This document shows positions 1 through 64,000 of a stretch of DNA of 64,000 nucleotides, in pieces. The notes beneath the pieces were generated by a model. That model saw only the letters and a program-made list of their open reading frames with translations. It was not told the origin of the DNA and ran no database searches. The DNA lies in the IMG/VR virus record IMGVR_UViG_3300042484_002457, positions 145,544-209,543 of that record, one strand, 5' to 3'. How positions within the stretch are numbered: position 1 is the stretch's first letter; each line of letters starts with the position of its first letter. The position numbers and the translations under genes were made by a program.

Positions 1-48
1 AGTCATGGCAGCAATACAGCAACACTGCCCGTAATGTCAGTAGATCAC

Positions 49-77
49 TTGACACCAACGACTGTAAGTAGTATAAT
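49..77 (+). promoter_or_regulatory. sigma70-type promoter upstream of clpA
   Basis: TTGACA 49-54, 17 bp spacer, TATAAT 72-77; SD AAGGAG before ATG 102. Confidence 0.85.
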
Positions 78-101
78 AATCACTGTAACTCAAGGAGCTT
101 T

Positions 102-2366
102 ATGAATCCCACCGCCGAAATTGAACACATTGTTGAACAATCTGTAGCAATTGCTCAAACATTTCAACACGAATATGTCACAACCGAGCACCTGCTGCTG
201 GCCATGGTTCGATATGCACCATTTCGAAAAACACTGGAGAATTTTGGTGTAGAAATTGACATGCTGGATCAAGACCTAACCAGTTATCTGAGTGGGTTAC
301 AAAATCTTGTTAAAGAAAATTCAGATCTAACACCCAAAAAGACCACGGCTCTGGAGCGTATTTTTAATCGTGCCAATGTGCAGGTGATGTTTACCGGGCG
401 TAGACAAATGTCCCTGATTGATGTTTATCTTTCAATCATGGCTGAAGGCCACAGTCACGCACAGTACTATCTCATGAGATACGGTGTGAAGAAAGTGGAA
501 TTTGTGGAGTTCTGGCAAAAGAACTATTCTGCCCAGGCCAGTGCCACTGGCATGAGTGTGAATCAAGCCAATGACATTCTCAACGAGTACTGCGTTGATC
601 TCAGTGGTCGTGCTGCCAAGAACGAACTTGAGCCCATGATTGGTCGAGACACTGAACTACAGGAAATGGTCACTGTGCTGGCACGACGCTTCAAGGCCAA
701 CGTGCTCATGGTAGGCGATCCTGGCGTGGGCAAGACTGCCATCATTGAAGGCCTGGCCCAGGAAATTCAAGCCGGTCGTGTGCCTGAGTTTCTCAAGGGT
801 CACGAAGTATGGAGTTTGGAAATTGGCTCGCTGCTGGCAGGATCAAAGTATCGTGGTGATTTTGAGGAAAAGTTCAAGGCCGTGGTGTCAGCACTGGAAG
901 CCAAGAAAAACTGTATCTTGTTTGTGGACGAAGCGCACACCATGAAGGGTGCTGGTGCAGGATCTAGCTCTAGCCTGGACTTTGCCAACATGCTGAAGCC
1001 GGCTATTACCAAGGGCAGTTTAAAAATCATTGCGTCAACCACCTGGGAAGAGTATTACGAAAGCTTTGAAAAGGATCGTGCCCTGATGCGACGTTTCTAT
1101 CGTCTCAGCATTGACGAACCTGATGCTGCGACCACAGAAAAGATTCTTATTGGACTCAGTCCACGCCTGGAACAGTTCCACAATGTGTTGATTGACACTG
1201 AAGCTATTACTGCTGCTGTGGACTTGGCCAATCGCTACATTCATGATCGCAAGAACCCTGACAAAAGTATTGACTTGATTGATGCTGCTTGTGCTCGGGA
1301 ACGTGTGAAAGATGCAGGCTTGACAACCATCAACAAAGGCATGATTGAAGAACAGCTGAGCCGTGTGACCAGTGTGCCTGTAGACAAGTTACAGAACGAG
1401 CGCAGTGCCAAGATTGTGGAGCTAGAAGGCAATATCAAGCAACGGCTGTATGGACAGGATTCAGCTGTGGACACTGTGCTGGAACGTGTGTACATTAACT
1501 TTGCTGGTATTGGCAACGAGCGACGCCCCATGGCATCATTCCTGTTCTTGGGCCCCACAGGCACAGGCAAAACTGAATTGGCTCGACTGCTGGCCGACAA
1601 CTTGGACATGAAGCTGTTGAAATATGACATGAGCGAGTTCCAAGAGCGTCACAGTGTGAGTGGACTTATTGGTGCTCCCCCAGGTTACGTGGGCTTTGAA
1701 GACGGCAACATCGGCGGCGGCAAGCTGATTGCAGACATCAGCAAGAATCCTTTTTCAATTATCTTGTTTGACGAGATTGAAAAGGCACACCCTGACGTTG
1801 CCAACATCATGCTGCAAATGCTAGACGATGGTGTGCTGACCAGTTCAAATGGCAAGAAAGTCAGCTGCAAGAACACCATTATCATCATGACGTCTAACCT
1901 GGGCGCACGTGATAGTGAAAGCAATGCAATTGGCTTTGGATCACAAGAAAAAACTGGTGAGGACGATCGTGCACTCAAAGAGCACTTCCGCCCCGAACTG
2001 CGAAATCGTATTGATGCTATCTGCAAGTTTGGGCGCCTGGACCAACTGGCCATTAAAAAGATTGTGCTGAAGTTTGTGGCTGAATTGCAAACCAGTCTTG
2101 GCAACAAAAACATACGACTCACTGTGACCGAAGCCATGGTAGAACACTTGGCCGAAAAAGGTTATGATCCCAAGATGGGTGCGAGGCCTCTGGGTCGCAA
2201 GATTGACGAGTTACTGCGTGTGCCACTCAGCAAGCGTATCTTGTTTGATCGCCTGGACAACTGTGATATCACAGCTGACTTGGTGGAAGGTGGGGTCAAG
2301 TTTGATATTGCAACACACGAGACCAGCTTGCTAGACAGTGACGGAATTATTCGTTTCCCAGCATGA
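102..2366 (+). CDS. clpA: ClpA-like ATP-dependent Clp protease ATPase subunit
   Basis: Clp N-domain, two AAA+ modules (GDPGVGKT/FVDEAH; GPTGTGKT/LFDEIEK), IGF loop (NAIGFGS), GARPL motif, no ClpB middle domain. Confidence 0.9.
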   Translation: MNPTAEIEHIVEQSVAIAQTFQHEYVTTEHLLLAMVRYAPFRKTLENFGVEIDMLDQDLTSYLSGLQNLVKENSDLTPKKTTALERIFNRANVQVMFTGRRQMSLIDVYLSIMAEGHSHAQYYLMRYGVKKVEFVEFWQKNYSAQASATGMSVNQANDILNEYCVDLSGRAAKNELEPMIGRDTELQEMVTVLARRFKANVLMVGDPGVGKTAIIEGLAQEIQAGRVPEFLKGHEVWSLEIGSLLAGSKYRGDFEEKFKAVVSALEAKKNCILFVDEAHTMKGAGAGSSSSLDFANMLKPAITKGSLKIIASTTWEEYYESFEKDRALMRRFYRLSIDEPDAATTEKILIGLSPRLEQFHNVLIDTEAITAAVDLANRYIHDRKNPDKSIDLIDAACARERVKDAGLTTINKGMIEEQLSRVTSVPVDKLQNERSAKIVELEGNIKQRLYGQDSAVDTVLERVYINFAGIGNERRPMASFLFLGPTGTGKTELARLLADNLDMKLLKYDMSEFQERHSVSGLIGAPPGYVGFEDGNIGGGKLIADISKNPFSIILFDEIEKAHPDVANIMLQMLDDGVLTSSNGKKVSCKNTIIIMTSNLGARDSESNAIGFGSQEKTGEDDRALKEHFRPELRNRIDAICKFGRLDQLAIKKIVLKFVAELQTSLGNKNIRLTVTEAMVEHLAEKGYDPKMGARPLGRKIDELLRVPLSKRILFDRLDNCDITADLVEGGVKFDIATHETSLLDSDGIIRFPA

Positions 2367-3004
2367 CACTAGTATACCAACCACAGCCAAGAGACCGACT
2401 CTACTACGATCAGTATCAGTACTGCTTGACTTTTCAGCTCAGTCATTCTGGTCGCAGTCGCAGCCTGGACCCTGAAAAGATTCGCTCAGCTATTCATTTT
2501 GCCAATCTTTTGAAGTGGACCAATTCAAAAATCAGTGATGAACAAGAGAAAAATTTACTAGAGTGCGCCAAAATATTTAGAGAATGTAACCAGCCACACA
2601 AACGAATTGTGTATGCCAACTGGCAGTATGTTTATACCAATCATGAAAGTCTACTGGCACAATTGCACAGTCTTGACTTTGTAAAACATTCCAAACTCAC
2701 TGAAGCCGCAGTGACTCTGCCCCGGGATGTGGTAGTGCTTAAAAACAGCCAGTATCAGTTTAGAAGCTATTTCAGCAGTCGCTGGTTCAATCGAGAAGAA
2801 GTTGCTGCAATAAAGAACTTTCTGGTAAGCCGTGGCACTCAGTTTAGAACCACACTTGGTGTTCAGTCTCGATTAAATGGCCGATTCTTTTATCCCAACG
2901 ACTGGATGTTTGTGGATCACAATGACGAAAAAGATGCATTGTTGCTCAATCTTGTAGCAAGTCAGTGTATTAGAAAAACGCTGCCCATACAGATTGCTAA
3001 ATAA
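2363..3004 (+). CDS. hypothetical protein
   Basis: 213 aa ORF overlapping clpA stop (ATGA). Confidence 0.75.
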   Translation: MTLVYQPQPRDRLYYDQYQYCLTFQLSHSGRSRSLDPEKIRSAIHFANLLKWTNSKISDEQEKNLLECAKIFRECNQPHKRIVYANWQYVYTNHESLLAQLHSLDFVKHSKLTEAAVTLPRDVVVLKNSQYQFRSYFSSRWFNREEVAAIKNFLVSRGTQFRTTLGVQSRLNGRFFYPNDWMFVDHNDEKDALLLNLVASQCIRKTLPIQIAK

Positions 3005-3010
3005 TTTACT

Positions 3011-3178
3011 ATGGCAAAAATACACGAAGAAACAGTTGTGATCACACTGAGCAAGTTGATCAAAGAACGAGACACTGAAGAACAGTATCTTGCTACCAAT
3101 GACATCTGCGATGCATTGCAATCAGTAGCAGAAGAACTCCTGGGTCAAGGTGTATTGGTTGAAGTTGTGAGAGCATAA
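3011..3178 (+). CDS. small hypothetical protein (55 aa, MAKIHEETVVITLSKL...)
   Basis: ATG 3011 to TAA 3178 read by eye, fills gap, follows TAAATA 2998-3003, TAATG-coupled to next gene. Confidence 0.7.
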   Translation: MAKIHEETVVITLSKLIKERDTEEQYLATNDICDALQSVAEELLGQGVLVEVVRA

Positions 3179-3546
3179 TGACCCCCACAACACAAACCAT
3201 TCTGGGCACCACAATCTACGGTGAAGCTGCGGGCAACTACGACGGCAGCAGCCAGGATTGGTTCAGTGTGGCTCGCAAAGCTGCTGACTACTATCGTGGA
3301 TACGGTGGTGTTCAAACTGTGACAATATCAGTTGCTGGGTTTGAAGGCATCATGTACATCGAAGCCACTCTGGATTCTGACCCTGACTCTGCGGCCTGGT
3401 TTCCAACCTATACCTATGGTGACGGATCTAGCACACCTGTCACCGACTATCATCCTGCTACCATTACCGGAAACTTTACATGGATACGTGTAAGAGTTGA
3501 GGGATTTTCAGGTGGCACAATAAACTCAGTAACCATAACATACTAA
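3178..3546 (+). CDS. hypothetical beta-rich protein, possibly virion structural
   Basis: 122 aa ORF, G/T/S/Y-rich beta-sandwich-like composition, late operon. Confidence 0.65.
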   Translation: MTPTTQTILGTTIYGEAAGNYDGSSQDWFSVARKAADYYRGYGGVQTVTISVAGFEGIMYIEATLDSDPDSAAWFPTYTYGDGSSTPVTDYHPATITGNFTWIRVRVEGFSGGTINSVTITY

Positions 3547-3980
3547 TGAACCCTGACAAAATTTCTTTTGAATTTGATGTGGAGCGCACCCCTGCTGAGC
3601 CTGCCTTGGCTTTTCGTGTGCTGCATAACAATGTAGTGGTACACACCATGACGTCAGATCAAGAGTCTGTGAAATTTGACATTGACGACAGTAATGGCGT
3701 GCATCAAATAACATTTGAATTGCAGGGCAAGACCCAGGTTCATACTCATGTTGATGATCAAGGACAGATCACACAGGATGCAGTGATCAACATCAAAAAC
3801 ATCACAGTTGACGGGATTGAGGTTGGTCTTTTGATTTTTAATCATGCTGAATACACACATGACTTTAATGGCAATGGGCAACCAGTTGTTGAAAAATTTT
3901 ACGGTACCATGGGCTGTAATGGTTTGGCCACTGTGGAACTCACCACACCCATTTACCTGTGGCTTTTGGAAAACATGTAA
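3546..3980 (+). CDS. hypothetical protein
   Basis: 144 aa ORF TAATG-coupled to previous gene. Confidence 0.7.
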   Translation: MNPDKISFEFDVERTPAEPALAFRVLHNNVVVHTMTSDQESVKFDIDDSNGVHQITFELQGKTQVHTHVDDQGQITQDAVINIKNITVDGIEVGLLIFNHAEYTHDFNGNGQPVVEKFYGTMGCNGLATVELTTPIYLWLLENM

Positions 3981-3981
3981 G

Positions 3982-4650
3982 TTATCTCGACTTGCAATGG
4001 TCCCCGTGCCATCTACCAAAGTGTCCGGGAGCAAATGATTTTTGGCAGTATACACATGAGATTCGTTCAGAGTGAGCAAATGCGTATTTTTCTTTTTGCT
4101 CTGTGGTTCTATTCAACTGCTGCTGCCTGATTATTTCTCTACGTTCAGGAGTCATTTGATCAATAGTTTTTTGTCTCAGTATTTGTTTCAGCTCGTTACT
4201 AATTGGGCCACGCTTGTGTCCAGTATTGCCAGATGTTTTACCTCGGCGAGCAATAGCTGCTTGATGGTTTTTTCTAACCTCAGGATCGTGCATTGGGTTG
4301 TTTGTTTTTGTGTGTATTGATTTAATTCTACTATATTGCTGCCTTAATAACTCGTATGTTCTTCCAGTTATTTTGTGTCGTTGTTGATTCTGGTTTTCTA
4401 AATTCGCCATAGTCCAGGCAGCATAGATCATCTTTTCTTTGTGAGGGCTAACAACCATTTTAGTCAGTAACCAATGACAAACAAAGTGTTCTCGTGCAGT
4501 TAAATCCACCAAATTTTCTTTGAGATTTGACCCATCTAAACTTCGTGGTATAATATGATGTCGTTCTTTGTATTCTGTTAGAGATCTTGTTTTTGCTCGT
4601 TGAACAATGTTGTTATACCATGTGGTATATTTGTTGTCAATAAATATCAT
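3982..4650 (-). CDS. free-standing HNH homing endonuclease with basic NUMOD3-like C-terminus
   Basis: NKYTTWY...ERHHIIPRSLDGSN...NLVDLTAREHFVCHWLL HNH motif; C-terminal CxxC...HGDHC; start at MIFIDNKY after SD AAAGGAG. Confidence 0.85.
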   Translation of the reverse strand: MIFIDNKYTTWYNNIVQRAKTRSLTEYKERHHIIPRSLDGSNLKENLVDLTAREHFVCHWLLTKMVVSPHKEKMIYAAWTMANLENQNQQRHKITGRTYELLRQQYSRIKSIHTKTNNPMHDPEVRKNHQAAIARRGKTSGNTGHKRGPISNELKQILRQKTIDQMTPERREIIRQQQLNRTTEQKEKYAFAHSERISCVYCQKSFAPGHFGRWHGDHCKSR

Positions 4651-4720
4651 TGCTGGTGCTCCTTTCAAGCATTAGAGTAGTTGGATATGTCCAGTATCGC
4701 GAACTACACCTTTATTTATA
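4651..4720 (-). promoter_or_regulatory. structured endonuclease leader: TATAAATA late promoter, nested hairpin, SD
   Basis: Near-identical architecture to 23113-23180 with compensatory changes. Confidence 0.7.
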
Positions 4721-4745
4721 AATAAACGAACAAAGATTTAACTAA

Positions 4746-5807
4746 ATGGGCAAAACAATAGTGATTCAACCGGGTGGTTATCATCCCTTTCACGCGGGCC
4801 ATCTCGCGCTTTATCAAAGTGCACGCCGTGCTTTTCCTGATGCCGAAGTGTTTGTGGCCGCCACCAACGACACATCAACACGACCTTTTCCGTTTGCTGT
4901 GAAAGAAAAACTGGCCAAGTTGGCCGGAGTTGAGCCTGGACATTTTGTGCAGGTCAAGTCGCCATTTAGAGCTGAAGAAATCACCAGCAGATTCAATCCT
5001 GAACAAGACGTCCTGATTTTTGTGCGCAGCGAAAAAGACGAAAATAAACCTCCGCAAGCTGGCGGCGTTAAAAAAGATGGTGCACCTGCATACTTGCAAC
5101 GGCTGGAAGATGCGCAGAGGCTGGAACCATTTGCCCGGCATGCATACATGGCTTACTTGCCCACAGTGGAGTTTGGTCCCGGAATGACGTCAGCTACAGA
5201 GATTCGTGCAGCATGGCCCAAGCTGAATGAAAAGCGCAAGACAGCTCTTGTGATGAGCTTGTATCCTGACACACAGCGAAATCCAGCCTTGGCAGCAGTA
5301 GTGGTCAAGATGTTGGACACTGCCATTGGTAGCACAGTGGACGAAAATCAAGGCTGGGCTGCTACATACACCAATGAAGGTAACAAGAATAAAAATTACG
5401 AAGCTGATCCTGAACTAAAACAATCAAAACTATTTGCTAAACAGCATTATTCGCAACACACCAATGATCCTGATATGGCTTTTGACAAGTGGGTACAGCG
5501 CAGCCTCATGCACAGCAAGCAAGACGATGTACAGCAGGATCAAATATTAAAACGTCTAACACAAAAAGTGGACATTCTAGCACGTCGTCTACAACAAGCA
5601 CAGTTGCCCGTGGGCGAAAATGCTGGACAAATGGCCGGAACACCAGCTGTGGGTGGTATGTGGGCCGGTTATCAGCAGCGTGAAAATCAGCCCGTGGACG
5701 AAGACTACGTTGAAGAAAAATGGAGCGCAAAATACAAGAGCAGTATCAATTGTGCCAATCCTAAGGGATTTAGTCAACAAGCTCACTGTGCAGGTCGCAA
5801 AAAATAA
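4746..5807 (+). CDS. HxGH (cytidylyltransferase-like) nucleotidyltransferase with appended short modules
   Basis: QPGGYHPFHAGH at N-terminus; C-terminal KWSAKYKSSINCANPKGFSQQAHCAGRKK module after VxE linkers. Confidence 0.7.
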   Translation: MGKTIVIQPGGYHPFHAGHLALYQSARRAFPDAEVFVAATNDTSTRPFPFAVKEKLAKLAGVEPGHFVQVKSPFRAEEITSRFNPEQDVLIFVRSEKDENKPPQAGGVKKDGAPAYLQRLEDAQRLEPFARHAYMAYLPTVEFGPGMTSATEIRAAWPKLNEKRKTALVMSLYPDTQRNPALAAVVVKMLDTAIGSTVDENQGWAATYTNEGNKNKNYEADPELKQSKLFAKQHYSQHTNDPDMAFDKWVQRSLMHSKQDDVQQDQILKRLTQKVDILARRLQQAQLPVGENAGQMAGTPAVGGMWAGYQQRENQPVDEDYVEEKWSAKYKSSINCANPKGFSQQAHCAGRKK

Positions 5808-5855
5808 CACAGTCGTTTATAATCCGTAAATACTACATCTTATTACGGAGAAAAC

Positions 5856-6749
5856 ATGGCTGACGCCCAACCCACAACTACACCCCCAACAGATCCCAAC
5901 GCACAAGAACAAATGAACATTCAAGTTGATTTGGACTATTTGCGTACAACTCGTGTGCACATCTGTATGCCCTGCTATGGCGGCCAGCTTACAGAATCAA
6001 CATTCATGAGTTTTATCAAATGGGCCAACATGGCTCGTCAATTAAGCATTGACTGGACCGTGGAAACCATGACCAACGAGAGCTTGATTTCACGTGCTAG
6101 AAACACGCTCACTGCCAAGTTCTTGCACACCGAAGGCTCCACACACTTGATGTTTATTGACGCTGACATTGGCTGGGAACCCTGGCACTTGTTGGTGTTG
6201 TTGAACCGCAAGGTTGATGTAATTGGTGGACTTTACCCCATGAAGAGCATGCCCATCAAGTGGTGTGTAAACGGCATTCCCGGCAAAGAAGATGGCGAAG
6301 ACAATCTTGTAGAAGTCACCAAAACTGGCACAGGCTTCTTGTTGATCAAGCGCGAGGTGTTTGACAAGCTAGACGCACACCCTGCTGTGCGAGCCTTTGC
6401 TAATGACATTGGTTTGCCCCCTGAACTCAACAAGTACATGAAAACCTACTTTGACACTGCTGTGCGCGAAGGTCGTTACTACTCAGAAGACTGGACATTC
6501 TGCGAAAATTGGCGCGACATTGGTGGGCAAGTGTTTGTGGACAAACGTGTGTTGCTCAAGCACACAGGCACATATGTGTTTGACGCTACCACACAGGACA
6601 AACTGTACTTTGAACTTGATGCTATTGCCAAGGCCAATACACAAAAAATCACACAAATGGTACCGCAGGGTGGACACGAAGTTGCTGCGGACATTCTTGT
6701 CCCGGCAGCTGAACCTGAAGTGCTGGCCAGTTCTGACAACAGCAAATAA
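5856..6749 (+). CDS. GT-A fold glycosyltransferase-like protein
   Basis: ICMPCYGG, ESLISRARN, HLMFIDADIGW (DxD), GTGFLLIKR, YYSEDW motifs. Confidence 0.7.
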   Translation: MADAQPTTTPPTDPNAQEQMNIQVDLDYLRTTRVHICMPCYGGQLTESTFMSFIKWANMARQLSIDWTVETMTNESLISRARNTLTAKFLHTEGSTHLMFIDADIGWEPWHLLVLLNRKVDVIGGLYPMKSMPIKWCVNGIPGKEDGEDNLVEVTKTGTGFLLIKREVFDKLDAHPAVRAFANDIGLPPELNKYMKTYFDTAVREGRYYSEDWTFCENWRDIGGQVFVDKRVLLKHTGTYVFDATTQDKLYFELDAIAKANTQKITQMVPQGGHEVAADILVPAAEPEVLASSDNSK

Positions 6750-6765
6750 CAGCACAACAGCCACC

Positions 6766-6793
6766 AGCGCCGGTTCCGCCGGCGCTTTCATTT
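6766..6793 (+). terminator. intrinsic terminator
   Basis: AGCGCCGG-TTCCG-CCGGCGCT then TTCATTT. Confidence 0.7.
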
Positions 6794-6811
6794 GTCCGCT
6801 AAATACACATT

Positions 6812-9800
6812 ATGAATATCGAAGAGTTAGATTCCTTCAATCTTGCAGACGCTGTGAAGTTTCACAATCAGTTAAATCCCCGATTGTGGGATCAGCGTGA
6901 ACATCTCAAGCCTGATGTGCACGCCAAGCTCATGGAAATTGCTAGAGATTTCCAAGAGTTTCTGGGCGTTCCTGACCTTGAAGTCAAGGACATCACAGTA
7001 TCTGGCTCAAATGCTGCATACAATTACACACCGCACAGCGATGTAGATCTACACCTTGTGGTGGATATGCCTGACGCTAAAAACAGCGAAGTGTTTCGCG
7101 AGCTGTTTGACGCCAAGAAATTCCAGTACAACGCTGAACATGACATTCGTATTGGCGGCTATGATGTAGAACTGTATGTGCAAGATGCTGAACAAGAGCA
7201 TCACTCACAGGGCATTTACAGCCTGTTGCAAAACCGTTGGATCAGTGTGCCCAAGAGACGCAAACCTGATGTAGATGATATCAGTGTGAAAAGCAAATAC
7301 CAAGATGTGGGACACAGAATTGAAGCTGCTATCCGTGGCGGTGACGCTGCACAAATGGAAGATGTTTGGAACAAACTACGTGTGATGCGCAAGCAGGGTC
7401 TTGAGCGTGAAGGCGAGTTTGCCCCAGAAAACATTGTGTTCAAGATGCTGCGCAACAACGGCACCATTGGCAACCTCAAACAAGCAAGACAGGCTGTGCG
7501 TGATCGAGAGCTGAGTCTTGCTGAAGTCAACCGCCCCAAGCAACGTGTGCATTATGGCTTTGTAAGTGAAAGCCCCGATGGTGTAAATCCCAGTACCAAG
7601 ATGTTTCTTGAAGAAGATGATGCCGAAAGTCTTGTAACTGAATTTATTTTTACCACGGCTGACAAGCTGGGCATTAAACGTATACCAAAAATTCATATAC
7701 ACACCAATGATGACTGGAGCAGAGAAAACAACAGTTTTGGAATGTTTGTTCCTGACACATATGAACTGCATGTGAGTTTGATAAATCGCCATCCCATGGA
7801 TGTGATGCGCACCATTGCGCACGAACTAGCACATGTCCGTCAACACGAGATCAAGCCGGTCAAACCCGGTGATGGAGAAACTGGAAGTGATGTTGAAAAC
7901 GAAGCGCATGCCATAGCTGGTATTGTCATGCGAGACTTTGCCAGCAGCCATCCTGAATATTTTGAAAAGCCTGCTGTGAGCGAAAGCTCGGGATACATTC
8001 CTACCCGAGCACAGGCTCAAGATCCTCGCTTTAAAATGGCCCTGACTGTGGACATCAAGCCAGGACAAACTGGTAAGGAAGCCAACAAGCTGGCCTTGCA
8101 AACAGATGCACAAGGCCGTCCAGCACTGTTGATGAAAACAGCAAACCTGCGTGAAGGCCGGATGCCGCAGCCCAGCCAAGGGCAGGGCCAGTATAGAGAT
8201 TTAAACAAGCCCCTGGGTCCAGAAACACCTCCTACCATGCCCGCAGGCACTGTCAAGGTAGATGTGAGTGATGTGTATGACTGGTACAAGCTGGGCAGTC
8301 ATATCAGCAACCTCAAAGGTCTGGGCAAACACGACTTTGGCGCAGGACCTCCTAGTACTATCATCAGTTTTGGTGATGAGGAAACTGAACACAAGTACAT
8401 CCAAGACCTTGAAAAAACTGGACTCACTACCACAGATATTGACCCCAAGGATCCCAAGCAGCCTCCAGGAATGAAACGTCAAAAGACTGATCCCACCTAC
8501 AACGTGGCAGAAGATGACATTGTAGAAAGCCTGCGTCAAGAATTTGCTTTGCTGGAAGACGAGTACATCAGCGAAATCAAAATGACCGGAAAGAACCTGC
8601 GAGCCGAAGCTGCTCAAACAGGTGCGCAGGCTGGCATGGAATTTGAAATGATTGTGCCCAACGTTGAGACCGAAGAGCTAGACCCTGAATACGAACCAGA
8701 CTGGGATCAGGATCAGCGTACTAGAAGCTTCAGTGACATTCGAGACTTTTTCCACGATGGAGACTACAACGGTCGTCGCGAAGCAGACAACCTAATGGAA
8801 GAAATACAAAACGAGTATGAAGAATGGCAAGCAGAACAAACTGACGAAGCCTGGGCTCGAGATGGAGTAGATTACATGCGTGACTTTGTTGAAGTCAATG
8901 ACTTGTTTGATCGTGAAGAAGCTATAGACACTGCTCGAGACGAGGTCATTGACGCTAACCCTGACTTGCCACCTGAAAGCAAAGACTTCCAGGACCTGCT
9001 TCGTGCCAGACTCGATGAACTACAAGAACAGTTTGTGCTAGAATCGTTTGAAGATCAAGGCCGCATCTACAATGACGCATTGCAAGCGTTTGCAGAAGAG
9101 CAAAGAGACGAATACGACGAACGCAGTTTCTTGGATGACAAGTATCCCATGATGACAGATATTCAAAGCAACTTTGATATTTCATGGCCCCACTACTACA
9201 ACATCAACGATGGTCAAGACAGTGGAGAAGTGGATGTAGATCAAGTAGCTGATGAGTTTGGCTCATACATGGGCAAACCTGTGAATGCCAGCAGACAATA
9301 CCATGGCGGTCGTCGCGAAGCAGGAACCTATGTAGTAGAACCCGACGGCAGCTTAGAAGGTGACAACCCAGGTGATGGTGGCCTTGAGTTTGTTAGTCCG
9401 CCCATGCCCATAGATGAAATGATTTCAGACTTGAACAAGGTCAAGGCCTGGGCAGACAAGACTGGTTGCTATACCAACGACTCTACAGGCTTGCACATCA
9501 ATATCTCAGTGCCCAATTATTCAATTGACAAACTGGACTATGTAAAATTGGCCATCCTCATGGGCGACGAATACATTCTGGACTTGTTTGGTCGCTCAGG
9601 CAACACCTATGCCAAATCAGCCATGGGCAAGATCAAGTCAGCACTGAAACAAAAACCCGAAGCGTCAGCACAAATCATGGACTTGATGAAACAAGGACTG
9701 GACGGTGCTGCAACCAAGGCCATACACACAGGTATCACAGACAAGTACACGTCAATCAACACCAAGACTGGCTATATTGAATTCCGTAGCCCCGGTGGTG

Positions 9801-10933
9801 ACTGGCTGGACAGCAATTTTGACAAGATTGAAAACACCCTGTTGCGTTTTACTGTGGCCCTGAGTGCTGCTATCAATCCAGAAGCATACCGCAAAGAATA
9901 CTTGACCAAGCTGTACAAGTTGTTGTCCGAAGGCATGGCGGACAAGAGTGACGTAAACATTATTCAGTTGTTCTCCAACTACTCAGCTGGTGAACTGGAC
10001 AAAGCTGCTCTAATCCGTCAAGTGCGTCAAAAGCAACTGGCTCGCAATGTTGCCAAGGGCAAGGCCACAGGCAAGATGTGGTGGAATGTTTCTAGACCAG
10101 GATACATGGGCAGCATCGAAGTTGTTGCTAACAGCAAAGAAGAAGCCATTGATGTTGCATTACAGCCGAGCAATTATCCAAACTGGGCAAGTGCTAGAAA
10201 TACATTACAGGCTAAACCATTACGTCCATACCAAGAAAAGCCAAGCGCACCTGCACAACCTGCTGCGGACAATCAAGGCAACTGGGGTATCTGGTTGGAT
10301 GCTGCAGAACGCTTTGTCCGAATACCTCGCACCGAAACTGGTGGCGACGGGCAAGCCTTGCGTAGATTCTCTAGCCAAGCGGCTGCAATGGCGTTCTTGG
10401 AGCGAACTCGAGAAGAGAATCCACTAATGAGAAGAGACATCAGCATTCGCGAAATCCCTGCAGACTATCAGTGGCCACCCGTTGCACCGGCTGTTAACCG
10501 CAATACGCTGACACCAACCGGTCCTGGACCTTGGGAAGTGTTTAGAATCAGTGACGGGTCAAGTGTAGCAGAGCTGGGGCAGACCAACCGCATGAGTGCT
10601 GAAGTAGAAGCTCGCGGAGTGATTGATCAACGTGGCGAAGCACCTGAACTGTATGGAGTAAGAACTCGTCAGTCTGACGCAGCACAAGGTGGCACAGTTG
10701 ATGTAGGGGGAGAAACACCTGCAACAGCACCGCAGACACTGACTCGTCCCGGACAAGGCCAACAACAGTTCACAGGCACATGGCGAGTGTTAGATCCTGA
10801 AGACCGTGAGATCTATCGCTTTAGTGGTGTGGGCAACAACCAATCAGATGCCAATCGTGTGGCCCTGAACTGGATGCGTCAAAATCCTGGTCGCATGCAA
10901 GCAGGTGTCACAGTGGTCCCGGAGATGACCTAA
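6812..10933 (+). CDS. 1373 aa multidomain protein: Pol-beta-type nucleotidyltransferase + zincin (HExxH) + amidoligase (COOH-NH2 ligase) + tandem small C-terminal domains
   Basis: VSGSNAAYNYTPHSDVDLH (GS...DxD); IAHELAHVRQHE; GMEFEM, EPDGSL, GLEFVSPP, STGLHINIS, YIEFRSPGG. Confidence 0.75.
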   Translation: MNIEELDSFNLADAVKFHNQLNPRLWDQREHLKPDVHAKLMEIARDFQEFLGVPDLEVKDITVSGSNAAYNYTPHSDVDLHLVVDMPDAKNSEVFRELFDAKKFQYNAEHDIRIGGYDVELYVQDAEQEHHSQGIYSLLQNRWISVPKRRKPDVDDISVKSKYQDVGHRIEAAIRGGDAAQMEDVWNKLRVMRKQGLEREGEFAPENIVFKMLRNNGTIGNLKQARQAVRDRELSLAEVNRPKQRVHYGFVSESPDGVNPSTKMFLEEDDAESLVTEFIFTTADKLGIKRIPKIHIHTNDDWSRENNSFGMFVPDTYELHVSLINRHPMDVMRTIAHELAHVRQHEIKPVKPGDGETGSDVENEAHAIAGIVMRDFASSHPEYFEKPAVSESSGYIPTRAQAQDPRFKMALTVDIKPGQTGKEANKLALQTDAQGRPALLMKTANLREGRMPQPSQGQGQYRDLNKPLGPETPPTMPAGTVKVDVSDVYDWYKLGSHISNLKGLGKHDFGAGPPSTIISFGDEETEHKYIQDLEKTGLTTTDIDPKDPKQPPGMKRQKTDPTYNVAEDDIVESLRQEFALLEDEYISEIKMTGKNLRAEAAQTGAQAGMEFEMIVPNVETEELDPEYEPDWDQDQRTRSFSDIRDFFHDGDYNGRREADNLMEEIQNEYEEWQAEQTDEAWARDGVDYMRDFVEVNDLFDREEAIDTARDEVIDANPDLPPESKDFQDLLRARLDELQEQFVLESFEDQGRIYNDALQAFAEEQRDEYDERSFLDDKYPMMTDIQSNFDISWPHYYNINDGQDSGEVDVDQVADEFGSYMGKPVNASRQYHGGRREAGTYVVEPDGSLEGDNPGDGGLEFVSPPMPIDEMISDLNKVKAWADKTGCYTNDSTGLHINISVPNYSIDKLDYVKLAILMGDEYILDLFGRSGNTYAKSAMGKIKSALKQKPEASAQIMDLMKQGLDGAATKAIHTGITDKYTSINTKTGYIEFRSPGGDWLDSNFDKIENTLLRFTVALSAAINPEAYRKEYLTKLYKLLSEGMADKSDVNIIQLFSNYSAGELDKAALIRQVRQKQLARNVAKGKATGKMWWNVSRPGYMGSIEVVANSKEEAIDVALQPSNYPNWASARNTLQAKPLRPYQEKPSAPAQPAADNQGNWGIWLDAAERFVRIPRTETGGDGQALRRFSSQAAAMAFLERTREENPLMRRDISIREIPADYQWPPVAPAVNRNTLTPTGPGPWEVFRISDGSSVAELGQTNRMSAEVEARGVIDQRGEAPELYGVRTRQSDAAQGGTVDVGGETPATAPQTLTRPGQGQQQFTGTWRVLDPEDREIYRFSGVGNNQSDANRVALNWMRQNPGRMQAGVTVVPEMT

Positions 10934-11919
10934 TGAGAGCACAAGAATTTGTAACAGAACTGTTTGAGCCAGGCAAAAAGTGGCAGTGGAGTTTTACTGG
11001 CAGTGAAGAAGCAGTAGCAGTATTTCATGTTGGTGAAGTGCCTTACATGTTCCATGCATATGGCGCCGTCGGTGAATGGGAAGCAGAGTTCAAGCGGTAT
11101 GGTAACAAACTAGATCGATCGCAAAAGTTTGGACTAACTGGCACTGGTAACTCAGCAGAAGTCATGAGCACAGTGGTTGACATCATGCGAGCGTTCTTGG
11201 AAAAATACAAGGACAAGATACAAGTGCTGACATTCAGTGCCAAGGAAGATTCCCGTCAGGGTCTATATGCCCGAATGGTCAAACGACTGCTGCCCGACTG
11301 GACCATGAAACAATCCGGTGAGCACTTTGTTCTTGTGGCTCCCAAACAAGATGTCACAGAAACATGGGGTGTTGAAAAGTATCCTATTCCGCTGCCAATT
11401 GGGCAGTACCTTGCTGTTGGTAGTGATGAGTTTGCTCCGCCGGGCAACTATGCCAGTGCAGACGATCTTGTGGATGATGTGTACGACTTGATAGATGCAG
11501 GTGTTGAGCCCACAGTGGTTGCAGTTGATCCCAAGACTCTGTTGGCCACACAAGACTGGCTTAGTAACGAAGGCGGCGGCGATCCCTTGTTTGACGAGTA
11601 CCCGGACAAGCCTGTGATATACAAGAAGGCAGGCAAGCTGTACATCCTTGACGGGCATCACAGAACCACACGAGCTTGGAAAGCTGGTAGACCTATTTCA
11701 GTATACCTGTTTGGGGACGATCAACAAAACGAACTGGACGAAAACTTTGCAGATGGCCGAAACCCACAAGACAAAGGTGATTCAAAGCGTCACGGTATCA
11801 ATACCAAAGCATCAGTTAGTAGTCTACGCAAAACTGCCAAACAAGGCGGCCGCAAAGGACAACTGGCACACTGGCTGGCTAACATGAAGTCTGGTAGAGC
11901 AAAGGCCAAACGAAAATGA
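10933..11919 (+). CDS. modular protein with capsid-targeting-like N-terminus, central ParB/sulfiredoxin-like domain and basic tail
   Basis: MRAQEFVTE-LF start; LLATQDW...PVIYKK...YILDGHHR ParB-like core; tail after LDE. Confidence 0.7.
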   Translation: MRAQEFVTELFEPGKKWQWSFTGSEEAVAVFHVGEVPYMFHAYGAVGEWEAEFKRYGNKLDRSQKFGLTGTGNSAEVMSTVVDIMRAFLEKYKDKIQVLTFSAKEDSRQGLYARMVKRLLPDWTMKQSGEHFVLVAPKQDVTETWGVEKYPIPLPIGQYLAVGSDEFAPPGNYASADDLVDDVYDLIDAGVEPTVVAVDPKTLLATQDWLSNEGGGDPLFDEYPDKPVIYKKAGKLYILDGHHRTTRAWKAGRPISVYLFGDDQQNELDENFADGRNPQDKGDSKRHGINTKASVSSLRKTAKQGGRKGQLAHWLANMKSGRAKAKRK

Positions 11920-12377
11920 GCGCATATCGACTTGATCCTTTTTATGGCATTGGTGCTGTTTCCTTGAATGCAAACACCGCTAGAGCTCAGATAGAGCTGC
12001 GACCCAGTATGTTTTTGAATTTGGCACACAGACTTGATGCCAACAGTGAATGTGCACTCCGTATAATACCCTACATCAGAACCAGATTGCAGTCAAGAGG
12101 TATTGGATATCCAATACTGCACATTGCGCCGCCTTTGGAATGGCGTAATAACGATTTTTCCAAACCTTGTCAAGTTATTGAAAGCAACGGACGCCATCGT
12201 ATGCATGCAATTATGGAGGTTCAAGGCGATGAACCTATTCCAGTATTGTTGGTACCTTGGCAAGATATTACACAACAAGAGTTAAATACATGGCTACCTC
12301 GCATGCGTGAGCAAATGCTCAGTCAGGATGGCGAGTTGGTATCAGGTCAATTATGGGATCAAACACATGAGAGCTAA
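11916..12377 (+). CDS. hypothetical protein, ParB-like motif
   Basis: VIESNGRHRMHAI...PIPV resembles ParB-N (D/E)GxHR core. Confidence 0.55.
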   Translation: MSAYRLDPFYGIGAVSLNANTARAQIELRPSMFLNLAHRLDANSECALRIIPYIRTRLQSRGIGYPILHIAPPLEWRNNDFSKPCQVIESNGRHRMHAIMEVQGDEPIPVLLVPWQDITQQELNTWLPRMREQMLSQDGELVSGQLWDQTHES

Positions 12378-12567
12378 AGAGTTTGTTAATGAAAGTGTTG
12401 CGCCGGGCTTTCACGTGTATCAAGCACGAGTCAAAGTCAACAATCCTCTTTACTCTAACAGTATTGATGTTGCAGTGTTTGCCAAAGGTCCGGCTATGGC
12501 TCGCGCTCTGTTACAGGCACAGTACGGCAAAGATAGTGTTGTGACCAACGTTACACAAATTGCATAA
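12367..12567 (+). CDS. small protein with capsid-targeting-like N-terminus
   Basis: Internal ATG 12367 gives MRAKEFVNE-SVAP (66 aa); followed by CTGTGGC-GCAAA-GCCACAG hairpin. Confidence 0.7.
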   Translation: MRAKEFVNESVAPGFHVYQARVKVNNPLYSNSIDVAVFAKGPAMARALLQAQYGKDSVVTNVTQIA

Positions 12568-12601
12568 TTCTCTGTGGCGCAAAGCCACAGATACATAAGT
12601 G

Positions 12602-13441
12602 ATGATAGACATTGTTACTGTTGTTTTCCAAGAAGAAATTCCAATTTTAAAAGTACAAGCAGAGTCAGTTGCACGATACTGCCAAAATATTGGTATCCGT
12701 AATATCTATGTGGTAGTCAATGATGACGAAGACACCATACACAAAATTGATGCTGGTTGGTGGGGTGACTTGGCCAATCATGTGTTGGTAGTACCGCGTT
12801 CAGCGTTTAGCACACAGTTTATAGATAATGGTTGGGTCAGTCAGCAGGCTCTTAAATTGCTAGCGGCTGCTATGAGCCATAACACCTGGAGCATGGTACT
12901 AGATGCCAAAACAGTATTTGTGCGTGAGCTGCAACTGACTGATTTATTGGACTGTGATGGCCGTGCACGAGTAGGCACATTACCAGTGTTCCCAGTGTTT
13001 GAACCCACACGACTCATGATCAATGAGTTGTACAACATAGACATGAAAGATCAACTGGGGCCAGGCGGCGTGCCCTTTTTCTTTCAAAATGATGTAGTGC
13101 GACTCATGATTGCAGAAACAACATTCTTGGCCAAGAAAAGTTTTCCCATATGGTTTCAAGCAAAAGGACGCATCACTGAGTTTATGCTGTACTCAGGATA
13201 CTTGCAATATAGATTTGGCGGATACGATACATTTTACTCGTCTGACTCAGCATTTGGTGCAGTGAACATCAGCCATGGCGAAGTTGATCAATTCAACACC
13301 AAGCTCAAGCAAATGCAAGATCCACGTACTCTTACAGTGAGTATACATCGTGGCGCCTGGAGTCAACTCAGCGCAGACCAACGCCAAGAATATCAGTTTA
13401 GATTAATTGAAGCAGGCCTAATAGGAGCACACAGTTTATGA
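12602..13441 (+). CDS. GT-A-like glycan-related protein (paralog of 15785-16666)
   Basis: GWVSQQALKL, VLDAKTVF, TEFMLY motifs shared with 15785-16666. Confidence 0.55.
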   Translation: MIDIVTVVFQEEIPILKVQAESVARYCQNIGIRNIYVVVNDDEDTIHKIDAGWWGDLANHVLVVPRSAFSTQFIDNGWVSQQALKLLAAAMSHNTWSMVLDAKTVFVRELQLTDLLDCDGRARVGTLPVFPVFEPTRLMINELYNIDMKDQLGPGGVPFFFQNDVVRLMIAETTFLAKKSFPIWFQAKGRITEFMLYSGYLQYRFGGYDTFYSSDSAFGAVNISHGEVDQFNTKLKQMQDPRTLTVSIHRGAWSQLSADQRQEYQFRLIEAGLIGAHSL

Positions 13442-13950
13442 AAGCCCTGTGCTTGGTTGCACATCCCGACGACTGTGTTATATTTGCCTACAGCTATATT
13501 CATAACCATCCTGAACTGGATTGGACGATTGGCTATTTGACCTACACTGCTGACAGTGAACGTGGTGTTGAGTTATCAGCATTTTGGCAACGACGAAACA
13601 TACCTTGTGTGTTCCTTGGCTTTGTTGATGACTACCGAGATCAGGAGCAGCAACAATTGTTACAATGGTACGGTATTGATGCCATGGCCGAGTGTGCCAA
13701 TCTTGCCCGACAATACGACTTAGTTTTGACCCACGATGAACACGGTGATTACGGGCACATACATCATCAAGTGGTGCACGATGCAGTAAAACTCCATCCA
13801 CGTTTGATTACATTTGCCAAGCCTGGTCAAGGTACAACATACACAGTACCGCCAGGCACATACACTCTTGATGAATTGCCCATGCACGGTGAAATTGTTG
13901 CCAGCTTTCATAGCCATGAACACAAAAACAGTTACAAGGAATCAAAATGA
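13438..13950 (+). CDS. PIG-L/LmbE-family deacetylase-like protein
   Basis: LVAHPDDC and THDEHGDYGHIHHQ metal-binding motifs. Confidence 0.75.
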   Translation: MKALCLVAHPDDCVIFAYSYIHNHPELDWTIGYLTYTADSERGVELSAFWQRRNIPCVFLGFVDDYRDQEQQQLLQWYGIDAMAECANLARQYDLVLTHDEHGDYGHIHHQVVHDAVKLHPRLITFAKPGQGTTYTVPPGTYTLDELPMHGEIVASFHSHEHKNSYKESK

Positions 13951-14759
13951 AATTGATGGTAGCAGGATGCAGCTTTAGTGCTGTGAGTCAAAAGCATCCA
14001 GGCACAGCCTGGAGCGAAGTTCTAGCACAACGCCTGGGCTGGGACTTGGAAAATCTAGCACGCCAAGGATGCAGCAATGGCGGTATCCGCGTGCAGATTG
14101 AAGAAATTATTAGACAACGACCAGACTTTGCAATTGTGACTCCTACGTTTTGGGACCGGATGGAAATCCCTGCAACTGCTGCACCATTTGACTGGAAGAA
14201 AAGCACAGGCGGTTGGAATCCTGAAATTCAAAAACACCTACAGGATCGCACATTAAAAAATGGGTATAATCGTGCTGATGGTATCAACAATGTCAACTAT
14301 GGCAACAACAACTACAACATGATTTGCGAGACCATCTATACCTTGGCAGAGAACTTTAGTCACCCCTATCGGTCAGGCCTGATCAGCAAGGTATCACAAA
14401 ACGCAGTGCGTTACTACATTGATGCCATCTATGATTCAGAATGGAAGAAGCAACAAGACGAGTGGTTGATCAAAGAAGGTATATTTGAGCTGTATCATGC
14501 CGGCATAGACTTCTTGTTTGTGCCTGTACTGCTGTGGCCCTTTGATCCTGTACTGGGCCAACAACAGTGGCGCAACGTGATTACCACGGCTATACCTGAT
14601 CGCAATGTGATGTTCAATGAACCAGAATCAGTACTGCCCATTTGTGGCAACAATCCGTTTACGGGCGAAGATCCTGGATATCATAGCGGTGCACAAGGGC
14701 AAAAGATCATTGCTGAAAACTACTATCGCAGAATCACTCAAGACTTTGGGCTGACTTAA
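13947..14759 (+). CDS. SGNH-hydrolase-like protein
   Basis: N-terminal VAGCSFS, GCSNGGI, C-terminal DPGYH. Confidence 0.55.
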   Translation: MKLMVAGCSFSAVSQKHPGTAWSEVLAQRLGWDLENLARQGCSNGGIRVQIEEIIRQRPDFAIVTPTFWDRMEIPATAAPFDWKKSTGGWNPEIQKHLQDRTLKNGYNRADGINNVNYGNNNYNMICETIYTLAENFSHPYRSGLISKVSQNAVRYYIDAIYDSEWKKQQDEWLIKEGIFELYHAGIDFLFVPVLLWPFDPVLGQQQWRNVITTAIPDRNVMFNEPESVLPICGNNPFTGEDPGYHSGAQGQKIIAENYYRRITQDFGLT

Positions 14760-15804
14760 ACAACTGCTGCATTTGGTGCTTGACTTCAGGCACCATTTCC
14801 AGCAACCTGGCATGATTGTGATCCAGTACTGACTGCAATTGATTTTGCACAGCCACAGGATCTTGTTGGCTGAGATACACCACTTGCTGCATAGCAAGAT
14901 CAAACCGCTCAAAATCCAAGGGACTATTGTCGTAGCTTTCATCTATCACACTACCAAACGTTTGGAATCCTTGATCTCTCAAACGTTTTAAATGATGCTG
15001 ATTTCCGAACAGAACAAATATGCGTTTGGCAAACAAGGCTTTGATACTTTTTTCACTCATGAAGAATCCGCCACCAGTGCCTAGGGTTTCGGTCAAGATA
15101 CTATAGTATGTGCGTTGATAAATGCGTTCAGGTACAATAAAACTTATTTGATTGTTGATATTTTGCGCAACCTCCCACGCAGGATCAAGATGCGGACTCA
15201 CATAAGGATACAGCAAAGGTGTGTCTTTAAATATTTCAGCAAACTCTTGATTTTGATGATTGATCACACCACCTGGAAAACAATCACGATATGTAACAAT
15301 GCACTGATCCAACAAGTTGTTTTTTGCTAGACCCAGTATCACATAGTCTCTGTTGGGCCTGCGAGCACCTAGCAGTGCATCAAACATATAGTGCTTGTGG
15401 TCATTGCGTGTGTCCACAAAGGTATTTGTATCAACAAAGCGTTCAATGTAAAAATTGCGATACAACATTCGACCAGGATCTAACACATTGTTTTGATGGG
15501 TGCCGCCCAGTGCAATCAAGTAGTTGTTGATGCGATTATCACGACACCACTGTTCAATTTGCGGCTGCGAAAAATATTCAGGATCACTTATCAACACAAG
15601 ATCAAACTGGTCAAGTTGGATATTGGCAATTAATGCATCGTAACTAAAGATCCAGGCACAATTATAAAAGGGTCGTACTGCTGCTACACGATATGGTTGT
15701 GCTAGAGCTGTCTCTAAATCAGTTGTGGTTTGGTCAGGCGTAAAACCCCAGTCATGTGCACAGTTTACACTTTGCCAGCAGGGGTTATAAACTTTGAATT
15801 GCAT
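14734..15804 (-). CDS. putative glycosyltransferase-like protein
   Basis: 356 aa; YYSILTET...FMSEKSIK...LRDQGFQTF...IDESYD motif typical of phage glycan genes. Confidence 0.5.
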   Translation of the reverse strand: MQFKVYNPCWQSVNCAHDWGFTPDQTTTDLETALAQPYRVAAVRPFYNCAWIFSYDALIANIQLDQFDLVLISDPEYFSQPQIEQWCRDNRINNYLIALGGTHQNNVLDPGRMLYRNFYIERFVDTNTFVDTRNDHKHYMFDALLGARRPNRDYVILGLAKNNLLDQCIVTYRDCFPGGVINHQNQEFAEIFKDTPLLYPYVSPHLDPAWEVAQNINNQISFIVPERIYQRTYYSILTETLGTGGGFFMSEKSIKALFAKRIFVLFGNQHHLKRLRDQGFQTFGSVIDESYDNSPLDFERFDLAMQQVVYLSQQDPVAVQNQLQSVLDHNHARLLEMVPEVKHQMQQLFKSAQSLE

Positions 15805-16666
15805 GACATTTCTCTTTTACTTTGGCAAGGTGCCGATTAAAGTTGGCTATGGTCAAGGTGTCCCAATCCATTTGCATACTGAGACTGAGATCAGGTATGG
15901 CATCGCATATGGAATTGTGCGCGGAACCAAATCCAGCAATGTTGCTCAAGGTATTGTATTCGTAACGATGTTGTGCTTGGTATGTTACACTGCCCTGGGA
16001 CACTGCCCAGTTACCCAGTAGCTCGTATTCACTGAACCATTTGATAATGTTGCCTGTACCCCAAGGCGGAACTGTGGGCATCCCTGGTACCGCATCAATA
16101 ATTGCATCCAACCAGTGCTTGTTGGGCCAACGCTGTTGCAGATGTTCACGAAGTTTTACAAAATCTTTTTTTCTAACTGCACATAATTCAGTAACAAAGC
16201 AATGTGGTGATTGATGGCGCAACCCTGTGATGGCTTCAAACACCCCATTGTAACTGCCTTGGGTGGTGTTCATTAGTGACAACAAATTTAACTGATTGTT
16301 GGGATAGGGATTGTATGGCTCAAGCATAAATGTATCAGCATCGTGCATGAGAAAAACATCATGCTCCAATATGTCAAGATATGCTAACTTGATAGCTTGC
16401 TGGCGCAACCACCAGCCACGGTAGTCATCTGGAAACACCCAGTTGTTGACTTCAGGGTATTGTTTATATATTATGCTATCGTTAATGTATTCAAAGCGAC
16501 TGCTGTCAATATTGTATTTGTGCCAGACTGGCTCAAGTTCGTCCCGTGTCATTGGACTAGCAATCACTGTGGTATCAATACCTTTAAGGTTGTGATCCCA
16601 CTGCATAGCAAATGCTGCATGAGGCACACGATACTTGGCCAAAAACAAAACTCTTGCAACTGTCAT
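15785..16666 (-). CDS. GT-A-like glycan-related protein (paralog of 12602-13441)
   Basis: GWWLRQQAIKL, MHDADTF, FSEYELLG. Confidence 0.55.
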   Translation of the reverse strand: MTVARVLFLAKYRVPHAAFAMQWDHNLKGIDTTVIASPMTRDELEPVWHKYNIDSSRFEYINDSIIYKQYPEVNNWVFPDDYRGWWLRQQAIKLAYLDILEHDVFLMHDADTFMLEPYNPYPNNQLNLLSLMNTTQGSYNGVFEAITGLRHQSPHCFVTELCAVRKKDFVKLREHLQQRWPNKHWLDAIIDAVPGMPTVPPWGTGNIIKWFSEYELLGNWAVSQGSVTYQAQHRYEYNTLSNIAGFGSAHNSICDAIPDLSLSMQMDWDTLTIANFNRHLAKVKEKCHAIQSL

Positions 16667-17661
16667 GTTTGATTACAACTGTTGACACAGGCATATAACC
16701 TGCCTGTGGAAATACTAGTGTTTTGCCAAGATGCTTCCACCTGATCAAACCACTCCATACAATGCTCTAGACTATGCTCAAGAGCATTGTTTTCACGAAC
16801 CATGTCAGTTAATTGGCTGTTTCCTGGATGTGTCATTTGTCCAGGATAGAATCCCAAATAGCAACAGGGATAAACAGATCCATCGGCGGCCAAATATATT
16901 TCTCTATTGACTTTGTGTTGACATCTCAAATTCAATTGCTCAGTATCTTTTTGTAGTTGTATTGTTTTGGCATCAAACCATGTGACATGACTGTGAAGCA
17001 AAGCGTCAATAGGTGGCGGTGTTGATGCAGGGCCCAACCAATGCGAAAAGGTGCCATCTCGGGCATACACTGGCCCTGCATCGCGGCCATCATAGATGTT
17101 TTCAAACCGCGCAAACCCCCACTCCTGGGCCAATCTTTTGCATTCAGCTTCTTGGTGACGATTGTGATCAAACGGTACAAATCTCCAAAGTGCTTGCCCC
17201 CCAGCATTGATATAGGCACGAGCATTTTCTGTTACTCGATTCCAATCTGTATCTTGACGGTACAGTGCGTGGGTGTCAGCAAGGCCGTCCAGAGCAAAGC
17301 CTATAGTGACCAAGGGATGGGCCATCTGTGCCCACCAATCAGGGGTTCTTGCTCCCCCATTGGTGTTGATGTTTACTTGTATGCCCTGACTGCTCAACCA
17401 CTGCACAATTTCTGCTCCGTCTCGGGCCAGTGCAAAATCTCCAAGATTGCCGTTGAAATTTACAGCATAGTTGGAATTGAGTTTTAGTTGGGGTATCAAG
17501 GGCTCAATAATATGTTTAAACTCAGGTAGCCTAAGCTCGCATGTGGGATATCCTGAGTTGTAATCTACCCCGCGGTAGTTTCTTGGGCACATTGGACACC
17601 TGGCATTACACCGTGTTGTGAGTTCAACATGAACACGACGTATATCGCTAACTTTCAGCAT
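16663..17661 (-). CDS. radical SAM protein with SPASM/twitch-type C-terminus
   Basis: ELTTRCNARCPMCPR (CxxxCxxC); C-terminal C...DGSVYPCC; start at MLKV. Confidence 0.85.
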   Translation of the reverse strand: MLKVSDIRRVHVELTTRCNARCPMCPRNYRGVDYNSGYPTCELRLPEFKHIIEPLIPQLKLNSNYAVNFNGNLGDFALARDGAEIVQWLSSQGIQVNINTNGGARTPDWWAQMAHPLVTIGFALDGLADTHALYRQDTDWNRVTENARAYINAGGQALWRFVPFDHNRHQEAECKRLAQEWGFARFENIYDGRDAGPVYARDGTFSHWLGPASTPPPIDALLHSHVTWFDAKTIQLQKDTEQLNLRCQHKVNREIYLAADGSVYPCCYLGFYPGQMTHPGNSQLTDMVRENNALEHSLEHCMEWFDQVEASWQNTSISTGRLYACVNSCNQT

Positions 17662-17665
17662 TGGA

Positions 17666-17693
17666 TATTTATAGGCATACATTTTGCTAAATA
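17666..17693. promoter_or_regulatory. divergent pair of T4-like late promoters
   Basis: TATAAATA on minus strand (17673-17666) and TAAATA on plus strand (17688-17693). Confidence 0.6.
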
Positions 17694-17698
17694 TTATT

Positions 17699-18001
17699 AT
17701 GCAAGCTGAATTTATTATTGCCGTGGTAGATGTTTATTGCAAATGGACTGGCGAGCACCCACGCTATCGCTGCTATGTTAATGATGAGCTATTTGCCGAG
17801 CGCACATGGATATGGCACAACGAGTACCTTGAAGAAGAATTTCAAATTCAAGCGCCACCAGGTAACTATAAAATCAGATACGAGCTGGTTGATCCAGCCA
17901 ATGCCAAGTTAAAAATTCGCAATGTTAGAGTGTGTGTGGGTCCAGCAGTGGTAGACCCAAATGGCATAGTTCAAATATACACGCCGGAGAAACCACAATG
18001 A
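17699..18001 (+). CDS. hypothetical protein
   Basis: ATG 17699, 100 aa, beta-rich. Confidence 0.7.
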   Translation: MQAEFIIAVVDVYCKWTGEHPRYRCYVNDELFAERTWIWHNEYLEEEFQIQAPPGNYKIRYELVDPANAKLKIRNVRVCVGPAVVDPNGIVQIYTPEKPQ

Positions 18002-18201
18002 GACTGCGGGAAATTACTGAAAACGTCAGCACTGTAGCAGGATCTTTTGCTCCAGTCGTTATGCCCATGGGCACTGTGTCAAGAAACGGCGGAGGCTTGC
18101 TTTCAGGTAAATATACAACTGATCCTACGCCTAACACGCCCAAGGAATACAAAAGGAACAAAAATGCTCGCGGACGCTTTAAAAACTCTCCTGGCAACTG
18201 A
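17998..18201 (+). CDS. small protein with capsid-targeting-like N-terminus
   Basis: Internal ATG 17998 gives MRLREITE-NVST (67 aa). Confidence 0.65.
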   Translation: MRLREITENVSTVAGSFAPVVMPMGTVSRNGGGLLSGKYTTDPTPNTPKEYKRNKNARGRFKNSPGN

Positions 18202-18607
18202 ATACGCATTCGTAATCAAGGCCCAGCTATTTCACTGGAATGTGGAGGGTCCAGACTTTGCTCAACTGCACAAGTTCTTTGGCAAGATCTACGACGAAGT
18301 GTACGAAAATTCTATAGATCAAACCGCAGAGTTTATCCGCATTTTAGATGACTACACTCCTGGCAGCTTTGAACGTTTTGGTGAGCTGTCTACAATTTCT
18401 GGCCAAACCAAGATTCCGCGTGCTCGACTCATGATTGAAGAGTTGTATGCCAACAACGATCAAATGATAGACTTACTGAACAAAACATTCCAAATTGCTG
18501 AACAAGAAAATCAGCAAGGCATCATGGACTTCCTGGCCGCTCGCATTGACGCACACGGCAAGCACGGTTGGATGTTGAGAAGTTTTTTGAAAGACGCTAG
18601 AGCATGA
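18164..18607 (+). CDS. dps: Dps-family ferritin-like DNA protection protein
   Basis: FHWNVEGPDFAQLHKFF...D..AE ferroxidase motif; SD AAAGGA before ATG 18164; 147 aa. Confidence 0.9.
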   Translation: MLADALKTLLATEYAFVIKAQLFHWNVEGPDFAQLHKFFGKIYDEVYENSIDQTAEFIRILDDYTPGSFERFGELSTISGQTKIPRARLMIEELYANNDQMIDLLNKTFQIAEQENQQGIMDFLAARIDAHGKHGWMLRSFLKDARA

Positions 18608-19341
18608 GTTCATCAGACATTAGAGATATACTAAGCCGACTGTCATCACTGGAGGAGTCTCAATTGACTCCAACTTCGGTTCGGCACGGATTAAATCCAC
18701 AACAGAAAAAAGCAGGGCAACTACCTGCACTGTTCAAACCCAAGGATATAAGTCCCACACTTACAAAGAAACCCTATCAAAAGCATCCCATGGACGGCAA
18801 GCTGGTTGGCGACAGTGTAGAGCCAAAAAAGAATCCGCTTGAAGAAGCCATGCAAGAAGTTGAAGAAGACATGCTCAGCAAGGTCAAATCAACTTTTGTT
18901 GATTATCTTGAGCAATTAGAAGATAAAAACAAAATTGACAGTCGCTTGGTGCGCAAAGCCAAGGCTGAACTCAACATTGATGACGATCCACAAACTGAAG
19001 AAGTTGATGGCGGCGCAACCTGGGACGCTGATGTGGCCCCCCCAAGTGATCCTGGTGATACAGAAACTGCACACGGGCTGGAAGATCATATAGCCGCTGC
19101 GGTGAGTCAGCCAGCAGCACCTGTTGCAACCATGGAAATGGTTGCACAATTTGAAGGTCACGATGGTATCCCGTTTGAATGCTGGGGCGACAACGATCAA
19201 GGATACGAAATACGACGCCAAGACAAAGCATTACCCACACGCTTTAAATCGCCAGGCGAGGCAGAAGTAGCAGTAAAGTTGTTTCAACAAAGAAGAAAGA
19301 AGCAACAGGACTTGAGTCAAGATTATATAGAAGAACGCTGA
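18604..19341 (+). CDS. hypothetical acidic modular protein
   Basis: 245 aa, coupled to dps; LxE/VxE linkers. Confidence 0.7.
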   Translation: MSSSDIRDILSRLSSLEESQLTPTSVRHGLNPQQKKAGQLPALFKPKDISPTLTKKPYQKHPMDGKLVGDSVEPKKNPLEEAMQEVEEDMLSKVKSTFVDYLEQLEDKNKIDSRLVRKAKAELNIDDDPQTEEVDGGATWDADVAPPSDPGDTETAHGLEDHIAAAVSQPAAPVATMEMVAQFEGHDGIPFECWGDNDQGYEIRRQDKALPTRFKSPGEAEVAVKLFQQRRKKQQDLSQDYIEER

Positions 19342-19342
19342 T

Positions 19343-22048
19343 ATGTACATTACACAACTATTACCACAACAAACGTCTAGCATTCGTAGACTAGACGAAA
19401 GTGTCCTATTAGAAGATCCAGTATACCGCAAGTTCAAGACTGTGGGTCGTTACATTGCTGAACGCCGCATGAGCGAAAAAGAAATTCTACAAGTATTTGC
19501 AGACGCCGAAGCAGGCATGACTGACAAAGCTACCGGAGCCAACCGTACTATGTTAGGCCGTGGCAAAGATACCACCATGGACTTTGCTGGCGGTGTAAAA
19601 GACGCAGTGTCTAGTGTACTCAACAGCATACAGAATTCAGTTCCTGTTGCCGCAGTAGATGTTGCTTATGACCAAGCCACTGACGCTTTGGCCAATATGG
19701 CTGGCGGACAAAAAGGCAAAGTCATGCAGGCCATCAAAGGCTATCGCAACTTGGTCAAACAGTATCCTAAAACAGCAGGCTTTGCCAAAGCAGCCTTGGT
19801 TGCTATCGCTGGTCTAGCCACAGGCGGTGCAGGGTTGCCTGCTATTGCAGGTTTGACCTATGCACTGGATTCGGCTATCCGTGGAGATAAACTATCCAGC
19901 GTTCTTGGCAAAGGTGCTGGCGCTACTGCTGTTACTTGGGGCGGTCAACAAGTGGCCGGTGCTTTGGGCGGTGGAGATGCTGCTACTCCTGATTCAAATT
20001 CTCAAGGTCCAAATGTTGATGATAGAATTGATGCTGCTAGAGCAAGAGTTGACGCAGCCAATTCCAAATTAGGAATAGACGGGTCTGCACAGAACTACGA
20101 TGTTACAGGTAATGTCAGTCAGGCTGCCGGAGTTGATACACCTTTGCCACAAGGTGCCACAGTAAGATGCCCGTTGGGATCATGCAATGGTGATGCATGG
20201 CAAGTGAAGCCTGGCGAAACTTTTAGCGATATTGCACAACAAATTGGTGTGCCACCAGAAGAGCTAGTTAAACTGAATCCTGGGCTTGCTGGACCTGGCG
20301 GCACTTATACTGTGATGAAAGGTGACCAACTGGGATTTATTGCTCAAGCGCAAGGAACAACACCCGAAGCAATTCGCGCAGCAAATCCAGATATTAATTT
20401 TTCCAAGGCATTGCAGCAAGGACAAGAAATCAATTTACCTGCTGCTGGTACTCCTGGTCAAGGCAGTGTGTGGGCAGATTACAAGGGCGGCATGTATGGA
20501 GACAAAGCAGCCGCGCAAACAGCAGGTTCTGGCACAGGATCTGTTGGACCAACAAATCTTGGACCAAATTTTAATCCGGACAATGTTCCTGCAGGTTGGA
20601 CAATGAAACAAGCACCTAGTCCAATAGACACAACTGCTGGAACTACTCAACGTTATATTCCACAGTCTGATGGTACTTGGATTGATGCTAGCACGGGCAA
20701 AGTTGCAGATGCTGCTAAACTACAAGCATCGCAGGACGCTGTGAGAAATGCGTTGCGCACAGGATTTAAAGAATCTATCAAGTTTAAAACACTGCCAGTT
20801 GACAAATTAATTGATCACAAACTCACTGTAATGTCTTGGGCACTAAATGAAAGTGTAGGCAAACCACAAGGTCAAAGCGTACAGCTGACCACTGCTGGTA
20901 CCTACACAGTGTTTGAAAACGTTGACCGATATCGCAAGGCCGTCATGGAACTCAAAGGTGTGCCAGGCAGCACACGCCCAGCTCAATATCGACCAGACAT
21001 GTCCGGCGGCGCCGGCGTGAAATCCAAGCCAGGGATTGTTGGCAAAGGCCTTAACTGGTTAGACAAAACTGCAGGCAAAGTAGGCGGAGCACTGAGCAAT
21101 TTTGGACATCAGTTTACTACTAACGTCACAAAAGAAAAACTCAAGATGAACTGGCACCAGGCCGGCAAGCCCAGTGATTCAGATCAATTGGCTGCTTGGT
21201 TAGCCAAACAAGGTGTGCCACAAGACGTTGTTACCAGTGTGTATAGCAAGATGGGTATTCCTGTTAGTGCGCCAAGTCCAGTCCCAACACCTGAGCCTGC
21301 GCCAATGGATACTAATCCCGCACCAACACCGTCTCCAACACCTGTATCGATAAATCGTTCAGGCATTGGAAGAATAGCAGGATCAACTGAAGTTGCGTCA
21401 GGCTTGATAAATCCCAAAACTAAAAAACCATACACTTATCAAGAACTCAGAGCCATGGGCAGCGAACCAGAGACTGCACCAACTACTCCAACTACGCCAA
21501 GTACAACACCAACAGTTGCCCCAGTAGGTTACAACGCCAAGAACGTTATGAACCTGCCAGGCATGGAAAAATATGCCAAGCAGCCTGCAGCGCCGGCCAA
21601 GACAGCCAACTTTGGCGTACCCAATGCATACAGCAAAACTACTACCACAGTTAAACCCATGGCTGGGGTACCTGGTGCCAAGACTGCTACACCAGCAGCA
21701 CCTGTTGCACCAGCAGCACCTGCAGCGCCTGGCGTACCAGCAGCACCTACAATGAAAATTGGTGGCCAGGCCTTGAATCCAAAGAATCCCGCCGATAAAA
21801 AGATCATTGACAAAGTACAAGCACAGGCTGAAAAAGTAGCAGAAGCTCTTGAAATACCTGTGTCCAAAATGCTAGACCTAGTTGAGACAAAAGAAGATGT
21901 GCGCCAGATTAAAAATTTCATTGATCAGACCTTTGTAAAATATGGTATGATAGGCGAAAGTGCATTTGTTGTTCGTAACAAATTGATTGAGCACGTGACA
22001 CATGTTGGCGCACAACGCCGTAGAGAGTTTGCCCGCAAGAACAGCTGA
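19343..22048 (+). CDS. 901 aa LysM-domain protein with Gly/Ala-rich hydrophobic helices and Pro-rich linkers
   Basis: Two LysM repeats (WQVKPGETFSDIA...LNPGL; YTVMKGDQLGFIA...ANPDI...QEINLP); GFAKAALVAIAGLATGGAGLPAIAGLTYAL. Confidence 0.75.
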   Translation: MYITQLLPQQTSSIRRLDESVLLEDPVYRKFKTVGRYIAERRMSEKEILQVFADAEAGMTDKATGANRTMLGRGKDTTMDFAGGVKDAVSSVLNSIQNSVPVAAVDVAYDQATDALANMAGGQKGKVMQAIKGYRNLVKQYPKTAGFAKAALVAIAGLATGGAGLPAIAGLTYALDSAIRGDKLSSVLGKGAGATAVTWGGQQVAGALGGGDAATPDSNSQGPNVDDRIDAARARVDAANSKLGIDGSAQNYDVTGNVSQAAGVDTPLPQGATVRCPLGSCNGDAWQVKPGETFSDIAQQIGVPPEELVKLNPGLAGPGGTYTVMKGDQLGFIAQAQGTTPEAIRAANPDINFSKALQQGQEINLPAAGTPGQGSVWADYKGGMYGDKAAAQTAGSGTGSVGPTNLGPNFNPDNVPAGWTMKQAPSPIDTTAGTTQRYIPQSDGTWIDASTGKVADAAKLQASQDAVRNALRTGFKESIKFKTLPVDKLIDHKLTVMSWALNESVGKPQGQSVQLTTAGTYTVFENVDRYRKAVMELKGVPGSTRPAQYRPDMSGGAGVKSKPGIVGKGLNWLDKTAGKVGGALSNFGHQFTTNVTKEKLKMNWHQAGKPSDSDQLAAWLAKQGVPQDVVTSVYSKMGIPVSAPSPVPTPEPAPMDTNPAPTPSPTPVSINRSGIGRIAGSTEVASGLINPKTKKPYTYQELRAMGSEPETAPTTPTTPSTTPTVAPVGYNAKNVMNLPGMEKYAKQPAAPAKTANFGVPNAYSKTTTTVKPMAGVPGAKTATPAAPVAPAAPAAPGVPAAPTMKIGGQALNPKNPADKKIIDKVQAQAEKVAEALEIPVSKMLDLVETKEDVRQIKNFIDQTFVKYGMIGESAFVVRNKLIEHVTHVGAQRRREFARKNS

Positions 22049-22049
22049 A

Positions 22050-22143
22050 CACACCTTAGGACCGGTACTTGTTACCGTAAGTGTGAGGCGGCTGCTGCCT
22101 TGGAATTGAACGATTCGCTACCTAGTAAATTCCTAAAACGAGC
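22050..22143 (+). ncRNA. candidate structured RNA motif (three hairpins)
   Basis: ACAC-TTA/TAA-GTGT with inner GGTA/TACC; AGGC/GCCT; GGAATT/AATTCC in non-coding gap. Confidence 0.4.
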
Positions 22144-22155
22144 ATATACATCCCG

Positions 22156-22192
22156 CAGCGGCTTGACCAAGGCCGCTGTTTTCATTTATACT
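22156..22192 (+). terminator. intrinsic terminator overlapping a sigma70 promoter
   Basis: CAGCGGC/GCCGCTG then TTTTCATTT; TTGACC 22163-22168 in the loop, TATACT 22187-22192. Confidence 0.65.
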
Positions 22193-22215
22193 AGTACTTT
22201 ACAACAGGAGGTCCT

Positions 22216-22476
22216 ATGTCGGACAAAACTTTTAACGGCGATCAAAAAATCAAACTGATAACTATCATCAATGAGGGCATGGCAGTCATGCACGAAATTG
22301 AAACACTGCAAGGTGGCCTCAATGACACCATCAAAGCTGTGGCCGAAGAACTGGAAGTCAAGCCAGCTATTCTCAAGAAGGCAATCAAACTTGCACACAA
22401 AGCTGAATTTGGCAAAGAGAAACAAGACCACGAAACTCTAGAAACTATTCTTGAAACAGTGGGGCGCACATTGTAA
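22216..22476 (+). CDS. small helical dsDNA-binding protein (T4 DsbA / GapR-like)
   Basis: 86 aa, IKAVAEELEVKPAILKKAIKLAHK pattern, SD AGGAGG, next to DNA polymerase. Confidence 0.55.
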   Translation: MSDKTFNGDQKIKLITIINEGMAVMHEIETLQGGLNDTIKAVAEELEVKPAILKKAIKLAHKAEFGKEKQDHETLETILETVGRTL

Positions 22477-23112
22477 TTAATTTTTAGAAGCAGCTCTTCT
22501 CTGGTGTGCTAGTCTCATACGTTCTTTGGTCTCCGCAGAATGCGTTTTTCCTAGCATGCCCGACACTTTAGGTTTTTTACTGTATGTCTCTCTAAGAGAC
22601 TCTTTAATTTTCTTTTTTGTTTCTTCCGATCGCATCGATTTGCTACGCGAATTTCCAATTAGTGATTTACTAATTTTTTCCTTAGTTTCATCACTGGTTA
22701 TTTGCAAGGCTCGTTTATTGCGAATTTTTTGTTTGATTTTCTCAGATAGCATTTTGCCTGTTTGAGCAAGACGAATACTATTCTTGTGTTCTTCACTAAG
22801 TGATTCGCACTTGAATCGATTTTTTCCGTGAAAACAAGATCGATTCAATAGTAAATTGCTACCCCAGTTTTCAAATATCAATTGCTGTTCAAAATCGTAT
22901 GCATCATTGCCAGTATAAAACTCTGCAATAATATACCATACATAATCATCAAAGTTGTTAGAAACAATAAGGGATGATGTTTTATAATACATAAAATCTA
23001 CATTAGATGGTAATGTGTTGGCTTCTCTGTAGCCGATATAAAATTCTTTTGATTCTTTATGAATGCACATATAAACATACGGCATTGCCTTCGTTGATGG
23101 ATAAGTATTCAT
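22477..23112 (-). CDS. GIY-YIG-type homing endonuclease with NUMOD3 repeats
   Basis: YVYMCIH...FYIGYR; repeated (L/H)SEE.K.KI and GKTHSAETKERM motifs; start MNTYP after SD AAAAGGAG. Confidence 0.8.
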   Translation of the reverse strand: MNTYPSTKAMPYVYMCIHKESKEFYIGYREANTLPSNVDFMYYKTSSLIVSNNFDDYVWYIIAEFYTGNDAYDFEQQLIFENWGSNLLLNRSCFHGKNRFKCESLSEEHKNSIRLAQTGKMLSEKIKQKIRNKRALQITSDETKEKISKSLIGNSRSKSMRSEETKKKIKESLRETYSKKPKVSGMLGKTHSAETKERMRLAHQRRAASKN

Positions 23113-23180
23113 GCTGATTGCTCCTTTTAGCATTAGAGCCGGTGGATGCGTCCAACATCGCGACTGGCAACTTTATTTAT
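23113..23180 (-). promoter_or_regulatory. structured endonuclease leader (second copy)
   Basis: ATAAATA late promoter, nested hairpin, CTCTAATGC spacer, SD; homologous to 4651-4720. Confidence 0.7.
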
Positions 23181-23242
23181 CTTTTAAATTGTATTTAGAC
23201 TGCGTTTAGTTTATACTCTTAACTTAATATTGGAGAATTATC

Positions 23243-25906
23243 ATTAGCTACGTAGACAGTTTATTTGATCGTGAGCACGATCGCATTCATGTTGTTGAGC
23301 GCCGTGATGGTGTTCGCAAATATCAAGAATACCCGGCCAATTATGTTTTTTATTACGACGACCCACGTGGCAAGTTCAAAAGCATTTATAGTACGCCAGT
23401 ATCAAGATTCAGCACACGCAACAACAAAGAGTTTCGCAAAGAAGTTCGCATGCATTCCGGCAAGCAACTTTACGAAAGCGACATCAACCCTATCTTTAGG
23501 TGCTTGGAAGAAAACTACAAAGATGTCGATGCTCCAGAACTGCACACAGCATTTTTCGACATTGAAGTAGATTTTGATAAAGTTCGGGGTTTTAGTCCTG
23601 TTGAAGATCCATTCAATCCTATCACTGCAATTTCTGTTTATCTAGATTGGTTGGATCAGTTAATAACCTTGGCGGTGCCGCCCAAGGGCCTGAGTTGGGA
23701 AACTGCGCAAGATTTGGTCAAAGAATTTGATAATACTATTCTGTTTGATAACGAAGCAGACATGATCAAAACTTTTCTTGATCTCATTGACGATGCAGAC
23801 GTACTGTCAGGTTGGAACTCGGAAGGTTATGACATTCCGTACACTGTAAACAGAACCATACGTATTCTCAGCAAAGACGATACTCGTAAGTTTTGTTTAT
23901 GGGGGCAGTTGCCCAAGAAGCGCATGTTCGAACGCTTTGGTGCTGAACAAGAAACTTATGACTTGGTGGGCCGTGTTCACATGGACTATATGCAGTTGTA
24001 CCGCAAGTACACTTATGAAGAACGGCACAGCTACAGCTTGGACGCCATTGCTGAATACGAGCTAGGTGAACGCAAAACACAGTTTGAAGGTACACTGGAT
24101 TCCTTGTATAATCAACACTTCAAGACATTTATTGAATACAACCGTCAAGATACCTTGTTGTTAAACAAGCTGGACAAGAAATTGCGATTCCTGGAACTGG
24201 CCAGCGAACTGGCACATGCCAACACTGTGCTACTACAGACCACCATGGGCGCTGTGGCAGTTACCGAACAGGCCATTATCAACGAAGCACACGAACGTGG
24301 CATGGTTGTGCCCAATCGCAAACAGCGACTGGACAGTGAAGACACACAAGCAGCTGGAGCATATGTTGCATATCCCAAAAAAGGCATGCACGAGTGGGTG
24401 GGATCAGTAGACATTAACTCACTGTATCCGTCGGCCATTCGAGCCATGAACATGGGCCCCGAGACTGTGATTGGACAGTTGCGACCCATCATGACTGACA
24501 GGTATATTGCAGACAAAATGGCCAAGAACCGTGGCAACTTTGCTGACGCCTGGGAAGGCTTGTTTGGATCGCTTGAATACACTGCTGTGATGGAACAGAA
24601 TCGTGGCACTGAAATCATCATCGACTGGGAGTCAGGCCAAGAAACCAAGCACAGTGCCGCTGAAGTTTGGAACTTGATGTTTGACAGTAACCAGCCTTGG
24701 ATTTTGACTGCAAACGGTACTATTCTAAGTTTTGAGAAACGAGGTATCATTCCTGGTTTGCTGGAGCGTTGGTATAGTGAACGTAAAGAAATGCAGGCCA
24801 AGAAAAAAGATGCCACTGATCCCAAAGAGATTGCGTTCTGGGACAAGCGACAACTGGTCAAAAAGATTAACTTGAACAGCTTGTATGGTGCTATTTTGAA
24901 TCCAGGTTGCAGATTCTTTGACAAACGCATTGGACAGTCAACCACACTCACTGGTCGAGCAATTGCTAGACACATGGATGCTTACATCAATGAATGTGTA
25001 ACTGGCAAGTACGACCACCTGGGCGAAGCAGTGATTTATGGTGACACAGACTCATGCTATTTCTCAGCCTGGCCGGTGCTACAGAAGGAAGTTGAACAAG
25101 GACGTATGGAGTGGAGCAAGGAAACTTGTATTGCACTGTATGATTCAATTGCAGACCAAGTCAACGAAAGCTTTCCTACATTCATGGAACAGGCATTTCA
25201 TTGTCCCAGAGACATGGGCTCATTGATCAAGTGTGGTCGAGAAATGGTTGCAGATCGCAGTTTGTTTATCACAAAGAAACGCTATGCCGTAAACATCATT
25301 GATCTAGAAGGCAAACGACTAGATGTCAATGGCAAGATTGGCAAGACCAAGGCCACTGGCTTGGACTTGAAACGTAGTGATACACCCAAAGTTATTCAAG
25401 ACTTCTTGTTGGAAATTCTAAATAGTCTGTTGGCAGGCGCTGACAAAGATACTATTGTAGAAAAAATTCGTGAGTTCAAATACAAGTTTATGGAACGCCC
25501 GGGTTGGGAAAAAGGCTCACCCAAGCGTGTGAACAACTTGACCAAGTACGCTGCTGACGAAGCACGTGAAGGCAAAGCAAACATGCCTGGTCATGTGCGA
25601 GCAGCACTGAACTGGAACAACCTGCGTAGAATGAACTCGGACAACTACAGTATGCAGATTGTGGATGGTATGAAAACCATTGTGTGCAAGCTCAAGAGCA
25701 ATGCACTGGGCTGGACGTCAATTGGTTATCCCACAGATGAACAACGTTTGCCTGCTTGGTTTACAGAATTGCCGTTTGATAACGACCTCATGGAAGCCAC
25801 TGTTGTGGACAAAAAAGTTGACAACTTGTTGGGTGTACTAGAATGGGATCTAGCCTCAGCAACCAATACTGAAAATACATTTACATCATTGTTTAGCTTT
25901 GAATGA
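23243..25906 (+). CDS. family B DNA polymerase with 3'-5' exonuclease, probable non-canonical ATT start
   Basis: FDIE, SGWNSEGYDIPY, YNRQD exo motifs; DINSLYPS, KINLNSLYG, YGDTDS, KKRY; open frame continues 69 codons upstream of ATG 23450 to GGAG-N7-ATT AGC TAC GTA GAC. Confidence 0.9.
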   Translation: MSYVDSLFDREHDRIHVVERRDGVRKYQEYPANYVFYYDDPRGKFKSIYSTPVSRFSTRNNKEFRKEVRMHSGKQLYESDINPIFRCLEENYKDVDAPELHTAFFDIEVDFDKVRGFSPVEDPFNPITAISVYLDWLDQLITLAVPPKGLSWETAQDLVKEFDNTILFDNEADMIKTFLDLIDDADVLSGWNSEGYDIPYTVNRTIRILSKDDTRKFCLWGQLPKKRMFERFGAEQETYDLVGRVHMDYMQLYRKYTYEERHSYSLDAIAEYELGERKTQFEGTLDSLYNQHFKTFIEYNRQDTLLLNKLDKKLRFLELASELAHANTVLLQTTMGAVAVTEQAIINEAHERGMVVPNRKQRLDSEDTQAAGAYVAYPKKGMHEWVGSVDINSLYPSAIRAMNMGPETVIGQLRPIMTDRYIADKMAKNRGNFADAWEGLFGSLEYTAVMEQNRGTEIIIDWESGQETKHSAAEVWNLMFDSNQPWILTANGTILSFEKRGIIPGLLERWYSERKEMQAKKKDATDPKEIAFWDKRQLVKKINLNSLYGAILNPGCRFFDKRIGQSTTLTGRAIARHMDAYINECVTGKYDHLGEAVIYGDTDSCYFSAWPVLQKEVEQGRMEWSKETCIALYDSIADQVNESFPTFMEQAFHCPRDMGSLIKCGREMVADRSLFITKKRYAVNIIDLEGKRLDVNGKIGKTKATGLDLKRSDTPKVIQDFLLEILNSLLAGADKDTIVEKIREFKYKFMERPGWEKGSPKRVNNLTKYAADEAREGKANMPGHVRAALNWNNLRRMNSDNYSMQIVDGMKTIVCKLKSNALGWTSIGYPTDEQRLPAWFTELPFDNDLMEATVVDKKVDNLLGVLEWDLASATNTENTFTSLFSFE

Positions 25907-26847
25907 AATTAAGTGAAATAGTTGCATATCTAAACTTGCTGGACACCCTGGACGTTGAGGCCGAGGGTGCCGAAACTCTGCGTCGTTTACAAGCAATTGC
26001 TCATGTGATTGAGACTAATCAGATACAGATAAAAAGTCATACCAAGGACATGAAAGACAGTATTGATTCCATCAACTACTATGTTGGTAAATTTTCAGAA
26101 TCAATGCAACAACTCAAACAAGAACTAAAACAACAGGTTGCAGAACAAGAACCCAGTTACTTGCATGACAGTTACAGGGTGTTTGAACATGAAATGGTAT
26201 TTGAGAACAACGATTACATTCTCAACCGTAGGCTCAAGATTGACGATGACAGCAATATTTTGTTAAGAACAAAACTAAGAAATTTGTCTGATTGGCGGTT
26301 GCCTGGTTTAATTTTTAGACCAGGACTTGAAGACTTTGTTGAAGACCTAGTGCCACTTGATCCATTGTACCTGGTGGACCAACACCAAGATCTATTGGCG
26401 CCGTCAGTTCGCAAGTTTACCCCCGAATATCAACGACGGCTTCGCGAATATGTAGTTGATGACAGACAACCCAACGCCATATTAGAAAAACTGCCCAACA
26501 ACCAATTTGGCTTTGTGTTTGCCTACAACTATTTTAATTACAAGCCCTTGGAAATTCTAAATAGGTATATTGCAGAACTTGCTGTAAAACTGAGACCAGG
26601 TGGAACACTGTTGATGACCTATAACAATTGTGATCAAGCACAGGGCGTGGGTCTTGCTGAACGGGCCTGGATGATGTATCAGCCTCAACGCTTGGTTGTT
26701 GCACAGGTTGAACAGTCGGGACTAGAAGTTGCTGGTGCCTATGATGGACCTGGCGACATAAGCTGGCTGGAAATACGCAAGCCTGGCAATATTGAAACAC
26801 TTCGTGGTGGCCAGACTCTGGCCAAAATTGTTGCACTTTCGCAATAA
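25903..26847 (+). CDS. class I SAM-dependent methyltransferase-like protein
   Basis: GFVFAYNYFNY...LRPGGTLLMTY C-terminal Rossmann motifs; motif I weak. Confidence 0.5.
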   Translation: MKLSEIVAYLNLLDTLDVEAEGAETLRRLQAIAHVIETNQIQIKSHTKDMKDSIDSINYYVGKFSESMQQLKQELKQQVAEQEPSYLHDSYRVFEHEMVFENNDYILNRRLKIDDDSNILLRTKLRNLSDWRLPGLIFRPGLEDFVEDLVPLDPLYLVDQHQDLLAPSVRKFTPEYQRRLREYVVDDRQPNAILEKLPNNQFGFVFAYNYFNYKPLEILNRYIAELAVKLRPGGTLLMTYNNCDQAQGVGLAERAWMMYQPQRLVVAQVEQSGLEVAGAYDGPGDISWLEIRKPGNIETLRGGQTLAKIVALSQ

Positions 26848-26876
26848 AATCTATATAATGTATACAAGGAGCACTT

Positions 26877-27599
26877 ATGAGAGATCATCTTTTAGATTTA
26901 GTAGAACACACTTTTGACCTTGGTTGTATTGACCTAGTTAAAATTACCGGCGACGATACCAGTACACAAATTGCCGGCCTGGCCGAAGATTTAAGTGTGG
27001 TAATTCAAGCCAACTTCCACAATCCTGTGGCAGACTTTATTGGCACATTTGGCATGCCAAACTTGGCCAAACTCAAGACCTTGCTTAATCTGCAAGAGTA
27101 CAAAGAACATGCCAAGCTTACCATTACACGCAAAGTCACAGGCGAACCTGATGGTATCAATTTTGAAAACAAAGCTGGCGACTTTAAAAACAACTACAGA
27201 TTCATGGCCAGTGAGATTGTAAACGACAAACTCAAAACTGCCAAGTTCAAAGGTGTTAACTGGCACATTGAATTTGAGCCCACAAACGCCAGTATCCAAA
27301 GACTCAAGTGGCAAATGAGCGCCAACACTGAAGAGCCTAACTTTCAAGCCAAGACTGAAAACGGTGATCTCAAGTTCTTCTTTGGTGATCACTCAACTCA
27401 TGCTGGTAACTTTGTGTTCCAAGCTGGTGTTACAGGACAGTTGAAACGTGCATGGTCGTGGCCAGCAGCTCAGGTTGCTAGCATCCTGAGCCTTACAGGT
27501 GACAAAGTTGTGCGCATCAGCGACGACGGTGCTGCACAGATCACAGTGGATTCTGGCTTGGCCGTGTACAACTACATCTTACCAGCACAAAGCAAGTAA
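26877..27599 (+). CDS. DNA sliding clamp (gp45/PCNA-like)
   Basis: 240 aa alpha/beta repeat pattern, ends ...YNYILPA, adjacent to PolB. Confidence 0.6.
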   Translation: MRDHLLDLVEHTFDLGCIDLVKITGDDTSTQIAGLAEDLSVVIQANFHNPVADFIGTFGMPNLAKLKTLLNLQEYKEHAKLTITRKVTGEPDGINFENKAGDFKNNYRFMASEIVNDKLKTAKFKGVNWHIEFEPTNASIQRLKWQMSANTEEPNFQAKTENGDLKFFFGDHSTHAGNFVFQAGVTGQLKRAWSWPAAQVASILSLTGDKVVRISDDGAAQITVDSGLAVYNYILPAQSK

Positions 27600-29233
27600 T
27601 GAGCGAACCAATCAGTCAAGATGATCTCACAGCCAAGCAGTTGACCTATGCTGTGTTCCTTCCGGCTATAAGTGGTTTCTATGCTACATTTGTGGGCCGC
27701 CAAAGAAATGAACCGTATGTGGATCCTGCAAGATTTCCACAGGGTCTTAAGGATATGGAACAGCTTAACTGGCTCAACTCTAGCAAGGCCCTGTTTCCTT
27801 ATCGATGGAGCCTCTACTCAGGCGGTCATGCCAACTTGGATCTCTCAAAGCAGGATTGGTCAGAGGACATGGTACGAAGTCGGGAGCCTGGGAATTTTAT
27901 ACTGGGAGACTCGGGCGGCTTTCAGATTGCCAAGGGACTATGGGAAGGTGACTGGAAAGCCAACTCAGGTTGTGCCAAGGCACAGAAAAAACGAGACGGT
28001 GTCCTAAAGTGGTTGGATAACATTGCTGATTACGGCATGATTCTTGATATTCCCACCTGGGTTATTCATGACAAGAAGTCTAGCCAGGCTTGCGGAATTT
28101 CTACCTTGGATCAAGCATTTGAAGCCACCAAGTTCAACAACGAATATTTCATTGCCAATCGCCGAGGCAAAGAAAATGGCGGTGCCAAATTCCTAAACGT
28201 GTTACAAGGTGATAATCATACCTCAGCAGAGATTTGGTATCAAGAGATGAAGAAATTTTGTGATCCTGCTCAATACCCTGGACGTCACTTTGATGGTTGG
28301 GCCATGGGCGGACAGAACATGTGCGATGTACACCTGGTGTTGAAACGCCTGGTGGCATTGCGTTATGATAACTTGCTGCAAGAAGGTGTGCATGATTGGA
28401 TGCACTTTTTGGGAACCAGCAAGCTAGAGTGGGCAGTTCTCTTAACTGTTATTCAACGAGCCGTAAGGAAATATGTCAATCCAGCGTTTACCATCTCTTT
28501 TGATTGCGCCAGCCCATTCCTCGCAACAGCGAACGGACAGGTCTACTATGAAAATGTCTTCCCGCAAGACGGCAAATGGTCGTATCGCATGGCTCCTTCA
28601 GCCGATGACAAAAAATACTCCACTGACACACGAAAGTGGAATACAGGAGTAATTGCTGATGGTATCTATCCGCGTTGGCAAGATAGTCCCATAAGTGATA
28701 TGTTGACCATGAAGGATGTTTGCATCTACAAAGATGGTATACCCAAGGCTGGTGTTACTATTACCGAAGAAAATTTTAAAGATCCTGCGCTATACGATGT
28801 ATTGCCAGATCAAAACAAAAATGGTAAATGGGGCAAAACAAGCTGGGATAGTTTTAGCTATGCCTTGCTCATGGGTCACAATGTGTACATGCACTTGACT
28901 GCTGTGCAAGAAGCCAATCGACGTTTTGATGCAGGAGAGCATCCTGCCATGATGCGTCGAGATGGTGGCAATTATGAGTATTTTGAACACATTGTAGAAG
29001 CCATTTTTGCTGCACCAGATAGGCAAACTGCTGATGCCATAATTGAACAATACAGTTCATACTGGATGCAAATTGTGGGCACACGCGGATTCAAAGGCAA
29101 AAAAGCCATGAATGCACGTACACAGTTCAACGCACTGTTTGATTTAGAAGAAACTGCGGTTGAAGACGAATTGGATGATAGTGTACAATTAGACAACAAC
29201 AAACTTGATCAACTAGAACAGGACCAGCAATGA
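27599..29233 (+). CDS. guanine transglycosylase superfamily protein (TGT/DpdA-like)
   Basis: LGDSGGFQI, MILDIP, LNVLQG, GWAMGG, MHFLG, SFDCAS, MGHNV motifs in TGT order; no CxCxxC zinc site. Confidence 0.8.
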   Translation: MSEPISQDDLTAKQLTYAVFLPAISGFYATFVGRQRNEPYVDPARFPQGLKDMEQLNWLNSSKALFPYRWSLYSGGHANLDLSKQDWSEDMVRSREPGNFILGDSGGFQIAKGLWEGDWKANSGCAKAQKKRDGVLKWLDNIADYGMILDIPTWVIHDKKSSQACGISTLDQAFEATKFNNEYFIANRRGKENGGAKFLNVLQGDNHTSAEIWYQEMKKFCDPAQYPGRHFDGWAMGGQNMCDVHLVLKRLVALRYDNLLQEGVHDWMHFLGTSKLEWAVLLTVIQRAVRKYVNPAFTISFDCASPFLATANGQVYYENVFPQDGKWSYRMAPSADDKKYSTDTRKWNTGVIADGIYPRWQDSPISDMLTMKDVCIYKDGIPKAGVTITEENFKDPALYDVLPDQNKNGKWGKTSWDSFSYALLMGHNVYMHLTAVQEANRRFDAGEHPAMMRRDGGNYEYFEHIVEAIFAAPDRQTADAIIEQYSSYWMQIVGTRGFKGKKAMNARTQFNALFDLEETAVEDELDDSVQLDNNKLDQLEQDQQ

Positions 29234-29757
29234 ATCGAGAAGGTCATGACAACGTCAACTTTTTTGTGGGAACAGAAGTTGAGCGTACACCAGCATTTGG
29301 AAAGCGCACACTATTTGTGGTAGGAGTGCAACCGGTTGCAGAAATTCAAGACTGGCTGGATGACTTAAACAGCTACGAAGATCAATCCAAGCACGTCAAG
29401 CATATCTTCTTTGGTGCCAATCACAGTTTTTGCCCAGACAACAACTCAGAATGGGCACAATGGGAAGGCATGATTGGGCACTTTCTTAAAAAAGGTCACA
29501 TGTGCAGTCTTGATATTCCTGTCAAGTGTGTGGAAGAATTTAACGATTCGGGCTTGTGCGAGTATCGTAACTTTGTTCCGCAGATTCGAGTAAGCATTCC
29601 GTATGTGCGGCTATGGAACTACAACACCATGATCAAGATTGACGACAACAATTTTGATGCAACCAACCCAGGAGTGTGGACTCACAGTTTGCACAGCCTG
29701 ATGTCAAGACGAACATTCACTGACTGGGATCAGTACAACGAGGACAAACCTGTATGA
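29230..29757 (+). CDS. hypothetical protein coupled to the TGT-like gene
   Basis: 175 aa, ATGA overlaps on both sides. Confidence 0.75.
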   Translation: MNREGHDNVNFFVGTEVERTPAFGKRTLFVVGVQPVAEIQDWLDDLNSYEDQSKHVKHIFFGANHSFCPDNNSEWAQWEGMIGHFLKKGHMCSLDIPVKCVEEFNDSGLCEYRNFVPQIRVSIPYVRLWNYNTMIKIDDNNFDATNPGVWTHSLHSLMSRRTFTDWDQYNEDKPV

Positions 29758-30182
29758 ATCAACAACAAAGAGAAACCGTGGAAAGAATTAAAAGTGCAGC
29801 AAAACGACAAATCTGGGTCACCTTTCAACGTGCCGGATTTCATCGTTATCCAGCAGCTAGCGAAGATCCAAAATTAAGTGACGTAAGCTATCTTGGATCT
29901 CGGCATAGACACCTGTTTAAATTTAAGGTAGAGATTGAAATTTTTCATAACGATCGTGAGTTAGAATTCCATCAGGTCCTAAATTATTGCGAATCTCTTT
30001 ACAAAGACACCCATCTCGAAATAGATTACAAAAGTGTTGAAATGCTTGCAGATGATCTGTATCTACAATTAGCCAGTAGATATCCAGGAAGATTCATGTC
30101 CATTGAAGTAAGTGAAGACGGCGAGTGCGGATGTAGGATTGAATACAAAACTCAACAACCAAATTTGATGGTCAAGATTTAA
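29754..30182 (+). CDS. T-fold QueD/PTPS-like protein (divergent)
   Basis: GFHRYP, HRHLF, KSVEMLADDL, EVSEDGECG pattern. Confidence 0.55.
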   Translation: MNQQQRETVERIKSAAKRQIWVTFQRAGFHRYPAASEDPKLSDVSYLGSRHRHLFKFKVEIEIFHNDRELEFHQVLNYCESLYKDTHLEIDYKSVEMLADDLYLQLASRYPGRFMSIEVSEDGECGCRIEYKTQQPNLMVKI

Positions 30183-30225
30183 GATTGATATGGAATATAT
30201 GCTAAATATCCGTAGAGGAAATGCT

Positions 30226-30942
30226 ATGAAATATTATGTGTATATACTATCTGACCCAAGAAACAACGTTCCTTTTTATATAGGTAAGGGCAAAGGCAAA
30301 AGATCTATGTCCCACCTTAAGGAAACAAAAGAAACTACAATCAACATTAGAAAATATAATAAGATACAATCAATTTTCAGTGAAGGTCTGACACCCTTGA
30401 TTTCTTACTATGCCACTGACTTGTCTGAGCAAGATGCTTATGAATTAGAAGCTTCTCTTATTAAACAATACGGACGCAAAGATTACGATGCTAACGGAAT
30501 CTTACTTAACATTTGTGAAAACAATCGCCCTCCTGGGCACGATAATTTTTTAACCAACAACCCTGGATTGAGGATGAAAGGGAAAACGTATGAGGAGATC
30601 TACGGTGAAGAAAAAGCCAAACAGTTAAAACTTCAAAGAACATTATCTTCTTCTGTAAGAGAAGTTACACAAGAGACTAAAGACAGAATGAAAGAATCTG
30701 CCCTTGTCAAGATGGCTAATGGATACAAAATGCCGTCAAGAAAAGGAAAGAGAGATTCTGAAGAGACACGTTTGAAAAAATCTTTGGCACACAGAGGCAA
30801 AATTAAGCCGTCGATGAGCGAAGAGACAAAGAAAAAAATTTCAGACACAAAGCGAAAAAATAGTAAAAAATTTTTAAACATTCAATATTTAAGGAAGTAC
30901 CATGGCCAAGCCTACATTCAAACCCAACCAGCGCCTGACTGA
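30226..30942 (+). CDS. GIY-YIG homing endonuclease with NUMOD3-like basic C-terminus
   Basis: YYVYILSDPRNNVPFYIGKGKGKR..H, E..LI..YGR, LLN; own TAAATA promoter 30203-30208. Confidence 0.85.
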   Translation: MKYYVYILSDPRNNVPFYIGKGKGKRSMSHLKETKETTINIRKYNKIQSIFSEGLTPLISYYATDLSEQDAYELEASLIKQYGRKDYDANGILLNICENNRPPGHDNFLTNNPGLRMKGKTYEEIYGEEKAKQLKLQRTLSSSVREVTQETKDRMKESALVKMANGYKMPSRKGKRDSEETRLKKSLAHRGKIKPSMSEETKKKISDTKRKNSKKFLNIQYLRKYHGQAYIQTQPAPD

Positions 30943-31129
30943 GATCTTTGAAGATCTTGAAGTGTTCTTGGAATTCTGCCAAGACTTTGGGTATCGTTAC
31001 AACGAGAGCGATCTCTACAACTTCAAGAGCTATGCTTGGCAACAGTTTACCAAGCATAGCACCGGCAAGAACGCCAAGAACATGTGGAGTGAAGACGCTC
31101 GACGCTTTGCAGGATACCGTCCAGCATGA
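30902..31129 (+). CDS. hypothetical protein
   Basis: 75 aa, SD AAGGAAG, overlaps endonuclease 3' end. Confidence 0.7.
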   Translation: MAKPTFKPNQRLTEIFEDLEVFLEFCQDFGYRYNESDLYNFKSYAWQQFTKHSTGKNAKNMWSEDARRFAGYRPA

Positions 31130-31380
31130 GCGCCGCTCGAGAGAAAGACCAAGCGGACTTTGATCTCGAGCGATTCGTTGACATGTTCGACGAGGCCCTG
31201 ACCAGTCAGGATCCGCGAGTGATTGAAACGCTACGCAATCTCTTGATGATGGTAACACTAACACGACCGGAAACTCGCGAGGAACACGGTCGTAGGTCTG
31301 GACCGCTGAGAAGATTGTTTGAGGACGTGAACGATCTAAATAGAAGCATGAGTCGCATGCAGGAAGAAGTTTTACTATAA
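31126..31380 (+). CDS. hypothetical protein
   Basis: 84 aa, ATGA-coupled. Confidence 0.65.
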   Translation: MSAAREKDQADFDLERFVDMFDEALTSQDPRVIETLRNLLMMVTLTRPETREEHGRRSGPLRRLFEDVNDLNRSMSRMQEEVLL

Positions 31381-31398
31381 TCAAACAAAGGAAGTTTT

Positions 31399-32613
31399 AT
31401 GCGAAAGTTAATTTATATGGGACTCGAACAACTGGAGTCAAGATACACACTACAGCTAACTGAGTGGAATCGACGGGTATTTGATCGTCGAGGGCTCGAT
31501 GTTGTCTATGTCCCTGGGCTAAACATTGATAATACTAAACAGATTTCTGTTGGACAAGTTTTAGATGCTCATGGTCGAAGTTATTTTTCTATGAGCCAGA
31601 TGATGAACTTAGTTCAGATGATGCGTAATGGAGAAATTACAAACGAAGATGTAGTGTATTTCGAGGACATGTTTACTCCTGGCTTCGAAAGTCTTGGTTA
31701 CATCATGAATCAGATTCCCCGCGAGCAGTGCCCACGCATCTATGTTCGCTGTCTAGCACAAGCTATTGATCCTGATGACTTTGTGCATGTTTGGGGCATG
31801 GCTCGATGGATGAACTTGTATGAACAAATGGTCAATGAGATGGTGGTTTTCTCGGGGGGTGCAGTATTGGCAACCAATGAGGAAATGGTCGCGCACATGC
31901 GCATCGCTGGATGGACTGCTCCAATCTACAACATTTCTGGGTTGGCATTTGGAAAAACAGAAGTACTGGAGCGGATCGGTGGGAAAGAAAACATCCGGCC
32001 GTTTGATTCGCGTCCGCGGAGGGTGGGTTTCGCAGCTAGGTTCGACCAAGAGAAACAGCCTGGTTTTTTCATGGACCTTATTGAAATGTACGGTGAGCTC
32101 ACCAATGAACCATGTGAGTTTGCAATTTTCAGTGGGGGGCCACTCAGGTCTAATAATCCAGAGTACGTGGAGAGAGCCCGCCGCATGGAATCCAAAGGCA
32201 AACTCCAGATTTACGAAAATCTAAACAAGAATCAGTATTATGATTTACTTAACAATACTCGTGTTCTCTTTAATTGTGCTCTTCAAGACTGGGTATCTAA
32301 CACTGTATCCGAAGCCGACACTGTGGGGTGCAATGTTCTTTACCCTGCATATCGTAGCTTTCCTGAAACTTTTGCAAATGATCCTAACCGACTATATGTT
32401 CCTTGGAGCATAGATGACGCTTATCATAAGATACAAAATTTATTGCGAGAACCGCATCACAACATGGGTCTCATCTCGGATTGGAACAACGCCACTATTG
32501 ACCGTATTGTTGATATTATTACTGGTCGAGGTGAGCAATGGAATCGGGCGGGCAATCGATATCGTGACCACGTTGCTCACGAAAAATATCAAGTTGTAAA
32601 GATTGAGGAATGA
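31399..32613 (+). CDS. GT-B (GT4-like) glycosyltransferase
   Basis: GFAARFDQEKQP, RVLFNCALQDWVSNTVSEA..GCNVLYP (ExF/E-x7-E-like) C-terminal GT-B domain. Confidence 0.7.
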   Translation: MRKLIYMGLEQLESRYTLQLTEWNRRVFDRRGLDVVYVPGLNIDNTKQISVGQVLDAHGRSYFSMSQMMNLVQMMRNGEITNEDVVYFEDMFTPGFESLGYIMNQIPREQCPRIYVRCLAQAIDPDDFVHVWGMARWMNLYEQMVNEMVVFSGGAVLATNEEMVAHMRIAGWTAPIYNISGLAFGKTEVLERIGGKENIRPFDSRPRRVGFAARFDQEKQPGFFMDLIEMYGELTNEPCEFAIFSGGPLRSNNPEYVERARRMESKGKLQIYENLNKNQYYDLLNNTRVLFNCALQDWVSNTVSEADTVGCNVLYPAYRSFPETFANDPNRLYVPWSIDDAYHKIQNLLREPHHNMGLISDWNNATIDRIVDIITGRGEQWNRAGNRYRDHVAHEKYQVVKIEE

Positions 32614-33554
32614 GCACCGTAGTTGTAACAGGAGCTTCTGGATATATTGGAGGGCAATGTGCTCTCCAATTGCACGATGCTGGCCACCAGGTGGTTGGCA
32701 TTGATCGCAGGCCGCTGCCTTTGCAGTTGAAGGGCATGATACAGTTTGTGCAGGCTGACTTTGACAGTGACGAGTCGTTTAGAAAAATCATTGAGCTAAG
32801 ACCCAGTGCCATAATTCACTGTGCCGGTACTAGTCTTGTGGGACCAAGCATCCGGCATCCATCAGACTACTACAACAACAACGTGGTCAAGACCTTGCAC
32901 CTGTTGGGTATAATTGTGTCAGCTGTGCCCCGGACTAGATTTATTTTTAGTAGCAGTGCAGCCACATACGGAGTTCCCGCAGCCAGCTTGCCCTGCCAAG
33001 AAACTGATGCGCTAAAGCCTATCAGTCCATACGGTGAAAGCAAGCAGATGGTAGAACAAATCCTTAAATCATACCATCGTGCTTACAATTTAGACTATGT
33101 GGCATTTCGTTATTTCAATGCTTGCGGGGCTGATCCACAACAACGACATGGGCAAGAGCCTGGTGCCACACACATTATTGCTCGTGTGCTAGAAAGCATT
33201 AGAGACCAACAGGAGTTTACGTTGTATGGTAACGATTACGATACACGAGACGGGACTTGTGTTCGCGACTATGTTCATGTTGGTGATATTGCGCAGGCAC
33301 ATGTTGCAGCCCTGTCTAATAAAATTCCTGCGGGCATCTACAATCTCGGATCTAGCACTGGAACCAGCAACCAAGAAATAATTGCTGCGGCTGAACGTAT
33401 CACTGGGCAAAAGGTCCAGCTGCATCACAGTGCTAGGCGCGAGGGTGATCCTGACGTGTTAGTAGCTGATGCTGCTCGGTTTAATCAGCTGGTACACTGG
33501 CAACGTTTTGATCTAGATCACATGATTCAACATGCATGGAACTGGTATGTTTGA
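32610..33554 (+). CDS. galE: UDP-glucose 4-epimerase-like extended SDR
   Basis: VTGASGYIGG, HCAG, SSSAATYG, YGESK, RYFNACGAD, RDYVHV, RREGD. Confidence 0.85.
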   Translation: MSTVVVTGASGYIGGQCALQLHDAGHQVVGIDRRPLPLQLKGMIQFVQADFDSDESFRKIIELRPSAIIHCAGTSLVGPSIRHPSDYYNNNVVKTLHLLGIIVSAVPRTRFIFSSSAATYGVPAASLPCQETDALKPISPYGESKQMVEQILKSYHRAYNLDYVAFRYFNACGADPQQRHGQEPGATHIIARVLESIRDQQEFTLYGNDYDTRDGTCVRDYVHVGDIAQAHVAALSNKIPAGIYNLGSSTGTSNQEIIAAAERITGQKVQLHHSARREGDPDVLVADAARFNQLVHWQRFDLDHMIQHAWNWYV

Positions 33555-34134
33555 TAAAATTTTAAAATTTGAACAAGAGCTAGCAGAGTTTACAGGTGCG
33601 CCCTATGCCATCATGACTGACTGCTGCACTCATGCCATAGAATTGTGCCTGCGTCATGAACGAGTGCAAGAAGTTGTAATGACTCCTTACACCTACTTGA
33701 GCATTCCTATGACCATGCACAAGTTGGACATTCGTTACTACTATCGAGAAGAAGAGTGGACTGGAGAATATCAGTTTCATGGCACACGCATCTGGGATTC
33801 AGCACGTAGACTGGAACCCAACATGTATCGAACTGGACAAATGCAATGCTTGAGTTTTGGGCATGACAAGCCTTTACACATAGGCCGTGGTGGTGCTATA
33901 CTACTAGATAACGAGTCAGCATATCGTCGACTAATTCGTATGAGGTACGATGGTCGCGATCTAAATATATCGCCCTGGGCAACACAAAAGGAATTTGAGG
34001 TTGGATATCATTACAAGCCCACTCCCGAAGAAGCTGTGCAAGGACTTGCACAGCTGGAAGGTTTGCGTGAGTTTTGTGCTCCTCCGCGAGCAGTTGTGTA
34101 TCCAGATTTAAGAACCATCACTATCAAGAACTAA
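33547..34134 (+). CDS. DegT/DnrJ-family PLP aminotransferase-like protein, short
   Basis: FEQELAEFTGAPYAI, CTHAIELCL, WDSA, LSFGHDKPLHIGRGGAIL; only 195 aa. Confidence 0.7.
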   Translation: MFDKILKFEQELAEFTGAPYAIMTDCCTHAIELCLRHERVQEVVMTPYTYLSIPMTMHKLDIRYYYREEEWTGEYQFHGTRIWDSARRLEPNMYRTGQMQCLSFGHDKPLHIGRGGAILLDNESAYRRLIRMRYDGRDLNISPWATQKEFEVGYHYKPTPEEAVQGLAQLEGLREFCAPPRAVVYPDLRTITIKN

Positions 34135-34135
34135 T

Positions 34136-34837
34136 ATGACAGATACAAGCAAACACCTATCACAAGCAATCCGCGAGCGTATGAAATCCGACGGCAAGAG
34201 ATTCTGGGCCGGGGACAACATTAGTGAATACATCAAACCAGAAGAACGCAGACTGCTAATCGACGAGGCTGCAGAAGCATTTGAAGTAGTACTGGACCGA
34301 CTACTGATTGATCGAGAAACAGATCCCAACTCAAAGGGCACAGCCCGTAGGTTGGCCAAAATGTACTACAATGAAATAATGGCAGGTAGATATGAACAAG
34401 CACCAGATGCAACAGCATTTCCAAACGATTCGCAGGACCGCTACGAAGGTATGCTCGTGGTTCGCAGTGAACTTCGTAGTATGTGTAGTCATCATCACCA
34501 ACCCGTTGCTGGGGTTGCTTATATTGGCATTATTGCGGCAGAGAAATTAATTGGCCTCAGCAAGTACACCCGAATCGCACAGTGGTGCGCCCGCCGTGGT
34601 ACACTACAAGAAGAACTATGTAATGACATTGCTCGCGAGATTAGCAAGGCTACTGAATCAGAAAACGTAGCAGTATATGTGCAGGCAATTCATGGTTGTT
34701 GTGAGAATCGTGGTATTATGGCTCACAGTAGTCTTACACAGACCACAGTTCTTAGAGGCGCTTTCAAAGAAGATCAAAGTGTCAAGAAAGAGTTCTTTGA
34801 CAACATCAAGTTGCAGCAGGACTTTGCACCACGTTAA
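34136..34837 (+). CDS. folE: GTP cyclohydrolase I
   Basis: TARRLAKM, SMCSHHHQP, GLSKYTR, QEEL, HGCCENRG. Confidence 0.95.
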   Translation: MTDTSKHLSQAIRERMKSDGKRFWAGDNISEYIKPEERRLLIDEAAEAFEVVLDRLLIDRETDPNSKGTARRLAKMYYNEIMAGRYEQAPDATAFPNDSQDRYEGMLVVRSELRSMCSHHHQPVAGVAYIGIIAAEKLIGLSKYTRIAQWCARRGTLQEELCNDIAREISKATESENVAVYVQAIHGCCENRGIMAHSSLTQTTVLRGAFKEDQSVKKEFFDNIKLQQDFAPR

Positions 34838-34879
34838 ATTTATCTAACTAAATATAATTTCAATCAAGATGATACACTA

Positions 34880-35698
34880 ATGTTTTTAGCGTTAGAACAA
34901 GATTTACCCAACAATAAAATTATTCCATTGCCCCAGTTTAACAATCAAGTCAGCATTGTTAACACTGAGCAATACCGCCTTATATCCAACATTTGTCCGC
35001 ATCAGAACTCCAAAATTGCAAAATCTGCTACGGAGCATTTGCGCTGCCCTTATCATGGCATGACATTTGACTGTCAGGGCAAAGGTACCAACAACAACTA
35101 TGAATTGAAAACATGGGACACCTATCGAACACAGACCATGTTGTTTGATAAGCCTGTTGACCATTTTCCAATTGCAACGCATAACATGACCTTGGTTGAA
35201 CATCGACAAGATTATGTGAATGCATCAACGCACGTTATCATGGATGTGTTTCTTGATATTGATCATATACCTGTTGCGCATCAAGGTGTATATGACCAGG
35301 TGGGTATTCATAGCGTGGACAATGTATCGTGGACCATATTTGAGAATGGAAGCATACAATATGTACCAGCACAAGATACTGATCACATACTTGAGTCAGA
35401 CAAGATCTACAATCTTGGTGCAGTATGGATGGCTGTTTATCCCGGTAGCATGATTGAGTGGCAGCCTGGTGCATTGTTTGTAACCGTTGCATGCAAACGC
35501 GGTTTGGGCAGTGCTGTACAAGTCTACAAGTATCGGGATACCAGGTACGATCAGAACAGTTGGGATCTTAATGAACAAGTATGGGAACTGGCTTGGTCAC
35601 AAGATCGAGCACTGGCAGAAGGTATCTGCTTGCTGGCAGAAAACAACCTAGACGATTTAAAAAAACATTACAGAAACTGGATCAATCATGCTGTGTAA
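34880..35698 (+). CDS. Rieske [2Fe-2S] non-heme iron oxygenase-like protein
   Basis: NICPHQ and RCPYHGMTFD Rieske motifs; DVFLDIDHIPVAH mononuclear iron motif; TAAATA promoter upstream. Confidence 0.8.
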   Translation: MFLALEQDLPNNKIIPLPQFNNQVSIVNTEQYRLISNICPHQNSKIAKSATEHLRCPYHGMTFDCQGKGTNNNYELKTWDTYRTQTMLFDKPVDHFPIATHNMTLVEHRQDYVNASTHVIMDVFLDIDHIPVAHQGVYDQVGIHSVDNVSWTIFENGSIQYVPAQDTDHILESDKIYNLGAVWMAVYPGSMIEWQPGALFVTVACKRGLGSAVQVYKYRDTRYDQNSWDLNEQVWELAWSQDRALAEGICLLAENNLDDLKKHYRNWINHAV

Positions 35699-36551
35699 AG
35701 ATAACTGGATTGAGATGTCCTGGGACGGATTGCCTGCTAGACAAGGTCCTGAGAACCTGTCAGTCAATATCAATCGCAAGGCCAAAGAGCTTTTGCCCTT
35801 TGACACTGCTTGCAGTCGCGTAGCAGAAGAAATATATAGCACACATAAAAATTTATACATTGCCATGAGTGGCGGCAGTGACAGTGAAAACGTTGCCAAC
35901 ACGTTTTTACGCATGGGTATTCCGTTTACCCCAATCATGATAACATACGATGTAACTCGCCACAATGATCAAAAATTAGAAATGTGGTGGGCGCAACAAT
36001 GGTGCAAAAAACACAACATAGAACCTCTTGTAGTTGATGTGGGTAATTATGCCAACAGTAAAACAGAAAAACAATATACTTCAATTGTTAAACCGCGACT
36101 TGGCAATGGCACAGTAACTCATGGACTAATCTTAGACACTGTACAACAACTAAACGGGCATATAGTATCTGGTTTCCAACTTGAATACTATCCTGACCAC
36201 GAACAGATGGAATACCTAACACCAGTGCTGGGAAACTACAATGGCTTTGTAATGGAAGAAGCTGACCTCTATGTAGAAACCTTGGTGCCAAATCAACATC
36301 CCTGGGCGTTTTATTATTGGAACGCCGAAGTCATGGCCAGTTTTGTGTCAGAGTGGGATACTAATCTTACTATGCAGGAAAACAAAGCCAAAATTTACGG
36401 CACTGTGCATAGACCAAAATTTGTTTACCATCAAGATGTGTTTGAACCAACCATTAAAAAAATTCGAGACCGATGTAAACAGCATTGGGGAACCAGAGAT
36501 TGTGCATTGTTGGGCTCTAGAGAACAACTACTTGCACAATTACTTGGGTAA
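35688..36551 (+). CDS. PP-loop (N-type ATP pyrophosphatase) family protein
   Basis: IAMSGGSDSENVA; lacks QueC C-terminal zinc cysteines. Confidence 0.65.
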   Translation: MLCKDNWIEMSWDGLPARQGPENLSVNINRKAKELLPFDTACSRVAEEIYSTHKNLYIAMSGGSDSENVANTFLRMGIPFTPIMITYDVTRHNDQKLEMWWAQQWCKKHNIEPLVVDVGNYANSKTEKQYTSIVKPRLGNGTVTHGLILDTVQQLNGHIVSGFQLEYYPDHEQMEYLTPVLGNYNGFVMEEADLYVETLVPNQHPWAFYYWNAEVMASFVSEWDTNLTMQENKAKIYGTVHRPKFVYHQDVFEPTIKKIRDRCKQHWGTRDCALLGSREQLLAQLLG

Positions 36552-36563
36552 ATAGTTCTTTAC

Positions 36564-36626
36564 AGCGGTCTTCGGTCATCATCCCGCTATACAAACTCTG
36601 CTGCCTATGCTACAATAACATAGGAG
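36564..36626 (+). promoter_or_regulatory. candidate preQ1-I-like riboswitch plus SD-sequestering hairpin upstream of queD
   Basis: AGCGG/CCGCT stem, loop ending in C, tail ATACAAACT; CCTATG/CATAGG hairpin covers AGGAG. Confidence 0.4.
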
Positions 36627-36632
36627 AATAAC

Positions 36633-37130
36633 ATGCAACCAGTAGTTTACAAATACACAAGTACTAAAGAATATCACGATGCGTTTCCGTGTGCTTATCG
36701 ACAATGGCGGGCCGACAGCCATTGCAATCTAATTCACGGATACAGCTTCTCAATGAAGTTCTATTTTGGCACCAACGATCTTGATGTTCGCAATTGGGCA
36801 GCTGATTACGGTGGCCTCAAGGAACTAAAGAAAATATTAGAAGACCAATTTGATCATACACTGATCGTGGCACAAGATGACCCTGAACTAGAAACCTTCA
36901 AGCTTTTACAAGAGCGCAAGATGGCCAAGATTGTTGTGTTGCCAAAGCTGGGCTGCGAAGGACTGGCTGACCAACTGTACAAGTTTGTGAACGGCATCTA
37001 TATTCCTGAAAACTGGGGACCTGGAGAAGCCGAACGCTTGTGGTGCTATCGTGTGGAAGTTCGCGAAACACAGGCAAACATGGCTTTCCGTGAAGGCCAC
37101 CGTGAATGGAACGAAGATTTATTTGCCTAA
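36633..37130 (+). CDS. queD: 6-carboxy-5,6,7,8-tetrahydropterin synthase
   Basis: FPCAYRQW...HCNLIHGYS, DYGGLK, FDHT, GCEGLA, VEVRET. Confidence 0.85.
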   Translation: MQPVVYKYTSTKEYHDAFPCAYRQWRADSHCNLIHGYSFSMKFYFGTNDLDVRNWAADYGGLKELKKILEDQFDHTLIVAQDDPELETFKLLQERKMAKIVVLPKLGCEGLADQLYKFVNGIYIPENWGPGEAERLWCYRVEVRETQANMAFREGHREWNEDLFA

Positions 37131-37131
37131 T

Positions 37132-37986
37132 ATGGAACAAACAGTACAAGAACCCAAATTTGACATTGCAATATTGCTGGCCACACGTGGTCGCACAGAC
37201 TCGGTAAGTCGCAGTATTCGCAGCCTAGTTGACCTTGCTGACAACATCAAAAGTGTACAAATCATGTTTGCTTTTGACAAGGATGACAGTGTGGGCCCGT
37301 CACACTTTTTGACAGACATCAAACCCATGTTGGATCAGGCTGGTGTATCATACACTGCCATGAACTTTGAACCCATGGGTTATGTGAACTTGCACAAGTA
37401 CAACAATGCCATGGCCGCAAGGACCAACAGCCGATGGTTGGTTATCTGGAATGACGACGCTGTGATGCAGACCAAGGGCTGGGACAGCAAGATCATGGGT
37501 TATCATGAGCAATTCAAGTTGCTGGCATTTCGCACACACAATCTGCATCCGTATAGTATTTTTCCAATTGTGCCAAGAAAGTGGTATGACTTGTTGGGTT
37601 ACATCAGTCCGCACCCCACACAGGATGGTTGGGTAAGTCAACAAGCATATCTGTTGGACATATATGAGCGCATTGACGTAGATGTATTGCACGACCGCTA
37701 TGACTTGACTGGCAACAACAACGACGAAACATTCCGCAATCGCCCCATGCTAGAAGGCAAACCCAACGATCCCAATGATTTTCACAGTGAGAACATGATT
37801 GATTTACGGCACCGTGATGCTGCAAAACTGGCTACATGGATGCGGGGACAAAGTATCAGTACCAAGTTCTTTGAAGCGGTGTTTGCCGGAACACAAGACC
37901 CCTGGGAAAAACTAGCCCAGAACGATGTGAATCAGTTAATGGTACAATTTGCCAACCCACACAAGCACTTCTCTGACAGTAAATAA
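37132..37986 (+). CDS. GT-A (GT2-like) glycosyltransferase
   Basis: ILLATRGR, FAFDKDD, VIWNDDA (DxD-like), FPIV; start MEQTVQ. Confidence 0.65.
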   Translation: MEQTVQEPKFDIAILLATRGRTDSVSRSIRSLVDLADNIKSVQIMFAFDKDDSVGPSHFLTDIKPMLDQAGVSYTAMNFEPMGYVNLHKYNNAMAARTNSRWLVIWNDDAVMQTKGWDSKIMGYHEQFKLLAFRTHNLHPYSIFPIVPRKWYDLLGYISPHPTQDGWVSQQAYLLDIYERIDVDVLHDRYDLTGNNNDETFRNRPMLEGKPNDPNDFHSENMIDLRHRDAAKLATWMRGQSISTKFFEAVFAGTQDPWEKLAQNDVNQLMVQFANPHKHFSDSK

Positions 37987-37989
37987 CAA

Positions 37990-39990
37990 ATGAAAAACAA
38001 AATTGCCTGGGTTCAACCCAACTTTCAGCAAGGTCCCAAAGAGTTTAATGCTTATTATCTTCCTTACTCTGCAGGTGTAGTATGGAGTTACAGTCTAGCT
38101 GATCCAGCCATACGTGAACGATTTGAAGCCACTGACTGGATCTGGCGCCGAGATGCACTGGAGCCAACAGCACAACGCCTGGCACTCAATAACATTGTGA
38201 CTTTCAGTACCTATGTATGGAATCACCGCTATAACTATGAGTTGGCCCGCCGAATCAAAGAAATCAATCCCACGGTATTGACTGTGTTCGGGGGTCCTGA
38301 GCCGGCAATAACTGACCCAGATCTGTTTCGCAAAGAACCTTTCATGGACCTGGTGATCTGTTACGAAGGCGAAATCACATTCAAAAGAGTGCTGGAACAC
38401 TTTGAAACTGCTGACTGGGAATCGGTGCCAGGACTGTTGATCAATCGCAACGGTGAGGCTGTGAAAACCCAAGACGCTGAACGTATTGAAAGTCTTGAGC
38501 AGGTAGCTAGTCCTTACTTGTCGGGCATATTTGATCAAATGATGGCGGACCATCCTGAAGTAACATGGCAAGGCACCCTGGAAACCAATCGTGGTTGTCC
38601 GTTTGCCTGTACTTTTTGTGACTGGGGTAGTCTAACTTACAACAAGGTCAAGCAGTTTGAACTCACTCGAGTGTTCCACGAACTTGAATGGATGGCCCAA
38701 CGCAACTTCGATTGGATCTCAATCACCGATGCCAACTTTGGCATGTTTCCCGAACGTGATGGCATGATTGCAGACAAGATCATTGAGATGCAGGAAAAGT
38801 ACGGATCACCGCGCACCTTCTCAGTGGCCTGGGCCAAGAATCAAAAGAAGGAAGTGATTGACATTGTGAAAAAACTGCTGGATGCTCGAGGCTTCAATCA
38901 AGGTCTCACGCTGAGTGTACAGAGTCTTGACTTGGATGTGCTGGAAAATATTCGCAGAAAAAACATGGAAATGAACAAACTAAACGAAGTGTTTGAACTG
39001 TGTGATCAACGCAATATTCCTGCCTATACCGAGCTGATCCTTGGCTTGCCCGGGGAAACGTTAGAGACCTGGAAGAAAAATTTCTATGCATTGTATGATC
39101 TAAATCAGCACACTGGTATCACTGTGTTCCAAGCCCAGCTGTTGGAAAATGCTGAGATGAATCTACTACAGAAAAAACTGTTCAAGATCACTAGCCAACC
39201 AGTTACCGATTACTTTGCTGGCTCATACAGTGTGGAACACATTGAAGAAAGCATTGACGTTATAACTGGCACCAAAGACATGCCCACCCCTGTGATGTTG
39301 GATGCACAGATTTTTTCGTGGTTCCAAACTACTATGCACATCAATGGATTTGCTACTATAGTGGCCAGGTTTATCAACAAGTATCTAGGCATCAGTTACC
39401 ACAACTACTATGAAGACCTGTTTGCATATGCCATGACTCATGACTGGTTGAAGAAAGAAGCAGACGAAGCTAGAACGTATTTTTCTAACTGGATGGATAC
39501 TGGCCGGATCAACCATCCCAAGATTGGTGTGGAGATTCATGGTTGGAACATCATACATCGTACATCAATGAACATGCACCAAGAAGACCGTGTGGATGAC
39601 TTGTATGATTTCTTGGAAACTTTCTTAGAGCGTTACAACTTGCCCAAAAATCTATTAGCCAGCCTCATGCGTCTCCAACGCAGTTACTACATCAAGTATG
39701 ATGACAGAAATGCCTATCCCATGAATTTGACTCTAGACTATAATATTTGGGAATACCTCAGTTTTAACCGACCCTTGGTCAATGAACCCACAGTGTATCG
39801 TTTGGATTTTCCTGAAGACAAGACCATGAGCCTCAATAGATTTTTGGAATTGTTTTATTTTGCTCGACGTCGCAACTTTGGCAAAGCCACAGTTGATTTA
39901 GTAGGCAAAGTTGACAGCAAAGCAAGTCAGCGCGGCAAAGGTGCTGCCAAGGCACAAGGTTCATTCTCAATCAAACAACTAGCAGCCTAA
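37990..39990 (+). CDS. cobalamin-binding radical SAM enzyme (class B methyltransferase-like)
   Basis: N-terminal B12-binding domain (YLPYSAG, FSTYVWN, VFGGPE, YEGE) then ETNRGCPFACTFCDW, TDANFG, ELILGLPGET. Confidence 0.85.
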   Translation: MKNKIAWVQPNFQQGPKEFNAYYLPYSAGVVWSYSLADPAIRERFEATDWIWRRDALEPTAQRLALNNIVTFSTYVWNHRYNYELARRIKEINPTVLTVFGGPEPAITDPDLFRKEPFMDLVICYEGEITFKRVLEHFETADWESVPGLLINRNGEAVKTQDAERIESLEQVASPYLSGIFDQMMADHPEVTWQGTLETNRGCPFACTFCDWGSLTYNKVKQFELTRVFHELEWMAQRNFDWISITDANFGMFPERDGMIADKIIEMQEKYGSPRTFSVAWAKNQKKEVIDIVKKLLDARGFNQGLTLSVQSLDLDVLENIRRKNMEMNKLNEVFELCDQRNIPAYTELILGLPGETLETWKKNFYALYDLNQHTGITVFQAQLLENAEMNLLQKKLFKITSQPVTDYFAGSYSVEHIEESIDVITGTKDMPTPVMLDAQIFSWFQTTMHINGFATIVARFINKYLGISYHNYYEDLFAYAMTHDWLKKEADEARTYFSNWMDTGRINHPKIGVEIHGWNIIHRTSMNMHQEDRVDDLYDFLETFLERYNLPKNLLASLMRLQRSYYIKYDDRNAYPMNLTLDYNIWEYLSFNRPLVNEPTVYRLDFPEDKTMSLNRFLELFYFARRRNFGKATVDLVGKVDSKASQRGKGAAKAQGSFSIKQLAA

Positions 39991-40670
39991 TGAAGAGACT
40001 GTTCACTTTTGGGTGTAGCTTCACTAACTACAGATGGAGCACCTGGGCTGACTGTCTAGCACCCGAATTTGACTACTTTGAAAATTGGGGTCAGAGCGGC
40101 GGTGGCAACGGCTATATCATGAACTCAGTGATGGAAGCCGATCAACGCAATCGATTTGGTCCAAATGACACTGTGGTTGTGTGCTGGACCAGTCACACGC
40201 GAGATGATCGATATGCCAATCGAAAGTGGCAGACTTTGGGAAATATTTTTACTTGCCCCATATACGATCCTGCGTATTTGAAAACTCATGTTGATGATCG
40301 TGGTTACATGATACGTGATCTTGCGTATGTCAAGGCTGTAAAAACTTTATTGGAATCTCGGCCTGGACTGACCTGGAGATTTATCAGCATGACCACCTGG
40401 GGGTCAGTATCATTTTATAGTGACGCTGTTGAGCTGTATAAAGATTGTGTTGATATTATTTCCAAAGGCTACGATCAAGTGCTTTACCCCAACGGCTGGC
40501 CCAATCGAGAAGATCCACACCCTAGCCCTGCTGAGCATTTGGCCTATTTGGATGCAGTATTGCCTGGTTGGGTTACAAAACAATCTACTCGTGTTATAAT
40601 GCATGATGAAAGCGTCAATCTAAATAAAGATCCCCGTAAGTCGGGTATGGCAAAAGTAACAAGACTATGA
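39990..40670 (+). CDS. SGNH-hydrolase-like protein
   Basis: FTFGCSFT, GQSGGGN, EDPHPS. Confidence 0.55.
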   Translation: MKRLFTFGCSFTNYRWSTWADCLAPEFDYFENWGQSGGGNGYIMNSVMEADQRNRFGPNDTVVVCWTSHTRDDRYANRKWQTLGNIFTCPIYDPAYLKTHVDDRGYMIRDLAYVKAVKTLLESRPGLTWRFISMTTWGSVSFYSDAVELYKDCVDIISKGYDQVLYPNGWPNREDPHPSPAEHLAYLDAVLPGWVTKQSTRVIMHDESVNLNKDPRKSGMAKVTRL

Positions 40671-40942
40671 CACCACAACACAAAGAGATTCTAGATATCA
40701 CACAAGAAGAGTGTGCTGAGGTAATTGTTGCCGTCAGCAAAATTAACCGTTTTGGTCTAGACAATGTCAAGCCTGGCAAACCATTGACCAATAGGCAACA
40801 CCTGGCAGAAGAACTAGGGGACTTGCAGGCCATGATTGATTTGTGCACTGACTTCGACCTTGTGAGTCGCGAGGAGGTGCTTGCTGCTGCCAGCAACAAG
40901 ATTACCAAACTAAAACAGTGGTCAAACATTTTTAAGGACTAA
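40667..40942 (+). CDS. MazG-like nucleotide pyrophosphohydrolase
   Basis: QEECAEV...LAEELGDL (ExxE...EExxD). Confidence 0.75.
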   Translation: MTPQHKEILDITQEECAEVIVAVSKINRFGLDNVKPGKPLTNRQHLAEELGDLQAMIDLCTDFDLVSREEVLAAASNKITKLKQWSNIFKD

Positions 40943-40943
40943 C

Positions 40944-41789
40944 ATGAAATTAAAAGTAAGTGAACTATTTTATTCTGCACAAGGCGAAGGCCGCTATGTA
41001 GGCGTTCCTTCAATTTTCCTCCGCACATTTGGTTGTAACTTCACCTGTTCAGGCTTTGGTTGTAAGCCTGGAGAAAAAAGCACAGGTGCTGACGAAGTTG
41101 CCAAGACTGTGCATTTATACAAGACTTTTGAAGAACTGCCATTAGTAGATACTGGCTGCGACAGCTATGCTAGTTGGCATCCAGACTTCAAACATCTAAG
41201 CCCCACATACACTCCTGAAGAACTTGTGGAAAAGATGGCAGCATTGTTGCCTAACAATAACTGGCAACAACCCAACGGCAACCCTGTACACTTGGTTATC
41301 ACTGGTGGCGAGCCATTGCTGGGCTGGCAGCGAGCATATCCTGAGTTGTTGGACCTGTTGCACGAACGTGGTTTGCGACACATTACATTTGAAACCAATG
41401 GTACTCAAGAACTCACACGTGACTTCAAACAGTATCTGGCAAACTGGCACGGTGAGATCACATTCTCAGTAAGCCCCAAGCTGAGTGTATCAGGTGAGAC
41501 TTGGGCAGATGCAATCAAGCCAGATATTGTATGGGATTACGAAACACATGGCATCACTTACTTGAAGTTTGTGGTAGACAAGATTGAAGACTTCGACGAG
41601 CTGGATCGTGCTGTGGATGAGTATCGACTGCGTGGTTTCAGTGGCCCCGTGTTCGTGATGCCAGTGGGCGGTGTGGTTAGCGTATATGACAGCAATAGAA
41701 TTCATGTTGCAGACGAAGCACTCAAACGCGGTTACTGGTATACCCCAAGATTGCATGTGGATCTTTGGGGCAATGGCTGGGGGAAATAA
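40944..41789 (+). CDS. queE: 7-carboxy-7-deazaguanine synthase (radical SAM)
   Basis: ELFYSAQGEG, FLRTFGCNFTC..., VITGGEPL, FETNGT, SVSPKL, LKFVV, PRLHVDLWG; long insert before third Cys. Confidence 0.9.
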   Translation: MKLKVSELFYSAQGEGRYVGVPSIFLRTFGCNFTCSGFGCKPGEKSTGADEVAKTVHLYKTFEELPLVDTGCDSYASWHPDFKHLSPTYTPEELVEKMAALLPNNNWQQPNGNPVHLVITGGEPLLGWQRAYPELLDLLHERGLRHITFETNGTQELTRDFKQYLANWHGEITFSVSPKLSVSGETWADAIKPDIVWDYETHGITYLKFVVDKIEDFDELDRAVDEYRLRGFSGPVFVMPVGGVVSVYDSNRIHVADEALKRGYWYTPRLHVDLWGNGWGK

Positions 41790-41790
41790 C

Positions 41791-42498
41791 ATGTTTGATT
41801 GTGTACTGGTTAATGGTGACAGCTATTCTGCAAAGAACAGCTCGACTCATGTTTACAGCGATTTTTTAAAAAAAGAGCTAGACTTACCAGTACACAACAT
41901 AGCAGCAATTGGTGCAAACAATCAAAGAATTATAAGAAGTACGATAGAAAAAGCACTAGAGTTAAAATATCAAGGTAACATGCCATTGATATTGATTGGT
42001 TGGAGTTTTATTCGGCGTATAGAAGTTTGGTATTATGGCAACAAACCTGGAGTGTTAAATCGAATTCCAGATTCTCTAGTAGGTAACGAACATAAAAATC
42101 CAAAGTTTGTTACACTCGATGTGTTGTTGAAGGAGAACGAAGCTACCTTAGAACAGAAATGTTTAATCAACAACGACATGTTTGTACACTCACAATTGAC
42201 TAATTTTTATACCAGTCTTTTTATGCTTGCAAACACCTTAGAAGCATTGGGGCTTGAATATCGATTTTTTTCTGCTGCTAAAAACACTGAGATCCCAGTA
42301 AATAGTTTTCCCTACATTGAATCTTTACAACAAGTGCAATGGTGTATTAACAATAAGAATTTTTATCAGTTGCATAATTTTTGTGTGCTAGATTGGGCCA
42401 AAGACAATGATCCTAATGCTCATCAAGTCACTGGGCATCTAAGTACAGAAGGGCACAAAAAGTTTGCAAAATTTTTACAAGGTATTATATATGTTTGA
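41791..42498 (+). CDS. SGNH-hydrolase-like protein
   Basis: VNGDSYS, GANNQRI, TGHLSTEGH; start MFDCV. Confidence 0.55.
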   Translation: MFDCVLVNGDSYSAKNSSTHVYSDFLKKELDLPVHNIAAIGANNQRIIRSTIEKALELKYQGNMPLILIGWSFIRRIEVWYYGNKPGVLNRIPDSLVGNEHKNPKFVTLDVLLKENEATLEQKCLINNDMFVHSQLTNFYTSLFMLANTLEALGLEYRFFSAAKNTEIPVNSFPYIESLQQVQWCINNKNFYQLHNFCVLDWAKDNDPNAHQVTGHLSTEGHKKFAKFLQGIIYV

Positions 42499-42883
42499 TT
42501 GGTTTAAGAAAAAGCCCAAAGCAACAGCAGAGCCAAAGCCTGCTAAAGAGCCCCGCGTCAAGGCACCTGTCAAGACTGACAAGGACATTGCTACAGAAAA
42601 CAAAGAGCCTTATGTGGCCATGATCCGCATGGACATTGATCCCAACAATTTGCACCAAGGTGCATTTGAACTGGACTGGAACGATATTTTTGTAGCAAGG
42701 CTGGTCAAGGCTGGCTACATGATGAAGCCTGAAGATACTGATGCTGAAATTGTAGATCGCTGGTTCCAGAACGTGTGCAGACATGTTGTGATGGAAACAT
42801 GGGAACAAGAACAAGCCATGCGCAAATCAGGCGTATGGGTCAAGAGCACCGACATTGGTGGCGGACGAAGTGAGGTATCATGA
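42491..42883 (+). CDS. hypothetical protein
   Basis: 130 aa from MFDWFKK, coupled overlaps. Confidence 0.7.
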   Translation: MFDWFKKKPKATAEPKPAKEPRVKAPVKTDKDIATENKEPYVAMIRMDIDPNNLHQGAFELDWNDIFVARLVKAGYMMKPEDTDAEIVDRWFQNVCRHVVMETWEQEQAMRKSGVWVKSTDIGGGRSEVS

Positions 42884-43371
42884 TTTTTAACCATATTAAA
42901 GAACTCAAAGCACAAGGCAAACGAATTGGCATCACATTCAGTCAATTTGACATGCTGCATGCTGGACACATTGCCATGTTAGCCGAAGCTAAAAACCACT
43001 GCGACTATCTTATTGCAGGGCTACAAACTGACGCCAGCATTGATCGTCCGGGCATTAAAAATGCTCCAGTACAAAGCATTGTGGAGAGACAGATACAATT
43101 GAGTGCCTGTAGATTTGTAGACGAGATTGTGGTGTACACTACAGAGCGAGACTTGATTGACTTGATTCTTACCTTGCCCATTGATGTACGCATCCTGGGC
43201 CAAGAGTACGAAGACACAAATTTTACTGGACGCAACGAAGGCACCGGCCTGGGAATAGAGCATGTGTTCAACAGCAGAGATCACTCGTTCTCCAGCAGCA
43301 GCTTACGCAAACGTGCAGCAGCAGCCGAAGCTGAAAAGGAACTCTCAAATGGAACCAATAACGCCGCCTAA
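42880..43371 (+). CDS. cytidylyltransferase (TagD/RfaE-like)
   Basis: GITFSQFDMLHAGHI, VGL..D, ER, VDEIV, G..Y, RDHSFSSS. Confidence 0.85.
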   Translation: MIFNHIKELKAQGKRIGITFSQFDMLHAGHIAMLAEAKNHCDYLIAGLQTDASIDRPGIKNAPVQSIVERQIQLSACRFVDEIVVYTTERDLIDLILTLPIDVRILGQEYEDTNFTGRNEGTGLGIEHVFNSRDHSFSSSSLRKRAAAAEAEKELSNGTNNAA

Positions 43372-43588
43372 GACTTTCAAGGTCTATACTCTGATCAAGC
43401 AAACAGGCTTGAACATGACCTATGTGTACGGTACAGGCGCCAACATTACATTTGGGCCAGGTTTTTATCAATCAAAAGATGAAGCTGAGCAGTATCGTAC
43501 CCTAGAAGTTCTCAAAGACACTGCTAATCCAAAATCCAACTATCTTGTGTTTGAACTTGAAGTTCCTAATCCTGCATATCACGAATGA
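43349..43588 (+). CDS. hypothetical protein
   Basis: 79 aa from MEPITPP, SD AAGGA. Confidence 0.6.
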   Translation: MEPITPPKTFKVYTLIKQTGLNMTYVYGTGANITFGPGFYQSKDEAEQYRTLEVLKDTANPKSNYLVFELEVPNPAYHE

Positions 43589-44355
43589 TATTGTACGTAA
43601 ACGGCGATAGTCATGCCGCAGCCGCTGAAGCTGCGGTGCCACATGCTTGGGCACAAGATGACGAATTTCTTTGGGGTATGGGCTGCCAGGCGCATCCTGC
43701 CAATGTTCGTGTGAGTTTTGGTTGTGAGTTAGCCAATCATTTGTTTGCTATCCTGGATCTGGATGCACAAGCTGGCGGTAGTAACGCTCGAATCATGCGT
43801 ACCACTCGTGCCTGGATTGAACGCAATCGTGGCAATTTAGATGATACTTTTATGTTGATACAGTGGAGCACCTGGGAGCGTGAGGAATGGTTCTATGACG
43901 ATGAATGGTGGCAAGTAAATGCTTCTGGCATTGATCAGGTGCCACCCGAGTTGGAACAACGTTACAAACAGTTTGTGGTTGATGTAGATTGGCCCAGTTG
44001 TACACGTCAAGCCCATGAAGAAATCTGGAACTTTCACCAGGAGCTGGAGCAACAGAATATTCGTCATTTGTTCTTTAGTGCAAACAGTCACTTTGCCATG
44101 CCAGTGCTAAATTCTCAAAATCTCATGGAACCGGTTATCTTACCCCAAGACCAAAAGGACTGGGGCGCCAGCTACCTAGGACCATATGATGCTGCACAGA
44201 CCTACAACAGTGTGCTAAAAAACAACGGATTTGAGTACAAAAATCCTTCAAGTTACCATTTTGGTGCGGATGCCCATTGCTTTTGGGCTGAATACCTGTT
44301 ACAATACATTAAACGTAACCAACTATTAAGACCACATGAAATACCTGCTGATTGA
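43585..44355 (+). CDS. SGNH-hydrolase-like protein
   Basis: YVNGDSHA, GGSNARI, YHFGADAH. Confidence 0.55.
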   Translation: MILYVNGDSHAAAAEAAVPHAWAQDDEFLWGMGCQAHPANVRVSFGCELANHLFAILDLDAQAGGSNARIMRTTRAWIERNRGNLDDTFMLIQWSTWEREEWFYDDEWWQVNASGIDQVPPELEQRYKQFVVDVDWPSCTRQAHEEIWNFHQELEQQNIRHLFFSANSHFAMPVLNSQNLMEPVILPQDQKDWGASYLGPYDAAQTYNSVLKNNGFEYKNPSSYHFGADAHCFWAEYLLQYIKRNQLLRPHEIPAD

Positions 44356-45412
44356 TACTAGCAACATGTTTTTCCGTGCACGCCACCAAGCACATCGTGC
44401 TAGTGACACATGGACCAAACTGGGCTTTGCATTGCATCTTACTTTTATGAGTGCAAACAAAGTGGCTCGCAGATTTGGTGCCGATCATGTGGTTTTCGCA
44501 CTGGAAGGTCGTAGCTGGCGCAAAGATGCCTACAAGCCCTACAAGGCCAATCGTGCTGTGGCACGTGGTGCCATGACAGAAACTGAAGCAGAAGAAGACA
44601 AGCTGTTCTGGGAAACCTATGATGAGATGACCAAATATTTGTCTGCAAAAACAAATTGCAGTGTTATCCGTTGTGCCACAGCCGAAGCTGATGACATCAT
44701 TGCTCGTTGGATCGCACTGCACCCCCAAGATGAAAATGTTATTGTCAGCTCTGATTCAGACTTTGTGCAATTGGTTGCACCCAATGTGCAACTCTACAAT
44801 GGCATAAATGATCACTTGTTCAGTGTTGATGGTGTTACTGACGACAAAGGACGCAAGTTGAGTTTTACTGTTGAAAGCAACAGCAAGATCAAGGTTGGCA
44901 AGGCCAATAGTGATTTTGAATCTCCTACTGATTATCAAAAGTGGGTGCTGTTCTTGAAGTGCATGCGCGGCGATCCTGGTGACAATGTGTTTAGTGCCTA
45001 TCCTGGTGTGCGTATAAAAGGCACAAAAAACAGTGTGGGTTTGACCGAAGCGTTTGAAGATCGCGATCGTCGCGGCTACAACTGGAACAACCTCATGCTG
45101 CAACGTTGGACCGATCATGAAAGTGCCGAGCACCGAGTGCTTGACGACTATGAACGCAATCGCACACTAATTGATCTTACTGCGCAACCTGATGACATCA
45201 AGCTGGCTGTGGACACTGCTATTGCAGAACAAATTTCACACAAAGATATTGGACAGGTGGGTGCACACTTTCTAAAATTTTGCGGAAAGTACGAACTCAA
45301 CAAACTCAGTGACCATGCTGAACAAATTGGTCGCTGGCTCAATATAACTTACAAGGGAGTTTTAGATGATCTTAGCCAAGCCCGTGGTAGCGAATCAGTA
45401 TTGGATTCTTAA
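44336..45412 (+). CDS. rnh: T4-type RNase H / 5'-3' exonuclease (FEN superfamily)
   Basis: IDTSN, LEGRSWRK..YKPYKANR, EADDII, SSDSDFVQL, GDPGDNV. Confidence 0.9.
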   Translation: MKYLLIDTSNMFFRARHQAHRASDTWTKLGFALHLTFMSANKVARRFGADHVVFALEGRSWRKDAYKPYKANRAVARGAMTETEAEEDKLFWETYDEMTKYLSAKTNCSVIRCATAEADDIIARWIALHPQDENVIVSSDSDFVQLVAPNVQLYNGINDHLFSVDGVTDDKGRKLSFTVESNSKIKVGKANSDFESPTDYQKWVLFLKCMRGDPGDNVFSAYPGVRIKGTKNSVGLTEAFEDRDRRGYNWNNLMLQRWTDHESAEHRVLDDYERNRTLIDLTAQPDDIKLAVDTAIAEQISHKDIGQVGAHFLKFCGKYELNKLSDHAEQIGRWLNITYKGVLDDLSQARGSESVLDS

Positions 45413-45809
45413 AAAAGACGATCGCAAAATTGGTCAAGTAGAAGCTGTTGAAGATGGCTATACTGTAAAAATTCTCGATCGAGTTGCCAGATACAAAACC
45501 ATCAAGATGGCCGGCCGTGAAGCCAACATTGAATTTGAAAAGCCAGAAAAAACAAAAACAGTACCACGCAATCTAGTGCATGGTTACGAAGTAGCTGGCC
45601 GTGTGTATAACCCACTGTGGAATGTGCAACTCCGGTTGCCACTGTTTACCAAAGATGCCAAAAGCAAGAGTTGGTATGCTGCTGGATGGTACCGTGTGAA
45701 ACAACACCGTACCTGGAAAGTCATGCAAAATCCCAAGTTAATTACACTGCAACGCTATCAGTATCAAGGACCATTTCATACCAAGGAACAAACCAATGAA
45801 TCCGTTTAG
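45366..45809 (+). CDS. hypothetical protein
   Basis: 147 aa ORF in operon. Confidence 0.7.
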   Translation: MILAKPVVANQYWILKKDDRKIGQVEAVEDGYTVKILDRVARYKTIKMAGREANIEFEKPEKTKTVPRNLVHGYEVAGRVYNPLWNVQLRLPLFTKDAKSKSWYAAGWYRVKQHRTWKVMQNPKLITLQRYQYQGPFHTKEQTNESV

Positions 45810-46152
45810 GGACCAAGAAAAATTTATGCGGGCTTGCGACCAAAGTGTCACAGGAGATCAAGCACAGTTTGATATGTATATGGCATTAATCGATGAGGAA
45901 TACAAAGAACTTAAAGATGCTCCAGATGATGTTGAAACACTAGACGCTCTTATTGACATCTTAGTTGTTACTATTGGTGCTATCCACAGTGCTGGATGGG
46001 ATGCTGAGGGGGCCTGGAAAGAAGTCATGAGTACAAACTTTGCCAAGATTGATCGAGAAACAGGCAAGGTTCGCAAGCGTGAAGATGGCAAGGTACTCAA
46101 GCCTGTGGGCTGGACACCACCAGACCTTGAACCTTATGTTAATAAATCATGA
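45796..46152 (+). CDS. MazG-like/dUTPase-like all-alpha NTP pyrophosphohydrolase
   Basis: LIDEEYKEL...LDALIDILVV, VMSTNFAK, RKREDGKVLKP. Confidence 0.7.
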   Translation: MNPFRDQEKFMRACDQSVTGDQAQFDMYMALIDEEYKELKDAPDDVETLDALIDILVVTIGAIHSAGWDAEGAWKEVMSTNFAKIDRETGKVRKREDGKVLKPVGWTPPDLEPYVNKS

Positions 46153-46367
46153 GCTTGCATATAAATCGTTTTGTTGACAGTATCAAAGCACACGAGTCTC
46201 GTGGGCAACGCGAATTCACCATGACCTTGCGTGACGCCAAAGACCTGCATGCCGACATCACCAAGCTGTTGTTGACGCTGGAAACCATGCGATCCAGCGT
46301 CAACACATCTACTGAAGAACAAGTTATCACAGTTGAACTCAGTGGCGGAAGCTTTAAAACCACGTAG
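46149..46367 (+). CDS. hypothetical protein
   Basis: 72 aa, coupled. Confidence 0.65.
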   Translation: MSLHINRFVDSIKAHESRGQREFTMTLRDAKDLHADITKLLLTLETMRSSVNTSTEEQVITVELSGGSFKTT

Positions 46368-46392
46368 TTTTTGGCATAAATAAACTACGGAG
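46363..46392 (+). promoter_or_regulatory. hairpin with late promoter in loop and SD at stem base
   Basis: CGTAGTTT-(TTGGCATAAAT)-AAACTACG, GGAG 46389-46392. Confidence 0.65.
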
Positions 46393-46398
46393 ATTACG

Positions 46399-46959
46399 AT
46401 GAATGCCATCAAGCCAACTTGGTTATACATAAAACAGCACAATGTTACTGGGTTAAAATACTTTGGTAAAACTACTCAACAGGATCCTTGCAAATACAAA
46501 GGGTCCGGTATTCGATGGACCAGGCATTTAAAAAAGCACGGGAATGATGTAACTACGTTGTGGTGTCAATTGTTTGACGACAAAACAGAATTAGTCAACT
46601 TTGCTACAAAATTTAGTCAAGAAAATCAAATTGTTGTGTCCGAGCAATGGGCTAATGTTCGGTCCGAAGATGGTCTAATGGGCGGCGATACTGGCATATC
46701 AATCGAAGGTCGTAAAATAATTAGTGAAAAATCTAAAAATTTCAGGCACACCGAAGAAACAAAATTACGGATCAAAGAGGCTCGAGCAAAACAAACAAAT
46801 CTTCGTACAGGGCAAAAGCATTCTCCCGAAACCATAGAAAAAATTAAGGCTGCTCGCGCCCTACAAATAATGCCAACGGGACAAAAACTGTCCGACGAGA
46901 CAAGAAAAAAGATTTCTGAGTCTCAAAAAATTAGAATGGCAAAAAGGAAAATATCGTGA
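46399..46959 (+). CDS. GIY-YIG homing endonuclease with NUMOD3 repeats
   Basis: WLYIKQHNVTGLKYFGKT...YKGSG..W..H; HTEETK, HSPETI, LSDETR repeats. Confidence 0.85.
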   Translation: MNAIKPTWLYIKQHNVTGLKYFGKTTQQDPCKYKGSGIRWTRHLKKHGNDVTTLWCQLFDDKTELVNFATKFSQENQIVVSEQWANVRSEDGLMGGDTGISIEGRKIISEKSKNFRHTEETKLRIKEARAKQTNLRTGQKHSPETIEKIKAARALQIMPTGQKLSDETRKKISESQKIRMAKRKIS

Positions 46960-47243
46960 GTCGTCCCAAACCACAAGTGCTGATTGAGCACACAAACAAA
47001 CAAACCTACAAGACCGAGCAAGTGCTGGCATCTGAGGGAGTGTGGGCGGTGTTCTACGACTCAAAACCCATCAATCTCAAAACATCTAATTTGTTGACGC
47101 AGTACCCGGGACCCAAATACAAGAAGGTTTCGTTCTCAAATAAGGGACACGCAATCAACCTAGCCCGAAAACTCAATGCCCAGTTCAAGACAGATAAGTT
47201 TACGGTTGTTCTAATGACTGCTGGAACCCAGATATTTCCTTGA
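46956..47243 (+). CDS. hypothetical protein
   Basis: 95 aa, GTG start coupled to endonuclease stop. Confidence 0.7.
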   Translation: MSRPKPQVLIEHTNKQTYKTEQVLASEGVWAVFYDSKPINLKTSNLLTQYPGPKYKKVSFSNKGHAINLARKLNAQFKTDKFTVVLMTAGTQIFP

Positions 47244-47955
47244 GTTTACAGTTATTACCGTGCCATCTAGCAAACATAGCAACGGTAGTTTCTCTTCCGC
47301 AATGCTCGCAAGTTTTTCTAGGATGAACTATTCCAAGTTTTGATTGTCGCATCTTTTCTTTTGTTTCGTTGGATCTCTTTAGATTTAGGCCTAACAATGT
47401 TGCCGACGTTTTTTCTTTTGTTAGTTGATTAGGGATTCGAAGTTTCCCTACTTCAGACAGTCGTTCTCTAGTCTGTTTAGAGTGTGTCTTGCCCTTCATT
47501 GGACTGGTCCTACCTTTAAAATTTTCTATATGTTCTTCTGTATAAGACCACTTTCGTCTAGATTCTGACATCTTCTTTCGTGTTTTTTCTGTATGCTTCT
47601 TACCAAAAAAACTATTGTTTGATCCGCGGGTCGTTTCACTTAGATATTGTGCTCGCTCACGCTTTATCAGAGCATATATTTTGGAGTTGATGCAGCGTCC
47701 TTTATGATCGTTAGCAAGTCGCAGTGCTGCATTTACCATTTTTGCCTTATCTTGTCCTTCGGTCATTTTGGTCAAAAGCATATGACAAATAAAGTGTTCT
47801 CTAGGGGTTAGCCTAGCAATATTTTGTAATAGGTTTGTGCCGCCTAGCGATTTAGGAATGATGTGATGGCGCTCAAATCCTTCTGTAAGGTGTCTAGATT
47901 TTGCGTTCTCTATTATGAGATTATACCATTTGGAATATTTGTTAATTAAATACAT
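47200..47955 (-). CDS. HNH homing endonuclease with NUMOD3 repeats
   Basis: NKYSKWY...ERHHIIPKSLGG...LTPREHFICH; FFGKKHTEKT, MKGKTHSKQT; C-terminal CEHC; TATAAATA on minus strand 47984-47977. Confidence 0.85.
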   Translation of the reverse strand: MYLINKYSKWYNLIIENAKSRHLTEGFERHHIIPKSLGGTNLLQNIARLTPREHFICHMLLTKMTEGQDKAKMVNAALRLANDHKGRCINSKIYALIKRERAQYLSETTRGSNNSFFGKKHTEKTRKKMSESRRKWSYTEEHIENFKGRTSPMKGKTHSKQTRERLSEVGKLRIPNQLTKEKTSATLLGLNLKRSNETKEKMRQSKLGIVHPRKTCEHCGRETTVAMFARWHGNNCKLKEISGFQQSLEQP

Positions 47956-47987
47956 ACGAGGTTCCTTAAACATACTTATTTATACAA

Positions 47988-48338
47988 ATGTCAAGTAAAC
48001 TAGACCTCACTAAAAAACTAACTGCCCAGTCTGATATATGGACGGTGGAAGATGCTATGCAATACTGGTGGCAAAATCCCAATGGCGGCTGGCGACTAAC
48101 CTATGATGGGTTTAAAGCGTTTGAACAATACAATCTTGAGCATTGGGACTTTGAGGTGCCTGTATCTGTGCAAGCCACACCTGGCATACTGCTCACGCTG
48201 GATCGAAAACTTACTACACCGTACTATTTCAAACTAGGTAAAAAACCTTTACTGTGTTTCTTTGACAGCAAGTACGCAACCATGTACGCATTATATAATG
48301 ATTTCAAACGGTTTGTTGCAAGTTTACAACACTATTAA
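47988..48338 (+). CDS. hypothetical protein
   Basis: 116 aa ORF. Confidence 0.7.
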   Translation: MSSKLDLTKKLTAQSDIWTVEDAMQYWWQNPNGGWRLTYDGFKAFEQYNLEHWDFEVPVSVQATPGILLTLDRKLTTPYYFKLGKKPLLCFFDSKYATMYALYNDFKRFVASLQHY

Positions 48339-48343
48339 AACGG

Positions 48344-48372
48344 TTGACCAAAAATTCAAAATCGCTTATACT
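48344..48372 (+). promoter_or_regulatory. sigma70-type early promoter
   Basis: TTGACC-17-TATACT. Confidence 0.75.
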
Positions 48373-48413
48373 GTAATTGTAGTAGTTGATAACCCAAGCG
48401 AAAGGAGCCCAAG

Positions 48414-48605
48414 ATGGCAGAAGTCAAACTTTCCGGACTGTATAAAGTCACAGTGACAGAATACGATTGCGGTGCTCAACGTGTTGACCCCGGCGACACT
48501 CGCTTCTACTCCACACTGGAAGAAGCCCAGGCCTACAAGGCACACTGGGAAACAGGCGGTAGTCGTGAGTGCTATTGGCGTGCTAGTATTGAAAAAGTAA
48601 GCTAA
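48414..48605 (+). CDS. hypothetical early protein
   Basis: 63 aa, SD AAAGGAG. Confidence 0.75.
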   Translation: MAEVKLSGLYKVTVTEYDCGAQRVDPGDTRFYSTLEEAQAYKAHWETGGSRECYWRASIEKVS

Positions 48606-48658
48606 AAGTAGTACATTTTACCCCACAAAAAGTAGTACTTTTTCGTGTGCAAAAACGG

Positions 48659-48687
48659 TTGACTCAAAATGCCCAATTTGCTATAAT
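48659..48687 (+). promoter_or_regulatory. sigma70-type early promoter (leaderless transcript)
   Basis: TTGACT-17-TATAAT, ATG 6 nt downstream. Confidence 0.75.
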
Positions 48688-48693
48688 ATACAC

Positions 48694-49032
48694 ATGAACA
48701 CAAAAACAGTAGCCCGTAAAAAGCGTACAGATCGTACTCATGTAATCTACATGATCGAGTCGGGTTCAGACTTTTACATTGGTGTTACTGCCAAGACCGC
48801 TTCAACTGTGAAGCTGAGTGTTATGACTCGGTGCCGCAAGCACCTGTATCGCTCGCGTAGCGAAGACAAGTCGTGGATGTTGTACCAAGTTCTGCGTGAG
48901 CGCGGTGTTGGTGCTTTTACTGTTCGCGTCTTGGACGTGGTGCGTGGCAAAACTGATGCACACGCCGCAGAGCGTGAGTTGATACGCAACCTTCGTCCCA
49001 ACTTGAACACCGACATGCGCGGAGTTGTTTAA
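48694..49032 (+). CDS. minimal stand-alone GIY-YIG nuclease
   Basis: HVIYMI...FYIGVT...R..KH...E..LI...P.LN; no appended DNA-binding domain. Confidence 0.7.
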   Translation: MNTKTVARKKRTDRTHVIYMIESGSDFYIGVTAKTASTVKLSVMTRCRKHLYRSRSEDKSWMLYQVLRERGVGAFTVRVLDVVRGKTDAHAAERELIRNLRPNLNTDMRGVV

Positions 49033-49036
49033 GTGT

Positions 49037-49065
49037 TTGACCAAATAATCCCAAACTGTTATAAT
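49037..49065 (+). promoter_or_regulatory. sigma70-type early promoter
   Basis: TTGACC-17-TATAAT. Confidence 0.75.
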
Positions 49066-49089
49066 AAGACTTAATTGAAAGGAACACAC

Positions 49090-49263
49090 ATGGCTGGCAA
49101 AGCAACATCAATTTATCTTAGCATTGTTCCCAAAGGTGATTTCAAAGCGGTGTTCAGAAAGACATTCTTTGAAGCCAAGGCCTACAATGAATACATCCGG
49201 TCTGAAGAGTTCAAGACTCAGTGGCCCGAAAGCGAGTACACTGTTATAAAAGAAACATACTGA
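49090..49263 (+). CDS. hypothetical early protein
   Basis: 57 aa from MAGKATS, SD AAAGGA. Confidence 0.7.
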   Translation: MAGKATSIYLSIVPKGDFKAVFRKTFFEAKAYNEYIRSEEFKTQWPESEYTVIKETY

Positions 49264-49318
49264 CTGCACAGTGACTGGCCAAATTGACGCCAGAAGAAAA
49301 GAAAGTATTGGGATTAAA

Positions 49319-49534
49319 ATGACAAAATTCGTACACATCGTTCAAGTCCACCCTGTAGAACTGGGCAAGCCCAACCTGCATAAGGTTGTTGCCGAGAATG
49401 AATTTGAAAACAAGGCCGATGCTGATTGGTGGATTGAAACTTACAACCTTCGTGGCGCAACTAATCGACATGGCGATAATACTAAGGCAGTCTACTACGG
49501 CTGTGTCAACGATCTAACCGGAGAACTGGTATGA
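49319..49534 (+). CDS. hypothetical early protein
   Basis: 71 aa from MTKFVH. Confidence 0.65.
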   Translation: MTKFVHIVQVHPVELGKPNLHKVVAENEFENKADADWWIETYNLRGATNRHGDNTKAVYYGCVNDLTGELV

Positions 49535-49782
49535 AAATCATTAAATGCTGGGATATTCAAACTTGGGACGGGGGTGATCGTCACAACCACAAGTATTATG
49601 TAGCAACCAAAGAAGCTGCCGATGCCTGGAAGGCAAAGCACAAGTATGATGAAGTCTATGAAAAAGAATTTGTTATCCTTGACAGTTTGGATGAATTGAC
49701 AGAGTACGAAAACGGTGAACTCCGCAAACGGGCCCTGGCTAAACTGTCAGAAGCAGAAAAGAAAGTATTGGGGCTAAAATGA
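49531..49782 (+). CDS. hypothetical early protein
   Basis: 83 aa, ATGA-coupled. Confidence 0.7.
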   Translation: MKIIKCWDIQTWDGGDRHNHKYYVATKEAADAWKAKHKYDEVYEKEFVILDSLDELTEYENGELRKRALAKLSEAEKKVLGLK

Positions 49783-49964
49783 ACATCCAAACCGTAGCAA
49801 CCAATCTGCGTAAAACAATCGCCGGCAAGGAAGAACTGTTGGCTGATCTTAAAGGACGGCGTATTCCACCCGAAGTATCAATTCATTACCTTGAAATCAA
49901 CATTGACGAACTCAAGCGAGTCTTGCAGGATGTGGAACAGTGTATTGAAAAGGTGGAAGTATGA
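49779..49964 (+). CDS. hypothetical early protein
   Basis: 61 aa, ATGA-coupled. Confidence 0.65.
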   Translation: MNIQTVATNLRKTIAGKEELLADLKGRRIPPEVSIHYLEINIDELKRVLQDVEQCIEKVEV

Positions 49965-50710
49965 GCATTATCACAGCATACAAATCAGACGCTGACGGCA
50001 AGATTTTTGAAGACAAATCAAAGTATGTTGCCCACCTACGCACCCTGGCCCGACATCGTAATGCTCAACGTCGACTGCAAATTGCCGAAGCTGCCAAAGA
50101 CGCTGCCTGGGCCGAACTGTACGAGCGTGAGCAAAGCATCAATGACTGGTGCCAAATGGTGATAGATAACCAGCACCTGTTCTGGGCCGAAGCTGCCGCA
50201 GGCGATCCATACGACTGGGACTGCGTTGGCAAAAAGATCAGTCGACGCAAAGATGCTCAGGTTGTGCCTGTGCCACGTGTTCTGAAGATTACGAATAACC
50301 TGCGCTGGAGCGACAGTGTCAGCAACAGTCACTCATGCCCTGTGGGCGGTGTGCAATGCTTCAGCAGCTACGAAGCCCGAGACGGTCGCCCGCGTGGCTA
50401 CCCAGGTTGGACTGGACGCATTGAGTGGCTGGTTGAATGGCCCAAGGAACTGGACAGTTACTACCTTGGCAGTGACTTGTTTAGCCGTGGTACGTTCCAC
50501 TCAGGTCGACAACGTGCTCACACTGGCACCGGAGGCGGGGGCGGCGGACACTTCAACAAAGAGTTTGACACCTGGTGCCAGCGTCCCGGATACGATTTCC
50601 GTATCTATGCCTCGGATTGGCCGGGCTTGGCTCGTTACTATGAGAAGCGCAAGATGTGGGCTGCACTCAGCAACCGTCAGACCACACTCAGCAACCGGGA
50701 TTTTGCATGA
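49961..50710 (+). CDS. hypothetical early protein
   Basis: 249 aa, ATGA-coupled. Confidence 0.75.
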   Translation: MSIITAYKSDADGKIFEDKSKYVAHLRTLARHRNAQRRLQIAEAAKDAAWAELYEREQSINDWCQMVIDNQHLFWAEAAAGDPYDWDCVGKKISRRKDAQVVPVPRVLKITNNLRWSDSVSNSHSCPVGGVQCFSSYEARDGRPRGYPGWTGRIEWLVEWPKELDSYYLGSDLFSRGTFHSGRQRAHTGTGGGGGGHFNKEFDTWCQRPGYDFRIYASDWPGLARYYEKRKMWAALSNRQTTLSNRDFA

Positions 50711-50976
50711 ACAAACGATTAAGAGAACTTGCTGAACAGGCTACTAGTATTGTAGAAATGGTTGGCCCACAAGGTTATGCCAGCAGTTATGCCAACTTTG
50801 ATAGAGAAAAGTTCGCTCAACTGCTGGTAAGCGATGTGCTTCGAGAAGTCGACACCCGTGCATACGTTTCTGGTGACCGTGCCTGGAGCGATGAAGTAGA
50901 TCGCCCCTGGATTGAACTGGAGTACGGCTTTGGCCAGCTAGCCGATGCACAACGTCAAGCAGGAAAGATCAAATGA
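50707..50976 (+). CDS. hypothetical early protein
   Basis: 89 aa from MNKRLRELA. Confidence 0.65.
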   Translation: MNKRLRELAEQATSIVEMVGPQGYASSYANFDREKFAQLLVSDVLREVDTRAYVSGDRAWSDEVDRPWIELEYGFGQLADAQRQAGKIK

Positions 50977-51086
50977 CCTATATTGCCAACTACAACAACA
51001 CCATTCAGTTGCCTTGGGAGCCGGGCTTGTTGGAATGGTTGCAAACACGCTATCCACACTCCAGTTACAGGATTGTGACACAATGA
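50973..51086 (+). CDS. small hypothetical protein (37 aa)
   Basis: MTYIANYNNTIQLPWEPG..., ATGA overlaps both sides. Confidence 0.55.
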   Translation: MTYIANYNNTIQLPWEPGLLEWLQTRYPHSSYRIVTQ

Positions 51087-51280
51087 AACCTGAAACAGAC
51101 ACAATACTGGGCTATGCCCAACTGCCCGATGGTGGGTGGGAACCAATCCTGCCTGCTGAGCCGGGCTACATTTACACCCAGGCTTTCATACTTTGTCAGC
51201 AGTGCCAAACTGCTATCCGCCCACAAGGTGGTCCCAGCTATAACTCACTTTGCCCCACTTGTTATGAACAAAATACCTAA
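51083..51280 (+). CDS. small zinc-ribbon-like protein
   Basis: 65 aa from MKPETD; CQQC...CPTC. Confidence 0.55.
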   Translation: MKPETDTILGYAQLPDGGWEPILPAEPGYIYTQAFILCQQCQTAIRPQGGPSYNSLCPTCYEQNT

Positions 51281-51581
51281 TCGATTCCGTCCCAGCTCTA
51301 GCATGGACACTAGAACTATCATGAAGATGCGCCGAGTGCATGGTCGTACAGACAGCTACAACTGGCAACGCCGTGTTGAGTGGTATCCTGCGGGGTTCCG
51401 ACTCAATCGCAAGACCATCTTCAAGCAGTTTGGTCAACTTCATTATCTTGCTTGTCACAGTCCCGAACCTGTTCAAAAGAAGTGGAAACATGCGTACGAT
51501 ACTTTCCATGCTCGACATTTTGGCTCATTCAACGCAAGTATGCGATATCTCAACAACTGGAGCTGTCACGCATGGTTGTAA
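51264..51581 (+). CDS. hypothetical protein
   Basis: 105 aa from MNKIPNR. Confidence 0.6.
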   Translation: MNKIPNRFRPSSSMDTRTIMKMRRVHGRTDSYNWQRRVEWYPAGFRLNRKTIFKQFGQLHYLACHSPEPVQKKWKHAYDTFHARHFGSFNASMRYLNNWSCHAWL

Positions 51582-51644
51582 AAACAAAACCTCCGATCCA
51601 ACATTCGGATCTGTTTGGTCAACCCTTGGATGACATATTTACGA

Positions 51645-51673
51645 TTGACCAACTAAGAAAGTTATCGTATAAT
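51645..51673 (+). promoter_or_regulatory. sigma70-type promoter for tRNA pair
   Basis: TTGACC-17-TATAAT. Confidence 0.75.
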
Positions 51674-51686
51674 AAGTAAATTAAAC

Positions 51687-51760
51687 GCCTTGCAAGTTCT
51701 ACAGGGGAACAGCCGACTCATAATCGGTCGGGGTGGGAGCATTACCCACGCGAGGTACCA
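51687..51760 (+). tRNA. tRNA with CAT anticodon (Met elongator or Ile2)
   Basis: GCCTTGC/GCGAGGT acceptor, GCCGA-CTCATAA-TCGGT arm, atypical T-loop AGCATTA, CCA. Confidence 0.8.
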
Positions 51761-51766
51761 AACATT

Positions 51767-51841
51767 CTGGCGTTCGTATAATGGATAATACAGGGGATTT
51801 CTACTCCCTAAATAGCGGTTCGATTCCGTTACGCTGGACCA
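51767..51841 (+). tRNA. tRNA-Arg(TCT)
   Basis: CTGGCGT/ACGCTGG, GGGGA-TTTCTAC-TCCCT, GGTTCGATTCC, CCA. Confidence 0.9.
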
Positions 51842-51854
51842 AACTACTACAAAA

Positions 51855-52412
51855 ATGAATAGCAGTACTGATCGTCGCACTTTTCAGCTCAAGTCTTACA
51901 TCCAACGATGCAAGGACGATGGCAAAGAACCACAGGAAGAATATATGAAACTGTATCAAGACGAGGCTGACCGCGCCCGGGAAAATGAAGCCAGCGAGGA
52001 GTGGAAAAAATACAATCTAGAACACGACCTGCGTAGTACTAGTTGGATCTGCGACAAAGTCAAGTCACGCGAAGAGTATGCTCAAAACATCTATGCTGCC
52101 TTGTGCAACAACAAATTTGTGAAAAATGATGTTTGGCCCTTGCTCCAGGAACAACGCTGGTCATGCTCGTGGCGCTATGCCGGGGGCATTGTGGCTGACA
52201 TGCTCGAACAAGGTGATTACATTGACTGGTACTGTTCGGGCATCCGCGGCAGCGTCACACAAGAAGATTTCAAGGACATGACCCCTGAACAAATTGAAAA
52301 ACATCAGTGGATGAACAAGCATTTTGTGGGAGAAAGCTATGTTACTGATGAAGTACAAGAAGATCTGTTCAAGCTGGGCTGGATAGTAGTGGACAAGGAC
52401 CAAGACCATTGA
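51855..52412 (+). CDS. hypothetical protein
   Basis: 185 aa; YAQNIYAALCNN, WSCSWRYAGG, DYIDWYCSG. Confidence 0.75.
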   Translation: MNSSTDRRTFQLKSYIQRCKDDGKEPQEEYMKLYQDEADRARENEASEEWKKYNLEHDLRSTSWICDKVKSREEYAQNIYAALCNNKFVKNDVWPLLQEQRWSCSWRYAGGIVADMLEQGDYIDWYCSGIRGSVTQEDFKDMTPEQIEKHQWMNKHFVGESYVTDEVQEDLFKLGWIVVDKDQDH

Positions 52413-53686
52413 CTTATACTCTCAACGACAAAGATCGGTATGGCTACTACACTGTAGGCAACCAAAAAACCTACAGCAAGTTAGAAGCCATTGAATTTTA
52501 CGGCCAAAGCCGGCAGCCTATTCAGTGGCATTACAATACCCAAGTGTATGGCCAATTCAACTGGGGCCAGGACCCCCCGGGCAATTTAGAATTTTGGTAC
52601 CGTGCTAGAGCTGAACAGATTCGCAACGACTATGACTATATTGTGTTGTGGTATTCTGGCGGTGCTGACTCGTCCAATATACTCAATACTTTTGTAAAAA
52701 ACAATATCTTTGTTGATGAAATTGCGCAGTATACCACAGTAGATGGTACTCAAAACAAGCAAGATTACCTCAATGGCGAAATATATGCTACTGCTATACC
52801 ACAGACACAGACACTGTTAGAAAACAATCCGTTGTACAAAAACACAGTGCACAGAGTCATCGACATAACTGACCTCAATGCAAAGTTAATGACTGTAAGC
52901 GACAATCGATGGGACTTTTTCTATCACGTCAATCAATACTACTCATTCAGTGCGTTGAGTCGCAGTTACATAAGAGAAACTGTGTCTGCGTATCGTGAAT
53001 TGATCGAATCGGGCAAAAAAGTTTGTTTTGTATGGGGAGTGGAAAAACCTGATGTGTTCCAACAAAATAATCAATATTATTTACGTTTTGGCGATGGGCA
53101 GGATCATGCCGTAACTGCTCTTGCTCAGCAGCTGAATCGACCAGGAGAATACGATGAATTTTTTTATTGGGCACCAGACATGCCCGCATTACCGGCAAAA
53201 CAAGCTCATATCATATGCAGGTACTTAAACAATCTTACTGCCACAGATGTTGATGGTATTCATGTGCTAGATAATCACGGATACGAGGATACAGTTTACG
53301 GCACCACTTGCCCTGATCCTTATCTAACCAAGCCTTTGATCAAAATCACTAGATCAGGTCGTCCCTATGCTCTAAGCATGCGAGGCTTGCACAGGCTGAT
53401 ATATCCCGACTGGAATCCTAATTTAATTGTTGCCGGCAAACCTCATGGCCATATGTTTGCTCTTAAAGATACCTGGTTGCTTTGCAACTCGGCACCTGAT
53501 TGTGGACAACGATACTACACCAATGGGGTACCGGCACTGCGACAAAAAGTAAAACAAATTGACCCTAATCTTTGGCGGGAATACAAATTTGATCCCAAGC
53601 GAGCTCCATATATCGGCGGGGTGCATCGTTTTTACAATAACTATTGCTTGGGCAACGTAACAGCATTTGATCATGATAAAAATTGA
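52409..53686 (+). CDS. PP-loop family protein (paralog 1)
   Basis: GYYTVG, W.YN..VY, RAEQIRNDYDYIVLWYSGGADS, VDEI, EFFYWAP; TTG start. Confidence 0.7.
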   Translation: MTYTLNDKDRYGYYTVGNQKTYSKLEAIEFYGQSRQPIQWHYNTQVYGQFNWGQDPPGNLEFWYRARAEQIRNDYDYIVLWYSGGADSSNILNTFVKNNIFVDEIAQYTTVDGTQNKQDYLNGEIYATAIPQTQTLLENNPLYKNTVHRVIDITDLNAKLMTVSDNRWDFFYHVNQYYSFSALSRSYIRETVSAYRELIESGKKVCFVWGVEKPDVFQQNNQYYLRFGDGQDHAVTALAQQLNRPGEYDEFFYWAPDMPALPAKQAHIICRYLNNLTATDVDGIHVLDNHGYEDTVYGTTCPDPYLTKPLIKITRSGRPYALSMRGLHRLIYPDWNPNLIVAGKPHGHMFALKDTWLLCNSAPDCGQRYYTNGVPALRQKVKQIDPNLWREYKFDPKRAPYIGGVHRFYNNYCLGNVTAFDHDKN

Positions 53687-54857
53687 AAACAACCCCAAAT
53701 TGGGATTTTACACAGTAGGCCAAGAGAAATTTTTCAGCAAGCCCATGGCCTTGATGGAAGCGACAAAAACCAACCAGTTTCCCAAATGGAACTTTAATGA
53801 CGAAGTGTTTGGCACAATTAACTGGCACGATGAGCCTTCCCCTCATATAAATGAGCTATATCGTATTAGAGCACAACAGTTGCGCAACAAGTACGATTAT
53901 ATTCGTTTAGAGTTTAGTGGTGGCTCAGACTCAACTACTGTGTTGTACAGTTTTGTAAATAACAACATTCACATTGATGAAGTGGTTTTTCGTTATCCCA
54001 AGACTGGTGAAAAAAATGTCAACGATGACCCGTTCAACTACAAATGCGAGAACACTTTAAGTGAGGCAAAGTACGCGGCATTTCCAATTCTGAATTGGTT
54101 AACAACAGCTTCTCCACGTACTAAGATTACGTTGCATGACTATAGCGAAGACATGCTCAATAGTTCTTACGATGAATCTTGGGTATATCGTTCTAAAGAT
54201 TATTTTCAGCCCGGACACAGTTTCAAGCATTCTAAAATAGGGCACCATGATCACAAATTGCAAGCAGACTCAGGACGTAATATTTGTATCTTATATGGAG
54301 TAGACAAACCTAAAATTTGTATCAAGGATAGCAAGTGGTATGCGTACTTCATTGACATTATTGCCAATCACTCAGTAACTGATGCTGGAGAGTACAGCAA
54401 TCTTACTACTGAGTATTTTTATTGGAGTCCGGACTTGCCCGAAATGCTTGTAAAACAAGCCCACGTGCTCCGACGTTGGTTTGATCTCCCAGAGAATCGA
54501 ATGTTGCAGTATGTTTGCAGATGGCCCAACTACAGTTACACTCATCGCAATGCGTATGAATCTATTTTGAAACCGTTGATTTATCCTGACTACGATCCTG
54601 CTACGTTTCAAACCAACAAGGCCTCAAACAGTTTTTACAATGAAATGGATTTTTGGTTTTACCAAAACTTCAAAGAAACTCAGCAGTTTAAGATTTGGCG
54701 TGCTGGACTTGACCACCTAATAAATAGCATTGATCCCAAATATTTCAACTACGAAATGAAACAACCTGTGGGCTTTGTGGGATTTATCAGCCCATTCTAT
54801 TATCTTGGTGATGCTAGTTACACAGACACTGGCATCAACTCACACTTTAAATTCTAA
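53673..54857 (+). CDS. PP-loop family protein (paralog 2)
   Basis: GFYTVG, RAQQLRNKYDYIRLEFSGGSDS, IDEV, EYFYWSP. Confidence 0.7.
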   Translation: MIKIENNPKLGFYTVGQEKFFSKPMALMEATKTNQFPKWNFNDEVFGTINWHDEPSPHINELYRIRAQQLRNKYDYIRLEFSGGSDSTTVLYSFVNNNIHIDEVVFRYPKTGEKNVNDDPFNYKCENTLSEAKYAAFPILNWLTTASPRTKITLHDYSEDMLNSSYDESWVYRSKDYFQPGHSFKHSKIGHHDHKLQADSGRNICILYGVDKPKICIKDSKWYAYFIDIIANHSVTDAGEYSNLTTEYFYWSPDLPEMLVKQAHVLRRWFDLPENRMLQYVCRWPNYSYTHRNAYESILKPLIYPDYDPATFQTNKASNSFYNEMDFWFYQNFKETQQFKIWRAGLDHLINSIDPKYFNYEMKQPVGFVGFISPFYYLGDASYTDTGINSHFKF

Positions 54858-54864
54858 GGACCAT

Positions 54865-55773
54865 ATGAAAAAACTTTTAACTATATTATTATTGACATTG
54901 TCGTTGACTGCACACAGTCGAGAAAACGTTACAATTGCTTATAGTTGGGCCGCAAGCGATCCTGCCGCAAACTTTGATCGTGCGATCATCAACGAAGCCA
55001 ACCGTATTCAAGATCGATTTACATTTATTTTTGAAGCAAAGCCAGGCGCTGGTGGCACAGTTGCCGCAAACTTTGCGTTAACTAATGCAAACACAGTACT
55101 AGCAACCAGTTCTGCATTTTTTATTCGTCCCAATTTTTATCCAAACGACAGTCACGACGTTGGTGCCTTTAGAGAGATTATGCCCAAGTGTGTGGTCCCT
55201 GCATTGATCACCAGTGTAAAATACAATCGTTGGCAAGATGTTCCGCATGATCGTTACTTGACCATTGGAGTGAGTGGCTTGGGCACTACTACTCATTTGA
55301 TTGCTGAACAGTTGCGGTTAAAGTACCCAGATATACAAGTAATTCCATTCAAGAGCACTAGCGAAAGTTTAGTAAATATGCTCGCAGGACAAATTGATTT
55401 GTCAGTTAATTTTATTGGTGACGTTGAAAGTTGGGCTCGAGAAAATCACACAAAGAAAACTGTAAATCTATTAGGTGTAACTGGTACACAAACATTTGAA
55501 AATGTTCCTACTTTAATTAGTCAGGGGTTTAGTCCTAACTTGGCGTTTATGAGCCCGCCGCACCAGTACTTGGTTTCTGCCCGCATAGATCAAGGGCGTT
55601 TTCAAGAATTGCGTAGCATTCTTGCAAAGGCTGCAGATACTCCAAGAGTACGTGCGGCTTATTACATTGATCGTTGCCAACCTATAACTATCAAGGATAC
55701 CCAACTAGACCAATACTACCAAGATCAAATTATCAAGTGGAAAAAATTTAGTGCTGGAGTTAAAATTAATTAA
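54865..55773 (+). CDS. Bug/TctC-family periplasmic solute-binding protein
   Basis: Signal peptide MKKLLTILLLTLSLTAHS; KPGAGGTVAA, GVSGLGTTTHL, IPFKS...MLAGQID. Confidence 0.8.
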   Translation: MKKLLTILLLTLSLTAHSRENVTIAYSWAASDPAANFDRAIINEANRIQDRFTFIFEAKPGAGGTVAANFALTNANTVLATSSAFFIRPNFYPNDSHDVGAFREIMPKCVVPALITSVKYNRWQDVPHDRYLTIGVSGLGTTTHLIAEQLRLKYPDIQVIPFKSTSESLVNMLAGQIDLSVNFIGDVESWARENHTKKTVNLLGVTGTQTFENVPTLISQGFSPNLAFMSPPHQYLVSARIDQGRFQELRSILAKAADTPRVRAAYYIDRCQPITIKDTQLDQYYQDQIIKWKKFSAGVKIN

Positions 55774-55782
55774 GGAATCGTT

Positions 55783-56370
55783 ATGCAACCTTGGACTTAT
55801 ATTGTTTTAAAAGATTTCCCGCTGCCGCCTCGCGATCTACTAGAGCAAATTGATCTATCGCTTACTCCCGAAGTAAACAACACAGGCTATTTGCAAACCG
55901 AACCACTGATCAACTGGAATGGATATTCTGGTCCAGCGGCTCTGAATGTACGTGTATTGTTTAATAACGACTATACTGAATGGTTGAAAAAACATGTTAC
56001 TACTGAATTTGAAAATGCAAGTTTAAATTATGTTACAGGGCCGCCACAAATAAAAACCACAGCACCGCATCGAGATTTTACTCGAGACTACGTGTTAATC
56101 TACAATGTAGATACCGGGGGCGATGATGTTAAATTACAATTTTGGAGGGAAACTGGACACGAAGTTGTTCGCGAGCCCGGTGCGGCTTGCGGGCGCAGAG
56201 CTGATCTTGAACTGTTAGATACGGTATCGGGTCCACCAAATTGCTGGTATCTAACAAATGCTACTATTTTACACAGTACTGATAATATGGTTAGACAGCG
56301 TGTAAATTTACAAGTTAGTTTTAAGCAAGGCAACAAATTTGTAGAAAATATTATAAATCAGCATAAATAA
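55783..56370 (+). CDS. 2OG-Fe(II) oxygenase-like protein
   Basis: APHRD...HS..N..R (HxD...H) in beta-rich context. Confidence 0.5.
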   Translation: MQPWTYIVLKDFPLPPRDLLEQIDLSLTPEVNNTGYLQTEPLINWNGYSGPAALNVRVLFNNDYTEWLKKHVTTEFENASLNYVTGPPQIKTTAPHRDFTRDYVLIYNVDTGGDDVKLQFWRETGHEVVREPGAACGRRADLELLDTVSGPPNCWYLTNATILHSTDNMVRQRVNLQVSFKQGNKFVENIINQHK

Positions 56371-56375
56371 CAATA

Positions 56376-56461
56376 GCAACGCCAGCAGATGCTGACGTCG
56401 GATTATAAGGACGCATGGGATTGTCCCTTTACTAGATGTCATCTAGAACGCCCACCGTAGC
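56376..56461 (+). promoter_or_regulatory. structured 5' leader of dctP-like gene
   Basis: After ATAAATA; GCAACG/CGTAGC closing stem with CAGCA/TGCTG, GGGA/TCCC, CTAGAT/ATCTAG hairpins. Confidence 0.45.
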
Positions 56462-56497
56462 AGACAACTGCAAGCAAAACTCACACAAGGAAAAAAC

Positions 56498-57448
56498 ATG
56501 CAACCTAAATTAGTAAAATGGGTTTTGGCGCACGAGCCCATTGATATTTTTATCAAAGCCGCCGAAAAATTTACCGAAGTCATTGACAAGTTGGCCCCAG
56601 GTCAACTCAAAATAGAAGTTATGACTCTGAGCGAGTACGCAAATCGATACAACAACGGCAAAAAAATTACCAAGCACGATTTATTGCAATTAATGGAAGA
56701 CGATCTCATTGAGATGAGCCAGACATACAGTTATGTGTTAGGTAACAAATACGCACCTGACATGCATGTTGTAGACATGCCTTTTTTATTTCGTGACCAT
56801 GATCATGCTGCCAACGTATTTGAGGGCAAAATTGGTGCTAAGTTGTTAGACAGCTACGGTCATAATAGCAACTTACAAGGTTTAGCGTTTACATATTCGG
56901 GCGGTTTTAGAAATATTCCGTTTAGCAAAAATGTTGCAACACTAAACGACTTGGCCGGAGCTCGTGTGCGGGTGACTTCCAATCCAATTTGCGAAGCAAT
57001 TTTTGAAAGTATTGGTGCTACTCCGGTTACGTTTGATATTGAAGATTTGGCTGATCGCATGGAAGATGGAACTGTAGAAGGCGGCGAAAGCTCGTGGCCA
57101 CGCATTTATGCTTGCCGTCAAAACGAAGTAAGTAATGTAATTTTTGACACCGAACACAATCTGTTGACCACTAATATCATTGCCAACAAACAATGGATGC
57201 AAGGCTTGCCGGTTGAGTTACAAGCCAAAATTAAACAAGCCGCAATTGAAGCGGCACGCCATGAGCGTGACATTAGTGTTGCAGATGTCGAGCGTGTGGG
57301 ATCTCTTGCTCGTGCTGATGGCATTCGTGTTATCAAGTTTTCTGAAGAAGATCAAACTCACTTTAAGAAAGCAACAGAATCAGTTTACACCAAGTTTGAA
57401 GACTACTTTACACCAGGGTTGGTTGACAGCATTCGCACTTTACAGTAA
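56498..57448 (+). CDS. dctP: TRAP transporter DctP-family solute-binding protein, no signal peptide
   Basis: DMPFLFRD..HA, GFRNI, DLAGARVRV, VEGGES, H.L..NII.ANK.W..LP. Confidence 0.85.
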   Translation: MQPKLVKWVLAHEPIDIFIKAAEKFTEVIDKLAPGQLKIEVMTLSEYANRYNNGKKITKHDLLQLMEDDLIEMSQTYSYVLGNKYAPDMHVVDMPFLFRDHDHAANVFEGKIGAKLLDSYGHNSNLQGLAFTYSGGFRNIPFSKNVATLNDLAGARVRVTSNPICEAIFESIGATPVTFDIEDLADRMEDGTVEGGESSWPRIYACRQNEVSNVIFDTEHNLLTTNIIANKQWMQGLPVELQAKIKQAAIEAARHERDISVADVERVGSLARADGIRVIKFSEEDQTHFKKATESVYTKFEDYFTPGLVDSIRTLQ

Positions 57449-57467
57449 ACTACAGTTTATTGCTGTA

Positions 57468-57725
57468 TGAAGCAAAGAGAAAAGGATCCAAGACCCGGGG
57501 GCAGTTCCCGGCATCTCCACCTAAGTGTATGTTGTATATTTAGGTGGGGATGACATAGATATCGATTGGGTCAAGAGTAACAGAGTGGACAGCTCGGCAA
57601 TGTGAAAGCCGTAGGATTGGGGTCTCCCGGTCGTAGAAGCAAAAAACGTAAATGCAAACGACGAACAGTTCGCTTTAGCCGCCTAAACTCGGCTTAGGGT
57701 AGGAAATACCTCGTAACAGAAACCC
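57468..57725 (+). ncRNA. ssrA: circularly permuted (two-piece) tmRNA, tag ANDEQFALAA
   Basis: T-arm and acceptor 3' strand CATCTCC-ACC (57512-57521) precede 5' strand GGGGATG (57546-57552) with G3.U70; intervening hairpin; resume GCA 57654 to TAA 57686; 5' boundary approximate. Confidence 0.9.
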
Positions 57726-57727
57726 CC

Positions 57728-57755
57728 AAAAAGGGGCTTGGCCCCTTTTTCTTTT
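57728..57755 (+). terminator. intrinsic (bidirectional) terminator
   Basis: AAAAAGGGGC-TTG-GCCCCTTTTT. Confidence 0.85.
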
Positions 57756-57801
57756 TACACCTCTAGTAGAAATAAGTATGTGCCTGTATAGAAATCATCA
57801 A

Positions 57802-58683
57802 ATGAAAAAAATATTATTATCTTTGTTGGCAACGATTTGTGTGTCAGCATCTGCTGACACTGTTCCAACAGATTTTTCAGTCATTGCTCGACTACCAACC
57901 GGAGTATTACCCACACTGTGCCGCAGTGTTTTTGCGGCATACGCTCGGGAATACAAGAGCAACGTCAACATTGTTATCAAGCCCGGAGCTGATGGCATTT
58001 TGGCAGTAGAAGATGTGACGTCGTCGGATAAATTTACTGTGCTCTGTGCTTCATCAACTGAGCTGGTTTTTAACTTTTTTGAATACCCCCAACATGTAAA
58101 GATACACAGCGACCTACAACCGACAAATATTTTATCCACAACCATAGTGTCTTTTACATCTAGTCCCACAAGCAAGTATCAAAATCTAGTTGAATTGATT
58201 GCTGACAAAAAATCTATCACTGTGGGCTTTGCTGGCAGTGCTCACGGGTTCATTGCTAAAAAAATGTTCAACGAAAAACAACTGGTGCTAGTTCCTTTTA
58301 AAGCAGCACAACAGGCAATTCCGTCATTGCTAGACGGAACTCTTGATGTGTATCTGTCTGGCGGCGCATTTGAAGAACTGCACCGAGATGGCAAGCTTAA
58401 ACCAATGGGACATCTGCATGGTCGACCAACATCATTGGGTCCAGCACTGGATCAACATTTTTCCGAGGCATTAAAATTTCCTTCATTTGTTGCTCTGGCA
58501 ATTAGCAAAAAAACATCACCAGATGTTGCAAGAGAATTTAGCCGGCGCATTGCATTGATCATGAAAACACCCGAAGTACAACAAACAATTCAAGATCTCA
58601 ATGGTAACTATACGCCCAACACCCTACAACAGGCCACTGTGTTTGTAGAAAAAATAAAAACTGACGCTAAGAAAAGTTATTGA
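57802..58683 (+). CDS. Bug/TctC-family periplasmic solute-binding protein
   Basis: Signal peptide MKKILLSLLATICVSASA; KPGADGILA, GFAGSAH, VPFKAA...LLDGTLD. Confidence 0.75.
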   Translation: MKKILLSLLATICVSASADTVPTDFSVIARLPTGVLPTLCRSVFAAYAREYKSNVNIVIKPGADGILAVEDVTSSDKFTVLCASSTELVFNFFEYPQHVKIHSDLQPTNILSTTIVSFTSSPTSKYQNLVELIADKKSITVGFAGSAHGFIAKKMFNEKQLVLVPFKAAQQAIPSLLDGTLDVYLSGGAFEELHRDGKLKPMGHLHGRPTSLGPALDQHFSEALKFPSFVALAISKKTSPDVAREFSRRIALIMKTPEVQQTIQDLNGNYTPNTLQQATVFVEKIKTDAKKSY

Positions 58684-59822
58684 TGTTTGATTTTCAAAAT
58701 TTCGAAGACGGACCAAGGCCTACCCGACACGGATTTTACTGTGTAGGGGACAAAAAATTTTACTACAAAGCAAGTGCGTTAGTACATGCATCAACACAAA
58801 AATTGCCAGTGACCTGGGAGTTCAACAATGATGTATTTGCTGAGCAGGTGGCCAAACCAAGGTTGCCAATATCACTGCCAGAGCTGTATCGATTGCGATG
58901 CCAGCAAATAAGAGATCAGTATGACTATGTTATATTGGCCTACAGTGGAGGTGCCGACAGCAATACTATACTCCGGTCATTCCTTGACAACAACGTCAGA
59001 CTGGATGAAGTTTGGTTCGATCAACCGTTTGAGTTTATTGAAAAAAGCAACTATACTCCTACATTATCAACTGATCCTAGAAATCTAGTCAGTGAGTGGT
59101 TTTTTGTTGTCAAGCCAGACTTTGAACAACTGCAAGTATCAAATCCAGAAATAAAAATACACGTATCAGACGCATGTAAAGATCCCAGCATCGAAGACTA
59201 CGAAGATACTTTTCAGCATACATTTGCTTATACCTACAATGGCATCAAACGTTGGAGGTACATGAAAAATTACATTGAAAAATTACAAGAGCGCCACAAG
59301 AAAGTATGTGTTATTTTAGGAACTGACAAGTGCATTACTTTTTATCACCAAGGCAGCTATGGATTTTCTTTTAAGGACAGTCCCACAAATATCAAACACT
59401 CGTTTATTGAATATTTTTACTGGACACCTAGCATGCCAGAAATTGCAGTTCAGCAGGCCTACGAAGTTTGGGATCAGCTGCAACACAATACCAAGTTACT
59501 GGTACAAAAAAAGATGAGTCTCAAAAAAGACCCCAATGATTATATCCGTCGAGATCAGTACGATCAATTTATCAAATCAGTAATCTATCCAACCTGGGAC
59601 CCGAACAGACATCAAGTCGACAAGATGACAATATTTTTAGGCAAAGGCTTCAGTGTATTTGTTGATCGATGGTCGCAAGAACGTTTCTATCAAAGTTGGG
59701 CCAGCAACGTTCAACATACTTTTAAATCCATAGATCCTGCGATGTACACAAACGGGCGAGATCCAACAGATGATTTTAAATCGTTTGCGGTGAACTACAC
59801 GCTTGGTAAAAATTCCACATAA
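58683..59822 (+). CDS. PP-loop family protein (paralog 3)
   Basis: GFYCVG, RCQQIRDQYDYVILAYSGGADS, LDEV, EYFYWTP. Confidence 0.7.
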   Translation: MFDFQNFEDGPRPTRHGFYCVGDKKFYYKASALVHASTQKLPVTWEFNNDVFAEQVAKPRLPISLPELYRLRCQQIRDQYDYVILAYSGGADSNTILRSFLDNNVRLDEVWFDQPFEFIEKSNYTPTLSTDPRNLVSEWFFVVKPDFEQLQVSNPEIKIHVSDACKDPSIEDYEDTFQHTFAYTYNGIKRWRYMKNYIEKLQERHKKVCVILGTDKCITFYHQGSYGFSFKDSPTNIKHSFIEYFYWTPSMPEIAVQQAYEVWDQLQHNTKLLVQKKMSLKKDPNDYIRRDQYDQFIKSVIYPTWDPNRHQVDKMTIFLGKGFSVFVDRWSQERFYQSWASNVQHTFKSIDPAMYTNGRDPTDDFKSFAVNYTLGKNST

Positions 59823-59836
59823 AACCATCGTTTTCG

Positions 59837-59866
59837 TTGACTGAACCAACACTTGTACTATATACT
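59837..59866 (+). promoter_or_regulatory. sigma70-type promoter for porin
   Basis: TTGACT...TATACT; 5' hairpin AGTATGG/CCATACT; SD AAAAGGA. Confidence 0.6.
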
Positions 59867-59910
59867 TGAGTATGGGCATTTTGTACCATACTTTCAAAAG
59901 GAAATTTTAA

Positions 59911-60792
59911 ATGAAGAAAATTATAATTACAGCCGCTTTGTTGGCTACTTGCGCCCTGGCTTCTGCTCAGACCACTATGTACGGTCGTGTCAACGCCACT
60001 GTTGACAGCACTAAAACTGGTGCTATTCGTGCAGACAGCATTGTCAATGACATCAGTCACATTGGCTTCAGCGTCAAAGAAGACCTCGGAGGCGGATTGT
60101 CAGCTCGTGCTGTGATCGAAACCTCTGTGGCCACCCAAGACCCCACCACTGGTGGCAACACTCAATTGGGCAACCGCCAAAGCACAGTTGGCTTGGCCAG
60201 CAAGTTAGGCAGCATTGATGTTGGCCGCAACGTGCATGGTTTGTTTACCACAGCTGGACAAGGCGACGCTTTTGGTGCATTGTATGGCAGCATCGCTGGA
60301 GATGTTCATGACCTGCGTGGTCTGCGACTCAGCAACGGCGTGTTCGCTCGTGTCAACGGCCCATTGGGTACTACCTTGGGTGCTGATCGTACCTACACCG
60401 CTGCAGGCACAGAAACCACTGTTTACAGTGCAACTGGCAAATTAGGCCCTGTCAACGCTGGCGTGGCTCAATTTGAGCAAGGTGCCGAGAAATCAACTGT
60501 GGTCAGTGCCAGCACCAAGCTTGGCAACACTGGCGTGTTCTACAGCTACAGTGACAACCAAGGTGCTGTTGCTGCCAGAGGCAACCTAGTGGGCGTGAGC
60601 CAGAAAGTCGGTGCTTACACTGTGAAAGCTAGCTACGGTGATACCAACACAGCCGTCAAGGCTTACAACGTTGGCGCTGAGTATGCTCTCAGCAAGCGCA
60701 CTGACGTATTGGTCAGCTATCGCAACGTTGACAAGACTGGCACTGCCAATGACATCAAGCAAGTTGGCGTAGGTGTTACACATCGCTTCTGA
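59911..60792 (+). CDS. Gram-negative (betaproteobacterial-type) outer-membrane porin
   Basis: Signal peptide; TMYGRV, SHIGFSVKEDLGGGLSA, YALSKRT, C-terminal VGVTHRF. Confidence 0.9.
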   Translation: MKKIIITAALLATCALASAQTTMYGRVNATVDSTKTGAIRADSIVNDISHIGFSVKEDLGGGLSARAVIETSVATQDPTTGGNTQLGNRQSTVGLASKLGSIDVGRNVHGLFTTAGQGDAFGALYGSIAGDVHDLRGLRLSNGVFARVNGPLGTTLGADRTYTAAGTETTVYSATGKLGPVNAGVAQFEQGAEKSTVVSASTKLGNTGVFYSYSDNQGAVAARGNLVGVSQKVGAYTVKASYGDTNTAVKAYNVGAEYALSKRTDVLVSYRNVDKTGTANDIKQVGVGVTHRF

Positions 60793-60808
60793 TCCAAGCA
60801 ATGTAATC

Positions 60809-60835
60809 AAAAGGCACCAAATTGGTGCCTTTTTT
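60809..60835 (+). terminator. intrinsic terminator
   Basis: AAAAGGCACC-AAATT-GGTGCCTTTTTT. Confidence 0.85.
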
Positions 60836-60836
60836 G

Positions 60837-60865
60837 TTGACTTTTATTTCCAAGGCATATATACT
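60837..60865 (+). promoter_or_regulatory. sigma70-type promoter
   Basis: TTGACT-17-TATACT. Confidence 0.7.
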
Positions 60866-60871
60866 AACACT

Positions 60872-60967
60872 ATGATGCAAAACATCCTGTTCACGTTAGC
60901 CAGCATACTGTCATTGAGCAATGACCTCTATGCCTACGAGCGTGAAGATTCAGGAGGTCTTTGTTGA
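60872..60967 (+). CDS. possible leaderless 31 aa peptide
   Basis: MMQNILFTLASILSLSNDLYAYEREDSGGLC between own promoter and terminator. Confidence 0.4.
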   Translation: MMQNILFTLASILSLSNDLYAYEREDSGGLC

Positions 60968-60999
60968 ACTAGTATTACTTTAGTATTACATCAACAAAG

Positions 61000-61028
61000 A
61001 CCCTGCAACTAGCAGGGTTTTCCTTTTT
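61000..61028 (+). terminator. intrinsic terminator
   Basis: ACCCTGC-AACTA-GCAGGGT then T-rich run. Confidence 0.8.
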
Positions 61029-61032
61029 GTAG

Positions 61033-61061
61033 TTGACCAGTATTGCACTCAGTGTTATACT
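61033..61061 (+). promoter_or_regulatory. sigma70-type promoter
   Basis: TTGACC-17-TATACT. Confidence 0.75.
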
Positions 61062-61129
61062 AGTGGCTTAGTTGGGAAAGACGACAACTGCTCCGGAAAC
61101 GGTAGCACTGCTAAGAGACACAGCAGCAG

Positions 61130-61158
61130 TTGACAGATATTTCCAACAGTGTTATAAT
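61130..61158 (+). promoter_or_regulatory. sigma70-type promoter for tRNA operon
   Basis: TTGACA-17-TATAAT. Confidence 0.85.
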
Positions 61159-61243
61159 AAACACTTGCAGCAAACGATCGAGTAGCTGTGTAGAATTCCT
61201 TAAAAATTTACTTTTGTATAGTGATCCAGATTTAATTCTGGAC

Positions 61244-61332
61244 ACTATATGCAAACGCACTAGATCCCTTTTAGCATACGTTCGCCCGGCGCTCTTGTGT
61301 GTTAGATCCCTTTTAGTGCGTTTGCATATAGT
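61244..61332 (+). repeat. perfect 19 bp inverted repeat enclosing a 14 nt direct repeat
   Basis: ACTATATGCAAACGCACTA 61244-61262 / TAGTGCGTTTGCATATAGT 61314-61332; TAGATCCCTTTTAG at 61261 and 61303. Confidence 0.9.
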
Positions 61333-61341
61333 TGAAACTAT

Positions 61342-61426
61342 GCTCGAGTGGTGAAATCGGTAGACACAAGAGACTTAAAATCTCTCGCTGCAAGGTGTGC
61401 CGGTTCGATTCCGGCCTCGAGCACCA
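61342..61426 (+). tRNA. tRNA-Leu(TAA)
   Basis: GCTCGAG/CTCGAGC, AGAGA-CTTAAAA-TCTCT, long V arm, CCA. Confidence 0.95.
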
Positions 61427-61431
61427 AACAT

Positions 61432-61508
61432 GCCCTGGTGACGGAATTGGTATACGTGTTGGTCTTAGAAGCCAAATTTTGGGAGTTCGAGTCTCCCCTG
61501 GGGCACCA
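61432..61508 (+). tRNA. tRNA-Leu(TAG), short variable loop
   Basis: GCCCTGG/CTGGGGC, TTGGT-CTTAGAA-GCCAA, V loop ATTTT, CCA. Confidence 0.9.
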
Positions 61509-61517
61509 AGATACTAA

Positions 61518-61723
61518 GATGATACTTAGTAAGATGAGTAGATGGAAACCGACCCGGGAGAGACTTCCCGGGCTTCAGCAGCATCTGAGGTGGCTGACGA
61601 ACGATAGGCAAAGTCGGTCCAGTAGGGGTAAGAAAAGTATCATCAGCGGAAAGAGCTGCTGGAGGACAGAAGTTTGGGCACATCCTCGGAGGGGGTGGTT
61701 AGTCTTAACGCCGTGTAATCCTC
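61518..61723 (+). ncRNA. candidate structured ncRNA within tRNA cluster
   Basis: GATGATACTT/AAGTATCATC, ACCGAC/GTCGGT, CCCGGGA/TCCCGGG helices. Confidence 0.5.
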
Positions 61724-61734
61724 TAAGAATTTAT

Positions 61735-61809
61735 ACTGGGTTCGTCTATCGGTTAGGACAGCTGGTTTTCAACCAGCCAAGACGGGTTCGATTCCCGTAC
61801 CCAGTACCA
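61735..61809 (+). tRNA. tRNA-Glu(TTC)
   Basis: ACTGGGT/ACCCAGT, GCTGG-TTTTCAA-CCAGC, CCA. Confidence 0.9.
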
Positions 61810-61873
61810 AGTTTATGAGTTCGTCTAGAAACCGGTAAATTGTAGTTTGGTCTACAAGCTCGTAATTAATTTT

Positions 61874-61948
61874 GCCATAGTAGTCCTCGGGGAGGGCAAC
61901 GGATTGTCTATCCGTACCAGGTGGGTTCGAGTCCCATCTATGGCGCCA
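61874..61948 (+). tRNA. tRNA-Asp(GTC)
   Basis: GCCATAG/CTATGGC, ACGGA-TTGTCTA-TCCGT, G73, CCA. Confidence 0.9.
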
Positions 61949-61954
61949 ATATAT

Positions 61955-61994
61955 TCGAACTCTGCTAAATACTATGGTATTAGATGGAGTTCGA
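61955..61994 (+). promoter_or_regulatory. SD-sequestering hairpin with late promoter in the loop
   Basis: TCGAACTC 61955-61962 / GAGTTCGA 61987-61994 covers GGAG; TAAATA 61966-61971. Confidence 0.75.
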
Positions 61995-61995
61995 T

Positions 61996-62472
61996 ATGAA
62001 AAAAGTTTGTCCCAAATGCGGCACATTACATGAAAAGAATGGTAATTTTTGCTCAAGAAGTTGTGCAAATTCCAGGTCCTGGACTGTTGATGCAAAGCAG
62101 AAAAAAAGTAAAGCATTGAAGAAATTCATTGCAGAAAACCCAATCTGGGAGGAGCAGCGCCTTGCTGCTATGCCCAAAATGATTGAAAATTTGAAACAAA
62201 CTTTGCTTGAAAAAAACAACCTTAGGTTTTCTGAAGGAAAAATAACAAGCAGAGAAGCCATTAAGAAACAACTAATTGCATTACACGGAGAAATCTGTAG
62301 CGTATGCAGTCTTAGTGCTCATTGGCATGGGCACTTCTTATCGTTGCATGTTGATCATGTTGATGGTAATAGTAAAAATAATATGCCAGATAACGTTAGA
62401 CTACTGTGCCCAAATTGTCATAGTCAGACTGATACGTATGCTGGAAAGAAGCATAGAAAGATTAAGATCTAA
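61996..62472 (+). CDS. HNH endonuclease inserted in tRNA cluster
   Basis: CPKC...FCSRSCAN; CSVC...LHVDHVDGN..NN...NVRLLCPNCH. Confidence 0.9.
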   Translation: MKKVCPKCGTLHEKNGNFCSRSCANSRSWTVDAKQKKSKALKKFIAENPIWEEQRLAAMPKMIENLKQTLLEKNNLRFSEGKITSREAIKKQLIALHGEICSVCSLSAHWHGHFLSLHVDHVDGNSKNNMPDNVRLLCPNCHSQTDTYAGKKHRKIKI

Positions 62473-62562
62473 ATTAGATCCACCAGTTTTATAGGAGAGT
62501 CGCTGCGAAGCGAATTCTTAAACGACCCGTAGAACTCCCGGGCGTCCTGTAGTTAGTATTTT

Positions 62563-62648
62563 GGAGTCGTAGGAAAATTGGTAACCCCAGTGGACTGTAA
62601 ATCCGCCGCCCTAGTGCATTGCTGGTTCAACTCCAGCCGGCTCCACCA
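62563..62648 (+). tRNA. tRNA-Tyr(GTA)
   Basis: GGAGTCG/CGGCTCC, GTGGA-CTGTAAA-TCCGC, long V arm, CCA. Confidence 0.95.
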
Positions 62649-62653
62649 ATTTA

Positions 62654-62729
62654 GGTCTTAAAGTGTTCATGGACGCACGATGGCTTGTCACGCCATAAGA
62701 GTGGGGATCGTTACCCCCTAAGACCGCCA
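62654..62729 (+). tRNA. tRNA-Asp(GTC), second copy
   Basis: GGTCTTA/TAAGACC, ATGGC-TTGTCAC-GCCAT, T-loop ATCGTTA, CCA. Confidence 0.9.
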
Positions 62730-62732
62730 AGT

Positions 62733-62942
62733 TTTGAAAGTGTCAGCAAGTGAAGTCACGTTATGCAGTATTCTTCGAAGGTACTGAGTAATAGAAGGCA
62801 AGCGGGTTCGACTCCCGACCGATCGGAAGATCGGTGTAGCATGGTTACCACGCTGGATGAATCCCAAGTGACGTACCGAACCCCGTCCGGACTTGTTAAA
62901 TCGGGTGAATGGTGCCTATAACAGGGTGGCACTACTTTCAAA
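62733..62942 (+). ncRNA. candidate ~210 nt structured RNA with a T-arm-like element
   Basis: TTTGAAAGT/ACTTTCAAA closing stem, GTCAC/GTGAC, CAGTA/TACTG, CGGG-TTCGACT-CCCG, CCGATC-GGAA-GATCGG. Confidence 0.55.
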
Positions 62943-62951
62943 TTCAACAAT

Positions 62952-63029
62952 GGGCTGTGACTGTGTAAATGGCTAACAGCAACCAGTAACTCTGGTTGGT
63001 CAGCGGTTCGACTCCGCTACAGTCCACCA
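62952..63029 (+). tRNA. non-canonical tRNA: Ala-type acceptor (G3.U70) with AAC anticodon
   Basis: GGGCTGT/ACAGTCC-ACCA; AACCA-GTAACTC-TGGTT; AGCGG-TTCGACT-CCGCT. Confidence 0.75.
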
Positions 63030-63035
63030 ATTTTT

Positions 63036-63110
63036 GTCGCATTAGACTTCTGGTGAGGTCATCACCCTTTCAAGGTGACCAGACGGGATCGTAACCCGTA
63101 TGCGACTCCA
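63036..63110 (+). tRNA. tRNA-Glu(TTC), second copy
   Basis: GTCGCAT/ATGCGAC, TCACC-CTTTCAA-GGTGA, T-loop ATCGTAA, U73, CCA. Confidence 0.9.
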
Positions 63111-63196
63111 TTGATAAACACACTCACAGATCCGCCCGAGTAGTAAGGGAGACAGCGACTAACCGTTGAAGGACTGTTTAAAAGTGTGTTTTTCAA
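63111..63196 (+). ncRNA. candidate small multibranch RNA
   Basis: AAACACACT/AGTGTGTTT closing stem, ACAG/CTGT, TCC/GGA, CCC/GGG, CAGCG/CGTTG. Confidence 0.45.
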
Positions 63197-63197
63197 T

Positions 63198-63298
63198 GGG
63201 AGTGTTGCTAATACTGGCCTAAGGGCGAGATTTATATCCTCGTAAGCACCGTCTAGATAAGGCGGCGAATGTGGGTTCAATTCCCACCACTCCTACCA
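63198..63298 (+). tRNA. non-canonical tRNA with TAT (Ile) anticodon and long variable arm
   Basis: GGGAGTG/CACTCCT-ACCA; CGAG-ATTTATATC-CTCG; V arm CCGTCT/AGGCGG; GTGGG-TTCAATT-CCCAC. Confidence 0.75.
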
Positions 63299-63304
63299 AT
63301 TAAA

Positions 63305-63485
63305 CTGATCAGCCTGCGTCTAAAACTCAATGACGATGGGCCCAACTACCGGGGACACCTGTTACTCCACTGCCTCTGGGGATTAAGTTACCAGACTGCT
63401 AGTCACAGTTGTGCTATGTTGGTGGAAGGAAGTGAGCGCAGAGATGCGTTCAGCACCTTTAAACGCAGGGTAGTAGGCGGATCAG
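63305..63485 (+). ncRNA. candidate ~180 nt structured RNA
   Basis: CTGATC/GATCAG and CCTGCGTCTAAA/TTTAAACGCAGG closing helices; GAGCGCA-GAGA-TGCGTTC. Confidence 0.5.
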
Positions 63486-63500
63486 TTTATCCAAAACTGT

Positions 63501-63529
63501 TTGACAAGCAAAGAAGTTTGTCTTACAAT
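63501..63529 (+). promoter_or_regulatory. sigma70-type promoter
   Basis: TTGACA-17-TACAAT. Confidence 0.8.
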
Positions 63530-63537
63530 AGATACTT

Positions 63538-63659
63538 ACTTGATATTGTTGAGCACATTAGGAGTTTGTCTGGGAACCAGTAGAGTAATCTATCCAGAAC
63601 GGAGCAACGTGGGCAAGTTGGTTCTTGCTACGCCGACAGTGTGTTCAACAATATGAAGT
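63538..63659 (+). ncRNA. candidate ~120 nt structured RNA with its own promoter
   Basis: 15 bp ATATTGTTGAGCACA/TGTGTTCAACAATAT stem; TAGA-GTAA-TCTA; GCAAG/CTTGC. Confidence 0.55.
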
Positions 63660-63675
63660 TTGGTAAAATTAGTTG

Positions 63676-63704
63676 TTGACAAGTTCAGCAGTTGATGTTA
63701 CAAT
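63676..63704 (+). promoter_or_regulatory. sigma70-type promoter
   Basis: TTGACA-17-TACAAT. Confidence 0.8.
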
Positions 63705-63709
63705 AAGAT

Positions 63710-64000
63710 TCCGGGGCAGTTTAATGTCCTACTAGGCAGCTTGCTGTCTAGTGAAGAATAACTGTGGTGACACAGCCAAAGGAGGTATGCCTACATAACT
63801 CCGCCAGCAATGGTTCGTTTAGACAAGCCTGCTCAGATCCGCGAGGATCCCTTCACTGATAAGACCGGTGGAGGTAACAATGACGCTGGATGTTGTGGAA
63901 AGAATTAGTGGCTCAAGCGCCTGCAAGGGTAACGCAAGTCATTAGAGAGTAACAGGTGGTGCTGACCTCACAACAAAACCAGTCCAGTTAATTGGTATGA
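63710..64000 (+). ncRNA. 5' part of a large structured ncRNA (truncated by window end)
   Basis: No ORF of 60 aa or more; ACTAGGCAG/CTGTCTAGT, CTGTG-GTGA-CACAG, GATCC-GCGA-GGATC, CCT-GCAA-GGG GNRA hairpins. Confidence 0.6.

Follow-up and report, generated by a model that had tools for sequence, protein, structure and literature searches.

A family of structured RNAs of about 220 nt in lake-phage tRNA gene arrays combines a rearranged tRNA elbow module with a self-complementary loop

A 218-nt element in a lake-phage genome belongs to a previously undescribed family of structured non-coding RNAs that occupy a "tRNA slot" inside same-strand phage tRNA gene arrays, contain a tRNA-elbow module in rearranged order and carry a self-complementary loop, and for which membership of the Y RNA family is not supported. 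Literature searches found no description of such a family, and no Rfam 15 family matches apart from a weak partial hit to YrlA. The window analysed here is the last 64 kb (64,000 nt, positions 145,544 to 209,543) of the 209.5-kb IMG/VR phage record IMGVR_UViG_3300042484_002457, which CheckV estimates at 58% complete and to which similar DNA is present in many lake-water metagenomes. Positions 61.3–63.3 kb of the window are a dense same-strand tRNA array, interrupted by an HNH homing-endonuclease ORF at 61984–62472, and a permuted tmRNA of the beta, or betaproteobacterial, type lies about 5 kb upstream of the element at 57410–57752. The element lies directly between tRNA-Asp (62654–62729) and an uncalled tRNA-like stretch (62950–63031). 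Phage tRNA arrays are usually read only as codon-supply or anti-defence tRNA sets, and this family shows that a tRNA slot can also hold a conserved, highly expressed RNA built partly from tRNA parts.

A preliminary description of positions 62733–62942, made from the sequence alone, had proposed a 210-nt RNA with an internal T-arm mimic, closed by a 9-bp stem, and this observation is confirmed. The 9-nt closing stem is formed by TTTGAAAGT (62733–62741) and ACTTTCAAA (62934–62942), which are 100% complementary, the T-arm mimic CGGG-TTCGACT-CCCG lies at 62803–62817, the hairpin (A)CCGATC-GGAA-GATCGG(T) at 62818–62835, and the long-range helix joins GTCAC (62755–62759) to GTGAC (62868–62872), with no CCA. 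Folding of the single sequence gave no significant stability, with a minimum free energy of −62 kcal/mol, a z score of −1.05 and 31 of 200 shuffled sequences folding as well, and the minimum-energy structure mispaired the 3′ hairpin with the 5′ strand; it was replaced by a comparative structure. Two further inverted repeats, GGGTTCG/CGAACCC and AGTCAC/GTGACT, are specific to this phage or lie outside the element and are not conserved.

To determine whether the element recurs, a signature of the T-loop, 9 nt, a GNRA tetraloop, 7 nt and GUAGC was used to scan IMG/VR, returning six true homologues among chance tRNA–tRNA junctions. Their alignment showed that homology starts exactly at the end of the upstream tRNA's CCA and ends at CAAAUUCA, that the flanks differ between contigs and that the closing stem carries compensatory changes. 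The conserved unit (AAGUUUUG...CAAAUUCA, 62729–62946, plus strand) is therefore slightly larger than first described, beginning in this phage at the last A of the tRNA-Asp CCA. Scans with two further conserved blocks brought the set to 69 viral contigs, a metagenome scan returned at least 120 hits, indicating that the family is common in lakes, and a profile search found the element in 174 phage or metagenome contigs with unrelated flanks, one copy each, of which 154 are full length and 106 are unique, at 204–245 nt. A scan of 185,579 cellular species genomes gave five chance matches and a single true copy, in a Haliscomenobacter MAG, where it again lies between tRNAs. A blastn search of the GenBank phage collection found no relative of the region, only tRNA and HNH matches, and Rfam searches at the gathering threshold, and at E ≤ 10 over 2.8 kb and over 261 nt, gave only the partial YrlA hit.

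A structure was derived by eye from the alignments and mapped onto an 18-sequence seed alignment, in which 94.3% of cells are paired, 22 pairs have changes on both sides and no shuffle in 500 reaches the observed values, whereas sliding the partners by 1–3 columns leaves 35–48% paired. A covariance model built from this seed matched the present element with 242.5 bits over model positions 1–219 and was used to re-align 80 matches, giving 93.8% paired cells against 34–45% when slid and compensatory changes in 43 of 53 modelled pairs, again reached by 0 of 500 shuffles, although this second alignment is fitted to the model. Covariance-model hits of 19.2 bits in four other contigs proved to be an ordinary tRNA plus flank and were set aside as false positives. 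The closing stem P1, the hairpins P3, S2 and P9, the T-stem, the capped arm and the D-like stem are well supported, while the long-range helix P2 and the 3-bp P7 are always compatible but almost invariant and so are only weakly supported.

The closing stem P1 pairs 62733–62742 with 62933–62942, the core 7 bp being G62736–G62742, whereas U62733–35 may extend it but never vary. P1 shows UA/AU and AU/GC changes and paired 2-nt insertions in three members, and its 3′ strand is continuous with that of the terminal hairpin P9 (62912–62932, GUGCC-UAUAACAGGGU-GGCAC), in which all five pairs are compensatory and 100% paired. The resulting 5 + 7 layer stack forms a continuous 12-layer helix reminiscent of an acceptor/T minihelix, although members with a 2-bp longer P1 break a strict 12-bp ruler. 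The 3′ tail AAAUUCA (62940–62946) stands in place of NCCA, CAAAUUCA ends 96 of 105 unique members, and the next tRNA-like gene starts about 4 nt later. The possibility that AGUUUU is an array-wide tRNA leader, which would place the mature 5′ end at G8 of the element, is not supported, since the leaders of 635 array tRNAs are generically AU-rich with UUUU only third, so that the 5′ end can be placed only between U5 and G8.

Helix P2 (GUCAC, 62755–62759, with GUGAC, 62868–62872), also recovered by RNAalifold, is paired in 98% of cells, mostly invariant or GC/GU. It encloses P3 (62760–62792), in which 9 of 12 pairs are compensatory and the loop UUCGAA (62774–62779), a T-loop-like pentad, is found in 101 of 105 members, its closing pair being C-G but G-C in one member. 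P3 is followed by a junction ARAAGG, with AAGG invariant, and a 3–5 nt variable linker (62793–62802), then by the T-arm mimic with its 4-bp CGGG/CCCG stem and 7-nt loop UUCGACU (62803–62817), the capped arm ACCGAUC-GGAA-GAUCGGU (62818–62835) and the D-like arm GUA-GCAUGGU-UAC (62836–62848). A stem pair of the T-arm covaries as UA/CG/AU, all seven pairs of the capped arm covary, and all three pairs of the D-like arm covary with 97.7% paired. An initial assignment of the D-arm (UAGC...GCUG) was rejected because its 3′ strand CUGG is invariant while the supposed partner is not.

The order P3, T-arm, capped hairpin and D-like arm constitutes a circularly permuted tRNA top half, so that the preliminary statement that there is no acceptor stem is only half right, since the GGAA hairpin is itself the capped equivalent of that stem. 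Across 105 parsed unique members, the T-loop is UUCRANN in 105, the D-like loop (mostly GUAANGG) carries GG in 105 and the T-stem has 4 Watson–Crick pairs. The capped arm is the least conserved part, being 6–12 bp long and GNRA-capped in 81 of 99 members but absent in 6 of 105, and it is also absent in a divergent subfamily. The conserved feature is therefore the elbow module rather than an acceptor stem. Loss of the T-loop or of a D-loop-like partner in homologues had been named in advance as grounds for rejecting elbow mimicry, and both are kept, so the idea survives, although the T-loop is a common architectural motif and may be purely structural.

Outside the tRNA-like module, the single strand J1/2, UCAGCAAGUGAA (62743–62754), is identical in 97 of 105 members with no covarying partner found, the mini-hairpin P7 (62854–62866, UGG-AUGAAUC-CCA) lies within the nearly invariant block CUGGAyGrAkCCCAAGUGA and is 100% paired but with only GC-to-GU changes, and the single strand UGAAUGG (62906–62912) is conserved, UGAAU being shared by both 3′-domain subtypes. 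Pairing of CAAGU in J1/2 with ACUUG in the S2 loop was considered, but that partner is not conserved in other members. These near-invariant strands resemble catalytic cores more than scaffolds, and the two T-loop-type pentads recall the double T-loop elbow-docking motif of RNase P, T-box and the L1 stalk, which, with the obligatory tRNA-array context, raises the possibility of a miniature RNase P-like or other ribozyme, or a guide docking tRNA elbows, that would act on the neighbouring pre-tRNAs. However, no RNase P or self-cleaving ribozyme model in Rfam 15 matched even at E ≤ 10 in the 261-nt search, the metatranscriptome contigs show no sign of self-cleavage, and interdigitation of the two T-loops is only conjectural, so we consider this reading improbable.

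The S2 stem-loop (62882–62905, CCCG-UCCGGACUUGUUAAAU-CGGG) presents the self-complementary hexamer UCCGGA at 62886–62891, within an 8-nt palindrome at 62885–62892. The stem covaries (CCCG/CGGG, CCUG/CAGG, CCCA/UGGG, CCCU/AGGG) and closes a 13–19 nt loop, which starts with the hexamer in subtype A and has it centrally in subtype B. The hexamer is palindromic in 104 of 106 unique members (CGGCCG in 59, CUCGAG in 18, UCCGGA in 13, GCCGGC in 10, GUCGAC in 2, CCCGGG in 1 and (G)CCUAGG(C) in 1), one member has GUCGCC, a single substitution away from its relative's GUCGAC, and the divergent subfamily has CCGCGG, CGGCCG and GGCGCC at the equivalent place; nine distinct palindromic sequences were seen. 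A GC-rich palindrome somewhere in 60 nt of the 3′ domain is common by chance (39% of shuffles), so the argument rests on a fixed structural position at which paired substitutions at positions 1/6, 2/5 and 3/4, such as UCCGGA/GCCGGC, CUCGAG/GUCGAC and CCGCGG/CGGCCG, preserve self-complementarity. A hexamer cannot fold on itself, and thus the simplest reading is intermolecular loop–loop pairing, which predicts a kissing-loop homodimer, although the palindrome could serve something else, such as a dimeric protein site. Halves of the palindrome do not covary by type with the upstream CCGAG. A second helix (CCGA/UCGG, CCGAA/UUCGG in one member and CUUG/CAAG in another) also covaries and overlaps the S2 3′ strand, so it may be an alternative conformation and the loop may not always be presented as drawn.

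All 59 copies with at least 100 nt of flank lie in same-strand tRNA arrays with no opposite-strand tRNA nearby, 39 beginning flush with the upstream tRNA's CCA and 41 being followed by a tRNA within 30 nt, typically 4–7 nt, while the neighbouring tRNA identities differ widely. No protein gene travels with the element, the best neighbour being shared by 7 of 71 loci. Four freshwater metatranscriptomes from three studies hold contigs over the element, and in two of them the summed depth over 62763–62916 is about 4,100–8,700, against about 20–120 on the flanking tRNAs, which are under-represented in such libraries, and zero on the HNH ORF in all four runs, which argues against DNA carry-over. As these depths are summed over assembled contigs at least 85% alike, they show that the family is expressed, not strictly this phage's copy, and they say nothing firm about ends, adapter junctions at 62743/4, 62910 and 62915 not matching the predicted termini. 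The tRNA slot, the stem at the ends, the perfect T-arm and the presence of several odd tRNAs and a permuted tmRNA in the same array could suggest a degenerate, interrupted, permuted or intron-bearing tRNA gene, or a second tmRNA piece, with no function of its own. This reading is close to refuted, since neither ARAGORN nor the Rfam tRNA and tmRNA models (at E ≤ 10) call the element, there is no anticodon arm, CCA or tag reading frame, the T-arm is not next to the 3′ strand of the closing stem, and covariation of the non-tRNA helices P3, S2 and P9 and invariance of non-tRNA strands across 106 unique copies show purifying selection on the whole 220 nt, with the RNA being abundant.

Given the tRNA-like module, we tested whether the element is a YrlA-type Y RNA, whose closing stem would bind a Ro60/Rsr protein of phage or host while the module would recruit another factor such as PNPase. 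The V-T-AS-D module order that defines the tRNA-like domain of YrlA (PMC4201824) is present, with conserved T- and D-loop nucleotides, YrlA is the only Rfam family touching the element in the 261-nt search, and YrlA RNAs occur in phages. However, the match to RF02553 is 13.8 bits (E = 3.6) against a gathering threshold of 69 and covers only the T-arm and hairpin (model positions 31–62), although the genuine YrlA of phage Bxz1 also scores only 32.5 bits. The GNCGAAN0-1G motif, a putative Rsr contact, is absent from the 5′ 40 nt, AAGUUUUGAAAGUGUCAGCAAGUGAAGUCACGUUAUGCAG, and the nearest look-alike, UUCGAAGG, is in the P3 loop and starts with U rather than G. With the Bxz1 YrlA, about 190 nt upstream of Ro gp220, as positive control, the Ro60 profiles phrog_850 and NF041674 found nothing in this phage's 209.5 kb, whereas a YrlA RNA would be encoded within about 4 kb of, and on the same strand as, a Ro60/Rsr gene. 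Of the five largest carrier genomes (215–345 kb), only one has Ro60, on the same strand but 12.6 kb away and with its own upstream hairpin RNAs, and a 99%-complete carrier has none. Copies sit in tRNA arrays rather than next to rsr. A host-encoded Rsr cannot be excluded, but we regard membership of this family as very unlikely.

The interpretation offered in the preliminary description, a tRNA-mimic scaffold or decoy likened to YrlA, is thus partly supported, in that the elbow-like module is genuine while Y RNA membership is not supported. The analysis itself establishes an essentially phage-restricted structured RNA family in tRNA slots, present at high level in freshwater metatranscriptomes, with a fold of three parts, namely P1 stacked on P9, P2 enclosing P3 and the permuted module, and a 3′ domain presenting the palindrome; that this is a real family with a conserved elbow module is close to certain. 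The remaining steps are inferred. Co-transcription with the tRNAs and excision by the ordinary tRNA-processing enzymes is likely, with RNase P cleavage at the downstream tRNA's 5′ end defining the 3′ side and the P1/P9 helix perhaps serving as a minihelix-like handle. The T-loop and GG loop would dock to form a tRNA-like elbow, and dimerisation through the palindrome, somewhat more likely than not, would give a particle displaying two elbows. That this particle acts during infection as a stable decoy or scaffold for a factor reading tRNA elbows, or T-arms more generally, such as a host tRNA-processing or tRNA-modifying enzyme, the ribosome or an anti-phage tRNA-directed nuclease, is a tentative hypothesis, and the account taken as a whole is about as likely as not. 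A more speculative and rather unlikely extension is a new class of homodimeric phage RNA sequestering or redirecting such a factor, be it a tRNA-directed defence nuclease, RNase P or another processing enzyme, or the ribosomal E-site/L1 stalk, with the overlapping alternative helix (CCGA/UCGG against CCCG/CGGG) switching exposure of the dimerisation loop.

Alternatively, the element may be an architectural, self-assembling RNA of the ROOL/GOLLD/OLE kind, in which the T-loop, GNRA loop and palindrome are merely building blocks for tertiary and quaternary structure and tRNA mimicry plays no role. The phage location next to tRNAs, the covarying self-complementary loop, the GNRA-capped peripheral arm, the long invariant junction strands and the generic nature of T-loops favour this view, which overlaps ours on the dimer and differs only on whether the elbow is read by a partner. 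Against it are the far smaller size (about 220 nt against 580–800+), the lack of a ROOL or GOLLD hit in Rfam at the gathering threshold or at E ≤ 10, and the constant pairing of the T-loop with an adjacent GG loop in tRNA order within a tRNA slot, which points to tRNA ancestry or mimicry, and we consider it possible but unlikely. At about 220 nt, with a predicted dimer interface open to compensatory mutation, the RNA suits cryo-EM or crystallography and pull-downs, could show what a displayed tRNA elbow is for in phage infection and is a ready candidate for a new Rfam family.

The family offers a small, tractable relative of three poorly understood groups. YrlA (RF02553, PMC4201824) has the same circularly permuted order of an upstream hairpin, T-arm, capped acceptor-like stem-loop and D-arm, pairs its 5′ and 3′ ends elsewhere, occurs in phages, lacks CCA in most members and is recognised by tRNA enzymes, although its tRNA-like module has no known partner. 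The present RNA works architecturally like the tRNA-like half of YrlA but is about twice as long (around 220 nt against 114 model positions), mostly does not co-occur with Ro60/Rsr, has a dispensable capped arm and the additional conserved parts J1/2, P7, S2 and P9, and shows no detectable sequence homology to YrlA outside the T-arm and hairpin. Permuted two-piece tmRNA shares the gene order of T-arm, acceptor 3′ strand, loop and acceptor 5′ strand, but here the acceptor loop is a closed GGAA tetraloop with no CCA and no processing segment, there is no tag ORF or pseudoknot series, and the tmRNA models do not match 62729–62946. ROOL and GOLLD are phage or prophage RNAs of unknown function, often beside tRNA islands, rich in covarying helices and assembling into homo-oligomers through kissing loops and A-minor contacts (bioRxiv 10.1101/2024.12.08.627333), GOLLD also being lake-derived; they are 2.5–4 times larger and have no tRNA-elbow module as a core feature, and the multimerisation predicted here from a single palindrome suggests a dimer rather than a cage. 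The bacteriophage T4 stable RNAs rnaC and rnaD (species 1 and 2), of unknown function for about 50 years (PMC9697503), are likewise non-tRNA RNAs encoded head-to-tail with tRNAs on the same strand, with 1–6 nt spacers, in a cluster that also holds a homing endonuclease, and rnaC contains a canonical T-arm. They are shorter (139 and 119 nt), the rnaC T-arm lies beside the 3′ end as in a tRNA rather than internally in permuted order, no palindromic loop was noted, and our covariance model, run with filters off, gives at most 7.2 bits, on the T-arm only, indicating no homology. The closest analogues are therefore YrlA in module order, T4 rnaC/rnaD in genomic arrangement, and ROOL and GOLLD as phage tRNA-island RNAs that multimerise.

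A second unannotated stretch with very high metatranscriptome depth was found at positions 61531-61684, between tRNA-Leu (61432-61508) and tRNA-Glu (61735-61809), where depth reached about 11,400-13,800 in freshwater metatranscriptome X19 and about 1,100-1,600 in X24. The 226-nt spacer folds better than shuffled sequences (z = -2.56), but has no Rfam family and no homologue in any of the loci retrieved, and may be another abundant phage RNA. Further stem-closed, non-coding stretches are present downstream of the array at 63111-63197 and 63300-63500 (for example, AAACACAC...GUGUGUUU and ACUGAUC...GAUCAGU), and one RNA contig spans 63035-63190. The whole 61.3-63.6 kb region looks like an RNA island. 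Auxiliary-looking genes lie next to this island at 56498-57448 and 59911-60792, namely a DctP-family TRAP solute-binding protein (E = 1.8e-37) and an ORF whose N-terminus resembles the Neisseria-type porin PorB (E = 5.5e-13). A phage-encoded permuted (two-piece) tmRNA of the betaproteobacterial type is located at 57410-57752 (115.7 and 109.9 bits), which hints at a betaproteobacterial host.

Several tRNA genes of the array are themselves unusual. The tRNA-Asp(GUC) at 62654-62729 and the tRNA-Glu(UUC) at 63036-63110 were called by ARAGORN but not by the Rfam tRNA model, and their T-loops read AUCGUUA and AUCGUAA, so that the usual U54/A58 positions appear swapped to A54/U58. The same odd tRNA-Asp precedes the conserved RNA element in many other contigs. 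At 62950-63031, an uncalled tRNA-like gene has a 7-bp acceptor (GGGCUGU/ACAGUCC) and a T-arm (GCGG-UUCGACU-CCGC) and ends in CCACCA, although its anticodon loop is atypical and its only match is a weak hit to a tmRNA model (18.8 bits, 62968-63029). A 98-nt tRNA at 63198-63295, scoring 41 bits with Rfam, carries a 32-nt insertion in the D region and was not called by ARAGORN.

Other large stem-closed RNAs occupy tRNA slots in the arrays of carrier loci L072, L039, and L063, in the gap upstream of the element, and in loci L034 and L059. One of these is a conserved RNA of about 190 nt (GUCUAGUUGG...CACUAGGCUCCA) with a CCA end, and another is about 130 nt (GUAGUUC...CCUACUAC), while several ARAGORN-negative tRNA-like genes in these arrays are preceded by AGUUUU. 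In carrier genome G002, about 420 nt of non-coding sequence between a tRNA and the start of the Ro60 gene (locus L099, 2908-3330, minus strand, upstream of Ro60) holds three hairpins that share an AACAGCAA motif. These hairpins are not recognized by the Rfam YrlA model, but may be this phage's own Ro-associated RNAs.

Within the element itself, two mutually exclusive helices at 62876-62904 share the same 3′ strand, with CCGA (62876-79) and UCGG (62901-04) set against CCCG (62882-85) and CGGG (62902-05). Both show compensatory changes in different members (CUUG/CAAG in L025 and CCGAA/UUCGG in L015), suggesting a possible conformational switch around the palindromic loop. A divergent sister subfamily of about 187-230 nt was also found in L015 (4527-4713, minus strand), L002 (about 8280-8540, minus strand), and L103-L105. 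This subfamily shares the closing stem and AAUUCA tail, a GUGAAAG junction, a T-arm (CGG-UUCGAGU-CCG), a GGCAAC loop, the palindromic stem-loop, and the last hairpin, but lacks the AS arm (the capped acceptor-stem equivalent) and the sequence of helix P2. L015 and L019 carry both types about 0.8 kb apart.

The tRNA array is also interrupted by an HNH homing-endonuclease ORF at 61984-62472, and this insertion inside the array parallels that of SegB inside the tRNA cluster of bacteriophage T4 (locus L106).

What the first reader, a model, noticed from the sequence alone, without database searches (positions are those of the whole stretch)
63676..64000. Start of a large GNRA-rich ncRNA next to the tRNA cluster
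Seen: own promoter, at least 290 nt without a long ORF, many short helices capped by GUGA, GCGA and GCAA loops, continuing past the window. Established: giant ornate RNAs such as GOLLD and ROOL occur in phages beside tRNA genes, GOLLD notably in lake metagenomes. Inference: a GOLLD/ROOL-class or new giant RNA; I cannot confirm identity by eye.
Basis: partly seen in the sequence, partly recalled or inferred. Interest (0 to 1): 0.7.

Follow-up and report, generated by a model that had tools for sequence, protein, structure and literature searches.

The report
Start of a GOLLD RNA gene
The last 325 bases of this window are the promoter and first third of a GOLLD RNA, a known giant cage-forming noncoding RNA of phages, here in an uncultivated lake jumbo phage and cut off by the end of the assembled contig.

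Summary
The RNA is GOLLD specifically, not ROOL and not a new class.

- **Position.** The window ends at the end of a 209.5-kb IMG/VR phage contig, so Rfam finds nothing here. The Rfam GOLLD model covers only the 3' part of the RNA, which would begin about 138 nt past the last base.
- **Relatives.** 65 viral and metagenome contigs share the same 5' segment. In all 53 that are long enough, it runs straight into a GOLLD 3' domain. The 12 of them scanned with Rfam, plus two cultured jumbo phages, score 165-202 bits against a threshold of 150.
- **What the window holds.** A near-consensus promoter (63676-63704) and about 290 nt of the roughly 427-nt 5' domain.
- **Structure.** Covariation supports it: 76 pairs are 98.7% canonical, and 40 show compensatory double changes against at most 29 in shuffles. 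A 6-bp pseudoknot (63719-24 with 63819-24) also covaries.
- **Expression.** Lake metatranscriptome depth is zero upstream and jumps to 10^4-10^5 from about 63713.
- **Inferred role.** By homology with solved GOLLD structures, this segment would form the cap of an RNA-only cage. The biological function is unknown.

This is a new member of a known family.

The parts
63676..63704 (+). Sigma-70-type promoter: -35 TTGACA at 63676-81, 17-nt spacer, extended -10 TGnTACAAT at 63696-63704.
   Evidence: 11 of 12 matches, TG present. Conserved in the closest relatives (A1). RNA depth starts just downstream.
63711..64000 (+). First ~290 nt of the GOLLD RNA, about two thirds of its ~427-nt 5' domain. It is cut by the contig end. 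The 5' end is inferred to lie at 63710-63719.
   Evidence: Colinear alignment with full-length GOLLD loci. Metatranscriptome depth is 0 at 63416-63712, then 8e3 rising to 5e5. An RNA contig starts at 63719 directly after adapter sequence.
63713..63730 (+). Hairpin H1: stem 63713-18 / 63725-30, loop GUUUAA at 63719-24.
   Evidence: Six pairs, three with compensatory double changes.
63719..63824 (+). Pseudoknot or kissing contact: H1 loop 63719-63724 pairs with 63819-63824 (UUAGAC).
   Evidence: All six pairs are canonical in 22 of 22 sequences and three positions covary. No shuffle out of 2000 reaches this; slid partners give 5-55%. It holds in 39 of 43 sequences of the larger set and in Sinorhizobium phage Phosso.
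63731..63752 (+). Hairpin H2: 63731-37 / 63746-52. It is absent in some relatives, so it is a peripheral, dispensable helix.
   Evidence: Seven pairs, six with double changes. Missing in L008, L014 and L021.
63762..63775 (+). Hairpin H3 with GUGA tetraloop (63767-70).
   Evidence: Five pairs, all five with double changes.
63781..63802 (+). Hairpin with a 14-nt loop that contains the invariant CCUAC (63790-94).
   Evidence: Four pairs, three with double changes. CCUAC is invariant in all 22 sequences.
63803..63814 (+). Short hairpin with GCAA tetraloop (63807-10).
   Evidence: C-G to U-A compensation, with GNRA variants GCAA, GAGA, GAAA and GUAA.
63836..63849 (+). Hairpin with GCGA tetraloop (63841-44).
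   Evidence: Five pairs, four with double changes.
63850..63874 (+). 9-bp hairpin with loop AUAAGAC.
   Evidence: Nine pairs, five with double changes.
63881..63990 (+). Multi-helix subdomain. Outer helix GCUGGA 63885-90 : UCCAGU 63983-88. Helix 63892-98 / 63968-74. Helix 63906-13 / 63937-44 enclosing a GCAA-capped stem (63917-35). Hairpin 63953-64 with the invariant loop GUGGUG.
   Evidence: helices with 3, 6, 2 and 2 double-change pairs. The register of the outer helix rests on compensatory changes in one sequence, L027.
63776..63995 (+). Possible long-range closing helix, CCAA 63776-79 / UUGG 63992-95. It is predicted only.
   Evidence: RNAalifold. All four pairs are invariant in 43 sequences, so they are neither supported nor refuted.

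Best explanation
Window 63676-64000 is the promoter and first ~290 nt of a GOLLD RNA gene in an uncultivated freshwater jumbo phage, lying at the edge of the phage's tRNA array. The rest of the gene lies beyond the contig end. That missing part is about 140 nt more of the 5' domain, a hairpin, a linker carrying a tRNA-like cloverleaf, and the ~460-nt conserved 3' domain, for about 890 nt in all.

**Shown here**
- The RNA has its own sigma-70-type promoter.
- It is very abundant as a discrete RNA in lake metatranscriptomes.
- The window part folds into at least ten covariation-supported helices. Four are capped by GNRA tetraloops, and one loop-to-junction pseudoknot is also supported.

**Inferred from solved GOLLD structures** (env-38 14-mer and Streptococcus agalactiae 12-mer; PMC12286853, PMC12990946)
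[quoted passage not shown] Its GNRA and A-rich loops and kissing loops make intra- and inter-subunit contacts, and it helps set the subunit number.
- The 3' domains form the ring, and the linker with its tRNA-like element points into the cage interior.

**Unknown.** What the cage does for the phage is not known. The most likely role is tied to the phage's translation takeover, through storage, protection or presentation of the embedded tRNA-like element or through ribosome binding. This is speculation taken from the literature.
For: - **Relatives.** An exact 26-mer and a 20-mer from the window recover 27 IMG/VR and 40 metagenome contigs. The alignment is colinear from the promoter onward.
- **3' domain present.** Rfam RF02032 covers the full model at 188-202 bits in 11 relatives and 165 bits in one relative truncated at its 3' end. 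It starts 162 nt after window-equivalent position 63976. All 53 loci with at least 630 nt downstream carry the 3' domain at +157 to +175.
- **Covariation.**
- **RNA evidence.** Depth is 0 upstream, then 1e4-7e5 across the whole ~810-nt GOLLD of relative L017 in four metatranscriptomes, and 0 again downstream.
- **Domain length.** The 5' domain is about 427 nt here, against 420 nt in env-38 (PMC12286853).
- **Context.** tRNA array, tmRNA and jumbo-phage genes. The nearest cultured phage by DNA polymerase, Sinorhizobium phage Phosso, also carries a GOLLD at 187 bits with the same pseudoknot.
Against: - The window itself has no Rfam GOLLD match, because the modelled part lies past the contig end.
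- The continuation in this exact strain was not seen directly. Public-run contigs extend only 5-13 nt further with no mismatches, and one loose end of 77 nt that reads like the relatives comes from a variant.
- The best colinear relative over the flank, L007, is only 92% identical and stops at the same base.
- Single-sequence folding is not significant (z = -1.8).
- Cage formation and the cap role come from homology to structures of distant family members. The comparison with the env-38 5' domain was made by eye only.
Confidence: 0.93

Rival explanations
1. A truncated GOLLD remnant. On this reading the phage genome, or a deletion or rearrangement, really ends the gene near base 64000, leaving a 5'-domain-only RNA or a dead fragment.
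For: Three independent contigs (window, L007, L011) stop at exactly the same base. The own record has no GOLLD 3' domain elsewhere.
Against: - The record is an incomplete fragment, 58% complete with no terminal repeats.
- All three contigs carry the same variant (C at 63967), and they stop exactly 33 nt after it. That is the behaviour of a k-mer assembly graph where co-occurring strains converge.
- DNA depth rises from 14-17 to 60-170 inside the conserved GOLLD segments, which shows that many strains share them.
- Public-run contigs identical to the window run 5-13 nt past base 64000.
- The other 63 of 66 loci continue.
Confidence: 0.04
2. A different giant RNA (ROOL-class or new) that merely neighbours GOLLD genes in relatives, or a separate small RNA upstream of GOLLD.
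For: Rfam's GOLLD model does not cover this segment, so membership rests on linkage rather than on a direct model hit.
Against: - There is no promoter, terminator or gap between this segment and the Rfam-modelled part in relatives, and RNA depth is continuous across the junction.
- The published GOLLD architecture has a ~420-nt 5' region joined to the 3' region in one RNA (PMC12286853), which matches the ~427 nt here.
- There is no ROOL or other Rfam match.
- By eye, env-38 shares the GUGGUG-loop hairpin with a covarying stem and the GGUAACA motif.
Confidence: 0.02
3. Protein-coding or leader sequence for a small peptide.
For: ORFs of 31, 32 and 35 aa exist in the region.
Against: Substitutions among relatives are paired and compensatory rather than codon-patterned. 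Insertions and deletions remove or add whole hairpins. Depth in RNA libraries is extremely high, as expected of a stable structured RNA.
Confidence: 0.01

Closest known systems
GOLLD RNA (Rfam RF02032; Weinberg et al. 2009; cryo-EM structures of env-38, PDB 9MEE, and Streptococcus agalactiae, 9L0R)
   Same: - It is phage-encoded and sits beside a tRNA array in a lake metagenome.
- The RNA is about 890 nt, with a ~427-nt variable 5' domain, a linker carrying a tRNA-like element, and a conserved 3' domain. The last two were seen in relatives.
- It has many GNRA-capped helices and is highly expressed.
   Different: - Only the 5' third is present in the window.
- The 5' domain sequence is not alignable by BLAST to cultured-phage GOLLDs and is not covered by the Rfam or Kretsch alignments, which model only the 3' part.
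- Peripheral helices come and go among relatives.
- The oligomer number for this clade is unknown.
GOLLD of the cultured jumbo phage Sinorhizobium phage Phosso (PV764938.1, about 33.0-34.0 kb; unannotated in the record)
   Same: - Its DNA polymerase is the nearest cultured relative of the window's, at 51.7% aa identity.
- It gives a full Rfam GOLLD hit at 187 bits with an embedded tRNA.
- Its 5' domain has the same order of elements and the same loop-junction pseudoknot, GCUUAG with CUAAGC.
   Different: It is very diverged in sequence, lacks hairpin H2, is a soil phage with an alphaproteobacterial host, and has a 469-kb genome.
ROOL RNA (Rfam RF03087)
   Same: It is also a large ornate phage or prophage RNA near tRNA islands that forms an RNA-only cage (PMC12286853).
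   Different: Its sequence and fold are unrelated, and it gave no Rfam match in the window or in relatives. Its 5' and 3' parts are intertwined rather than forming separate domains.

Membership tests
GOLLD RNA (RF02032) | Match of the conserved 3' domain to the Rfam covariance model at or above 150 bits, in the window itself. | tested here: inconclusive
   There is no hit in the window or anywhere in the own record. The model would start about 138 nt beyond the contig end, so the absence says nothing either way.
GOLLD RNA (RF02032) | The same transcript unit in homologous loci carries the conserved 3' domain. | tested here: met
   Twelve of 12 relatives scanned score 165-202 bits, starting 162 nt after the shared anchor. 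All 53 loci long enough carry the 3' domain by BLAST.
GOLLD RNA (RF02032) | A structured, less conserved 5' domain of about 400 nt precedes the 3' domain. | tested here: met
   About 427 nt lie between the inferred start and the Rfam model start. There are 124 consensus pairs, 63 of them with compensatory changes, and shuffle and slide controls are passed.
GOLLD RNA (RF02032) | Encoded in a phage or prophage, next to or inside a tRNA array. | tested here: met
   The source is an IMG/VR virus record. Eight tRNAs and a tmRNA lie upstream in the window, along with phage DNA polymerase and HNH genes. In relatives tRNA arrays continue downstream.
GOLLD RNA (RF02032) | A variable linker between the domains, sometimes holding a tRNA. 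| tested here: met
   Relatives carry a tRNA-like cloverleaf in the linker with anticodons GUU, UUU, CUU, AUG or UCU. This part lies outside the window.
GOLLD RNA (RF02032) | Expressed as a discrete, abundant RNA of more than 800 nt. | tested here: met
   Metatranscriptome contig depth is 0 in the flanks and 1e4-7e5 across about 810 nt of L017 and across the window part. This is contig-level evidence pooled over related strains, not a measured transcript length.
GOLLD RNA (RF02032) | Assembly into an RNA-only homo-oligomeric cage. | not testable with these tools
   Known for env-38 (14-mer) and S. agalactiae (12-mer) from PMC12286853 and PMC12990946. This clade needs cryo-EM or mass photometry.
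ROOL RNA (RF03087) | Match to the Rfam ROOL model. | tested here: not met
   No match at gathering score, or at E up to 10, in window 62000-64000. None in the relatives' loci.
Group I / group II introns, OLE | Match to the respective Rfam models. | tested here: not met
   No match in the region. The only group I intron hit lies elsewhere, in the tRNA array of L017/L026.

The most novel reading that the evidence does not exclude
In this lake jumbo-phage clade, the tRNA-like cloverleaf in the GOLLD linker may be functional cargo rather than an incidental insertion.

- It is one homologous family.
- Its acceptor stem begins inside an invariant GOLLD motif (GUAG|GUU).
- It lacks an encoded CCA.
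- Its anticodon is switched (Asn, Lys, His or Arg) on nearly identical bodies among nearly identical GOLLDs.

This would fit a cage that stores, shields or presents a specific anticodon stem-loop or tRNA, for example as a decoy against host anticodon nucleases or as a timed tRNA reserve. All of these elements lie just beyond the window end.
Probability: 0.2. Interest if true: 0.65.

Novelty: new member of a known kind. Interest (0 to 1): 0.3.

Why it matters
GOLLD is one of the largest bacterial and phage noncoding RNAs. It is now known to build RNA-only cages larger than a ribosome, yet its function remains unknown. This finding does not change that.

- It shows that the first-stage reader correctly recognised a GOLLD 5' domain from sequence alone, in a place where Rfam is blind because its model covers only the 3' part.
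- It provides a covariation-supported model of the 5' (cap) domain for a freshwater jumbo-phage clade, drawn from 66 loci and including a pseudoknot shared with a cultured phage.
- It shows that the RNA is extremely abundant in lake metatranscriptomes.
- It identifies unannotated GOLLDs in two cultured phages, Sinorhizobium phage Phosso and Xanthomonas phage BUDD, where the function could be tested genetically.

Tried and rejected
- **Rfam on the window.** Neither gathering thresholds nor E up to 10 gave a GOLLD, ROOL, OLE or intron hit. The model's coverage explains this.
- **3' domain elsewhere in the own record.** None was found, so a circular permutation of the contig is not the answer.
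- **BLAST of the window end against 50,697 GenBank phages.** No match. The 5' domain is too diverged, and only the 3' domain of a relative found cultured phages.
- **Scan of 185,579 prokaryote genomes for the 20-mer anchor.** No match, so no host or prophage clue.
- **Extension of this exact strain.** No fetched locus is the same strain. The best, L007, is 92% identical and is also truncated.
- **Larger alignment.** A 43-sequence MAFFT alignment misplaced the single hairpin of the one-hairpin class. Apparent pseudoknot mismatches there were alignment artefacts, leaving four real single-mismatch exceptions.
- **Outer helix register.** I rejected RNAalifold's register (GCUGG with the first CCAG) in favour of the second CCAG, because of compensatory changes in L027. 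This rests on one sequence.
- **Closing helix 63776-79 / 63992-95.** It is invariant, so it stays unsupported.
- **Blind search for further pseudoknots.** It gave mostly noise from invariant columns. CCUAC (63790-94) with an invariant GUAGG just before the linker is complementary but untestable.
- **Papers.** Weinberg 2009 and Morgado 2020 are not held.
- **Comparison with env-38.** The 5' domain was compared by eye from the paper's supplement only, because the sequence could not be passed to the tools by reference.

Full report
**What is at the coordinates**

The window is the last 64 kb of a 209,543-bp IMG/VR virus record, judged 58% complete, so base 64000 is also the contig end.

- **Promoter.** At 63676-63704 there is a near-consensus sigma-70-type promoter: TTGACA, a 17-nt spacer, and TACAAT preceded by TG, matching 11 of 12 positions.
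- **ORFs.** Downstream no ORF on either strand exceeds 35 aa.
- **Single-sequence folding.** On its own the fold is barely better than shuffles (z = -1.8). The single sequence therefore does not prove structure.

**Identity**

Rfam finds nothing in this stretch at gathering thresholds or at E up to 10, and the source record has no GOLLD match anywhere. Related sequences settle the question.

- **Recovering relatives.** An exact 26-mer from the window (63868-63893) occurs in seven other IMG/VR contigs. Two further conserved words raised this to 27 viral contigs. A metagenome scan added 40 more, almost all from lakes and other fresh water.
- **Alignment.** The relatives align colinearly with the window from the promoter onward.
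- **3' domain.** In every relative scanned, Rfam GOLLD (RF02032, threshold 150 bits) matches downstream. Eleven give full model coverage at 188-202 bits. One, cut by its own contig end, gives 165 bits. The model always starts about 162 nt after the shared word AAACCAGTCCAGTTAATTGG, which is window 63976-63995. In the window the model would therefore begin near position 64138, which is 138 nt past the end.
- **Completeness of the pattern.** All 53 loci with at least 630 nt after that word carry the 3' domain at +157 to +175.
- **Why Rfam is blind here.** The Rfam model starts with the hairpin just before the linker and covers only the 3' part (alignment). The same is true of the published GOLLD alignment, whose rows are labelled '3end'.
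[quoted passage not shown] Here the distance from the inferred start to the model start is about 427 nt.

The window therefore holds about two thirds of the 5' domain and about one third of an ~890-nt RNA.

**Structure**

- **Nested pairs.** An alignment of 22 distinct 5' domains (A2) gives an RNAalifold consensus of 124 pairs, 63 with at least one compensatory double change. Restricted to the 76 pairs wholly inside the window, 98.7% of cells are canonical. In 500 column shuffles the figure is 85.3% (maximum 87.2%). Forty pairs show double changes, against a shuffle mean of 23.6 (maximum 29) and 6-11 when partners are slid by 1-3 columns. A 43-sequence set that includes metagenome contigs gives the same picture.
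- **Pseudoknot.** The loop of the first hairpin (63719-24, GUUUAA) pairs with 63819-24 (UUAGAC). All six pairs are canonical in all 22 sequences, three positions covary, and none of 2000 shuffles reaches this. In the larger set 39 of 43 sequences pair perfectly once a misaligned class is read correctly. Covariation cannot tell whether this contact is within one RNA or between subunits.
- **Outer helix of the distal subdomain.** GCUGGA 63885-90 pairs with one of two adjacent CCAG repeats. One divergent sequence, L027, has compensatory changes that favour the second repeat, 63983-88.
- **Closing helix.** A predicted long-range helix (63776-79 / 63992-95) is invariant and so untested.
- **Conserved unpaired elements.** Candidates for tertiary or quaternary contacts are CCUAC (63790-94), CAAGCCUGCUCA (63824-35), GGUAACAAUGACGCUGG, GGAAAGAA and the hairpin loop GUGGUG (63956-61).
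- **Comparison with env-38.** By eye, env-38 has the same GUGGUG-loop hairpin with a changed stem (CGG/CCG instead of CAG/CUG) and a GGUAACA motif after a hairpin. I could not run this comparison with a tool.

**Expression**

- **Window stretch.** In a freshwater metatranscriptome (X17), contig depth on the window is 0 from 63416 to 63712, about 8,000 in 63713-63739, and 10^5 to 5x10^5 up to base 64000. In another run (X19), a contig begins at 63719 immediately after adapter sequence.
- **Full-length relative.** On L017, four metatranscriptomes from three studies show zero depth in both flanks and 10^4 to 7x10^5 across about 810 nt that span both domains.
- **Caveat.** These are assembled contigs pooled over related strains, so the depths are not a measure of expression per cell. 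The sharp boundaries with silent flanks do show an abundant discrete RNA that starts at the predicted promoter.

**Why the contig ends here**

- **Same stop in three contigs.** The window, L007 and L011 come from three different assemblies and stop at exactly the same base. The other 63 loci run on.
- **Shared variant.** All three carry C at 63967 where many relatives have T, and they end exactly 33 nt after that position.
- **Strain mixture.** In DNA runs that hold the window, depth is 14-17 over the strain-specific flank but 60-170 inside the conserved GOLLD segments. Many variant bases are present, so several strains share these words.
- **Short extensions.** Run contigs identical to the window extend 5-13 nt further. 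One loose end continues for 77 nt in the way relatives do.

I conclude that the end is an assembly-graph break. This is an inference; the continuation in this exact strain was not observed.

**Context**

- **Window content.** It carries eight ARAGORN tRNAs, a tmRNA, a family B DNA polymerase, a Lon-like protease and an HNH endonuclease.
- **Nearest cultured phages.** By DNA polymerase these are Sinorhizobium phage Phosso (51.7% aa identity, 469 kb), Agrobacterium phage Atu_ph07 and Rak2-like jumbo phages.
- **Related contigs.** They reach 300-364 kb.
- **Cultured phages with GOLLD.** Phosso and Xanthomonas phage BUDD each carry an unannotated full GOLLD, at 187 and 182 bits. Phosso's 5' domain has the same order of elements and the same pseudoknot, GCUUAG with CUAAGC.

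**Mechanism**

Shown here:
- a promoter-driven, abundant, highly structured noncoding RNA;
- in the window part, at least ten covariation-supported helices, four with GNRA caps, and one pseudoknot.

Inferred from family membership:
- In the two solved full-length GOLLDs, the 5' domains form the caps of an RNA-only cage. They are held by kissing loops and A-minor contacts, and they fix the subunit number (14 in env-38, 12 in S. agalactiae).
- The 3' domains form the ring, and the linker faces the interior (PMC12286853, PMC12990946).
- The window segment would be most of that cap.

The biological role remains unknown. Published ideas include encapsulation, tRNA storage and ribosome binding.

**Verdict**

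The RNA is GOLLD, not ROOL and not a new class. It is a new member of a known family, in the environment and genomic context where the family was first described, so the interest is modest.

The useful by-products are the 5'-domain model and pseudoknot, the demonstration that Rfam cannot see a GOLLD gene truncated after its 5' domain, the switching of anticodons in the linker cloverleaf, and the pointer to cultured phages for genetics.

Noticed in passing
relatives, just past the window end (e.g. L017 7841-7912, L016 11213-11284, L002 3575-3649): The linker of these GOLLDs holds one homologous family of tRNA-like cloverleaves. The acceptor stem starts inside the invariant GOLLD motif GUAG|GUU, has G-U pairs and has no encoded CCA. 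Anticodons differ on near-identical bodies: GUU in most, then UUU, CUU, AUG and UCU. Examples are L041 (UUU) against L065 (UCU), and L033 (GUU) against L008 (AUG). RNA contigs from four runs show the cassette replaced exactly at its borders.
   Followed up: partly
window 63198-63295: A 98-nt tRNA scores 41 bits in Rfam but was not called by ARAGORN here. Homologues in L002, L004, L016 and L024 are called as 90-92-nt 'tRNA-Ile (tat)', that is, a long-variable-arm tRNA with a UAU anticodon. It is conserved just upstream of GOLLD.
   Followed up: partly
window 63501-63660: A second near-consensus promoter (TTGACA-17-TACAAT, 63501-63529) is followed by a 15-bp stem (AUAUUGUUGAGCACA / UGUGUUCAACAAUAU) that encloses a ~95-nt insert. 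In L002 and L005 the same stem encloses a tRNA-like sequence instead. No RNA depth was seen here in run X17.
   Followed up: no
window 63335-63490: A conserved element (GACUGCUAGUCACAG ... GGAAGGAAG, a hairpin, then CCUUUAAAC) is also present upstream of the GOLLD in L008. Run X17 shows RNA depth of 29-103 at 63335-63415. There is no Rfam family for it.
   Followed up: no
window 57410-57752: A phage-encoded tmRNA matches beta_tmRNA at 110 bits and the permuted tmRNA model at 116 bits. Relatives L004 and L007 also carry a permuted tmRNA near the tRNA array.
   Followed up: no
window 59911-60792 (+): A 293-aa ORF has a signal-peptide-like start and a C-terminal Phe, and it looks like a Gram-negative porin. 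It has no PHROG match.
   Followed up: no
window 61984-62472 (+): An HNH endonuclease gene sits inside the tRNA cluster (PHROG 10822, E = 9e-24). tRNA-like fragments lie at 62745-62830 and 62968-63029.
   Followed up: no
window 64000; L007 5230; L011 1: Three independent assemblies break at the same base, 33 nt after a C/T strain variant at 63967. This is probably a k-mer graph effect where co-occurring GOLLD-bearing strains converge.
   Followed up: partly
L028 (IMGVR_UViG_3300008262_000102); L008, L014, L021: These are natural 5'-domain variants. L028 lacks about 250 nt of the 5' domain and goes from the 9-bp hairpin almost directly to the hairpin before the linker. L008, L014 and L021 lack hairpin H2 (63731-52 in the window).
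   Followed up: no
L069 2541-3009 (PV764938.1 33533-34001); L070 1905-2332 (ON758385.1): The cultured phages Sinorhizobium phage Phosso and Xanthomonas phage BUDD carry full GOLLD RNAs (187 and 182 bits) in stretches with no annotated feature.
   Followed up: yes
L017 5559-5751 (and L026): A group I intron (RF00028, 52.7 bits) lies within the tRNA array of a related phage contig.
   Followed up: no
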